In this document: positions 1-64,000 of the stretch, piece after piece | Position numbering within the stretch: position 1 is the first letter of the stretch | Layout of the letters: each line of letters opens with the position of its first letter | From: Eledone cirrhosa | Taxonomy: Eukaryota | Assembly (NCBI GenBank): GCA_964016885.1 | Contig: OZ024741.1 | Span: forward strand, 297,848,001-297,912,000 | DNA length: 64,000 bases | Direction: 5' to 3' | The notes under the pieces: model-generated | What the model was told of the DNA's origin: nothing | Database searches by the model: none | The model's input: only the letters and a program-made list of their open reading frames with translations | Position numbers and translations under genes: made by a program

Positions 1-670
1 CCTCGAAGAAGATCTGTCCGAGATGCGTGCGTGACGAGGAAACCGTCGCACACGCATTCGTACACTGCCTGGGCGTTGCTGACCTGTGGGGCTATGTGGA
101 ACGACTACTGTCGCGGGTGGGACCAATCCGGTTGACCACCGAGAACATTGTCACGATCAAACCGCCTACCCCTTTCAAAAACGAAGGAGAGGCGGTTTTC
201 CTCTGTGTGATAGCCATGGCGAAAGAAGTTGTATGGTGGACAAGGTTGAAAGGGCTGAGGTCAGACACCTTTCTCTCCGGCCAACAACTGGTCTTTTTTT
301 TCAAGTACCACTTTAGAAGAAGGATCAGAATGGAGAGAGAGGTGCTCTACCCCAGCAAGTTTTATGAAAGATGGGTGAAAGTAGCTAGAATGGCCCGAGT
401 GAATGGGCCTTCTCTCTATATCAGCCTGTAGGTGAGAGAGGAGAAGAATGAGAAGAGGAGGGAAGCACCCGCTCTTTGTGCTCCTGAAGAGGAGGGTTGC
501 ACTTTTTTTCGGGGGTGTGTGCGACCCATGTCAACGCCCCTCCCTATTGAGGACATCGATTGTTAAATTTAATTTGTTATATGTTTTTTACACGTCTTTT
601 TAAATGCATGTAAACTCCCCCCTTTGTATTTGTCCAAATCTGTGATGCCCTGGTGGCAAATAAATAGAAA
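1..670 (+). mobile_element. 3' end of an L1/Tx1-type LINE (ORF2 C-terminus and 3' UTR)
   Basis: ORF 27..431 has the ETVAHAFVHC zinc-knuckle motif and is homologous to ORF 57768..58115. It ends in ccctggtggcaaataaa, like the other copies. Confidence 0.75.
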
Positions 671-919
671 TCTATATCAATAAGCTCTAAACTCTCCCCC
701 TCTCTATATCTATATCTATCTCTCCCATCTCTCTACATACCATGTACATAAATTGTAGCGCATATACAAATAGATGTGTGTTTCGGTAGTTTGTGGAGAA
801 AAATATAATTATTGGGGTGGAATGCTCCACTTCCCCCCAGTTCCGCCGCCCTTGCGTTTGAGGAAGGAGCCACGCGAGGTAGGGTGGCTGTTGGGCAGGT
901 GTTGCTGGTCATTGTATCT

Positions 920-1045
920 GTGTGTATATCATGACTCATACACTGTTCACTTTCCTGGTATTTGTACATTATTCTGTGTACTTTACATACACCTTGATGA
1001 GTTGTAGTGCACCTGAGCACTGTACACAATAATTTCATTATTATT
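920..1045 (+). mobile_element. Isolated 3' UTR tail of the CR1-like LINE
   Basis: Near-identical to 33285-33415 (gatgagttgtagtgcacctgagcactgtacacaataatttcattatt). Confidence 0.85.
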
Positions 1046-1139
1046 TTGTCGATAAAATAAAGTACCAGTAATGTACTGGTTAATTGCTGCCTAAAATAGA
1101 AACAATTATTATTTTTTAATCTTACAATCGTTGGATCCC

Positions 1140-1442
1140 CATTGTTTTCCACGACGAGTGCTCTAGTAGATGCAATTAATGGAACTGCCTGCTCGTGAAA
1201 GTCGCCGAGTATTCCGTGAACATGATCACCCTTAATGTAGTTCTCATAGAGATTCAGTGTAACTCAATATGTGACAAGGCTTACTCCTTGAATTAAAGGT
1301 ACAACTCATTCTTGTCAGCCGAGTGGTATCGAGCAACGTGAAATAAAGTATCTTGCCCAAGGACACAACGCATGCCCGGTCCGGAAATTGAACTTACAAC
1401 CTTACGTTTTCTGAATACTCTAACCACTATGACACACACCTT
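1140..1442 (-). mobile_element. tRNA-derived SINE with CORE-like domain (family B)
   Basis: The minus strand has a tRNA-like head, then gtgtccttgggcaagatactttatttc (CORE-like). Related pieces occur at 10185-10295, 52770-52850, 62340-62485 and 62850-63110. Confidence 0.6.
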
Positions 1443-1537
1443 AGTCATATTACTAACATCATTACTATCAATTATACAAACTAGTTGTAGATTTTGTTAG
1501 TTTGGATAACTTGCCGAATAACATCTATTATATTAAT

Positions 1538-1805
1538 TGTTTCCACTACTGGTACTTTATTTTATCGACCCCGTAAGGAGGAAAGGCAAAGTTAACCTCG
1601 GCGGGATTTGAACTCAGATCAATAAGGGGCGTAACTCTTTGCTACAAAGCATGGCGTCCGACCCTCTACCGATACTGCCAATCCACCGCCCTATAACATC
1701 TATTATATTAATTGTTTTTACTTTTGGCACAAGGTCAGCAATTACCCAGTACATTACTGGTACTTTATTTTATCGACCCCGTAAGGATGAAAGGCAAAGT
1801 CAAAA
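1538..1805 (-). mobile_element. Two tandem copies of tRNA-SINE family A
   Basis: A box TGGCAGTATCGG and B box GAGTTCAAATCC. Duplicated flank ataacatctattatattaat at 1518-1537 and 1693-1712. Confidence 0.85.
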
Positions 1806-2016
1806 TGTCGGTGTTTCTGTGGTGTAAATTGCCTGTCTCGCTGTGGAAAGGGGATGGTAAAAGTGTATGGGAGAGCGCGCGCACGAGAGAGAGAGAGAGA
1901 GAATTATATTTACAAAAAATATTGTTTATCAGTTAAATATTCTATTTTCGTAGTTTCAATCATTTGTTAAATCGATTCTATTTCTTTTGTGGGGTCGTAT
2001 ACATCTAATTAAGTAT

Positions 2017-2052
<36 letters not shown>

Positions 2053-2489
2053 GTTTAAACCGAAGTTGTAGCTGTGGCACATCAAGTACTATTCGATTTG
2101 TTTGCACTAAATGGAGCGAAAAGTTTTTTTTAAATCATTAATGTCTAGAGTAAACACCACAGTTAAAAAGTGTGTCACCAAGAAAACCAACCGAAAGTAC
2201 CGGCCATACATATATCACAACAGTAGATACAGAAAGGTTTTAACTAACCTGGACCATTTCTTATTGATTACAATCGATATAATCGATAAAGATCTCAGAT
2301 AGGTTTCTAGGACTCCTGGAAGTTACATAACAAGTTGCATAATGCACATGCAATACATGTGTGCACTTTCACTATGGAACTGCCGCACCCGTCTTCTGCA
2401 GGTTCTGTTTGTTTCCAAATTTCGGTTTCCAAATTTCGTCTTGTATAGAATTACTACTTACAGTAGTAATTCTATACAAGACGGATCAT

Positions 2490-2640
2490 GAAACGAGATG
2501 AAATGTTAAATGTGAATTGGTGTGAAATGTGGTTAAATGGTATGAAATATGGGACAGTGCGAATTTGTGTGAAATTATGTGAAATGCAAAGTAGTGTGAA
2601 ATGGTGTTAAATAGAGTGAAATGTGAAATAGTATGAAATA
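2490..2640. repeat. Degenerate GTGAAAT-type tandem repeat
   Basis: Repeated gtgaaat/gttaaat units. Confidence 0.6.
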
Positions 2641-3130
2641 AATATATTATTGCTAATCATATTTATTTATTGTGTATATTACAGTTGCTGTGCTGTATGA
2701 AGGGTGTCAAACGAATGAGAAAAGCTGTGTTCTGTTCCGAACCATGTTGTTCTGGTTATATTGAACGAGTTGAAAAACCTCCTTTATTGGGACTTGTGGT
2801 CTTCTGTGAGAAGGTGGAGGTAAAAATGGCTCTTATTTTATTTACTGTCTCTTCTCTTGCAAGTACATATCTCACGATGAGCATTACAGACCTTGAAGCG
2901 TGGTGTTGGTGGTAGTGGGGGTTTCACAAAAGATTGTATAGTTTTAGATCATTACCACAAATCGTCAGTCTGTTTAGATGACATAAATCTTCTGCTGCAC
3001 GTCTAACATAAATTGCTGCCCACTTGAAAACATCAGTAAATATGTTCAGACAACACTGTAGATATTCAGTAGATACTTTATACATTACGTAGGAACATGA
3101 AATGACTTGCATATTGCGACATGTAATAAT

Positions 3131-3508
3131 TGTTTCTACTTATGGCACAAGGCCAGCAATTACTCAGTGCATTACTGGTACTTTATTTTATCGACCCCGT
3201 AAGGATGAAAGGCAAAGTTAACCTCGGCGGAATTTGAACTCAGAAAAGCAAGGGCCGTAACTCTATGCGTCACAGCATAGCGTCCGACCCTCTACCGATA
3301 CTGCCAATCCACCGACATGTAATAATTGTTTCTACTTTTGGCACAAGGCCAGCAATTATCCCAGTGTATTACTGGTACTTTATTTTATCGGCCCCATAAG
3401 GATGAAAGGCAAAGTTAACCTCGGCGGGATTTGAACTAAGACCATAAAGGGTCGTAACTCTTTGCTGCAAAGCATGGCGTCCGAGCCTCTACCGATACTG
3501 CCAATCCA
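3131..3508 (-). mobile_element. Two tandem full-length SINE A copies
   Basis: Two ~190 bp copies; cgacatgtaataat is duplicated at 3117-3130 and 3313-3326. Confidence 0.9.
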
Positions 3509-3968
3509 ATGACAGACATTCAGCACAAGATTAGGGTTTTTGTAGTATTCAAGGGAAATGCCAGGGCAGTGAATTGCTAGTGTCGTTAGAACGTGGAATA
3601 GAATACTTTGCGGTGTTTGTTTCGGCTCTCTGTGCCCTGAGTTCAAATCCTGCTGAGGTTAACTTTACCGCTCATCTTTTTGAGATTGATAAAAATGTAC
3701 CAGTCCAGTACAGGGGTCAATTTTTCTTCTATATCTCTTACTCTCATTCTCACGCTCTCTCTCCTTCTCTGGAATAAATCAGTTGTGTTCAGATATGGAG
3801 TGGGGATGGGCTCCGCCAGTTTTAAAATGCCCAAGTAGCACCATATGTCACGACGGCGTCCTTACGATTTCATTTGTAGTTACGAGTCCTTACAAACATA
3901 CAAAGGAAATCTTTGTTTCTTAACCCTCCTAATATCAATATTGAAGATGAAATCTAATTTTTGACAAT

Positions 3969-4190
3969 AATATTGGTTTCTGATTCAGACACAAAGCCAA
4001 CAATTTGGGGGCAGGGGAAAGTCGATTAAATCGACACCAGTGTTTTACTGGTACTTTATTTTATAGACCCCGTAAGTATAAAAAGTAATGCTAACCTCTG
4101 CAGAATTTGAAGTCAGATCGTAAAGGAGTGTAACGCTATGCCATAAAGCATGTTGTCCGATGATCTACCAATACTGCCAACCCACCGCCC
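3969..4190 (-). mobile_element. SINE A, older/longer variant
   Basis: Same head and central domain, with an extra gtcgatttaatcgact segment. Confidence 0.75.
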
Positions 4191-5156
4191 TAATTTTGGC
4201 AATATTATTAAAATAAGTTAAAATCACAGAAATTGTGTAGCAAACTGAACTTATCAATGATTTACGGTCCTATCACATATTAGAACTGTATTTTTAAAAT
4301 TTCTCAAAATAAGTGTTTTACTTCGAATTTCAAAATTTTGCCAGAAGTTTCGATTAGAAATATTTCTTCAAACTATGCTACAATTTTACCAAGAATAATG
4401 GGTTCACCTTTCCCTTTTATCGTTGAGGGAGTCGATAAAATAGATAAGTGACAGCCTGTGTAATAAAGTGTGTGTAATGAAGTGGAAGCTCTCGACAAGC
4501 AGAATTTCAAACTCGGATCCAAATCTTATTTGAAGCCTTTTCTCTTCAACTGGCTGCTAGTGTATCTGGCGAAAGCATTGCAGTGTCCTATTTCCTTTCT
4601 CACTCTGTAAATCTACAATAAACCCAGTGACGACAAAGATTAATAGACCTAATTTGTCGTTTAGTTTAACACTACTACCTGGCACTAGGGTGCATTTAGT
4701 TGTATGCACTCCATTGCCAGCAATTAGGCCAAACCTTCGATGTGAGGATAACTTCCTCCCAACAGCCTTGGAGGCCTTGAAAGGGCCACATATGCTACTA
4801 TTACTCCTCTGAAAAGCGAAAAAAAAACAAAAAAACTACTACTTAAAGTTAAATATAGAAAGTAAAACCAATATCGTTTTAAGTAATATAAAATAATAGT
4901 TTAAATGTTATTAAAGAACGTTAACTGATATGATTACCCAATGGATTTACTCTCAAAATGTTCGTATGACTTCTGATTAGATCACTCCAACTAGATAGTT
5001 TGTGATTAAGTGGAGGATATATCTTTTGTGCCAGTTATTTTATTATCAATTTATTTTCAACTTAAGATAGTTCAAAGAATATATTGTTTTATATAATCTC
5101 AATATGGACTTAGGCTGGATATAAAGATTTGAGCTCGCATTATTTTTATCTTTTTG

Positions 5157-5345
5157 TGGTGGATTGGCAGTATCGGTAGAGGGTCGGACGCCATTCTTTG
5201 CAGCATAGAGTTACGACCCTTTACGGTCTGAGTTCAAATCCCACCAAGGTTAACTTTGTCTTTCATCCTTACGGGGTCGATAAAATAAAGCACCAGTAAT
5301 GCACTGGGATAATTGCTGGCCTTGTGCCAAATGTAGAAACAATTA
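5157..5345 (+). mobile_element. SINE A, full length, with 18-bp TSD
   Basis: attatttttatctttttg at 5139-5156 and 5342-5359. Confidence 0.9.
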
Positions 5346-5859
5346 TTTTTATCTTTTTGCGTTAAACGCTTTGAATGTTGACAACAGTTATTTCTAATAT
5401 CTTGTTTCTATTCAATCATAGAAGAAGGGTTTATTTTTACCTTTTTGACCAATCAGGTTATAATTGCAATGAACTGTAGAGGAATTAACAATTTATTATC
5501 ATGAATATACCAAGAGTAAATTCAAATAGACAGTTTTCTGTAACACAACCATGTAAATGATATGCCTTGCATATATACAGTCACACACATTTGCTGGAGA
5601 TGCTCATTTGCATATACCAAATAGGAAACATCAGCTGGAAAGGCTCATTTGCATATAATCCGAACTTGGCGGGATATAAGTTATTTGCAGTAAGATAGCA
5701 TTATGCATAACAGGAGTGTATATGAAAGCATACACTATATGTTTCTATTTTTTCTTTGAGGCTCTCATATGTTTATTGTATATACACATATAGTATATGC
5801 TTTCATATACACTCCTATTATATACAAGGCAATCTTAGTGCTACAACCAATACACACAT

Positions 5860-5909
<50 letters not shown>

Positions 5910-5912
<3 letters not shown>

Positions 5913-6104
5913 ATTGGAGGTGGTAAAAACCAGTTAGACCATTACTCACCAGAGTACTCGCTACTTGGGGTAATAGAGTGGGAAATATGAAAAAAATTCA
6001 GGACCCCGACAGCTGAGCTCCGGCCGTTTCAACGGCTAGATCCGAACTGAGTTCAGATCTAGCCTTTGAAACGGCTGGAGCTCAGCCGTCGGGGTCCTGA
6101 ATTT
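5910..6104 (-). mobile_element. PLE-type terminal module with 111-bp fold-back palindrome (5994-6104)
   Basis: The arms contain GAAACGGCTGGAGCTCAGCCGTC (HHR 3' half). The tail is homologous to 12171-12235 and abuts (TA)n. Confidence 0.6.
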
Positions 6105-6174
6105 ATTCATATATATCTATGGTGCCCCAGAATGGCCTAAGCTGGATGGCTGGAACAGGTAAAAGAGTAATATA

Positions 6175-7107
<933 letters not shown>

Positions 7108-7109
7108 TA

Positions 7110-8420
7110 TATTCTTCTTTGGCTCCGTATGGTACATTGGGCGACAAAGATCTCCATTCTATACAGTTTTAAACCTTGTCGTAGTTCTGCTCCGAGGTCA
7201 GGCCAGGCCCATGTCTACCAGATCTTCCCCTGCAGAACTCAACCAACCCTTAATGAGCCAGTCCTGTTTCTTATTCTGGTTTCCAGTTGAAGAAATGCGT
7301 TACATCTTCCTCCGTCGTACGGAGATGGTATTCTGCAGATTACTTAGCCGGGCCCTTTCTATGACCTCATTTGTGATGTGGTATCACAAAGAAATCCTAA
7401 GTTCGGTCTTAAGGGAATGTCTACGGAATACATTTGTTGATTCTACAGATCTATTTCCGTATCTCGCAAACATATGTCACAACGATTGACCTAAAACGGC
7501 GGAACTTTGTGTCTTGGTTGATGGAGGAGTTTGACTGTACATGTTTCAAGTGTTGAAAGACAGCTGCAGCTTTGCTGAGTCATTTTTCTACATCAGTTTT
7601 TGAGCTGTCATCTTTAGCGAAGGTACTGTTAAGATATGCAAAGTTGTCAACGGTCTTTAAAGTCTGGCCCTCCGGTTGGACTGGTTGCTGTTGTACTTCA
7701 CTAATAAGCATCAATTTAGTCTTTTCAATGCTGGTCTTAAGACTAGTTTTCAAACTGCTGTTGCTAAAGCTGTAGGTTATGCCTTGCGTTATAGCAGATG
7801 TAATACTAAGAAGTCCCAGATCAGCGACAAAATCCAAGGTCTGTGAGTCTTCCATCTCCATATGGGGCGATGTGCTAGATCCCCATCGATTTCCACGAGA
7901 CAAATTCACCAATCACAGGAACAAAAACGTGGACAGATCACATCAATGACGCACCTCTGGGACGATATCAAAACTCCGTATTTTCATATGTTCTAATGCA
8001 GCAGCATATTCTCCGCTAACGTGCTTGCATGATACTGATGTGGCGAGTAGGCATTCCAAACAGCGCGGTGATCTTCCATAGAGATTCTCGGTGCAAATTG
8101 TCAAAGGCCTTCTTGAAGTCAATGAAGTTGACCGCAAACAGTTGCTAGATCCCGTGACACAACTCAATGATGTTGTGTTGCATGAGGATGTGTTCGTTGC
8201 ACGACTTTCTACTATAGAATCCGCCCTGTTCTTTTTGTAGATGTAAAACAATTTTCCAGTGACTAGCAGCAGTGTTACTCCGCTCAGCTGCTACATTGAT
8301 TTAAAGCTCTTCCTGGAAATGTTCTACACAATCGGCTGATTGTTCCTTGCTTGTTACCAACGTCCGACCATCCTTACTCTTAATTGGCACATACGAACCA
8401 CTTCTCGCTCCTTTCAGCAC
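7110..8420 (-). pseudogene. Degraded RTE-clade reverse transcriptase
   Basis: Fragments such as VNFIDFKKAFDNLHRESLWK, LDFVADLGLL and VDNFAYLNS, with frameshifts. Confidence 0.75.
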
Positions 8421-9075
8421 TTTGTTACTCGAGACAAGAAGGAAACCTCTACACCGTTGCTGGACCTGCTAGAAACAAACCTGTAAACTCTTCCGGTCCG
8501 ACGGGGAGATCTCCCACCCACTTTGGGGTGGGTGAGAGATGTCTTCTCTTGTGAAAATGGGTATAGCTTTCATTATGTAAAATCTCATTTTACCTCATTT
8601 CTCCTCGTTTTGGGGCACTTTTTTTCATGGTACTTCCCGTTTGGAGTTTTAGAGGTTGGCGGGTCTGTAGAAATGACCGACATATCTCTCTTAAATTATA
8701 CCTTACACCTGTCTTTTAACGGACATATTAGATAATAATAATACTGAGACCACTAAGTTTAAATAAAAAACAGGGTAGTCACGGATAGAATGCCTTTGAT
8801 AATAGGCATACTCAATCAGTATTGATATAGGGCTAAATAACAATAACAACAATGTATTTATTTCTTGCTTAATTTTTAAACCAGTCGTACAAATACCATT
8901 TCTCTACCCCACCAACCATATATTCGTTCGTCCATCCTTTCGTCCATCCTTTCGTCCATCCTTTCGTCCATCCGTACATTCATCCGACAGTCTGTCCATC
9001 CGTCTATCCGTACGTCTATCTGTCTATCTACCTGTCTATCAATCCGTCGGTTTACTTATTTGTTTATCTATCTAT

Positions 9076-9117
<42 letters not shown>

Positions 9118-9128
9118 CTCGCTCTCTA

Positions 9129-10185
<1,057 letters not shown>

Positions 10186-10703
10186 CCACAGACACGTGTA
10201 TTTTTAACGTGTAGTTCTCAGAAAGATTCAGCGTGACGGCTTTGAATTACAGGTACAACCTATTTTTGCCAACCTACTCACTAAGCCACGCGCCTTCACA
10301 ACATCGCCACCACATCCATCAACACACAACTTCCACACCACGCCACCATCTTTTTCTTTCTTACTTTTCTTTCTCCTCACTGAAACCCTTTTTCTTGGTG
10401 TTGGTCCTCAAAAATCCTTCCCTTCCATTGTAGCAATTGGATAGTTTCAAGTTTCGTATTGACGGGGAGTGGCGGGGAAAACCCAGATACTGTGCATGAT
10501 AGGATAACGGTAAGTGCATGTTTTTTCTTCCCTCTCTTTCTCTTTCTCTCCCTCTCTCTCTCTCTCTATCTATCTCTCTGTACACACACACACACACACA
10601 CACATATGTATATATATATATTCGTGGTTTACTATGGAAGGTACCAAAAGCAGCACTCTATGCTAAGGCAGAGTGTATATATTTTTATGAGACTTTGGTT
10701 TTA

Positions 10704-10810
10704 CTTGATTGACAAATCTGATGAGCCGACTGGACTGGGTTCTCGTCTATAACATTAACACGGATCCTGATCCACCCATCGTGAAACGGTCGTAACTATG
10801 CATAATCAAT
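10704..10810 (+). ncRNA. Decayed hammerhead ribozyme-like motif
   Basis: CTGATGA at 10718 and GAAACGGTCGTA at 10783; stem I pairing is poor. Confidence 0.4.
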
Positions 10811-10812
10811 AA

Positions 10813-10864
<52 letters not shown>

Positions 10865-10920
10865 CGTTTCTGAATTTGTTTAGCAAGATTCTTTATCTGA
10901 AAACGTGTGTTGAAACCGAT

Positions 10921-11067
10921 ATTGTTATACTTTGGGAGGGTCATGTTGCCAATAAGAAACACACGCAACCAACCAACCGGAAATTTATAAATTTAATTTA
11001 TAATAAATTGAAGTGAAAGCAACTGGTGCGTGTGTTTCTTATTGGCAACATGACCCTCCCAAAGCAT

Positions 11068-11073
<6 letters not shown>
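10921..11073. repeat. PLE tail with 47-bp inverted terminal duplication
   Basis: 10921-10967 and 11027-11073 are inverted. The sequence matches the tail (22684-22790) of the GIY-YIG element at 22684-23475. Confidence 0.85.
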
Positions 11074-11098
<25 letters not shown>

Positions 11099-11165
11099 CG
11101 TTATTCCGGGTTGAATCGGAGGTAACCACAGTAAGTAAGGTACTCAATACATAGCAGAGTATAAA

Positions 11166-11275
11166 AGTTTTAATATAGATGAGATTCTACAGGACTAGAA
11201 CTGTTTCATTCATTATTCCTGATGATTTCTAATGAATGAAACAGTTCTAGTCCTGTAGAATCTCATCTATATTAA

Positions 11276-11279
<4 letters not shown>
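11166..11279. repeat. Perfect 50-bp-arm fold-back with 14-nt loop
   Basis: agttttaatatagatgag...ttcatta, loop ttcctgatgatttc, then the exact reverse complement; lies between (TA)n tracts. Confidence 0.9.
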
Positions 11280-11344
<65 letters not shown>

Positions 11345-11679
11345 CATACGTGCATACTTGTGCAGAGATAATAAATTAGTCAATCAAATTCCAACTCAGC
11401 TGGATTGTCACATTTTATTTCATGTTTTCACTAGTACTTTTGTGTCTTCTGAATGTTAACATGTCAATAATATCTAGGTAGCCACTTAGCTATCATGGCT
11501 ATATTGATATTTACCTAGATATCGAGGCCACGTTAATATGCATGCATAATATGTATAACACCAGAATCAACAGTTTTGCAATAATAGACATGTATTTTCT
11601 CGAAGAATTATTTTTTTCGTTTCTGCCACTGCCCACCCTCCTCTACCTTTTTCTTCTTCTTCTTTACTTTCTCATTCTA

Positions 11680-11709
11680 TCTTCTGATGAAGCATCTGAA
11701 ACGTTAAGA
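11680..11709 (+). ncRNA. Minimal type I hammerhead ribozyme
   Basis: TCTT-CTGATGA-AGCATCT-GAAA-CG-TT-AAGA: 4-bp stem I, 2-bp stem II, palindromic ACGT stem III. Confidence 0.65.
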
Positions 11710-11765
11710 CTCTTATATTTCTTCATTGTAATGTGTCGTTTACTATGTTATTTCTGTTTGACTTT

Positions 11766-11896
<131 letters not shown>

Positions 11897-12074
11897 ATAT
11901 TTATCTATCGATCGATCTATCTAGGTGTTCTCCAGCAGGAGGACACCTAGGTGTCATAAAATAGTTGAGCTCGGCTCAATTACCTTAGTGTGAGGATGAA
12001 TCAAACACTTGCTTGATGGGAGTTCTTCCATTGAAGATATTTCAGTTGTCCGTTCACCTCGTCGCGATTTTCTG

Positions 12075-12110
<36 letters not shown>

Positions 12111-12115
<5 letters not shown>

Positions 12116-12240
12116 AAAATGTTTGATCCCGACGGCAGAGCTCTGCCGTCGGGATCAAACATTTTCCTATTACCCACACTACTACCCTAAGTATTGAGTA
12201 CTCTGGTGCGTTATGGTCCATCTGGTTCCTCCTTCGTTAT
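12111..12240 (+). repeat. Perfect 60-bp palindrome (12111-12170) plus PLE-type tail
   Basis: ataggaaaatgtttgatcccgacggcagag|ctctgccgtcgggatcaaacattttcctat; the tail is related to 5910-5990. Confidence 0.9.
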
Positions 12241-12291
12241 ACATACATACATACATACATTCATTTTATTAAGGCTAATTAGTGAGTCTTC

Positions 12292-12340
12292 TTTCTCTGG
12301 AGTTTCGCCTGTTTATCACAGGGTCATCAGACCAGGACTA
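12292..12340 (-). ncRNA. Partial hammerhead motif
   Basis: CTGATGA-C-CCTGT-gataa-ACAGG-C-GAAA-CTCCAGAG; cleavage triplet not intact; same family as 19874-19918. Confidence 0.5.
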
Positions 12341-12439
12341 ACGTTTCCACCTTATATAATGTATATATATTTACCTTGAGTCTTCCTTTATTTATACTGT
12401 GTCTGCTATTGAAACGTTAATTCTTGTCTGATTACCCTG

Positions 12440-12924
12440 TAATTGCAAACCAATCGAATATTATTATTAATATTTGAAAAACGCAGATTACATTTATTGT
12501 ATTCAGCCATGTAGAGCGATAAACTATTTGATTGTTATTTGAATATGGCAAAGCCGGCCATTAATCGCTCCCATACATGAAACTGACTGGCCTATCTGCT
12601 GATATGCAAATCTGGCTGATCAGTGGGTCTGCTAATATGCAGATCTAACTGATCAGGCAGTCTGCTAATATGCAAATCAGGCCGATCAGTCACTGTATAT
12701 GTTAGAAAATATCATATATTTTCACTAGCTCTGACAGTTGGCAGGTGAGCAGTATACTCTACTGATGAAGGGTAATCACCCAGAAACATTAGTGTCTGCA
12801 GTTCTGTTTACATTCCAACACAAGAGCAAGAATTTCGGGGTCATTCTACTGGCATGGCTTTAAAGAGGCTGTTTGCATAATTACAAACGAATAGAATATT
12901 ATCATTAATATTCGAAAAACTCAG

Positions 12925-12928
<4 letters not shown>
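12440..12928 (+). mobile_element. Non-coding HHR-bearing module with 51-bp direct terminal repeats (retrozyme or pLTR-like)
   Basis: 12440-12490 vs 12878-12928 (6 mismatches), three internal 33-bp repeats, HHR at 12756, ends at (TA)n. Confidence 0.7.
12756..12802 (+). ncRNA. Type I hammerhead ribozyme
   Basis: ACTCTA-CTGATGA-A-GGGT-aatc-ACCC-A-GAAA-CA-ttag-TG-TC-TGCAGT; GUC cleavage triplet, one mismatch in stem I. Confidence 0.8.
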
Positions 12929-12974
<46 letters not shown>

Positions 12975-13068
12975 GATTTTAGTCTTCAAATTTATTATTA
13001 TTACTATATATATATATATAGTATAAAGAAAACGAAAAATCAGTGATGCATCTGGACTTAATTTATTG

Positions 13069-13159
13069 CGTGTTACAATTGTTTCGCCGGCAGGTAGCTC
13101 GAGACATGGTCCTTGTATGGATCTGGCTGATTCTACTGCTGCAGGTTCTTTCAGACACG
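13069..13159 (-). ncRNA. Type I hammerhead ribozyme with extended stem II
   Basis: CGTGT-CTGAAAGA-...-GAAA-CAATTG-TA-ACACG: perfect 5-bp stem I and palindromic stem III; the core has one extra A. Confidence 0.65.
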
Positions 13160-13196
13160 GGTATTTCGTTCGGAGCAAATTTTATCATATATATAT

Positions 13197-13498
13197 AATT
13201 GAAAAAGTGAAGAATAACATGGTCAACAGTACAAAAAAGGGGAATTTATTTACAGTCTAACAATTGTTTCTCTGATTGAGTTGTCTAAAAATTGCTGAAC
13301 ACTAGAAGCAGTGCCACTCAATTTTAAATACGATGCTAGCTCAATCATATCAGAGACCATCGTATTTGAAATTGAATGGCACTGCTTCTAGTGTTCAGCA
13401 ATGTTTAGACAATTCAATCAGAGAAACAATTGTTAGACTGTAAATAAATTCTCCTTTTTTTTGTACTGTTGGCCATGTTATTCTTCACTTTTTCAATT
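13197..13498. repeat. ~140-bp-arm fold-back containing a decayed HHR (13255-13357, minus)
   Basis: Arms 13197-13335 / 13358-13498. The minus strand reads GTCT-CTGATA-TGATTGAG...CTCAATCA-GA-GAAA-CAATTG-TT-AGAC. Confidence 0.8.
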
Positions 13499-13664
13499 TT
13501 ATTACTCCAAGATAAAGTTACATAGGAATACAAGTTAAATCATAAACTCGCCATCTACGTAAACCTCTTGTTGAGTCAAACAACGCCGTACGCTAAAACT
13601 ATCCACAATAAGAAGTATTCACAACCTCTAACTGGATTACTTATAATGATATTTAGTTATCCCT

Positions 13665-13723
<59 letters not shown>

Positions 13724-13955
13724 AGGGGGGGGGGGGGGGGGTGATGGTTTTATCGGTAGTTGATTGTGTTGTGGTGTTGATTCGTTTGTTGCGTGTGTGC
13801 TCGCTTGTAGCTTGCTGTGTGGTGTGGTCTCTGTTGTGTGATAGAGTGTGACCAGAGGTTACATGTGTGCAGGTAAGTGAGTAAGTGTTCAATAAGATGA
13901 TGGTGATATGATAGTTCCTTGATCACGCAATAAATGAATATATATAAATGAACCA

Positions 13956-14112
13956 CGGAGGATTGGCAGTATCAGTAGAAGGTCGGACGCCATGCTTTGC
14001 AGCATAGAGTTATGCCCCTTTATGGTGTGAGTTCAAATCCCGCCGAGGTTCACTTTGTCTTTTATCCTTACAGGGGTCGATAAAAGTACCAGTAAGGCAC
14101 TGGGATAATTGC
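13956..14112 (+). mobile_element. SINE A copy
   Basis: A/B boxes and central domain present. Confidence 0.85.
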
Positions 14113-14430
14113 CACTGGCTGGGTTGAGAAAGAGACCAAGAGATAGAAATTGAGTGAAAGTAAGAGAAAGTAAGAGTCACTGAGACCCAAAGGGTCTGTG
14201 AAAAGCAATAGTTTACTTGTTTACTCGATCAAGAAGCGCTCCGAACTACTGCTTGGCCTGATCTAAGGCAGGCTATTTATCTATGTCGCTTCATCTGCCT
14301 TTAAGACTTGAGAACAAAGGGCTGACCTTTCGAGGTCGTCCAATCTCAGACCTGTTGACTCCCAATAGGAGATAACACAGAAAATGACCGTTAAATGTCA
14401 CCCAGAGATAAAAGCGGGGACAGATTTCGC

Positions 14431-14472
<42 letters not shown>

Positions 14473-15866
14473 AAATTTCTATAGAAAGGAACCTAATAAC
14501 CTCGATTCATTATTTAACTCCAGAAGAAATCCCCCCTTTAATAAAAACTTAGCACATTTTGAAAATGAATTAACTAAAATTATACGAGGACTTAAATTCA
14601 AAACAAACCCTTATCGAGGTCAGGGACACCTTATCAACCTTAAGAATAAAATTCTTCTAAAAACGTTTTAGTTCATTCTGACAAAACAAACAATTTATAT
14701 GGCGTAAGTAAGGATAAATATAACCTTAACCTTAAAGAACTAAGAAAAAATTATCGTAAAACTACGCACGATAATCTTGATTCTATTAATAGAGAAGCAT
14801 ATGAGATAATAACCATACTCGGTATTGAGAAAAAAACAGAACCCTTCTTCCCAAGAATCCCGAGGATTAATCTGAAGGATCATAAAAGAAATGTTCGAAC
14901 TGACTTGCCTGTAAGACTAATTGCCCTTTCTAAATCTGACCTAGGGGTTGTTAGTAAATCCATCTCGGATAGAATTATCCCACAGGTTAGGTTTAAATCT
15001 CAACTAAATTTATGGTTGGGTTCATCCGATGTAATAAACTGGTTCAATGACCTAATTAATAAAAACAAACTAAAATTTATTCAATTAGACATTGCTAGCT
15101 ATAACTCCACTATTTCTCCCTCACTCCTAAACAAGTCTCTCACATATGCGTTAAAATACACGGACATCACTGATGAAGAAATTAACATCATTCTCACCGC
15201 AAGGAAAACCATCTTGGAATTTAACAATGAATATTGGTCAAGAGCGGATACTTCCAACAATTTCGACATCACCATGGGTTTGTCGGATTCAGCTCAACTG
15301 ACCGACTTGGTTGGAATGTTCATCTTGAACTCTTTAAATCGGAAAATTCCTCAACTTCGCTGTGGAATTTATCATGATGATGCTATTTTTACTGTCTCTA
15401 ATTGTAACAAAGTAAACTTTAATATTATTAAGAAAAATATACTCGATCTATTTAAGCATCTTAACTTAAAAATTGAATTCGAGAATAATGATAAATTAGC
15501 AAATTTCCTGGATATATCCCTTAATCTAGATACCGGCCTATATTACCCATATCATAAGGATAATGAGAACTTAAATTACGTTAACTTTAAATCTAACCAC
15601 CCTAATAATGTTAAAACTGCTATAGTCAGAAGTGTGAAAAAAAGAATTTCTAATTTATCCTCTAACAAAGATATCTTCGAAGCTAACGCCAATTATTATA
15701 ATAATGCGCTATCTAGGGCTGGATATCTAGACAAAATTAGGTATACTAAGGAAACTAATCTAGTAATGCAGCTAGTAATAATTATACCACTAACAAAAGG
15801 AGGAGACCTAGATATAAAAATATCCTTTGGTACAACGCTCCCTTCTCTCTTTCCGTTATTAATAAT

Positions 15867-15956
15867 TGTTTCTACGTTAGGAACAAGGCCAGCAATTACC
15901 CAGTACATTACTGGTACTTTATTTTATCGACCCCGTAAGGATGAAAGGCAAAGTTA
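15867..15956 (-). mobile_element. 5'-truncated SINE A inserted in the PLE
   Basis: 16-bp TSD ttccgttattaataat at 15851-15866 and 15957-15972. Confidence 0.9.
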
Positions 15957-17441
15957 TTCCGTTATTAATAATATCCCTAAATTATTTTTAGGGCTCTATA
16001 TAACAGCTTCCCTCCTTCACATATATATAGCAAGATATTCAATAAGCATACTATTAAATTCTCATACTCCACTACCTCGAACATTTCTAAAATTATCTCA
16101 AGACATAATTCTAAAATATTAAAGAATAACACATATGCATCCAACCATGAGAGTCATAATAATAACACTATAAGGCCCGACGTCAATGTAAACTCTAGGC
16201 AAAATAACACAAATATAAATACGACGTCAAACGTAACTTTGAGAAATACATCAAATAGATGTAAATCTAGAAACTTTAGCACCCCCTTTAGTTAATTCCA
16301 CCACTCCAGTTCCTAATATAATTAACCCTGGGCCACTTGCCAATAACACTGTAAATAATCTTAATCGTAAATGCAACTGCCCTATTAGAACTAATTGTCC
16401 TCTTAGTAATTTCTGTCTCGATAAAAACGTAGTATACGAATGTAAAGGGGTAACTAGTACCAATACCTATACCTACATTGGCTCTACTTTACCTATTTTA
16501 AAGCAAGATTCTATAATCTTTCTTCTTCATTTAAATATTCACTTAAAAGGACCAGCACCGCACTCTCAGAGCTTATTTGGTCCTTAAAAGACAAAAACAT
16601 TAATTACGAAATTTCTTGGCGTAAAATCTACAACGCATCTCCATACTCCAATGCTTCCATATCTAGTGTTTGTAATTTATGACTAGTTGAAAAATTTACC
16701 ATTATCTCGAATTTCAACTCTATAATAAATAAAAGAACAGATTTATTTGGTCTTTGCAATCATAAACCCTTCAAGACCTTTCACAAAGTATATAGCTAAT
16801 GTCCTATAACTTTTTCCACGAATAACGGTTAATTTTTTTACACATATTTTTTTAGATATATATTCTTTTTACATATATATTTTTTTTAATATATTTTTTT
16901 ACACATATTTCATTATATTCTACAATGTATTAATTTAGTTTTCTCAACATATTTTAAGGCTTTGACCTTTTTTCGATAGCCTTAAATTTTCGCTCAAACC
17001 TTCGTAGATTTTGTAAACAAACTATGACGTCATATGTTTTTCTACGTTTATAAATCATTCTAGCAATTTCCTTTATTTACTTGTTGATATTAAATAATAA
17101 TTAAATAGTATACCCCACATATATGGATTTTTAATAGAAATTTTTAATTTTGACATAGATAGACTATTTTTATTTTTTTATTTTATTTTAATTTATTTTA
17201 TCTAAAAATCTTTTTTATACTTATTTTAATTTAATTTTATTTTATTTTATTAATACATTTTTACACTTCTTAATCCAAGTTTGAGTATTTAAACCCAATA
17301 TAAAATAATATACCCAGTTTCTATATTTTAGACCTCTAATATTTGAATACCATCTATAATATTCGCACATACACCTCATCAATTTACTTTTTAACCGTTA
17401 TCTACAGCTATTTTCATTTTGACAGCGTTCCTGGTCAAAAG

Positions 17442-17480
<39 letters not shown>

Positions 17481-17678
17481 CTTTCTCTCTCTTTCTTTTT
17501 CTCTCTCTTCCTTCTTTCTTTTTTTCTTTTTTCCTCTCCTCACTTTCTTTTTCCTTTTTCTCCTTCTTTTCTTTTTTTCTATTTTCCTATCTTTTTCTTA
17601 CTATTATATTTTCTGTCATATGCAGGTTTTTCATTTTCCCGTTGACAAGTGTTTTTAGACCTCATATCATGTTACCTT

Positions 17679-17746
17679 ATTTTATCTGATGAGAACACAA
17701 TTTTTGTCCCAGGATGATGTTGTTTTCGAAATGCGCATAATAAAAT
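17679..17746 (+). ncRNA. Type I hammerhead ribozyme in the PLE 3' end
   Basis: ATTTTAT-CTGATGA-GAACACAA...TTGTTTTC-GAAA-TGCGCA-TA-ATAAAAT: perfect 7-bp stem I and palindromic stem III. Confidence 0.85.
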
Positions 17747-17867
17747 ATATGGAACTTCTTTAACGATATTTTAATTTCTTCTTTAATATATACGCCAGTT
17801 CTACCAACTGTTGAGTGCTACTTATCTGATATATGCATAGTTTTATTGTTCTACAATATTACTCACC

Positions 17868-17927
<60 letters not shown>

Positions 17928-17969
17928 ATATTAAATAAATAGAAACTATATTTATAAAACCATATTTAT

Positions 17970-18028
17970 TTTATTATATATATTTCAAGGGTAACCAAGA
18001 CAACATTGGTACACTTTCATCAGATAAA
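17970..18028 (-). ncRNA. Type I hammerhead ribozyme in a short PLE end (17922-18075)
   Basis: TTTAT-CTGATGA-AAGTGTACCAA...TTGGTTACCCTT-GAAA-TATATA-TA-ATAAA; same family as 38824 and 43988. Confidence 0.8.
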
Positions 18029-18073
18029 TAGAGACATACCCGGACTTCCAACAAATTAAATACCACTTCTACT

Positions 18074-18782
<709 letters not shown>

Positions 18783-18785
<3 letters not shown>

Positions 18786-19036
18786 GAGCGGTGGAAGTGG
18801 AAGCATTTCTGAATTGGGATGGGGTGGGGTGGGGGGCAAATTTGGACAATTTAGTTGTCGTGATTAGTTTAGCTCTTTGCACACTAAAATGCTAAAATGG
18901 TAAGAAAACTTTGAAATGCGATAAACATAACATCTACATAAATTGTAACGCATATGCAAATAGATGTGTGTTTTGGTAGTTTGGGGAGAAAATATAATTA
19001 TTGGAGGGGACCATGCACTTAGTTCCACCGCCACTG
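18783..19036. mobile_element. hAT-like MITE
   Basis: Ends CAGGAGCGGTGGAA / TTCCACCGCCACTG; the internal part matches 745-852. Confidence 0.55.
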
Positions 19037-19146
19037 CATATATATATAATTTTAAAAAATTATTCTCTGTGTCCTTTCCTAATGGGTTAATATATCGAAC
19101 TTCTTTTGCATTTGTTAATAAACTGGTATTAAACCAAATTTATTCA

Positions 19147-19239
<93 letters not shown>

Positions 19240-19327
19240 CCGAAGAGATTGTTCTGGTAAAAACAGGAGTAAACAGGAGAAAGCTCTGAACATCCGTAGT
19301 TTGAAGTTACAATGGGAGATTCAATAT

Positions 19328-19567
19328 AATAATTGTTTCTACTTTTGGCACAAGGCCAGCAATTACCCAGTGTATTACTGGTACTTTATTTTATCGACCC
19401 CATAAGGATGAAAGGCAAAGTTAACCTCGGCGGGATTTGAACTCAGAATGGCAAGGGCCGTAACTCTATGCGTCAAAGCATGGCGTCCGACCCTAATAAC
19501 ATTAAGAAAGATGCTGCTGTTAACGATTTATGTAACATCAGCATCTTTCTTGATGTTATATATATAT

Positions 19568-19644
<77 letters not shown>

Positions 19645-19855
19645 TATATACATCCACATTATTATGGATTGGCAGTATCGGTAGAGGGTCGGACGCCATG
19701 CTTTGACGCATAGAGTTACGGCCCTTGCCATTCTGAGATCAAATCCCGCCGAGGTTAACTTTGCCTTTCATCCTTACGGGGGGTTGATAAAATAAAGTAC
19801 CAGTAATGCACTGGGTAATTTGCTGGTCTTGTGCCAAAAGTAGAAACAATTATTA
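19328..19855. mobile_element. Two SINE A copies in opposite orientation (19328-19492 minus; 19665-19855 plus)
   Basis: Near-identical sequences; the plus copy is flanked by attattatgg on both sides. Confidence 0.9.
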
Positions 19856-20405
19856 TGGTTATTGGTGAGCTTTGTCACTCTAAATTTCGCCTGCGCACTC
19901 ACAGGGTCATCAGCCATGCCTGAAACGTAGATGTAAACATGAAACTTACTATGTGTGTGCGTCTATTCTTAGGATACGTTATTCGTCTCAATGACTGCTG
20001 GTTCGTGGTCTCTTGTCTGTTGTCTGTTGGCATAGTCCGTGACCAGAAGGTGAGAGCCAGTGAGGCCAGGAGAGAGCGAGAGAGAGAGGTAGAGTAAAAG
20101 TGAATTGGCTACATCGTTAACACGGACTGCTTGCTTCGGTCTGGCTGCTGGGTTCCCCAAGTCCTTGTATTTATAATAACCCTATAGCTAGAAGGATGTG
20201 TATATGGGGTTGATTTATGAATAGCCATCTGTGTTTCCTCTGTCTACAAGCTGGGGTCACAGGTCAAGTGGTATGTACGTTTACCATCGTTGTCTCTTGA
20301 CAAGACAATGGTGGGAACCACCCAATAATGGGTGGTCCCAGAGGCGAGAACTCTTAGATTCGGTTTCGAATCTTTGCGAGTAAGACATATGAGTATTCTA
20401 TTACA
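19856..20405 (-). mobile_element. ~550-bp structured non-coding LTR/pLTR-like module ending in an HHR motif
   Basis: The minus strand starts TGTAATAG, has three consecutive hairpins (20282-20381), a TATAAATA, and CTGATGA-C-CCTGTG-agtg-CGCAGG-C-GAAA at 19874-19918. Confidence 0.5.
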
Positions 20406-21409
20406 CCTCTGAAGGTCGACAAAATAAACATCACTAACACTACTGAGGATGGCAAAATGGCAGAGCCGCTGGAACGTCAGATAGAATGTTTTGTGGTAAT
20501 CGTTCCGGTTGTCTATGTTCTAAATTCAAATCACACCGACATCAATGTTCATTATTTCGATATTGATTTTTAAAAAAAGCACCAGTCCAATACTGCGTCG
20601 ATGAGAGGGGATGAGCTCCACCAGGTTTAAAATACCCAGTAAATGTTGTATGTTACTATGTCGCATCTACGACTATATAAGGAGTTATGAGTTGGAGAGA
20701 ACACTACTGGAATCAATTTAATTGAAACTATTTTCTACTGTTGTCTGTAATTTAGTAATTTAAATACCGTAACGACATAAGTTAAGTGATATGATTACAA
20801 CCGGGAATTGAAACAGAAAGACAAATTCAGCAAGCTCAGAATTGACATTATATATTATAGCATGAACAGTTTTTATGTGGTTCAACATACAGAAAAAGAA
20901 AGCTGCATTGGAAAGGACCATAAATGAGAGAAAGGGATGGGAAAAGCAAGGACTACTAGACAGAGGAAGAAAGAAGGAGGGGGTGACAGACTCTACACCT
21001 AGGTCAGAGCGGTGTCTCGGCTGTCCCCTGCGGAAAATTCTACCAGCGACATTTTCTTAACTCGTTATGAAGTCAAGAAAATCATCGTCATCGACGTTTA
21101 ACGTCCATTTTCCCATGTTAGCAAGGGTTACATATACCAGAAAACTAGTGGACCGATCTAATCTGCTGTCCTTTCTACTGAAATGCGTGATCTTGTGCTT
21201 GAACTGATTTCAAATTTAGGCACATTGAATCGATCTCATTACTTGACTGGTTCATTATTATATCGACCCCGGATGAAAGGCAAAGTTGAACGCAGAATGT
21301 AAAGAGCCAGAACAAATAGCACAGTAACATTTTAGCCGACGCTCTACCAATTCTGCTAATCCACAGCACTTCTTATGCCTAAATTAGAAATAATTAAGGT
21401 AGCCAAGTG

Positions 21410-21722
21410 TACTCTCGGATCTCGAATTAATTTAAAAGATGTTTCCACACACACACCGCTTATTATATGTTGCTAATCTATCTTCGGCGAAATTTTATTT
21501 TAAGTTGTAGCATTCTTGCGACAGTTAATTTTCTTTAAACATTAAAAAGCATTATACATGACAAAACAAGAATATTACAAGAAATCCCATACGTTGTAAA
21601 ATAAATAGGATGGGTTGGGGTCTCAGTATGTAAACTAACGACTAATTTGGGTTTAAAAAAATCAACGGATACAGCCTAGAAAAATTATCGATTTCCACCC
21701 TAATATCTGTGACCCGAGAGTA
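21410..21722. mobile_element. Tc1/mariner-type MITE
   Basis: TA-CTCTCGG...CCGAGAG-TA termini; the internal sequence is related to 59706-60721 in the opposite orientation. Confidence 0.65.
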
Positions 21723-21973
21723 GTTCAGTTCCGTGGTTATTTGTGGCATGAAAAATATAGGATTCCTTATCAAAGCTGTGAGTGGTACCAAGGTTCAAAA
21801 AGATACGATAGCATATTAAATACGTCTGTCCGTTATTAAACAACCTTTACTGTTTATAGATAAAAAGACTCAAATAGATGATTACATACAATGAAGGACG
21901 CAAACACAATAGCTGTACTAAGAGCTCAAGATTTAGGTAAGCGTCATTTTTATATACTAATATACACACATAT

Positions 21974-22020
<47 letters not shown>

Positions 22021-22055
22021 CATTCTAGCATGGAAGATGGACAATAAACGATGAC

Positions 22056-22102
<47 letters not shown>

Positions 22103-22106
<4 letters not shown>

Positions 22107-22290
22107 TGTTTCTACTTTTTGCCACAAGGCCAGCAATTATCCCAGTGTATTACTGGTACTTTATTTTATCGACCACGTAAGGATGAAAGGCAAACTTAAC
22201 CTCGGCGGGATTTGAACTCAGTTCGTAAAGGGACGTAACTGTGCTACAAAGTATGGCGTCCGACCCTCTACCGATACTGCCAATCCACAT
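22103..22290 (-). mobile_element. SINE A whose tail runs into an (AAT)n tract
   Basis: Full copy adjacent to the (AAT)n at 22060-22105. Confidence 0.9.
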
Positions 22291-22376
22291 GATAATATTA
22301 CACTCTGCTTAGTACTATGCCTCTATACACATCGAGTGGTCATTCTAGTGAACCTACAGTAACTAGACGTTACAAT

Positions 22377-22451
<75 letters not shown>

Positions 22452-22556
22452 CAGGTACGGCATAAATCAGCCTGTCCGTTTGTTTACAAACGGACAAAGC
22501 GGACGTTATAATAAACGTCCGCTAAACTGATACGTACATATATATATGTGTACCTG

Positions 22557-22620
<64 letters not shown>

Positions 22621-22683
22621 TACTACTGTAAGTCTGTATACATATATGTATGTACGTATACATACATACTTGCATATATATAT

Positions 22684-23475
22684 ATTGTTATACTTTGGGA
22701 GGGTCATGTTGCCAATAAGAAACACACGCACCAGTTCCTTTCACTTCAATTTATTATAATAAATTTATAAATTTATGGTTGGTTGGTTGGTTCCACAACC
22801 AGATAGTTGTTTATATATTGTCATAGTTCTTTCGTCACACACTCTGTGACCTCTTCAGTGACTGGGGATTCCTTTCTTTGTTTCTGTGCCTCTCCTTTGT
22901 TCTGTCCTACGCCATTTTGTTTCTGAGTGTGTGTTGTGTGCTCAGTCTGCGCATGCGCCACATCCGGGTGTCTGTGTGTGTTTATGTTCATTTATTTATT
23001 TGTTTATTTACATGTTACTGGTTGGTTGTTTGTTCTATGTGTGTGTGTGTTTTCATTTTGTCCTTAATTGTAAGTTGTGATGTTGCTGTTCCACTCATAT
23101 TTTCTATTTAATTTTGGTTGTAATTCTTTTATGTTTATTGCCTCTGTAATTTGTCTAAACATTGCGTCTTTTCTGTGTGTAGATTCTATTTTTATTTCTA
23201 TGTTCTCTAATTTACCCTTGTGTTCTATTTTAGCATGTTGGTAGAGTACATATGATTCTTTACTATCTTGAAGGTTTCGCCAGTGTTCATTTATCCGTTC
23301 CCCTACACTACGAGCTGTCTCACCTATGTACACTATATTTTTGTCTCTACATTGTCCTTCAGTACATCTTATGCTATACACTACATTTCTAGTTTTACAG
23401 TTAATATGGGGGCTTATTTTACGGGGGTGTATTTTGTTAGAGATGCCTACTGACTGTAGTAGATTTTACTTTGTA
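22684..23475 (-). mobile_element. 3' part of a second PLE family: GIY-YIG endonuclease plus 3' end
   Basis: VVYSIRC..C...YIGETARSVGERINEH...EAINIKELQPKLN; downstream HHR; ends at (TA)n. Confidence 0.88.
22820..22862 (-). ncRNA. Type I hammerhead ribozyme
   Basis: GTCA-CTGAAGA-G-GTCACA-gagtg-TGTGAC-GAAA-GAAC-TA-TGAC: perfect stems I and II. Confidence 0.8.
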
Positions 23476-23476
23476 T

Positions 23477-26140
23477 TTAGGTAAGGCGGGTCTTCTCTAT
23501 TACTGAGTACCGCCAAAGCTCTCGGTCCAGTGACATTGTCTTGGAGAGGTGTAAGTGTGTGAGGTCGGAATTTATCAGGTCGTCCCAGGTTTTTCTGGGT
23601 CTGCCTACTCCGTGGCTACCGTCTATCTTTATTGCCCTGCACTTTTTTATACAGCTGTCGTCTTTCATGCGCATCACGTGACCATACAAACGTAGCCTTC
23701 TCTCGAGTAAACAACATCTGATCCCTCTTATTTCTAATTTTTCCTTTAGTTCGTTTATGCTTTGCCGTTCACGTATATTACTATTACACATCCAGCGGAG
23801 CATGCAAGCTTCTTTCCTCTCTAGTCTGCGTATATTCTCTGCACACAATGCCCAGGTCTCACTGCCATGCAACATTGCTGTTCGTATGCAGGCATCATAC
23901 AGCCTGCCTTTCATTTTTAGGGAGAACCCTTTAGCGGCTAATAGTGGTATAAGCTCTCTGAACTTTTTCCATCCAGTTCTGACTCTAGCTACTGTACTTT
24001 CAGAGCAGCCTCCCCCACTGCTGATTTTGTCACCCAGGTAACGGAAGCTGTCCACTATTTCTATAGAACCCTCTGCGCAATTGAAAGAGCTAGTATTTTG
24101 TGGGCACTTGCTGCTACTTATTGCACCAGAGCACCGGCCACATGTAAAATCTATGTTCTTAGTTAGCTTACCTGTGATCCCACTACATCTTTTATGCACC
24201 CATACTTTGCATTTGGGACATAAAATAGAGTTTCTACCTATGCCTTTCCTACACACTGAGCATGGCCATTTCCCGGAAGGGACCGGCGCCTTATTTTCTT
24301 TCCTACAAACTAGAACTTTAGTCTTAGCCAGGTTAATTTTAAGGCCTTTTGATTCTAGGCCATGCTTCCATGTTTGGAATTTCTTCTCTAGCTCGGCCAT
24401 TGATTCAGCTATGAGCGTTAGATCATCTGCGTATAGGAGTTCCCATGGGAAGCCGGTCTTGAACCCCACTGTTATAGCCTGAAGGGCAATAATAAATAGT
24501 AGGGGGCTAAGAACAGAGCCCTGATGAACACCAACTTTTACGCTAAACTCTTCACTATATTCGTTGTTAATTCTAACCTTGCTGACTGTTTCTTTATACA
24601 TGGCTTGTATAGCTCTCACAAGCCATTCATCAACACCTAGTTTTCTAAGAGCCGACCAGATAATGGAACGGGGGACTCTGTCGAAGGCTTTCTCCAAGTC
24701 GACAAAAGCTAAGTATAGGGGTTTACTTTTAGCTAGGTACTTCTCCTGTAGTTGTCGTACAATGAAAAGAGCGTCTGTGGTACTTTTGCCTAACACAAAC
24801 CCGAACTGCATTTCATCTTGATCAATTCTCTCTCTGATTAGTTGCGCTATTACTTTTTCCGTGACCTTCATGACCTGGTCGATTAATTTAATGCCTCTAT
24901 AGTTACTCCTATCTAGGGCATCTCCTTTACCCTTGTAACAGTTAATGATGATGCTGCTACGCCAGTCCTTCGGAACAACCTCATTCTGTATGACTTGGTT
25001 TACTATCCGGGTGACCATGGTGTGTCCCACCGTTCCAGAGGCTTTCAGCATCTCAGCAACTATTTCTGAAGGCCCAGCTGCCTTACCCGTCTTCATTTCT
25101 TTGATTGTCTTACTTATTATACTACCTTCGACTAAGACTGCTGGTCCCTCTATTGGGTCGATGTGGGGGAGACTGTCTTTCTCCCATTTATTCTCCTCAC
25201 TTAGTAGCCTTTCGTAGTGACACTTCCAAGCTACCTTCTTATCAGCGTCAGTGATGGCAAGTACGCCATCATCATTAAGTACACACTTCTCCCCGACAAT
25301 ATCACGGTTTTCCTTGACACATTGCCTAGCAATCCTGAACACCTCACGTTTTTGGTCCTCGCGTTGTAGAACATGCTTGAACTTTCTTTCCTCTGCTTCC
25401 CTTCTTGCGAAGTACACTTGTCTCCTAGCTTCCCTCCTGGCCACTTGATAGTCTTCTCTACTTCCCCCATCCCGCCATACTTTCCAAGCCTGCTTTTTGG
25501 CCTTAATTGACTCCTCCACCTTACTCTTCCACCACCATGTTACTCTCCTCCTGCCTACAGGCCTGCTCCAGTCACAGACTTCGTCTGCCGCCATCAGCAG
25601 GTTTGCTTTCAGGAATTCCCACTGTTCCTCTATATTGTACGACTCTAATTGCTCTTCCTTACTGTCGAAAGCATCAAGTAATATGCTTTGAAATTTATTT
25701 CTGGCTGTGGGGTCCTTTAACTTCCATATTTTTCTCCTGAGGATAGTCCTCTTCTGCTGTCTAGTACGTCTTGTCCTGACTATGAGGTCGCTAATTATCA
25801 GTCTATGTTGGGAGGTGCATTCTTCATGGGGGAGGGATTTAGTGTTTACAACAAACACTCTGTCACGTCTTCTGGTAAGGATATAATCTACCTGGCTGGT
25901 ATGTTCCCCTGATCTGTAGGTGATCAAGTGATTGTCTCGTTTTTTGAAGTTAGTGTTACAGATAGTTAGGTTATTTGCATCACAGAATTCCAGGATTCTG
26001 GAGCCTTTCTCGTTTCTAGTACCAAACCCATAGCCTCCGTGGATTCCGTCATAGCCGTCACAATATTGTCCAACGTGGCCATTTAGGTCGCCAGCAATAA
26101 TTATATAGTCACTGTCGGTTATTTGGGAGGTAGTGAGCAT
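23477..26140 (-). mobile_element. RTE-clade LINE, 5'-truncated, with uninterrupted EN(part)-RT ORF
   Basis: AGDLNGHVG, SQVDYIL, SQHRL, FVDLEKAFDRV, GVHQGSVLSPLLF, LLYADD, and a Cys-rich PHD-like insert. The annotated N-terminus (26141-26605) is microsatellite. Confidence 0.95.
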
Positions 26141-26385
26141 CAGTATACATACATATACATATATACATACATATACATATATACATACATATACATATAT
26201 ACATACATATACATATATACATAAACATACATATATACATAAACATACATATATACATATACACACATACATACATATACATATATATATACATACATAT
26301 ATATATATATATATACACACATATATACATACACATACATATATACATATATATATACATACATATACATATATACATATACATA

Positions 26386-26425
<40 letters not shown>

Positions 26426-26444
26426 CATACATATATATATATAT

Positions 26445-26519
26445 GATGGCTGCCCCCTCGTTATCGAGTATGGCCATTGCACAATAAAAAAAAAAAAAAA
26501 ATTAAAAAAAAAAAAAAAA

Positions 26520-26577
<58 letters not shown>

Positions 26578-26656
26578 GCAATAATAATAATAACGACAAC
26601 AACAATAATAATATACATATTCATATATATATACACACACACGCACGCACATAAGC

Positions 26657-26694
<38 letters not shown>

Positions 26695-27960
26695 GATAGC
26701 AACTAACAGTGCTGCGATCGAATGTGGCTTTTTAGCCCAGCCAATGATCCAAAATGTCTTGCACAGAGTCGGCAACCAAAACATTTACTGGGAATAGTCG
26801 GCTGTGGTTGGAGTTCGTGTACTTTTGCATGTCGCTTGAGTCCTCCTGCTGATTTACATTCTCTACCACATGTTTGGCAAGCATGATGAGTAGCATCTCC
26901 AACAGCAGCCTGGTAGTCAACCACTGGTCTTACTTTATGACTGCGAAGATGACTTTCGAGTCCAGCTTTGCTTAGGCAGAGTCTCGCACAGACGCTGCAT
27001 GTCAGAAACATAGGAGGACCCTCGCCGTCTGGAAGTGCAACAGCAATACCCTTCCTCACGTCCCGCTTTACTTTCTCGTGTGCGATTCGAGATGCCTCAA
27101 AGGCAACTTTTCCCTCATATACAGTCTTTCTCCATTTATTACGATCAGCAGCAACATTTTCCCATGTATCAGCAGAGATGTTAGCGTCTTTCAGAGAGGC
27201 CTTCAAGGAATCCTTATACCTCTTTTTTGGTTTATGTGGCGGTCGTTTTCCTTTAACCAACTCTCCATAGAAGAGTTGTTTTGGTATTCTAGAATCCTTC
27301 ATCCTGGCAAGGTGACCACTCCAACGGAGTCGCTGCTTAAGCACAAGAGCTTCTATACTGTCACACATAGAGCTTTCCAAAATCTCGACATCACTGATGT
27401 GGTCCCTCCAGCGAACGCCATGTATCCGTCTGAGACACATCTGATGGAAACGCTCCAATTGCTTAAGGTGGCGTCGATATGTGACCCAGGTCTCGCAGGC
27501 ATAAAGAAGACAAGAGAGTACACATGCCCTGTACACCCTTACCTTTGTCCTCCTGCATATGTCTCGCCGACCCCAGAGTCGCCTTTCTAGCTTTCCGAAA
27601 GCATCACTTGCTTTCCTAATCCTAAGTGAGATTTCACTGTCAAGGTTGCCGTATCGATTGACAGTGCTTCCCAGGTAGACAAACTGATCAACCACTCCAA
27701 GTCGTTTGCCATACACATAGATGTTTGGTTCAGTGTACTGCCCACCAGGTGCAGGTTGGTACATGACGACGGTTTTCTTGAGACTGACAGTCAAACCCAG
27801 GGCAGTGCAAGCGTCAGAAAATACATTCAAAATGTGCTGCATATCACTCTCTGTGTGCGCTACAAGATCGCAATCATCTGCATACAAGAGGTCTCTTATG
27901 ACTGATGTAAATACTTTTGTCTTCGCAGCAAAGCGCCTGATGTTAAATATGCTGCCTGAG
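26445..27960 (-). mobile_element. RTE/BovB-type LINE 3' part with three C2H2 fingers
   Basis: LYADD, FVYLGS, RLRWSGHLARM; CSVC..H..H, CQTC..H..H, CRLC..H..H. A probable 3' terminus (ggccatactcgataacgagggggcagccatc) lies at 26445-26480, beyond a microsatellite block. Confidence 0.92.
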
Positions 27961-29060
27961 GTTCGTTTTCGAGTACGGCCACTACCTTATATCCATGTAG
28001 GAGAACCCCTACCAATGCGCTGAACAAGTGTGACTTTTTAGTCCAGCCAGCAACTTGAAAACTCTGGTACAAACACTACACTTGTGATAATTATTGACAC
28101 ATAGTGCTGGGCCCATAGCACCATGTGATAACAAGTGCAGAGAGATCTCCAGATATAAAGCAATGCCTGTGCCGTGAAGCTTTTATAGCGAGCAAAGGCA
28201 CTGCACAAAGCCAGTCCCACTCTCTTAACCAAGATGATATTTACCAAAAAGAAGAACAAGTCAACAATTTCTTTATTATGGCGACAAGGAAGGTCGCTTG
28301 ACCACGTCTTGACCAAACAAAATATAATATTTTCACCCAAAACTGCCCTTTAAACACATGTCAGATGGATTACAATATTCATTATCACAACTACTTTGAC
28401 TGTTCCCTGACAAATAGTACCAGTTTCAAGATAGAATTATCTTAACGAAGTATATTTAATTTGACTTGATTTTCGCCAACAAACCACGTGTGGACATGGA
28501 CGGGAAAAAAGGAAAAAAACAAAACAAATCACTACATTCCTTAAGGATCGCAGTAAGTACTCCACAAAACATATAAACAACAATATAACAGATTTATATA
28601 CAGATACATACCATATGCATATACACACACCTGAAAAGAAACCACACTATTTCGTGTGAGACACTATACCGGCCAATTTTACCAATCTACATTGGTAAAA
28701 TATTTCTTAACATTGACTTCGCTTCTAACCCACATACACCTTTTAATTATATATATATACTAGCAGCTGAAAGTTAATAATTTAAAAAAATATATATATA
28801 TTATTGAAAGTTTATTATAAAGAAGCAGTATCAGGGAAAAAAAAAAAAAACGTTATTTCGCTGTTAATAAACAACTGCCTTCTACAGTACGTTTCATTTA
28901 ACTTACACAGCATATTTATTTGCTTACATGCACAGACTCTTCTACACACACACAACATTTAAGAAAACGGAAACAAAATACACAAACAAACAGACATTTT
29001 ATTTCTATCGTAATCAAGGGCGCTAAACCTATATTGTTTACATTCTGTGTTTTTCTACGG

Positions 29061-30347
29061 ATGGGTAGAAATAACAAAATTGCCATGGTGATATCCATCG
29101 ATGAAATATGCGACAAAACTGGCCGATGTCCCAAAATAGAACATTGCCCAGAAAATCACATCTGCCATATCTGTGCGGAACCCGAAAACTCGTTCCGTAA
29201 TCGCTGGGTCGAATGTGGAACCTGTCGCATCTCTGTCTGCCTTCAATGCGCCACAGGCTTCCGGAGGATCCCAGGCCAAAAAAAGAGACATCATAATGCT
29301 ATGATGGATGGAATATGGGAGATGGTCCAGCTAAAATCCTGGTCCTTTCAGTGCCTGGCCTGTGTGCCTGCCTCCACTAATGTTATTGAAAAACAACAAC
29401 AACAACAAAAACCAATGACTGTGTCTTCCTCTACCATTGTTACTGAACAACGGCAAAAACCTATGACACTGGCTTCTATTGCTGTTCCTGTGGGAGAACA
29501 TCAGCAACAACAACAACCCATGTCTTCCACTCCCAGTACATCTCGACACCAACAACTGGTGACTGTGTCTTCCCCTACCATTCCCATGGAAGAACATCAT
29601 CATCACCAACAACAACAACAACAACAGCAACAACCTGCGACTGTGTCCTCCCCTGCCATTCCCGTGGAGGAACATCATCATCACCAACGACAGCAGCAGC
29701 AGCAACAACAACAACCGACCAGTACAGATTTTGCGGAACTGCAACTAATGATTTCTGCTCTGAGAAGGGAAGTTGCAGGAATAGAGGCAAGCATTCGGGT
29801 AGGACCCCAGAATGAGGGGTCTTATCGGAATGCCTTGCTAAAGAATCTCCCTGTACCTCTTGCTGAAAAGACTGAAAAGACTGCAGAATCTGCTACCCAT
29901 GAAGTGATTGCCATTGGGGTACCAGAGGACAAGGCTGATCTTCAGGCATTTGCTGCCAGCTCAGCCAAAGACCTAGGCTGTGTTCCCCCAAAGGGTGCTC
30001 TCCGCCTTGGTCGACCTGGTCCAAAACCCAGACTCATCAGGCTGTCTTTTTCGGACCCCGCAGAGGCAACCTCATATCATCTGGCCTCTGCTAAAGCTGG
30101 GCGTGAAAATCGGATTACCTTCCGAACACGCCCAGGCCTACCACCCCATGTACGTCCAAATCTATGTGCTGCAGCTTCCTTGAATCGGAACTCAGCACAA
30201 GATGAAAGTTTTAGTCTGCGTGATGATGGGCAGATCTGGAGGTTTGTCAAGGCTGGTGAAACGTGGAAGAGAGATACCAGCTGGTCTGAGTGTGATCTAC
30301 CCACAATAACTGGCAATGTAAAAACTGCTACAACTCTGGGAAACTAA
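29061..30347 (+). CDS. LINE ORF1 (PHD-like finger, polyQ/H repeats, coiled coil, RRM-like C-terminus)
   Basis: First ATG at 29061; CHIC...ECGTC...CLQC...CLAC; VIAIGVPE; RLGR..PKPRLIRLSF. Confidence 0.8.
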   Translation: MGRNNKIAMVISIDEICDKTGRCPKIEHCPENHICHICAEPENSFRNRWVECGTCRISVCLQCATGFRRIPGQKKRHHNAMMDGIWEMVQLKSWSFQCLACVPASTNVIEKQQQQQKPMTVSSSTIVTEQRQKPMTLASIAVPVGEHQQQQQPMSSTPSTSRHQQLVTVSSPTIPMEEHHHHQQQQQQQQQPATVSSPAIPVEEHHHHQRQQQQQQQQPTSTDFAELQLMISALRREVAGIEASIRVGPQNEGSYRNALLKNLPVPLAEKTEKTAESATHEVIAIGVPEDKADLQAFAASSAKDLGCVPPKGALRLGRPGPKPRLIRLSFSDPAEATSYHLASAKAGRENRITFRTRPGLPPHVRPNLCAAASLNRNSAQDESFSLRDDGQIWRFVKAGETWKRDTSWSECDLPTITGNVKTATTLGN

Positions 30348-33169
30348 ACCAGAACAACCTGCCACCCTCTACACACCATCATAAACTGCGAGCAGGGTAC
30401 AAATTGTTGTCCTTAAATGCTCGCAGTTTATGCAACAAGATACATCTGTTCGAATCCTACGTCAGAAGCATCGACCCTGACTTCATCACAGTCACGGAAA
30501 CATGGGCACATTCCTTACTCTGTGATGGGGTTTTCAGCATTACTGGGTACAACCTTTTCCGCAAGGACCGCATTAACCGCCGTGGTGGTGGTGTGATGGT
30601 CTACGTTCGTTCAAACTTTTCAGTAATTCCTTGCGTTGATATGAACGAATCACAGGAAGAAGTTTTTTTCTGTGACATACGTATGACCATGTCAACACTT
30701 CTGCTTGGTGTTGTTTATCGCCCCCCAAACTACCATCAGGACACACAGCTTTGCGATATCCTCAGAGTTGCTGCCAAGAAAACAGCCACTTATGTGTTTA
30801 TTGCAGGTGACTTCAATCATCCTGAGATCGATTGGGAAACCTTTCGTTGGCCACAAGGTGCAAACGATTTCCTTGAACTAGTGCTGGACTCAAACTGGTC
30901 ACAAGTAGTCACCTCTCCAACAAGAGGTGACAACACTTTGGACCTGATCTTCACCACTACTCCTGAAGTGGTTATCAGTTGTACTACTGAGGAACCTCTA
31001 GGCGACTCTGATCATGCTATGATCATTGCCAATCTGGCACTTGAGGGCAGCAACAAAAACCAGAGCCATCTCCAATCTGCTTGCTTTGATTGGAAGAGGG
31101 CGGATTGGAACTTGTACTGCACTGAGCTACAGCGCCCAAACTAGCATGAGATGTATAACTCTGGAGATGTGAACTCTATACTCCAGAGCATCCTGGACTC
31201 AATATGGATAGCGTGTGCAGCATCAGTGCCACGGAAGCGGAAAAATAACCACCCCAAAAGTGCAATCTGGGAAACTTCAGCGGTCCGACTTGCCAGGAAA
31301 GAACGTCGGAACGCTGAACGGGAATATAAACTGCATAAATCAGATGCCAACAGAAAAAAGCGGAATAAATCTTCTAACCATCTCAAGCAAGTGACAAAGA
31401 AGGCAGTGCTTGAATTTGAACAGTGCATCGCAACCAATCCTGACAGTAAGGTGTTCTGGAAATATGTTCATTCAAAGCAGAGACCTCACTCTCCAGTTGG
31501 TCCTCTTCGCAATCCCCACACAAGCCAGATCACTGACGATCCCAAGGAATGCGCAGAACTCATTGCTGAGTGCTATGCAAGTATTTTTACTGTTGAAAAC
31601 CAGAATGTACCATCTCCACCATCTCTAACATCAAATTCCATAACAACTATGGAATTTACACCTGCAATGTTGCGACGTCACCTTAAGAATAAGCGCAACT
31701 ATGCCTCCCCTGGTCTTGATGGTGTGACATACCTGCTTTTCAAACGTGGCGGGTATTTCCTTTTGCACCAGCTTTCTTTCTTCTTTCAATACTGTCTCAA
31801 CAATGGTGCTACTCCGGAGCAGTGGAAAACTGCCAGTGTCATTCCCCTGTTCAAAAAGGGTAACCGCATGTCACCTGTCAACTATCGTCCAGTCAGTCTT
31901 ACTAGCTGTATGGCCAAACTGATGGAATCCTGTGTCAGAGAAACACTTTGGAACTTCTGGAGCTCTCACAGCCTCATCCGGCCCTCACAGTTTGGATTTA
32001 TCCCTAACTCCAGCTGCTGTGATCAGCTTATCGAGTTCCTTGAGGACATCACCCGGATCACTGACAGCGGCTCATGGGTGGATGTTGTTTACCTTGACTT
32101 TGCTAAGGCTTTTAATTCTGTGCCACACAAAAGAATTATGGCAAAACTCTCTGCAATGGGTGTGAGGGATGATCTTTTCGACTGGTTGAAATCCTTCATT
32201 CTCAGCCGAAAGGAAGTAGTCACGGTTTTAGGACAGCATTCTTCACCATATGAGATGTCATCTGGTGTACCACAGGGATCTGTTCTTGGTCCTCTTTTGT
32301 TTGTGGCATATATTAATGACATAGGTGCCAACTTACAGAATGCCACGGTACTAAAATATGCAGATGACATCAAGCTGTACCTTGAAATCAAAAGGACTGA
32401 TCCTGAAATTTACAACTCTTTCCTACAATTGGACCTGGACACAATGCAGCAATGGATCACAGACTGGCAACTGAAGCTGGCTGTTGATAAGTGTACCACC
32501 ATGCATTTTGGGAGGAAAAATCCAGCGTCCACATACTCCCTCCACAACACTGATATCAAAAAGTCCTCTTGTGAACGTGACCTGGGCATTACTGTCAGCA
32601 ACGATTTGCGTTGGACAAAGCATGTCTCTAAGATTGTCAAGAAGGCCGAGGGTGTCTTGGCATCACTCAGCAAGACCTTTGTTAGCTGCTCTCCAGCCAT
32701 CTATTTAAAACTGTATACAGCTATGGTGCGACCACACTTGGAATTCGCATCATCAGTCTGGAAGCCCTATCTTGCTCAGAACATTGACCTCCTGGAAACT
32801 GTTCAGAGACGTGCAACCAAGCGCATACCCTCCATCAGACACCTACCATACTCTGAACGCCTTGCTTCCCTGGCCATGGATTCATTGAAGCTCCGACGTC
32901 TGGCAATGGACTTGGTGAATACCCACAAAGTTTTTAACCATCTCGCCAATTGCAACCCTGAGCGCCTCTTTGATCTCCATGTGTCTAACACACGTGGACA
33001 TGCCTACAAAATCAGAAAACAGCACAGCTCCCATGACTTTCGTAGACATTTTTTCACGCTCAGAGATGCTGAAGCATGGAACAAACTGCCTGCGTCAATT
33101 GTTAGCTGCCGAGACACTGCATACTTTAAAACCCTCATGCTTCCCGAAATACGCCAAAACTACACCTGA
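30338..33169 (+). pseudogene. LINE ORF2 (APE endonuclease + RT) with a single in-frame TAG at 31142
   Basis: NARS, TETW, GDFN, LDL, SDH; YLDFAKAFNSV, GVPQGSVLGP, YADD. ORFs 30404 and 31151 are in the same frame. Confidence 0.92.
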
Positions 33170-33528
33170 TGTACCCCTTCCATACACATGCACACATGTG
33201 TGTATCATGACTCGTGCACTTTTCATTTTACTGATGTTTGTGCATTGCCCTATGTACTGTAACAATTACTATTGTTGTTGTTATTATATCATGACTCATA
33301 CACTGTTCATTTTCCTGACATTTGTACATTATTCTATGTACTATACATGCACCTTTGATGAGTTGTAGTGCACCTGAGCACTGTACACAATAATTTCATT
33401 ATTATTATTATTATTATCATTGGATACCATCAGGGTTGCAGGTGTTATATCAGAGTTTTCCTTCTTCTAGAATTCTGCCTTGACAAAGGCTAAGGGGTCA
33501 TCTCTCCCGAATGTATATATATACATAC

Positions 33529-33606
<78 letters not shown>

Positions 33607-34574
33607 ATATGTGTGTGTGTGTATGTATGTATATATATATGCATGTGTATATATATGCATATATATGTATGTATATACGCATGTATATATATATATATAT
33701 GTGTGTGTGGAAACGTATACATATATAAACATATATAACATACATGCTACATACATACAAGTACTGTCCATTAATTGAACTGTAAAAATATGTAAAACAT
33801 TTCAGAAATTCAGCATGTAATAACTGCATATAATATGTATAGATACAGTAACATATGCACACATAAAACTCAAAACATACAGATCTACACGCGCTATAAC
33901 ACCCATATTTGTACACACACAAACACATATAGACATACATACTTATTTACCTAGTTGATGTCTAAATTCCAATGAAAGAGTCTTGTTTCTGTTAGAAACC
34001 AACTTTCTCTATTGGGGAAAAGATTATAAAATAATAAAACCAGAAGAACATACATGCATGCATGCATACACACATTCATGCATACATACATACATACATA
34101 CATACATACATACATACATACATACATACATACATACATACACACATTATGGCAGCATCTCAGTTTCGAGAATTGCCATCCCTTGTCTATTTTCTCATAT
34201 ATGGGTGGCACGAACATGACTTTTTAGCCCTGCCAAGGACTTAGATTCCTGTCTGCATATACTGTAGCAAAAGTGCAAAGAAAAGGCATGCTCACACAAT
34301 ACATGTGAAAATTGTTTAGATCAAGTGATACCTGTGCTTGAAACATTTATAAGTGAACCTTGCACTTGACCAATCTCTCTCTGAACAACAGTGAAAGTTA
34401 TCCAAAAAGAACAGGTCAACATTATTGGCTGCCATCAAGTCGCAGGTTTTACATCAGAGTTTTCCTTCTAGAATGATGTTCTAACAACAACTTGGGGTCT
34501 CTCACACACAGTGGGCTAACCAAGCGCTTGGACACCAAACTAAGTCCCCACGCATATATATATGTGTGTGTGTG

Positions 34575-34800
34575 GAGGCATGTGGCTTAGTGGTAAGGGT
34601 GTTGGACCTACGATCATAATGTTGTGGGTTCGATTCCTAAAGGACTCCTCCTGGACAGGACACCAGTCCATCACTGGGTTAAACCCAGCGATGGACTGGT
34701 GTCCTGTCCAGGGGGAGTCCTTTACCCTCAGTCGCTTCACGCCATGAAACTGGGATAAGCACTGGCCAAATGAGCCTTCTGGCTTAAGACAGACTTTAAA
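34575..34800 (+). mobile_element. tRNA-SINE (family C) with an internal 87-bp palindrome
   Basis: Head TGGCTTAGTGG...GGTTCGATTCC; the 3' part matches 61159-61275; palindrome at 34638-34724. Confidence 0.75.
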
Positions 34801-36606
34801 CTTTATATATAAATATATATAAATATATATATATACCATTTATGCTATGATGTTTAACAATGGGTAGAAATGGTCATTCTGGTTAGTAAACGATGATGCA
34901 AATCATCCATTGTAGATGTGGTATCCTGTAGCTGGTGTAAGAATGGAGTTAAATATTCATTTGAAATCAATAGACAGTCGGACTGGAAACATTTTTTAAT
35001 GTATAATTTTGTGAAAACATTATATGTATTTCAATGGCCCAGTTTCATCATTCAATCATGATGCAAGCCTTGGGTGATTGCAAAATGAGCTATATAAGAT
35101 AACAGGATTATGGCAGACACAAACAGAGAATAGAAAATAGATTTGGTTCAGGGATGGTTTGCCAACTCAGTGTTATTGTAACAGCTAGCCATCCCTGAAT
35201 TCATTTCACATTGCAGCAGGTTATTCAGCTGTAAAAATGAGTTGCAACATCACAGATCACCAGCTGTATTGGCCATTGCCTTTCCCTTGGATAATATTGG
35301 TGGGATGGAGAGGGGAGACCAGTATGCATGGGTGACTGCTGGTCTTTGACAAACAACCTTGCCCAGATTTATACCTTGGAGGGGAACTTTCTAAGTACAA
35401 ATCCCATGGTCATTTGTGACCGAAGGGGGTCTTTACCCTTTTACCCTTTACATTACAGCTATAATGTGTTGTACTCATAAGTCTACCCTCTCTATTTCTA
35501 TATATCAGTAGATTCTGGTCACAATGGAGGTGATGCAGTTGCTCTCCTTCCTACACAAAATTAGGGTTTATTTTAAGGACATTTTTGAACTGCATAAAAC
35601 TTGAGGCAGGTGCCAAGATCCAGTATTTAGTATTCTTTGAGCCTGAGAAGCATTTTTTGTGGACAATTTTAACATTGTTGTGAATATTTTAGATCTTTTA
35701 ACTATCATTTACCATGTAAGCACATGTAGTATTTGACACAAAATATGAACTTACTGCACAAAATTAGACTTCAAGCTATACAATCAGAGGTTAACTGTAT
35801 ATTAGAATAATCACTGCACAAATTGACCAGAGAATGACAAATTTATAAAATTGAAGTCCTCTTACCAAATAACAGAAGGCTTTACTCACTATAAATTGTC
35901 CATTCACCAGTGTTTAATAAGGTGATTACTTGAAAGTCATCCTGAGAAACACTGTCAACGAGCTCACACAAAATGTTTACTATTATGGAGAGGAAGGTGG
36001 CAGATCGGCAGAATCGTTAGAGCATTGGAAAAATACTTAGCATCATTTAGACATGATATGAAATGAATTGGAGTGTGTAAAAATGTCCATAAAATTGTAG
36101 GAATCTCAAATGCAGAAATAGCTGTAAAACAGCCAGCTGCTATTATGAATAGCAAAGGGGTTGGGTTAAAATATAACCTCTTATGAACGGAAGGGCAGTC
36201 AGGATAGTCAGAAGAGGAGGAGAAGAAGAAGGAGGAGAAGGAGAAGTAGAAGAAGAATGAAAGGAATAGAGCATGAAGCATATGATGAGAGATCGGAGAG
36301 GTATATAGAGAGAGAAGAAAATAGGGAATGAGTGATAGAGCATAAAAGTTGACATGGAGAATTAAGAAAGATAAAACTGTCTTTTTACATTCTGAGTTCA
36401 AATCCTGCTGATGTCAAATTTTCCTTCGCATCTTTCCAGGCTCAATAATATAAAGTGCCAGTCAAGTATTAGGGTCAGTGTAATTGACTACCTCTCACCA
36501 CAAATTGTTGGCTTTGTGCCAAGTACCTAAATTAGAAATCATTGTAATCAGAAGTTCACTGCTCACCTTTCACTATCACTTTCTCCTTTGTATTATATTT
36601 CTCTCT

Positions 36607-36688
36607 AATCCTTACGGGGTCGATAAAATAAAGTACCAGTAATACACTGGGATAATTGCTGGCCTTGTGCCAAAAGTAGAAACAATTA
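36607..36688 (+). mobile_element. 5'-truncated SINE A with 18-bp TSD
   Basis: attatatttctctctaat at 36592-36609 and 36685-36702. Confidence 0.88.
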
Positions 36689-37322
36689 TATTTCTCTCTA
36701 ATTTTCTCACTTTCTCTTTTCAGGTCTAACCATTGGAGTGTGTGTTACCTTAATAGTTTTGTTCATAGTCATGGCCATTATAGTGTATAAACCGTACCAT
36801 GGTTCTGACAACCCAACGCCACAAATTCCTCACAGATCATTGGAGCCTGTAGCAACTTTCATTAACACAATATTTAATCCAGACAATGGACTCTAATCTT
36901 GGCAAACTTTAGAGCTGACATAAATGGCTCATACCAGTAATTATATACCTTCTCTACACACTGAAACGATGGATGATATACCATAGGGATTAAGTTCCGA
37001 GTAGCAGTCAACAGTTCATGGATATATTTCTTTCATTTCATTAGCGTAGTCACTGTTTCAGGAAAAGGCATTGACATCACAACTCCCATTTCTCAATCTC
37101 CTTGAGTATTTTTAAAACACATACCTGGAAAAAGTAACAAGGACCTGTTCTATTACACACTCCTCCCCTCATATATTATGTGATAGGTAACATTTAGAAT
37201 TTGAAAGACTATTAAAATAAACTAGCTGACACCATGGAAATTTCAGTTTAATTAGAAACAGTTTTAAAAATGAATATTGCACTTTAAAATTGTTATATAT
37301 ACCCTATAAACAAATCATATAT

Positions 37323-37450
37323 ACAGTACTTAACTACATATATAGAGTACTAAACTACATATGTACAGTACTTAACTACATATGTACAGTACTTAACTAC
37401 ATATGTACAGTACTTAACTACATATGTACAGTACTTAACTACATATATAC
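37323..37450. repeat. 21-bp minisatellite (acagtacttaactacatatgt) x ~6
   Basis: Direct reading. Confidence 0.9.
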
Positions 37451-37458
37451 AACACAAC

Positions 37459-37842
37459 AAAATTAGAAGTTTGAAAATTATGACAATGCAAAATGGGTGA
37501 ATAAAGAATGAAACAAGATGTTATGTGTTTTACCTTAATTTATTTACATGTCCTGATATTTCAAGATTAAGATCTCTTCTTCCGAGGAAAATAAAAGGGT
37601 CTAATCCAGTGTTCAATGTAGGGCCCTATACCATGCTGGCGGAAGTGGTTTTGATCTTCCACCAGCATGGTATAGCACGTTCCATCGAACATCGGATTAG
37701 TCCCTTTTATTTTCCTCGGAAGAAGAGATTTTAATCTTGAAATATCAGAACATATAAATAAATTAAAGTAAAACATATAACAGCTTGTTTCATTCTTTAT
37801 TCATCCATTTCACATTGTCGTGGTTTTCAAATTTCAAATTTT
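37459..37842. repeat. ~190-bp-arm imperfect fold-back
   Basis: Centre ~37650; arms such as ctcttcttccgaggaaaataaaaggg / cccttttattttcctcggaagaagag. Confidence 0.88.
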
Positions 37843-38722
37843 ATACACCATACACAATGCTTGAAATAAACTACAAATTCCTCCTAAATAGAATAAATTT
37901 AACAAAGGACTGAAACTACCAGACTGGAATATTTTACTCATTTATAATTTGTGGATAAATATTTTTCATGAAAGCAATTCCTCCCTCTTTTTCTATTTAT
38001 CTACCTCTTCATCTCTCAAGCACACACACATACATACACAAACACAAATACACATGTATATGAAACATAAATATACATAAGTTCATGCACACACACACTT
38101 CATGTGCGTATTCATAAACATATGTATACTCATACACATAAACATATATACGGACACAGTCATGGCTATGTGGTTAAAACTCTCACTTCACAACCATGTC
38201 ATTGGGGGTTTGATCCCACAGCACTGTACCTTAGATAATATATATAGTATCTTCTACTGTAGCCTTGAGTTAACCAATGCCTTGTCAGTGGCATTTGGTT
38301 AGTGGAAACTGTGGTAAAGCCATATAAGTGTGTGTATATGTATGTATGAGTCTGTGTGTGTACATGTCGCAATATCCGTAGGTGTGAAAAGGAAAAAAGA
38401 AAACAGTGCTCAATGAGGAAGAGAGCAGAAATATATTATTTATTTATGTTCATACATGGCACAAAGGTGGTACCGAAGGTTTCGAGGCTCAAATTTGTGC
38501 CTTGAAACCTTGGGCAGCACCTTTGTTCCGTGTATGAATATAAATAAATTTAGTGGATTGGCAGTATCTGTAAAGGGTCAGACGCCATGCTTTGGTCTTT
38601 ACGGTCTCAGTTCAAATCCTGCTGATGTTAATTTTGAATTTCATCCCTATGGAGTTGATAAAATAAATCACCAGTATTGCACTGGGATAATTGCTGGCTT
38701 TGTGCTAAAAGTAGAAACAATT

Positions 38723-38782
<60 letters not shown>

Positions 38783-38823
38783 ATGATATTAATAAATGGA
38801 AACTATATTTATAAAACAATATT

Positions 38824-38876
38824 TATTCTATTATATATATTTCAAGGGTACCAAAACGCTCTCATCAGATAAAATA
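38824..38876 (-). ncRNA. Type I hammerhead ribozyme (stem II partly deleted)
   Basis: TATTTTAT-CTGATGA-GAGCGTTTTGGTACCCTT-GAAA-TATATA-TA-ATAGAATA. Confidence 0.7.
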
Positions 38877-39572
38877 CAAAGTTTGTTTTATAAATATTGA
38901 CATATCCAGGAATGAGACCTTAACGGTTCAAGTTTCGCGTAGATAGTGAAAGGAAAGAGAGAAAAAGGGGAAAAGGGGAAGAACGGAAAAAACAAATATT
39001 TCAAATTATTTTGATGAATATGCAAATGAGGTTGGGGCGTAGGGCTGAAATAAATCGTTATTTTTAGACGCTAGGTAGATTTAAATAATTATTAGGATAT
39101 ATATATGTATATATAGGAAGAAGAAAGAAAGAAAAGCTTGTATTTATATTACTACGGTGTACGTGAATTTAAAAAAATTGAAACGTAAAAATTAAAAGTT
39201 TGTTGAAGTGGTGGAATATCAATCCAGAATTTTAAAAATATTTAGCTAAATCATGAGTTATAATATTATATATATAATCATTACAATTAGATTATATGAA
39301 GAATTATGATTGTAAGTACATTTTATCTTATTATATTACAAGTTGTAAGTATATGAATATCTATGTAGATTAATAAGTGTATAAATATAAATATTATTGG
39401 TGATTATATAGATATATAACACGCGTATTAATTTGTTTACATTTCTAATATGAGTTACGAAGGATGTTGATTTTACATTTTAAATATATATTTAAGAAAA
39501 GACGTAGTTTAAATTTTAAGAGAACATTTTCAAATAGTTTCATCAAAAATTGAAAATATTTACAGAACATGA

Positions 39573-39730
39573 AGTTGGCAGTATCGGTAGAAGGGTCGGA
39601 CGCCCTGCTTTGTAGCATAGAGTTATGGCCCTTTAACTTTGCCTTTCATCCTTACGGAGTCGATAAAATAAAGTACCAGTAATACACTGGGATAATTGCT
39701 GGCCTTGTGCCAAAAGTAGAAACAGTTATT
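39573..39730 (+). mobile_element. SINE A (internally deleted) inserted in the left arm of the PLE
   Basis: Absent from the corresponding position of the right arm (~41950). Confidence 0.88.
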
Positions 39731-42119
39731 AAGTTAGCGAAATTACATAGAATTTAACATACAAGTTATCTAGTCATAACTATAAAGTCACTAACTACTA
39801 GGTTGCCTTTGATCATATGTATGAGATGAAAGAATGGTATTTAACTAATGTAATGGTACACGGCGGACTGAATGGAGAAGGCGTTTCCCCGGAGGAAAAA
39901 CCACTCCAACTCGCGGGGCTCACACATATGGCTGGCCGTCTATGTTTGCTCAATTGTAAAGGAAAAGATAACTCCAATATTATTTGTTAAACTATTAATA
40001 TTAGATTTGATGAATAATTTTCTTAGAAAATGCGGAAAGTATGTAGAGAAAATTATATATTATTTTGTGTGAGATTATAAGGTATTTTATATTACATGTT
40101 TTCAAGGATGAGAATTTCAATTATATATGTATTTGGATATTATCTACGTCGAAAGATGTGTGAAAAGTTAGCAAATTAAAGAGAGGAAAAATATATTATT
40201 AGATAAGTCAAGAGTGCATTTAGAAGAACTATCGTAAAGATATCAGAATATCAATTAAAAAGTATCAATCTAAAAGAAAAAAAAAATTATTTAAGAAGAG
40301 TATCATTAGGAAAAGAATATCATTGGTAAAAATATTAATTTAAGAAAAAAAAAAAAAAGATCATTTAAAAAGATTTTTTAAAAAAACCTCACTAAACAAC
40401 ATAAGCAGTTTAAAGACATATAAGATGTAGTCAAGTGTAATGAATATTATAGATTAAAAGAACTTCGGAAAGTGGTTCTTTGGTGATGCCTGCAAGAACT
40501 GAATAATTCGCTTTTTAAATTAACAGAATTTTGACAGTTAAGTATATAAAAAATTTCCTCGATACACAAATGACAGATTCTTGAGAAAGCCATATTTCGG
40601 TATGCAGGTGCTTTTGAAATCGTTCCCCAAGATATTGAATAGTCTATATTATTGTCCTTTAAATGCCAAATTAGATGTGAAAGTGAAGTGGAAGATTTTT
40701 TATTAAATGTATGTTTGTGATTATATACTACCGTTCTTTGAATTTTGTAGAAGTGGCACCTATATAGTTAAATATTTTGTCTCTAGATTTTACTGTGCAT
40801 TTATATATTAAGTTTTTGTCTAAGCAATTGTTTTGTAAAGGGCAGTTTGATTCAATTCTACAGTTACATTTTTGGGAGTTGTTGTTACTAGAAACAGTAC
40901 TATTAGTATAAATATTGTTATTAGAAATATTATTATTGTTATCTTGATTTGTTTGGTTAGGGTTTAAATTTAAGTTTCTATCATTAATTCTATTTATATT
41001 TTGTGCTATGTTCATAGTAGTAGAGTAAGGTAGTTTTATAGTGTGTCTGTTAAAAATAGAGTGGTATATGTGGGCTTTGGGGAAACACTTATCCAGTGCT
41101 TTGAAAAATAGTTTTGCTACAGGTGTTTTAACACCTAATGAGAATGGGGGAGAGTACCAAATAATATTTCTAGTTCTAGTTTTTTTGTTTGGTTTACTAC
41201 TTAAGTTGAATTGCTTATTATTATTATAATTAATTTTAGGATGATTTAGCATGTTATTGTTATCTAAGTATTTAATTTTATTCGAGTATCCAGCTCTGTG
41301 TAAAGCCTCATTGTAATATTCTGCCTTGTTATAAAAAATATTTTTATTAGCCGAGATGCGTGAAATTCGTTGCTGGACACTATTGACAATAGTATTTTTT
41401 TTATATTTCTAGGATGATTAGAATTGAAACTTACGTAATTTAGATTTTCATTAATTTTATGGAAAGGATAATAAAAGACCTGAGCTAAGGTTTAAAGTTA
41501 CATCTAAGAAGTTAACAATTTTATAATTATTCTTGATTTCTAAATTAAGGTTGTTGTTTGTTTGTTTTTAGATTGATACTTTTTAATTGATATTCTGAAA
41601 TATATCCTCTTTACGATAGTTCTTCTAAATGCACTCTTGACTTATCTAATAATATATTTTTCCTCTCTTTAATTTTCAAACTTTTCACACATCTTTCAAC
41701 GTAGATAATATCCAAATACATATATAATTGAAATTCTTTCCTTGAAAACATGTAATATAAAATACCTTATAATCTCACACAAAATAATATATAATTTTCT
41801 CTACATACTTTCCGCATTTTCTAAGAAAATTATTCACCAATTCTAATATTAATAGTTTAACAAAGAATATTGGAGTTATCTTTTCCTTTATAATTGAGCA
41901 AACATAGACATAACTTGTATGTTAAATTCTATGTAATTTCGCTAACTTAATAATGTTCTGTAAATATTTTCAATTTTTGATGAAACTATTTGAATTTACA
42001 AATGTTCTTCTCTTAAAATTTAAACTACGTCTTTTTCTTAAATATATATTTAAAAAGCAAAATCAACGTCCTTCGTAACTCATATTAGAAATGTAAACAA
42101 ATTAATACGCGTGTTATAT

Positions 42120-43446
42120 ATAATAATAATAATAATAATGAAATTATTGTGTACAGTGCTCAGGTGCACTACAACTCATCAAAGGTGCATGTATAGTACA
42201 TAGAATAATGTACAAATGTCAGGAAAATAAACAGTGTATGAGTCATGATATAATAACAATAACAATAATGAAATATTGTGCAGTGCCCAGGTGCACCACA
42301 ACCCATCAAAAAAGTGCATGTACAGTACATAGGGCAATGCACAAACATCAGTAAAATGAACAGTGCACGAGTCATGATACACACATGTGTGCATGTGTAT
42401 GGAAGGGGCACATCAGGTGTAGTTTTGGCGTATTTCGGGAAGCATGAGTGTCTTAAAGGATGCAGTGTCTCGGCAGCTAACAATTGACGCAGGCAGTTTG
42501 TTCCATGCTTCAGCAACTCTGAGCGTGAAAAAATGTCTGCGAAAGTCATGGGAGCTGTGCTGTTTTCTTATCTTGTAGGCATGTCCATGTGTGTTAGACA
42601 CATGGAGATCAAAGAGGCGCTCAGGGTTGCAGTTGGCGAGATGGTTAAAAAATTTGTGGGTATTCACCAAGTCCATTGCCAGACGTCGGAGCTTCAATGA
42701 ATCCATGCCCAGGGAAGCAAGGCGTTCAGAGTATGATAGGTGTCTGATGGAGGGTATGCGCTTGGTTGCACGTCTCTGAACAGTTTCCAGGAGGTCAATG
42801 TTCCGAGCAAGATAGGGGTTCCAGACTGATGATGCGAATTTCAAGTGTGGTCGCACCATAGCTGTATACAGTTTTAAATAGATGGCTGGAGAGCGGCTAA
42901 CAAAGGTCTTGCTGAGTGATGCCAAGACACCCTCGGCCTTCTTGACAATCTTAGAGACATGCTTTGTCCAACGCAAATCGTTGCTGACAGTAATGCCCAG
43001 GTCACGTTCACAAGAGGACTTTTTGATGTCAGTGTTGTGGAGGGAGTATGTGGACGCTGGATTTTTCCTTCCAAAATGCATGGTGGTACACTTGTCCACA
43101 GCCAGCTTCAGTTGCCAGTCTGTGATCCATTGCTGCATTGTGTCCAGGTCTGATTGTAGGAAAGAGTTGTAAATTTCAGGATCAGTCCTTTTGATTTCAA
43201 GGTACAGCTTGATGTCATCTGCATATTTTAGTACCGTGGCATTCTGTAAGTTGGCATCTATGTCATTAATATATGCCACAAACAAAAGAGGACCAAGAAC
43301 AGATCCCTGTGGTACACCAGATGACATCTCATATGGTGAAGAATGCTGTCCTAGAACCGTGACTACTTCCTTTCGGCTGAGAATGAAGGATTTCAGCCAG
43401 TCGAAAAGATCATCCCTCACACCCATTGCAGAGAGTTTTGCCATAA
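42120..43446 (-). mobile_element. 5'-truncated copy of the CR1-like LINE, inserted in the right arm of the PLE
   Basis: ORF 42413..43444 is almost identical to the C-terminal half of 31151..33169; (ATT)n tail; the empty site is visible at ~39410-39420. Confidence 0.95.
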
Positions 43447-43987
43447 GTCTTTATATCTATATAATCACCAATAATATTTATATTTATACACTTATTAATC
43501 TACATAGATATTCATATACTTACAACTTGTAATATAATAAGATAAAATGTACTTACAACCATAATTCTTCATATAATCTAATTGTAATGATTATATATAT
43601 AATATTATAACTCATGATTTAGCTAAATATTTTTTAAATTCTGGATTGATATTCCACCACTTCAACAAACTTTTAATTTTTAACGTTTCAATTTTTTTAA
43701 ATTCACGTACACCGTAGTAATATAAATACAAGCTTTTCTTTCTTTCTTTTTTCTATATATACATATATATATCCTAATAATTATTTAAATCTACCTAGCG
43801 TCTAAAAATAACGTTTTTTTTTTGCAGCCCTACGCCTCAACCTCATTTGCATATTCATCAAAATAATTTGAAATATTTGTTTTTTCCTTTCTTCCCCTTT
43901 TTCCCTCTTTCCGTTCACTATCCAGGTGAAACTTGAACCGTTAAGGTCTCATTCTTGGATATGTCAATATTTATAAAACAAACTTTG

Positions 43988-44048
43988 TATTTTATCTGAT
44001 GAGAGCGTATCAAAGTTTTGGTACCCTTGAAATATATATAATAGAATA
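43988..44048 (+). ncRNA. Type I hammerhead ribozyme
   Basis: TATTTTAT-CTGATGA-GAGCGTATCAAA...TTTGGTACCCTT-GAAA-TATATA-TA-ATAGAATA; 8-bp stem I. Confidence 0.82.
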
Positions 44049-44784
44049 AATATGGTTTTATAAATATATATATATATATACTATATATATATATATATAT
44101 ATATAGTAATAATAATGTTTAGACTAAAATCCGAAGAGGGCTCGATAGGGATAATATCAAGAAGCAGTTGGATCCTTTGATGATCTATGGCATATGGTGT
44201 AATTCTTTTTAACACTTTCATTACCTAAAAGCAGCGATTTTTTGCTTAAACCTTAATCTGTTATTTTAATATATATATATATATATATGAAATGATAAAA
44301 GCTGACCTTGCTCAATAAGTGATGACACAGGATAGAGGTCTTTGGTGTTATGCAGTAATACAGAAGACATGCCTTCCCATGTGTACAGGTTGAAGCATAC
44401 ATCTATTATACACCACTTAACCCCTATCCTCCCTTCTCTCATGCCTTTACGTCCCTCACCCCATTCCACATTGTACAGTGTTCATTTTGGTGCCATGACA
44501 AAAAGCACCCAGCCCACACTGTAAAGTGGTCATTACAGTGCCACAATAAAAGACACCCAGTCCATACTGTAAAGTGGTCGTATAGGTGTCATGATAAAAA
44601 GCACCCAGTACACACTGTAAATGTGATTGGTGTTAAGAAGGGTAGCCACCCATAGAAACCAAGCCAGAAACAGTTCTGTATGAGCAAGACATGGTCACCT
44701 GACTTGACTTGCCTCACATGGGACAATTCGTCTAACCCATGCTAGCGTGAAAAATAGACATTAAATAATGATGATGATGATACA

Positions 44785-45495
44785 TCATCATCATTTTTAT
44801 GTTCGTTTTTCCACACTTACATGGGTTGGATGGGTCCTTCTCAGCACAGCATCTCTCCACTCACCACGTTTCTACATCGTCTCCTCTGTGACTCTTAACA
44901 ATTTGAGGTCAGCTCTCACCACCTCTGCCCAGGTCTGTCTTGGTCTAAATCTACTGTGGCTTCCTTCCACTGGCATTTCCTGGCACTTTTTCACTCATTG
45001 ATCCATGCACATTACATGTCCATACCAATGCAGTCTTCTTTCATGCACACTGCCTCAGACTCCTCTTAAACTCAACTTCGCCCTCAACTCGTCCAAGCTC
45101 TGCCTTTCTCTCACATTTACATTACACATCCAACGAAGCATGGCTACTTCATTTATCTCCAGTCGATGCATGTCTTCTGCAGTCACTGCCCATATTTCAC
45201 TACCATGCAGCATTGCATTTCACACAGGCATCATACAGTCATCCTTTTGTATGTAGGGAGAACCCTTTTGTTGTCAACAGTGGAAGTAGTTCTCTAAACT
45301 ATCCTTATTCTAGCTATTATGCTCTCAGAGCATCTTCCTCTGCTGTTAATTAAGTCACCTAGATAGCAAAATCTATCAACCATTTCTGTGATGGTCTTCC
45401 CTTGATTACTCCTGTGCATCTTCTTCATACAAAGTCTTCCTTTCCTGTTAGTCTACCCGTTATCCTACTACATCTCTTGTGTACACAAGATTTAC
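44785..45495 (-). pseudogene. Degraded RTE 3' fragment
   Basis: Similar to the C-terminus of 23477-24250, with a (TGA)n tail. A related plus-strand piece lies at 46080-46370. Confidence 0.75.
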
Positions 45496-45936
45496 ATTGT
45501 GTACATGTTATGGAGTTTATTTATATATAATACACATACACAAACACATATGGTTCCATATATACATATATATGCACATATACATTTACATAAATATGCA
45601 TATAAATGTATATATATATATATATATATATATATTCAGAGATCTAAAGAATTTGTTAATAGATGTTTTAAGACAAGCGTAAATGATCAGCTTAAAGGGG
45701 ATGATTTATGAGAGGTCGTGTTTTTGCCTTTCCTTTAAAGTTTTTTACAATACAGTTGTGAATTTGGAAATGCTTTAGGAATATAGATTCCATTTACCTA
45801 CTGAAATTTTAATGCTATTCTACATTGTTCATCATAGAACAATAATAATTTTAATAATAATGGTGGTTGGTATAATGAGATAATAAACAAATTGAAACTA
45901 AGAGCTTTGGACTATTTGTTGTTCTCTTTTGTAGTT

Positions 45937-46030
<94 letters not shown>

Positions 46031-46953
46031 CACATACATGAATTTGAAAATACACGTATCAATCAGTATATTATATAAGAGGAATCTGAGGTGCTGCGCA
46101 GGAGAGAAGAGACTATGTTGGTACGGACATGTGATGTGCATGGATGATGATTGATGGGCAAAGAAGTGCCAGGAAATGCCACTGGGAGGAAGCCCCAGTA
46201 GAGGTAGACCAAGAACACCTGGGCAGAAATGGTGAGAGCTGACCTCAAATCACTGAGACTCATGAAGGAGATGACAAAGAAATGCAGTGAGTGTAGAGAT
46301 GCTGTACTGAAAAGGACCTGTCCACCCCATGCAAGCATGGAAAAACGGACGTAAAAATGTTGATGATGATGTGTGTGTGTGTGTGTGTGTATAGCAAAAT
46401 CTGCAGTCATCGCCTTTGAGATATACATAGGTTCGATCCCTTCTGACTGCACTGCTAGTTCATCTGGGATCACAGTCTAGCAAAGTTGTCAAATGTTATC
46501 CTGGAATGTTTTACAAGATGAAAACAAAACTTAGGTAAAATTACATGGTAAGGATAACATACATATAGAATTAAATGCATTACATTCAAGTCAAACAATA
46601 TGTGAGATAAAAATAAACACAGAGAGAGTGATATACAGAAAAGAAAAGGTGGACTGTTAGCAATAGTTACAACTGGATTGTTTTAAAAACACAGAGATGA
46701 AAGAACAAGATAATAGTCACATGATAGGAGAGAAGAATGCTCACAGTAAAAGAGTGCAACTCAACAAAAGAAGAGGGGGGAGCCACATGTATCACAGATA
46801 ATATTGATAATTGGCAACAGGTAAAAATATCTTTACAGTCATTAACTGTCAAAATGGACCAACCTCTACTGACAGTACTGCTGATCCATCCAGAGTCATA
46901 GCATCTAACAAGGTAGTTGAATGCTGTCCTGGAGTATTTTATAAGATGAAGGG

Positions 46954-46996
<43 letters not shown>

Positions 46997-47084
46997 TGTA
47001 TAACAAAACGATCCTGCTGCTATCATTCAGTATTAACGTAGTCAAATCCTGTCCTGGGGTGTTTTGCAAGATGAAGGATATATA

Positions 47085-47695
47085 TGTGTGCGTGTGCTGT
47101 ACACCATCTTGCATACTGTCTTTGTATTACAGATTTCACAGATTTGTAGACTTGTGTCAAACAGCTGTTATCATATGTCAGATGCATCTGGATGTCAGCC
47201 AAACCTGAATTGAAAATCAAACTGTCACTTTTCTTTAGCAAGGAAGGACAGCAAGTTTTCCTCTGCATCATGGCTATGGTAAAAGAAACTATGTGATGAA
47301 CAGTAAAAGATTTGAAAACAAGAACTTCCCTTTCTAGCCAAGCCCTCATTAACTTCTTCAAGTAGCACTTGAAGAGAAAAGTGAGTCTGAAGAGAGAAGT
47401 TTGGTATTTTAGAGGGCTTCATGAAAAGTGAGTGAGAGTGGTGCAATTAATGGGGCTGAATAGGCCAACTCTGACTATGCTTTTCCAGATAGGTGGAAAA
47501 GAAACTAAAGTAATATAGAGTAATCTGAAACTTTCTATGGGATTTTCACTCCAAATTACCCAAGGTAATTCCCTTTTAAGGAATTTTTCTTGTTGGAAAT
47601 TTATTGTTTTTGTTGATTTAGACTTTTTTACTCAATGTAAGCCCAACATCATTCATGTTTGAGTTCACAGAGGCTTGTGGCCAATAAAAGAAACC
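47085..47695 (+). pseudogene. Degraded L1/Tx1 3' end
   Basis: Reads EGQQVFLCIMAMVKE..ALINFFK*HLKRKV, matching ORFs 27..431 and 57768..58115; ends gtggccaataaa. Confidence 0.7.
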
Positions 47696-48249
47696 ACCAT
47701 CACCACAACCATCATCATCATCATCCTTGTTATCATCATCGTCAGTGCGTTGGGTAAGTGCTTAAGAGTATTTATTCCAGCATTTTATATTCTGAATTCA
47801 AATTCCACCGAGGTTAGTTTTGCCTTTCATCTTTACAGTGTAGATAAAATAAAGTACCAGAAATAAACTGGGGTTGATTTAATCGACTTTCCCCTCCCCT
47901 TCAAATTGCTGGCCTTGTGCCTAAAGTACAAACAATTATGAGCCCTGTGTGGCTAATAAAGAAATCATTATTATTATGTTTGTGCCTATTTTGAGTTCCA
48001 GCAGAAAGCGAGGTAGAGGGGTGCATTACCTTGACAAGGGCCGATAAGCCAGAAAAGCTGTCAGTAATTTCCCCTTGCTTCTGCCGGAACTTGCTAGGGG
48101 CGCTCTGCCACCACCTTTTAAAATTCATAGCTAAAAGCTTTCAAATGTTTATCCGTAAACATATCATATATCATTCGATATACAAACTTTACACACATAT
48201 ATGTATACAGCTATGTTGGAGCAAATACCTTAATTCTATCATTATTTAT

Positions 48250-48475
48250 CGCTGAGGTTAACTTTGCCTTTCAACCTTACGGGGTCGATAAAATAAAGTA
48301 CCAGTAATGCACTGGGAAATTGCTGGCCTTGTGCCAAAAGTAGAAACAATTATTTATATATCTAAAACCCGCCGAGGTTAACTTTGCCTTTCATCCTTAC
48401 GGGGTCGATAAAATAAAGTACCAGTAATACACTGATATAATTGCTGGCCTTGTGCCAAAAAGTAGAAATAATTAT
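48250..48475 (+). mobile_element. Two tandem 5'-truncated SINE A copies
   Basis: attatttatatatctaaaac is duplicated at 48349-48368 and 48471-48490. Confidence 0.88.
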
Positions 48476-48477
48476 TT

Positions 48478-48890
48478 ATATATCTAAAACAGAGAATGTC
48501 TGTCGGTCTGTCTGACTCCCTAAAACTCGAGAACGACTCAACCGATTGTTTTCGAACTTTACACATGTAATACTTATGGTCCTGTGAGTGTTTCAATGCC
48601 CTAGGCACTGCATTAGTCGACTTAGCGATCTCTCTATAATTCTTAGTCTTTTTTTTCGATAGATACATAGATATAACGTCGCGCCTTTATATATATCTGT
48701 CTGTATATCTGGCTGTCTGCATTACGACATTATGACGCTGTGTGTGTGTATATATATGTATATATAGTGTTAGTGTGTGCATATATATATAGTGTGTAAC
48801 GTTTTTCGAAATATTTACTTCTGCGTTCAGATTGATTTTTTTAGTTTCAGAAGATTCCGTTAAGGGTGAAAGCAGCGATTCTTTGATTAA
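48478..48890 (-). mobile_element. Partial Helentron/HINE-like element
   Basis: Reverse-complement match to 60075-60512. Confidence 0.65.
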
Positions 48891-49096
48891 ACTTTAAATT
48901 GCTGGCCTTGTGCCAAAAGTAGAAACAATTATTATGGTTGACTTTGCCTTTCATCCTTACGTGGTCGATAAAATAAAGTACCAGTAATGCACTAGGTAAT
49001 TGCTGGCCTTGTACCTAAAGTAGAAACAATTATTTTAATGTAATAAAGAAGCAAAAATTCTGTCATCCTGAAGTTTTTTTTTTATAATTGATTTAA

Positions 49097-49299
49097 TTAT
49101 TTCTCTTGCAAATTATAAGATTCTTTTTTCAATTTTTTGATATATTTCTTTGACTTCTTGATAAAGCCAACATCTTCCAGTTTATTATTCAATAATTGTT
49201 CAGATTCTTTTAACTTTTCTTCAATTGAGAATTTCAGTTCATCGATTTTATCTTGCAAAAATCCTGTGATTAATTTTTTCAAATATTTCATAGCTTTTT
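49097..49299 (-). CDS. CFAP119: CFAP119-like, last coding exon
   Basis: ttctag acceptor, phase 1; (E)KAMKYLKKLITGFLQDKIDELK...QEK* (coiled coil). Confidence 0.7.
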
Positions 49300-49480
49300 C
49301 TAGAATGTGTATGAGAAAGAGAGACAAAGTTTAAATGATGAAATGTAAATGTTAAGAAAAGAAATAATCATTTAACTAAATGATTTAACATTTGTCTATA
49401 CCATTTTCTAATGCGCATGAAGTCAATCTGACTTGACATACAACTGATTGGTAAGTAATTTAAAGTATTTGCCCACAAAC

Positions 49481-49576
49481 CTTTTTCATGAATCCCAGAC
49501 AATACTGCTTCTTGTGAATCTTCAGTTCCACTTGCTACTTGCTCATCTTTTTCAAGACTAATTTCAGTATCTTGAT
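49481..49576 (-). CDS. CFAP119: CFAP119-like exon (acidic linker)
   Basis: tttcag acceptor and gtttgt donor, 96 nt, phase 1-1; (D)QDTEISLEKDEQVASGTEDSQEAVLSGIHEK. Confidence 0.65.
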
Positions 49577-49747
49577 CTGAAACAGAAAAGAGAAATCAAA
49601 ATTAATTTTGCAGGAAAACAACTTTAAAGCGGGTTCATATATATTTTCTCATTTTGGCTTTTACTAATTTATGCTTGTTTTATATTTTCTTATAATCTGA
49701 CACTCACTATTGCCATATTCCAGAAGGAATAGTTTGATCTAATAGTA

Positions 49748-49965
49748 ATTGATTCTGATTTAGGCACAAGGCCAGCAATTTTTTTTTTGGGGGGGGGGGG
49801 TAAATCGACCCCAGTGCCTTACTGGTACTTTACTTTATCAACCTTCTAAGGATGAAAGGCAAAGCTAACCTCAGCAGGATTTGAACTCAGAACAGAAAGG
49901 GCTGTAACTCTATGACACAAAGCATATTGTCCAACACTCTACCGATTCTGCCAATCCATTGCCCT
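49748..49965 (-). mobile_element. SINE A variant in an intron
   Basis: Head and central domain match. Confidence 0.8.
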
Positions 49966-50381
49966 TTGATCTTATAGTAATTATACAAATGGTAGTTTGT
50001 TTACATAGGCACAAAATGGTAAACATATAATTTGGAAATATTTCTAATAGCAGTGAAATGTATTGACAGATTTCTAATTTCATATCTTAGCCACAATTGT
50101 AATCAATATCATTCAATAATCAACTAGTTGAAAGTAATATATTAAATCACAAACTCATAAGGTCAAACATCATATAATATTAAGTAAAAATATTGAGTAG
50201 AGACATGGCTGTGTGGTTAAAGATTTCATTTCTCAATCATCTGATACAAGTTGGATCTCACTATCTATAAATCACATCATTTGATGGTTAACTACTGCAA
50301 AGCTTTATGTACAAATATATAAATTTTTAGAATCAGCCAACAAATACTATTACTGGGAAGACATAAGCAATTGCCACTTAC

Positions 50382-50439
50382 CTTGGCTTATTTCAGAATC
50401 AGTTTCACCAACATAATGCAAAGTTAAATCAAGCCACAT
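50382..50439 (-). CDS. CFAP119: CFAP119-like exon
   Basis: cag / gtaagt, 58 nt, phase 0-1; MWLDLTLHYVGETDSEISQ (cf. VRLDLSLTY recalled from CFAP119). Confidence 0.8.
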
Positions 50440-50775
50440 CTGACATTCATAAAATGGTTAGTAATTCATATTTCAAAGAAATATATTCATAAATTATTGT
50501 ATGTAGAAATGCACATATAAATTATACATCAGACTAACATATAAAATATATATACTATATATTGTTATACTGTGATATATGTACATATGTGTGCAATTGT
50601 GTGTGCATTTTAAAACATATTTCACCGGAGGTGGGATGACCCCTGATGCAATACAATATGTATTGATGCAATTTAAGGTCATATTTCTTTAAAAAAAGGG
50701 TTATACAATGAAAATTTAAAAGACAGACAAAAGAATACAAGTGGTGAGACGTGAAAAAGTGAATATATATATATG

Positions 50776-51560
50776 TATTAGGTATTAAATTAACAATGAA
50801 GATAAAAACAACAAAGTCAAGTTACTTTACCTATTATTATCATTGTTTTACAATCGTTTCGGAGGGTTGATCATATTGACATATTGTATGGTCTATAGCA
50901 GTTATATAACTGTATACTATCAGACCTCATATATAGGTTTGATCAGACCGTCTTCTTTGGAAACAATGAAGTTAGAATTTTTATTGGTAGTATATAAACA
51001 AGGCAGATATAAAAATAGATATACCATATAAATACATGTTCAAGATTGCCCCCTTAGATTGATAGTAGCTGTGGGAGGAGAATAGAATGATTTCATTCAC
51101 AAATGTCATTTAAGGTCGCTAAGTGGGTGAATAGCAGTGCAAGGACAATGAATACGAAGATGGCTTGGAAGAGATGGAAGAGGCGGTAAGAGCAGAGGCG
51201 AAGAATAAGATGAAGGTGAAGAAGAAGATGGTGAAGAGGTAGAAGAAGATGATGATGAAGATGAGGATGAAGAAGAATGGTAAGAAGAGGAGGAAGAAGA
51301 AGACATAGAAGAAAAGGTACAGAAGAAAGAAGAGACATAGAGGGGGAAGAATGTATAGAGGGGAAAGAGAATAAGAAGACTTTGTTGTTTTTATCTTCAT
51401 TGTTAATTTAATACCTAATATCTGACTCTGTATCTAAAGAATTAACTCAGCGAAACACAGAACTTCTCTATGGATTTCACTGGATTACTCGCCATTGGAT
51501 TACATTGAGTTCTATCTACGGTACGGACCCTACCACCAGAAGTAGACCACACTGAAAAAA
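50776..51560. mobile_element. Intronic PLE-type module: 43-bp inverted repeats and a decayed HHR (50841-50968, minus)
   Basis: 50776-50818 / 51378-51420 are perfect inverted repeats. CATTGTTT-CCAAAGA-...-GAAA-CGATTG-TA-AAACAATG has a perfect 8-bp stem I. Confidence 0.65.
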
Positions 51561-51779
51561 AAATATATATATATATTATGTATATAAGTTAACTTGCAGG
51601 TCAGTTGAAACAGAGTGGACCTTCTGTTGGGATATCACCAATGACTATATATATATCATCATCATCGTTGTTACATCCACTTTTTTATGGTGGCATGGGT
51701 TGGACACGATGTTTTGAGGCAATGTCTTACAGCCAGGTCTCCTTTTCTGATGTAAACCCTTTTAATTGCCTATTACGAT

Positions 51780-52485
51780 AATCAGGAATGTAGTGTACCA
51801 ATTCTAAAAGCTGGGATATAGCTAAGAGAAAGACCCTATATTTAGTATTCATTCGTCTGGAAAAGGCCTTTGACAGAATCCCAGGCTCTGTAATTTAGAG
51901 GAATGGCTTGTGAGGGCTGTACAGATTATGTAGAGAAATGCAGCCAGAAATGAGTACAGTTATGAGTTTACTATGTAGATGCGAGGCTACCAAGTTCTTG
52001 GCATCCTCCTGTTCATTATAGTCCTCAAGGCCATAACAGAAGAATTCAAAACTGGTTGTCGATGGTGTCCTCTATATGCTGCTGATCTGATCTTCATTAA
52101 TGAAACAATAGGACAATTAGAAAAAGAGTTTCACAAAATCAGGAATCAAAGGACCTCAAAGTGAACCTGGCAAAGACTAAGGTTTTAGTAAGCAGGAAAG
52201 AGCAAGACTGCTACCATCAGGGGAAATAGCTATGCTCAATATGTAGAAAAGTAGTAGGTGAGAATTCCGTATAGTGTACCCTGTGGGCATACACAGCATA
52301 GTGGAATTACAGGTTGGCTGAGAGGGAGGGAAAATTTCACACATGACAGATGCAAATGAGTAATCAACAGTAAGGGTACACAAGAAAAAAAATCTTTCAA
52401 ATGTTCAGAAAGTTCACTGGAAGTGGTAGAAAGCTTCTGCTCTCTAGGTGATCTTGTTAGTAAAAGAGGTGGATATACCAAAAAT
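51780..52485 (+). pseudogene. Degraded RTE RT fragment
   Basis: LYLVFIRLEKAFDRIP, LLFIIVLKAITEEFKTG, LYAADL; similar to 24000-24760. Confidence 0.75.
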
Positions 52486-53026
52486 TGTGGTATATGCATA
52501 TGTATACATTTATATTTAATTATTATTATTAATCTTTGTGTACATGCCTGGGGTCGATGATGGATCAAGAATTCCATGAAGGGGTCGATGGTCTAAAGAG
52601 TTTGGCAACCCCTAACCAAGAGGCTCTGTTGTTGGCTCACTGACTTCTCTTGTCGACATATGTAATGTCATTACTAATGAAGTTGTTAAGGCTACAATTG
52701 CACAAGCCAAATAAACAACTGCTTATGTATTGACATAGTAGTGAATAGACTTTTCTCAGTTTTGACAATAAGTATTCCAGTTATTCAGTTAATGGAACAA
52801 CCTGCTCATAAAATTAACATGAAAGTGGCTGAGAATTCCACAGACATGTGTATACGATCTTATCCGCATAGGATAGTGAGAGTGAGAGAATGGAAGTAAG
52901 AAAGACATATAGAAGAAGAATCAACCCCAGTACCACTCTGGTACGTTTTTTCATCAACCTTGAATGGAAGAAAGGCAAAGTTGACTTCAGCAGGATTTGA
53001 ACTCAAAGAGCAGAGAGCCGAAATTA

Positions 53027-53236
<210 letters not shown>

Positions 53237-53793
53237 CTAGAAATAGAAAGCAATAAAGAGTTGATGGCCAGTTGTTGTTCATAATTCTTCATCAGGTGCA
53301 CTGAACTGCAAGAGAGAAAATATGATTTTAGTGTTCTGAAGCAGTAAAGATATATACTCCCACGTTTGACCACAATTTATCGATGAGAACAAAAATTTCC
53401 TATCACCAAAATATCTACAATATATATAAATTATAAATGAGTAAAATATTCTATTTTGGTAGTTTCAGTCATTTGCTAAATTTACTTGATTTATTTTATT
53501 GTATTGTATCTGTATAAATAAATACTGTTTATATTATTTGTGTATATGACAACTTCTAAATATAACATTTAAACTGTCATATTAATATTTAATACTTGGA
53601 GTCAGCTAGTTTGTATAAACACTGTAACATGCAAAGATACAGTAAGATAGAAGTATCATAGACACTTTGACGTATTAGAGGAAGTGTCATAGAGTGTATG
53701 ATATGTATTAGAGGGAGTGTTATAGAGAGTATGGCATATATTAGAGGGGGTGTCATAAGCTGGCTGACATATCTTGGAAGAAGTTTAACTTAC

Positions 53794-53864
53794 ACAGACA
53801 CTATGACATATGAGCAGATCCTTGAAATATGTAAAGGTTCCATCTAAGTTTCCAAAAGGACTTT
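53794..53864 (-). CDS. CFAP119: CFAP119-like exon
   Basis: tttcag / gtaagt, 71 nt, phase 1-0; (K)SPFGNLDGTFTYFKDLLICHSVC. Confidence 0.9.
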
Positions 53865-54078
53865 CTGAAAAGGATAAAGTAGATTTTGTATGAAATGCAA
53901 AGTTTTGACAAAACAAAATGACAAATTAACCTAAACAATTGTCTTGTAGAATCTCAGATCAACAATAATTAACAACAACAATAAAAATAATAAAAGTAAA
54001 TGAAAACCAAAGATAGTCTGTCTATATTCCAATAATTCTTTTTGTTATCTAACTAGGGCCAAGCCTTGGTAGACTTAC

Positions 54079-54248
54079 TTGTACAGACTTCATGGACTTG
54101 TTTAATGATAGAAAAGTAGGTAGATAGCTGTTCAGCTCTGAAGTGTTCATCCCTTGCAAACTGTATAGTATAGGTGTAAAGGTTGAGCAGAATCTCTTCT
54201 TTGGGATCAGGTGGGTCACTATTGAGTTTAAAGATCTCAGCAAGGATA
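54079..54248 (-). CDS. CFAP119: CFAP119-like exon
   Basis: ttttag / gtaagt, 170 nt, phase 2-1; ILAEIFKL...ILLNLYTYTIQFARDEHFRAEQLSTYFSIIKQVHEVCT. Confidence 0.9.
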
Positions 54249-54529
54249 CTAAAAGACAGAAAGAGAGCAGAATTGAAAAAGAAAATATTATCACTATTAT
54301 GTGTATATTTCACATATTTTCATTCATTACAATAAAATAAAGCACCAGTAATACAACGGAGTCAATTTAATCGACTTTCCCCTCCCCACAAATTGCTTGC
54401 CTTGTGACTGAATCAGAAACCATTCTTATAAGTATTATCTGTAGATTGTGTATTAGCAATACCTATAGAGTCAGTAACAGAAGTATCAGCTTTAGTATAC
54501 ATTGGTATGTACCTTATTTTTTCCTTATA

Positions 54530-55100
54530 TCCACATTTAGGGCCTCGTTGTAGTAGCCTGCATTTTCCATAAAGATCTCCTTGGTTGCTGATAATTTAGA
54601 GACCCTCATAGAGATGTTTACTAGGCTGGTTAATAAAAGAACTAGGGTAGTTGAAGTTCCAATGTACATAGTGGAGGTTCTCATTCGGCTTGTGGTAGGG
54701 GCAGTAGAGACCCATGGATAGGTCTATAGTTATGTCTGAAAAGTTTACTTTATTTGTTATTACTCTCAAAAGTAATAGAGAGGTTGTATTGCCTAAAAAA
54801 TCACCTAATCTGTTTTCTACATCTCTCCAAAGCTGACATAAACGAACAATAAAACACAAAACGCTGGAGAAGCCTGCGTCCAAAGGTGACAGAAGGTTGT
54901 CGAAAATGGAGGTACTCATGTGGAGGTCTACAGCTAGTCATCGAGGCATTGGAACATGATAGCAGGTTTAGTGAGTACAGCTTCAATGACTTCTTTAGTA
55001 ATGCTAAAATATGATTAAACTTAGTTTCTTGTGTAATTATTAAGAATTTTTTTAAAGTGTGTAGTGACTTTAGGAACATCCTGTATATTCCATTTCATGG
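54530..55100 (-). pseudogene. Degraded PLE RT fragment
   Basis: VNFSDITIDLSMGLYCPYHKPNENLHYVH matches ANFLDISLNLDTGLYYPYHKDNENLNYVN of the PLE at ~15.5 kb. Confidence 0.7.
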
Positions 55101-56877
55101 TATGGCCATAAGAGAAACTACTTAGATTCTGGTACAATGACATCGTTGTAAAATGTCATGGTACAACCATATGGTGGTACAGTATGGTGGTACAACCACA
55201 AACAGCTGAACTACAAAGTGTGAAGTCACTACGTGCATGTAGGTGGATAGAGCTAGGAGGTGGTGGGGGTTGAGTGAATGTTGGAAAACGTTCAGTACTG
55301 ATGCCACAACAGCCACGGCACTGGGTGCCACATGACCACAGATGCGTGCATAAGAGAAACAAGCACATATGCATCCTCAAGCGAGAGCCCTGGAATGCGT
55401 ATGTCATACGTGTGCATGCATCAGAAAGTGTAAGGGGTGGAGTGATAGTGTTATAATGACCGTGGATGCAAATATATGGGTATATGATGCAACCATATGT
55501 GTGTATGTATGAGGTTGTGTGCATTGAAAGCTACATCTCTGTGTGATAGGACTGGTGAGTGCAATAGGATGGATATGCCTGTGTGCAAGGGATTTGTTTC
55601 AGTGGGGTACCAGTGACAGGTCCCCCGACTTTTTTAGGAATGGGGGAAAAACCATCTTTTGCTTTTTGTTTATTTGATTGTTTTTTGTTTATTTAATTCT
55701 TTTGAAGCTTATTTTTTTATATCTGAACTTCATTTGAATATATAAAATTTAATTAGCGTAAAATGTTACTTATGTGATAGGGTCTGGGAAAGGCACTATA
55801 AGCAATATTAACATGCTCCTTTAAGAATCAACAAATGTTGGTTTGTCCCCCCTCACATTTTTAAGGCAAACGAGGCCCCTGCATGTGTGCAAATAGGAAT
55901 TTGAGGGTTAGGTGTGCGCAGAGCTATATGTGTATTGGGTGGTATATATGGGTATTGTAAATGTGGGTAGGTATTGTGTGGTGGCTAGAGTTATGTGTGT
56001 ATATATGTGCATGTGTTACTTGTGTGTGAGCAAGGATAAAGAGAGGTTATAGAAACTGCGTGTTGGGGAGGGCAGTGAATTGAGTTCATTCAGAAGAGTA
56101 GCTCTAATGTTAAAAATCAAGTTCTGGTGCAAGTGGCTGGAGATCTGTGGTGTAAAATCAGGCTTGAGACAGTGAGGTGTTGAATAGAGTGGTTGGGGAA
56201 CAGAAGTGACGAACAACAGGGGTGTCTTTACCTAGTGTGTCCCTCAGGGGTTCAGCGAATCAGTCTGCCAGACAGAAGACTATTAGTCCAATGTATATGG
56301 ACCCTTAAAGGGAAAACCAGAAGACATAGATGATGTTAGTAGAGGTGCAGGTGAAAGAGTGGCAAATATGAAAAGAATGGTTCGTATCTTCGAGGGTGGT
56401 GAGGCTTGTTATGTAGGGACAAGTATTACAGCAGGGGCAAGTACAGAGATGGGAGTCAGGTAGAGTCCTAGAGGAGGAAAAAAGTTGACCATTTCAGGGT
56501 CAACCTCCTTTCAAAGTATTTTCCCATTATGAGCATTTTGGCTGTATTACATTACAGACATGCAAGCAAACAATCACAGAGTTTTAGTAGTATAGAGATA
56601 GATTTTTAGAAGTGGAGTCCATATTGCAAGGACATCTGCTGACGAGCTATACTTCAGTATGTAAACTCTACTTAGAATACCGAAACATACTCTAATTTGA
56701 GCATGTCTAGATGTTATAGTTATAATTGGATGGTTAGTACACTTTAATATATTTTTTTAATTGATTTGTATTCACCATTCTTTCCATAGTTAATATGTTC
56801 TGCACACTGGTGGTTTTAAATCCCTTATGATAGAACACATATCTCTGTGTGTACTTCTTTCTATATGCTGATTTATA

Positions 56878-56911
<34 letters not shown>

Positions 56912-57117
56912 AACTCCTAACTCTGACATTTCCTTATATTTGAAATCACTCATAAGCAAAATCATAGGTAAATGGCATATTGTTATATTGGAAGCAGCCT
57001 TACTTTAAACTAACAACTATGAAACACTGAATAAGATCTGACCATACAATATGCCTGGTTCTTTTACCAAAGAAATGTTTGCGTAATGAAATCCAATTTT
57101 CAACAATAAATACTTAC

Positions 57118-57183
57118 TCTTTCACACGGTTCAGTGTTGGGGCTTTTTTAAGTTTTATTGATTGTTCATGGCCTAAGTCTTTC
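57118..57183 (-). CDS. CFAP119: CFAP119-like exon
   Basis: cacag / gtaagt, 66 nt, phase 2-2; (W)KDLGHEQSIKLKKAPTLNRVK(D). Confidence 0.8.
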
Positions 57184-57559
57184 CTGTGGTGATTTCAATA
57201 TAAACATGAAAAGAAAATATTAAATATATTAATAGCTGTGTTTAGAATAGATACACTGTACCCTTGTGTGTCATAAAAAGCAACTAAAAGAGTTAGTATC
57301 AGGAAGAGCATCCAAATGTAAAAGGAAGAGCATCCAAATGTAAAAGTCCTGTCCAACTCATGCCAGCTTGAAAAAGTTGATGTAAAAACGACGACGACAA
57401 TGATGACAACGACGAGGGTGAGTGACGACGATGATGATAAAACAACAAGCCCCAAACTATTTTATATGCATGTGGAATTATTTCTATGAAATATATTCAC
57501 TTTACCAAAATAATCTATGAATAATTTGTAAAAGTAAACTTTTATCACTAAACATAATG

Positions 57560-58838
57560 CTTTCTTTATTAACCACAAGGGTTGACACAAAGTATAACAT
57601 TAAGGACAACATAGGACAATACAAATGAGCATTTCTGCACGTAAAAAAAACAAAAACAGAGTATGTGACAAGAAGGAAACAATGAAAAAAATTCCCCAAT
57701 AGGGAGGAGACCTCTGAGGATCGCTCGTGGAGGGCAAATGCGCTCTTCCAGTTTTCCTCCCACTATGCTACAGGCACAACCTCAGGGTAGGCCCATTCAC
57801 ACGGGCCATTCTTGCCTCTCTCACCCACCTTTCAACAAACTGGCTGGAAGTCAGCAGTTCCTTCTCCACCCTGATTTTCCTTTTCAGGTGAAACCTGAAA
57901 AAGTTAATGAGGGCGTCACCGAAGAGGAAAGTACCCATCTTCAACCCTTTCAGACGTGTCCACCATACAATCTCTTTTACCATGGCCACCAGGCAGATAA
58001 AAACTGCCTGCCCTTCCCAGCTAAAGGAAGGCGGCGGGGCAATTCTCACGATGGACTCAGCTGATAGCCCGATCTGTTCTACACATGACAGCAGGTGTTT
58101 GGCATAAACCCACAAGTCAGCAATGCTCGGACACTGGACGAGTGCGTGCAGGACGGTTTCATCACCCTACACGCATCTCGGACAGGCCCGGCTGACAGCA
58201 CTTCCATGCCTGTAGAGTTTATCCCGAACTGGCAAGGCTCCTTGGTAGCACTGCCAGGTCAGGGATTTCTGGAAGTTGTTCATGGTCCCCAGCCCGAAAG
58301 TTCTCCCAAAGAGATTGGCTAGTTGGTTTTCGTTGACACCTAGTCTCCCCAAGGACGTTGTCGCTCTTTCCCTCCACTAACGCTCTATAGAACTCCAAAG
58401 TGGAGCTTCCAGCGATCGTATTGCCCAACTGGTCGAGGGCTGTAAGCACCTGAAGACATTCCAGTCTCCAAGCGCTTCCTCTCAGTCTTCGCTTGACCTA
58501 GGACAGCAGCCCCATCAAGGAGATGAGCTGGGGAAACATGTGTCTAGCAAAGGGCAACCACACCTGATCACCATTGAGGAAGAGGTGGAGATGTCGTAGC
58601 CTGAGCACATGTCTGCGCATCATCAGCCACGGCATGCCCAGCTCTCCACGTAGCGGGTGTTGACAGCAGATGGACCGCCAGACCATCGGAAATGTCCCTT
58701 CCACAAAAAGTGAAAGAGCAAACGCTCCAGTGCAGTCAGGTGAGGCTTAGGACAAGGCACGACGGTCAGGCGGTAGTAGATGACGGACGCGATGTACGCG
58801 TTCGCCACCTCCACTTGACCTTTCAGAGATAGCTTTTT
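57560..58838 (-). mobile_element. L1/Tx1-type LINE 3' part, frameshifted
   Basis: VANAYIASVIYYRL, LFHFLWKG, GELGMP, ALPVRDKL, CPRC; ends cccttgtggttaataaa. Confidence 0.8.
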
Positions 58839-59705
58839 AGGGTGGCTTCCTGAAGTTCATGTTGCAGATGGTTAACTGCTGGGCATCACAAAAGTCCAAA
58901 GCCTAACCCCTTCTTCATTTCTGGTACCATACTCATAGCCTCCATGCACACCAAGAAAGCCATCAGGGTGTTTCCCAACATATCCACTGAAGTCACCAGC
59001 CATGATAATGAGATCACTGTCATTTGTCACTGAGGCAGTCTGTAAGAGGTGATCCTTCTGATATTGTGAAAATCTAGCTCATGGAGCGTATACAGAGATT
59101 AAAGTAACCGTCGAATTGCCCACGGCTAGTCAGAGTTTGATTATTTTATTACACTCCTTGACTACCACAATTACCTTGTCCCCCAATTTCTATGCCAATA
59201 GTATTCCTACCCACCAACACCATCATTGTTACCCACCGAGAAGAACTTGTACCTATGTTCCTTGTTTGAGATGAATCTGACTGAAACTCCACTCCACATT
59301 ACTAGTTGTACACATCATACATCTACATGCCTCTGCTCTAGCATCTCCACAAGCTTGCCAGATCTACCCTTCATCGTGTCCATATTCATAGTAGCAAAAA
59401 ATTATATTTGTTAAATCTATTTCAAATACTGGAGGCCAACTTGTTATGTGCAGCATGTGATCTTGTAGGACTTGTTTATCAAAGGTCACCTCTCATTAAA
59501 CAGAACTATGATTAAACCATTTCATCTACGACCATTCCATATTAGTTTTAGACAACCCAACCAGTGTGTATTTAGGCGTTTCTTGGTTATTCTGTTGTAG
59601 TAGTGTTCTAATGTGCATGGGGTGTTGTGATGTTTGTGTGCATTGGTGACATAGTAGTATTCAATTGTGTTGTTCATATGATTAGATGTTTGTGGAGTGT
59701 TGCTG

Positions 59706-60176
59706 TACTCTCAGATCCAAATAATAGGGGGTGGGGAGGAATAAGCGCATGGGGGTGGGGAGCTGGGTGAGTTGGAATATCAGTAATTTTTCTAGGTTGT
59801 CTCCCTTGATCTTTTTAAAAACCAGAAGTAGTTAGTTATTTAGTTTTCATATTGAGACCCCAACCTATCCTATTTATTTTATAATGTACTAGCAGAATGG
59901 CCCCGCATTGCTCGGGATTTGTTCTAGGGTTTTTATATATTTGATATATATTTATCCTTATCGAGCCTCATGAAATAAATACGTTTGTTTATATTTTGTT
60001 ATTGTGCATGCAAAAATATCTGTACACGAATATATAATTATATATATATATATAAATTAAAATAACAGATTAAAGTTTAAGCAAAGAATCACTGCTTTCA
60101 CCCTTAACGGGATCTTCTGAAACTAAAAAAAAATCAATCTGTGAACGCAGAAGTAAATATTTCGAAAAACGTTACA

Positions 60177-60218
<42 letters not shown>

Positions 60219-60721
60219 TATATATACATATATACACACACAAACCGTGTCATAATGTCGTAATGCAGACAGCTAGACATACAGACAGATATTATAAGTG
60301 CGTAACGTTATATCCATGTATCTATCTAAAAAGAAAGACTAAGAGAGAGAGAAAGAGATCGCTTTTTCGCCTAATGTGGTCCCTAGGGCATTGAAAATTT
60401 GAAAACACTCACAGGACCATAAGTATTACATGTGTAAAGTTTGAAAACAATCGGTTTGGTGGTTCTCGAGTTTTAGGATGTCAGACAGACATTCTCTGTT
60501 TTAGATATATAGATAAGATTTCTAGTAATGTACTTTTTTTTGTCATGTATAGTGTCTTCTAATGAAAATTAATTGAAATTAATGAAAATTAATTGTTGCA
60601 GAAATGCTACCACTTAAAATAAAATTTTGCTGGAGATAGATTAGAAAAATGTATTGGGGGGGTCGATCTGAAAAAATAATAAGGAGGGGAGGGGGGGACG
60701 ATTATTCAAGACACAAGAGTA
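59706..60721. mobile_element. Tc1/mariner-type MITE interrupted by a HINE-like element
   Basis: TA-CTCTCAGATCCAAATAAT...ATTATTCAAGACACAAGAG-TA; the flanks rejoin to match 21410-21722. Confidence 0.6.
59888..60514 (+). mobile_element. Helentron-associated (HINE/Lep1-like) non-autonomous element
   Basis: Begins ACTAGCAGAATGGCCCCGCATTGCTCGGG; ends aaagtttg..aatcgg..acagacagacattctctgttttagatatatagat; second copy at 48478-48890. Confidence 0.6.
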
Positions 60722-60784
60722 TATTACTGTTGTGTGTAGATGTATATGGCTGTTGTAGTAGTGTTCTAGCGAGTTGATGTTGTA

Positions 60785-61275
60785 GTGACTGTGTGGTAAG
60801 GGTGTTGGACTAACAACGATAATGTCATGGGTTCAATCCCTGAGCTGGGTTGTGTGTTGTGTTCTTGAGCAAAACACTTTATCTCACATTGCTCTAGTAT
60901 ACTCAGCTGAAAATGAGTACCAGCAATAGCTGGTGGGGTTTAACCCTTTAGCATTCACATTACTCTATATATACTATTATATTTTCATGGTAAAGGCTTT
61001 ACCTCACATAATTATCTCACATAATATTGAATCTATGAGATTTAAAAAAGTATTTATTTTGAGAACAATACCTTAACATCTGTTTGAGTGACCAGTTACA
61101 GCCAGTTTCAACAGAAAAAGGTAGAGAATTCTGGCCGGTTTGAACATTAAAGGGTTAACCATGCAACGGACTGGCATCCTGTCTAGGGGAAGTCTTGTAC
61201 TTTCAGTCACTTCAGGCCATGAAACCAGGATAAGCATCAGCCTGACAAGCTTCCTGGCTAGAGGTAGACTTTACA
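60785..61275 (+). mobile_element. SINE family C (tRNA head, CORE-like and V-like domains) interrupted by a MITE
   Basis: GGTTCAATCCC; gtgttcttgagcaaaacacttt; ggactggcatcctgtctagggg. Confidence 0.65.
60944..61154. mobile_element. piggyBac-type MITE
   Basis: TTAA on both sides (60940-43, 61155-58); TIR CCCTTTAGCATTCA / TGAACATTAAAGGG. Confidence 0.8.
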
Positions 61276-61531
61276 CAACACTATATGTTTCAAGGGTGTC
61301 TGTAGTGGCTGTATGGTAATGCTGTAACTGTATTCTGGTATACTATGGTATTCTGGTGTCTTCAGATGTCTCTGGGTTGTTGTTATTATAGAAGTGTTCT
61401 GGTATGTTGTGTTATTGAAGTGTTCTGGCATGTTGTTGTGTTTTGCAGTATTGTTGGTATATTCAAATGTGTATGGGGTACTGTAGTGACTATGTGGTGG
61501 TGCTGTACAAATTGGATAACAGCAAACTTAC

Positions 61532-61566
61532 CAAATAACAAGCTTGTGACAGAAACATTGAGGTTG
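61532..61566 (-). CDS. CFAP119: CFAP119-like small 5' exon
   Basis: ttttcag / gtaagt, 35 nt, phase 0-2; QPQCFCHKLVI(W), completing the split TGG with the next exon. Confidence 0.7.
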
Positions 61567-62485
61567 CTGAAAATGAAATAGTTAATATAGTTAAATAAAT
61601 AGTTAATTATTTCCAGATTTGAATATAATTATGACTTCATTTCTAATTATTTAGTCAGAGAAGAAGAATCAGGCTCATGTATGTTGTAAGCCCTCTCTGA
61701 TTGGCATAGGTGATGTTTAAATTAATTGCCTGCATGTTTGTCTGTAAGGGAAATACAAACAGATAGGAAGTTCCAATAAGGTGTAGTTCTGGAAAAGAAA
61801 GATTAGTTGAAAGTAAAACTTCCATGCTCCTTCAAAACTTCCATGCTCCTTCAAAACTTCAATACTCCTTCAAAACATCCATGCTTCCAAAATTCGCCAA
61901 CACTACATCTAATATTTTCCCTCCATACACATGTATGCATGTATCATCATCATCATCATCATCGTTTAACGTCTATCTTCCATGCTAGCATGGGTTAGAT
62001 GGGAATTGTCCCACTTAAGGCAAGATTGATTGGGTGACCGTGTCTCGCTCGTACAGGACTGTATCATCACCATTTTACGCCCGTTCTTCCACGCTAGCAT
62101 GGGTTAGACGGGTTGTCCTGTTGTGGGCAGTGTCCGGTCAGCTGACCTTGTCTTGCTCATACGGGAACTGATTCTGGCTTGATTTCTACAGCTGGATGCC
62201 CTTCCTAACACCAACCTCATTTACAGTGGGTGCTTTTTTTCTGTGGCGCCCTACACGTACTTTTACAGTGTGGGCTGGGTGCTGTTTTGCCGTGGCACCT
62301 CCACGACCACTTTGCAGTGGAATGATAGGGACCCCAGTCCTATCATCTCATTTCTACAGCTGAGTAAACTGGAGCAATATGAAATAAACTGTCTTGCTCA
62401 AGGAAACAACACATCACTCGGTCCGAGAATTGAACTAACAACCTTTCGATTGCAAGCCCAATGCTCTAACCACTAAGCCATGCGT

Positions 62486-62728
62486 ATATTATGACCCATA
62501 CACTGTTCACTTTCCTGGGCTCTTTACATTCTGAGTTCAAATCCCGCCAAGGTTAACTTTGCCTTTCATCCTTACGGGGTCGATAAAATAAAGCGCCAGT
62601 AATGCACTGGGGTAATTGCTGGCATTGTGCTAAATGTAGAAACGATTATTCTAAGTACTATACATGCACCTTTGATGAGTTGTAGTGCGCCTGAGCACTG
62701 TACACAATAGTTTTCATTATTATTATTT
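62486..62728 (+). mobile_element. CR1-like 3' tail containing a SINE A fragment (~62520-62650)
   Basis: The LINE UTR resumes at attattctaagtactatacatgc after the SINE tail. Confidence 0.8.
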
Positions 62729-64000
62729 TAATAACAACAGCAACATCAATGAGGAGGAGGAGGATAGCTGTCATTGTGATGCTGATAAGGATGATGATGA
62801 TGATGATAATGACATGGAATAAAATGGATCTCTATTGGTTTCAATAATGAGTGTTCCAGTAGTTTGAGCAACAGAACAGCCAGCTCCAGAAACTAACATA
62901 CAAGTGGCTGAATATTCCACAAACAAGTGCTTCCATAACATAATTCTTAAGGAGATTCAGCATAGCACAATGTTTGAAGCTGGCCCTTTGAATTACAGGT
63001 ACAAGTCCATTTAACAGTTTTGTTGATCTAATTTCACTTGCCGAAGATGCCATACAGCAGAATCAAATCCAGAACCTTTTGGTTGTAAACTAAACTTCTT
63101 AAGCATTTAACCATACTGTGTCCAAACTGATATATTTATTAATCAATATTAAAAATATCTCATATTGTAACAGTAAATCGATGGGTGTTATAAACTAGTG
63201 TGGTCTTTCTCTTCAGCATCAGAAAATACCTTAGCAGTTTCCACCAAAATTACTAACCTTCTACAAAGTTCAGGTATTATATTAATATTCTTAATTCTGG
63301 TAAGGAGTTGCTGCTACACACACAAACATCCTCGACTGTATCTAAAGAAAGATTGGCATGGCATCATTCACAAACATACTCCTGCTTCAAACCCATAAAC
63401 GTGCAGTCTCCTCTTTTTGTCTTTTCCACTACTTCAATGACCACTGCTCCCTGAAACTGGCTAGTCTTGTGCCATTGTCAATTAATCTTTTAGCAGTTAA
63501 GAAGATATTTTGTTGTAATAGCCGAAAAAGAAGTTATTGTTATTTGGCTGTAGCTTGGTTGAAGGTTGTAACACTTTAGCAGAAAAGAGAAGTTATTTGA
63601 TGTGGTTAGATGTCGCTGGGTTGTTGGTTGAAGCCACTTTAAATGATGAATCTTTAATATAGTTGTTGTTGGCAAGTGAGTAAGTGAAGTTGAGAGAAGC
63701 TATGTCCTATTTAAGGGAACAAAAACTGTACTCACTTGTGTGAGAAATGATATTACCTTGGGAAAAATGATTTTCCCATATCACATCAGAAGAAATATTT
63801 TTAGTATGTGTGTAGATTCAATGGTAGCAGGAATTATCAGAAGGCATCAAAAACTTTTTTGTAAAGGGTTTATTTTCAACCGTTCAGTATTACAATTAAA
63901 TGCTGCTGGCTCGCTGCATGAGTAAGTGAAACAAAAATGAAGTGTTGGAAGAAAGAGGTTGGTCCCTTGCCGATAGGGTTAAAGTTTCTTTTTTTACGTT

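What the first reader, a model, noticed from the sequence alone, without database searches (positions are those of the whole stretch)
12111..12240. Related element folded back exactly at the palindromic stem III
Seen: a perfect 60-bp palindrome whose centre is ACGGCAGAG|CTCTGCCGT, followed by C-GGGATC. This is the counterpart of the stem III/GUC segment in the 5994-6104 element, and the tail (gagtactctggtg..tggtc) is shared. Two relatives therefore invert at two different HHR helices, which independently supports helix-primed fold-back.
Basis: partly seen in the sequence, partly recalled or inferred. Interest (0 to 1): 0.75.

Follow-up and report, generated by a model that had tools for sequence, protein, structure and literature searches.

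The report
Penelope stub joined at palindromic loop
This perfect DNA palindrome is a real but rare form of a very common short, mirror-image insertion of a Penelope-like jumping gene; its thousands of sister copies likely show that two DNA copies were made from the two ends of one cut, ran to the capped start of the element's RNA and were joined head to head, rather than one copy folding back on a ribozyme helix.

Summary
The 60-bp palindrome is real, and its 20-bp core recurs at 75 loci. It is the end of a Hydra-type Penelope-like element (13,257 exact tail matches): a 5'-truncated inverted arm, a one-sided tail, and part of a type-I U3-A8 hammerhead motif. This architecture is published. The 5994 element turns in loop II, not on a helix, at a fixed site where most family joints lie: 7,331 loci against 116 at stem III. 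That site is initiator-like and carries an extra G on either or both arms (43 of 50 listed spacers are C-N-G), the signature of cap copying. Either arm can reach further, and an in-register snap-back at GAGCTC has P<0.01. Best reading: two internally primed cDNAs run off the capped RNA end and are joined head to head, here through GAGCTC. No start site was measured. Unreviewed scan notes reached the same reading elsewhere in this genome and in other genomes.

The parts
12078..12113 (.). (TA)n target tract; its last bases overlap the start of the inverted arm (TAT shared)
   Evidence: sequence; (TA)n borders nearly all copies
12111..12143 (-). Short (tail-less) arm: inverted copy of the element from the fixed internal point CCTAT back to loop III; inferred cDNA primed at the inner start site
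   Evidence: outer end at the same reference base (r745) in 46 of 62 inverted copies
12138..12143 (.). Self-complementary hexamer GAGCTC of hammerhead loop III, shared by both arms: the joint
12138..12170 (+). Sense arm: loop III remnant, stem III 3' strand (12145-12148), predicted cut after C12150, stem I 3' strand (12151-12155, with a G-to-A change at 12154 mirrored at 12127), up to CCTAT. No catalytic core, so not a complete ribozyme
12171..12240 (+). One-sided tail (about 70 nt here, about 80 in most copies) ending at GTTAT, the inferred outer start site of reverse transcription; in longer copies the sequence runs on into the 5' region and ORF
   Evidence: L081 continues into the ORF
12240..12260 (.). 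(TACA)n / degenerate TA tract on the right flank
   Evidence: sequence
5912..6048 (-). Sister-family element, tailed arm, reaching exactly to the +1 site
6049..6049 (+). Single extra G between two complete arms; absent from the family template (T at -1); inferred cap-derived
   Evidence: same joint in L208, L229 and, with C, L219
6050..6111 (+). Sister-family element, short arm starting at +1

Best explanation
The palindrome is a stub insertion of a Hydra-type Penelope-like retroelement, likely made when both ends of a cut (TA)n tract primed reverse transcription at two fixed internal sites of the element's RNA, and the two cDNAs were likely joined head to head through the self-complementary hexamer GAGCTC. 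Shown: the parent element, two fixed outer ends about 80 nt apart, a fixed inner wall at an initiator-like TTAGT site in hammerhead loop II in two families, a non-template G in front of that site on either or both arms, and symmetry between the arms. Inferred: the wall is the capped transcription start, the G is a copied cap, the two cDNAs normally run off there and are joined blunt or with a few extra bases, and in about 1-3% of stubs, this one included, both ends are shortened to loop III and anneal over 6 bp before fill-in. The hammerhead contributes only a convenient self-complementary word; neither its helices nor its cleavage are needed.
For: Parent: RT and C-terminal GIY-YIG frames between inverted ends. 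62 of 90 unselected copies have an adjacent inverted arm, with the outer end at r745 in 46 of 62; the further-reaching arm stops at r683-687 in 40 of 62. Joints near +1: 7,331 loci (reversed control 9); at stem/loop III: 116 (control 2). Template base at -1 is T in 21 of 22 uninterrupted copies, yet one-base spacers between complete arms are G/C in 21 of 23 listed. S-N-S spacers are C-N-G in 43 of 50 listed and G-N-C in 1. Next to (TA)n, the non-T base before +1 is G in 16 of 24 listed loci. The G is on the tailed arm in 9, on the short arm in 8, with 3 unassigned of 20; CAG 9, CTG 10, with 1 unassigned of 20. The sister family has the same site 18 nt before GAAA despite a different loop II. 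Intermolecular GAGCTC duplex -6.4 kcal/mol; in-register snap-back P=0.007. In vitro, a PLE protein cuts and extends both strands and starts at two internal sites bounding the tail (PMC11167929, main text read). An extra G marks cap copying in full-length L1 insertions (PMC11702581, passages).
Against: The start site and cap were not measured. The sequence cannot tell annealing during insertion from a later deletion between the two GAGCTC copies of a longer hairpin. This copy has a rare G-to-A variant on both arms; of 12 other copies with it on the tailed arm and a legible short arm, only L018 has it on both (read by eye). That fits self-templating or arm conversion as well as a variant source. 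Joints through stem III proper (59 loci) can snap back (-4.9 kcal/mol) and keep the loop on the tailed arm in 19 of 29 (4 of them assigned by eye), so some snap-back may occur. 10 of 62 copies reach upstream of the wall, and long copies turn inside the ORF, so a second class, primed in the downstream repeat, exists. The stem-III search pattern holds more CpGs, so 116 is probably an undercount.
Confidence: 0.6

Rival explanations
1. Same twin-primed origin, but this copy was inserted as the usual longer hairpin centred at +1 and later lost its middle by a deletion between the two GAGCTC copies, which are direct repeats across the hairpin.
For: Gives exactly the observed sequence; 38 of 50 listed joints in this region use the hexamer; long DNA hairpins are deletion-prone (own knowledge).
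Against: Most long hairpins in the family survive with near-perfect centres (665 loci with 0-4 nt between complete arms), and most joints show no microhomology. No direct test was possible.
Confidence: 0.22
2. Helix-primed fold-back: one cDNA stalls, snaps back on a hammerhead helix and copies itself.
For: The centre coincides with loop III; arms within a copy are more alike than between copies (mean distance 1.15 against 2.09 +/- 0.12 shuffled, 40 copies); both arms share a rare variant here; snap-back on stem III proper is stable. Self-priming at PLE junction palindromes is already proposed in print (PMC3846280, Discussion read).
Against: A zero-loop centre cannot prime within one strand (P=0.007). 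The 5994 element is not on a helix. Stem-III joints are about 1.6% of those near +1. The tail-less arm reaches further in 35 of 62 copies and holds the loop in 10 of 29 stem-III joints, which a fold-back of the tailed cDNA cannot give. The fixed outer end of the short arm is unexplained.
Confidence: 0.1
3. A ready-made hairpin master (non-autonomous element), or a self-primed antisense RNA, is copied whole, and the centres erode afterwards.
For: Very high copy number of short stubs; self-priming on an antisense template is proposed in PMC3846280.
Against: Joints are very diverse; the extra G sits on either arm equally; each subfamily has matching arms. Many independent masters would be needed.
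Confidence: 0.05
4. Assembly or library artefact.
For: No read or contig was shown to span this locus; fold-back chimeras occur in libraries (own knowledge).
Against: 75 loci with subfamily-matched arms and the biological end at CCTAT|(TA)n; raw reads cross a sister centre in three runs.
Confidence: 0.03

Closest known systems
EN+ Penelope-like element insertions with an adjacent inverted 5'-truncated copy and a one-sided tail (Craig et al. 2021, PMC8557442, Fig. 2 legend; Arkhipova et al. 2013, PMC3846280)
   Same: Head-to-head inverted arms, a tail on one arm only, a palindrome at the junction, a microsatellite target.
   Different: The tail is about 80 nt, not 30-40. Most copies are stubs of 130-210 bp. 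The published explanation is self-priming, possibly on an antisense template; here the junctions point to a capped sense start.
Hydra clade of PLEs (PMC8557442, section and supplement rows read)
   Same: C-terminal GIY-YIG without CCHH, CxCX5C linker, CxxC and CxH around the EN end, (TA)n targets, a hammerhead motif.
   Different: The hammerhead core is U3-A8 and stem III is longer than in the Hydra-1_Obim row. DKT reads DQT in the one copy seen, and RWK is unreadable. No tree was built.
PAc Poseidon element in vitro (Frangieh et al. 2024, PMC11167929)
   Same: Two internal start sites bounding the tail, both strands extended, AT-rich target, ribozyme cleavage not needed.
   Different: That work does not describe how inverted copies are joined, or a cap signature. 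Here each target junction shares TAT with the element.
L1 twin priming and the cap-derived G of full-length insertions (PMC11702581, passages)
   Same: Both target ends prime; the inner ends are joined by end-joining; extra G at a complete 5' end.
   Different: L1's two cDNAs cover adjacent, mostly non-overlapping parts. Here both cover the same 5' stretch from fixed starts, giving a palindrome, and both can carry the G.
PLE type-I hammerheads with palindromic loop 3 and the U3-A8 core variant (Cervera and de la Pena 2014, PMC4209133, passages)
   Same: U3-A8, G10.1-C11.1, long helix II, short helix I, palindromic loop 3.
   Different: The window copy holds only the 3' third of the motif and cannot be a ribozyme by itself.

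Membership tests
EN+ Penelope-like element | Parent ORF with RT followed by GIY-YIG endonuclease | tested here: met
   RT core (YRDD) and VIY..AYIG frames in L079-L081. Pfam support is weak: GIY-YIG E 0.069, below cut-off; no RT family hit.
EN+ Penelope-like element | pLTR repeated before and after the ORF; inverted truncated copy; one-sided tail | tested here: met
   L081 holds the repeat upstream running into the ORF start, and downstream; 62 of 90 copies are inverted.
Hydra clade | CxCX5C linker before the EN | tested here: met
   Present in L079, L080, L087, L174.
Hydra clade | CCHH motif absent; CxxC and CxH near the EN end | tested here: met
   One Cys inside the GIY-YIG core; CxxC and CxH near the C-terminus, read by eye.
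Hydra clade | DKT and RWK motifs | tested here: inconclusive
   Only L081 shows the N-terminus: DQT, and a damaged RWK region.
Hydra clade | Insertion into (TA)n | tested here: met
Hydra clade | Groups with Hydra elements in an RT tree | not tested
   No reference proteins were loaded.
Neptune clade | CX2-5CxxC linker and CCHH motif | tested here: not met
   The linker is CxCX5C and CCHH is absent; my first guess, dropped.
Type-I hammerhead ribozyme (family motif) | Core with 3-8 pair, GAAA, NUH, three helices | tested here: met
   TTGA-N-AA core in 22 of 24 distinct copies; the three helices appear in the MFE fold, z -2.0, 5 of 200 shuffles as good. No Rfam hammerhead match at E<=10 in three loci.
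Type-I hammerhead ribozyme (family motif) | Self-cleavage | not testable with these tools
   Hint only: 6 of 90 tailed arms begin at r724-726, around the predicted cut.
Type-I hammerhead ribozyme (window copy) | Complete catalytic core in this copy | tested here: not met
   Core and stem II are absent from 12111-12240.
Cap-terminated cDNA | Non-template G at a fixed 5' end | tested here: met
Cap-terminated cDNA | The end coincides with a measured transcription start | not testable with these tools
   Needs 5'-RACE or CAGE.

The most novel reading that the evidence does not exclude
Penelope-like elements build their inverted ends by twin strong-stop synthesis: a dimeric RT-endonuclease extends both ends of a double-strand cut from two fixed RNA sites to the cap, adds an untemplated base and jumps onto the partner cDNA. 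This would supply second-strand synthesis and explain the C-A-G and single-C centres. The promoter starts inside hammerhead loop II, so the transcript's first repeat lacks a complete ribozyme.
Probability: 0.5. Interest if true: 0.7.

Novelty: new member of a known kind. Interest (0 to 1): 0.5.

Why it matters
How Penelope-like elements make their inverted repeats and tails is named as an open question (PMC8557442), and the explanation in print is self-priming, perhaps on antisense RNA (PMC3846280). This family offers thousands of joints that point instead to two cDNAs from a capped sense RNA, with a base-exact predicted start site and predicted joint sequences that can be tested in the existing in vitro system. 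The palindrome itself is a minor joint class and carries no working ribozyme.

Tried and rejected
Rfam: no hammerhead match in the window (E<=1) or in three loci with the whole motif (E<=10); the miRNA-family matches are microsatellites or hairpins below the gathering score. Pfam: no family above cut-off for three ORF pieces. Sequencing runs: no RNA holder listed. Laying three contig sets and one RAD run on 12105-12420 showed no piece spanning the locus: inconclusive. Neptune assignment rejected on motifs. A C at -1 as a subfamily variant explaining the G/C spacers: rejected, T in 21 of 22 and C-N-G 43 against G-N-C 1. RT stalling at a loop II hairpin as the cause of the wall: disfavoured, since the sister family has a different loop II and the same wall, and stalling does not explain the G. 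A first, looser junction call (64 of 90 inverted; 21/36/7) overextended some arms and was replaced (62 of 90; 19/35/8). Target-site duplications cannot be read inside (TA)n. Sequence look-up in earlier scan findings gave nothing.

Full report
Observation. Window 12111-12170 is a perfect 60-bp palindrome centred GAG|CTC, the only non-microsatellite one over 18 bp in the window; about 5e-13 are expected by chance. It lies between (TA)n and a 70-nt tail followed by (TACA)n. 12138-12227 matches the reverse complement of 5928-6020 at 78.5%. The 20-bp core occurs at 75 loci of the 3.0-Gb genome. The 15 fetched all show the same layout with subfamily-matched arms. In three RAD-seq runs of one study, 5, 4 and 3 reads cross the centre of a 48-bp sister palindrome with even depth; they cannot be tied to a locus, and chimeras are not excluded. 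No piece spans the window locus itself.

What it is. A 24-mer of the tail has 13,257 exact matches. Long copies hold RT and C-terminal GIY-YIG frames between inverted ends. In L081 the tail runs on into the ORF start, so the repeat is the element's pLTR. Motifs fit the Hydra clade as defined in PMC8557442 (section read): CxCX5C linker, no CCHH, CxxC and CxH, (TA)n targets. DKT and RWK are inconclusive, Pfam gives only a sub-threshold GIY-YIG, and no tree was built. I first guessed Neptune; an earlier scan note pointed to Hydra and I checked the motifs. Uninterrupted copies carry a type-I hammerhead motif with a TTGA-N-AA core (22 of 24 distinct copies; fold), the U3-A8 variant described in PMC4209133 (passages). 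Rfam does not detect it. The window copy has only loop III, the 3' strands of stems III and I, and the cut site. The inverted truncated arm, one-sided tail and junction palindromes are published features of PLE insertions (PMC8557442, passages; PMC3846280, passages and Discussion).

Where the family turns. I scored 90 of the first 100 listed tail matches on contig C1; the last 8 were not fetched, and 2 lay inside another region and were not scored separately. The reference was one real copy (r numbers). 62 of 90 have an adjacent inverted arm, whose outer end is r745 in 46. The further-reaching arm ends at r683-687 in 40 of 62, upstream of that in 10 and downstream in 12. None is centred in loop III. 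The tailed arm reaches further in 19, the tail-less arm in 35, and they are equal in 8. Only 5 of 62 joints overlap by 2 nt or more (the trimming rule may hide some). Matched genome-wide patterns (16 fixed bases, gap 0-16) give 7,331 joints near r685 against 116 at stem/loop III, with reversed controls of 9 and 2; CpG decay probably lowers the second count somewhat. Long copies also turn inside the ORF.

The wall at r685. It is the A of TT-AGT in loop II, 18 nt before GAAA; calling it initiator-like rests on my recall of the consensus. D. virilis Penelope has an internal promoter with an initiator in its repeat (PMC2377424, passages). The template base at -1 is T in 21 of 22 uninterrupted copies. 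Among the first 50 of 665 loci with two complete arms, 23 have a one-base spacer and 21 of these are G/C. Among the first 50 of 90 loci with an S-N-S spacer, 43 are C-N-G (a G before +1 on both arms), 1 is G-N-C and 6 are mixed. Next to (TA)n, the 24 listed loci with a non-T base have G 16, C 5, A 3 (first 100 of 443 rows; statistics). The G falls on the tailed arm in 9 and the short arm in 8 of 20 fetched loci (3 unassigned); CAG 9, CTG 10 of 20 (1 unassigned). An extra 5' G is the recognised trace of cap copying in L1 (PMC11702581, passages). I infer a capped start; it was not measured.

The 5994 element. Its family has the same core, cut site and TT-AGT site 18 nt before GAAA, with a different loop II (30 of 33 loci examined). 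The window copy has two complete arms separated by one G at 6049, as in L208 and L229 (L219 has C). It turns at +1 in a loop, so it is not a second case of helix priming.

The 12111 joint. Among the first 50 of 116 joints in this region, 38 have a 6-nt centre (28 exact GAGCTC, 10 with one or two changes), so the hexamer does guide this minor class. A strand ending in GAGCTC pairs its end in register with P=0.007, whereas two such ends form a 6-bp duplex of -6.4 kcal/mol: annealing between strands, or deletion between the two hexamer copies, not snap-back. Snap-back on stem III proper is feasible (-4.9 kcal/mol) and would give the ACGGC joint (59 loci). In 30 fetched loci the loop is on the tailed arm in 19 (4 assigned by eye), on the tail-less arm in 10, and 1 has no tail. 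The 10 need a second cDNA; the 19 allow some snap-back. Arms within a copy are more alike than shuffled pairs (1.15 against 2.09 +/- 0.12; 40 of the 90 copies could be scored), which both models predict. This copy's rare G-to-A change on both arms, shared on both arms only by L018 among 12 comparable loci, is the one point in favour of self-templating or later arm conversion.

Mechanism. Shown: two fixed outer ends, a fixed inner wall, a non-template G on either or both arms, symmetric arms. From the literature: a PLE protein cuts and extends both strands and starts at two internal sites that bound the tail, without needing ribozyme cleavage (PMC11167929, parts 1-2 of 4 read: main text and some methods). 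Inferred: both ends of a cut (TA)n prime in the first repeat of a capped transcript, both cDNAs run off at the cap, and they are joined head to head; trimmed ends occasionally meet at GAGCTC. Joining at insertion 0.6, later deletion 0.22, snap-back 0.1, hairpin master or antisense 0.05, artefact 0.03.

Novelty. The structure is a known kind, and junction self-priming was already proposed in 2013. Six searches of the held library showed no paper tying PLE inversion centres to a capped start. Most subscription journals are not in that library; I looked at supplements only for PMC8557442 (two terms), and read part 1 of 5 of bioRxiv 10.64898/2026.07.22.740005, which did not bear on the joint. Earlier, unreviewed notes of this scan reached the same start-site or cap reading on other stretches of this genome and in other genomes. 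I had written the model down before seeing them, and they are not independent evidence.

Verdict. Observation confirmed; interpretation partly supported; new member of a known kind; interest 0.5, carried by the family-wide junction evidence and not by this palindrome.

Noticed in passing
window 12245-12360, minus strand: A second, unrelated hammerhead-like piece (CTGATGA ... GAAA, canonical core) directly beside the finding; a relative lies at about 19830-19930, minus strand.
   Followed up: no
window 10710-10815, plus strand: Another hammerhead-like motif (CTGATGA ... GAAAC) ending in a (TA)n tract; probably the end of another Penelope-like family.
   Followed up: no
window 14370-16590, plus strand: Broken ORF of another Hydra-like element (SDKT, RT core, CxCX5C linker).
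   Followed up: partly
window 9440-10246, minus strand: Frameshifted transposase fragments that look mariner-like (label from recall).
   Followed up: no
window 13233-13460, 37459-37842, 6269-6718: Long inverted repeats (arms 102-187 nt, 87-95% complementary) with no similarity to this family's end; origin not examined.
   Followed up: no
L091, L099, L103, L110, L116, L158: Tailed arms begin at r724-726, at the predicted ribozyme cut; may record cleaved RNA, but microhomology could explain some.
   Followed up: partly
L034-L063 upstream flanks: A TATA-like word lies about 60 nt before the +1 site, too far for a normal TATA-to-start spacing; a few arms end about 30 nt after it (r650-655), possibly a minor start.
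   Followed up: no
L200: A stub with two tail-less arms, i.e. both ends apparently primed at the inner site.
   Followed up: no
L136: The two arms carry different subfamily markers, which would need two different RNA templates.
   Followed up: no
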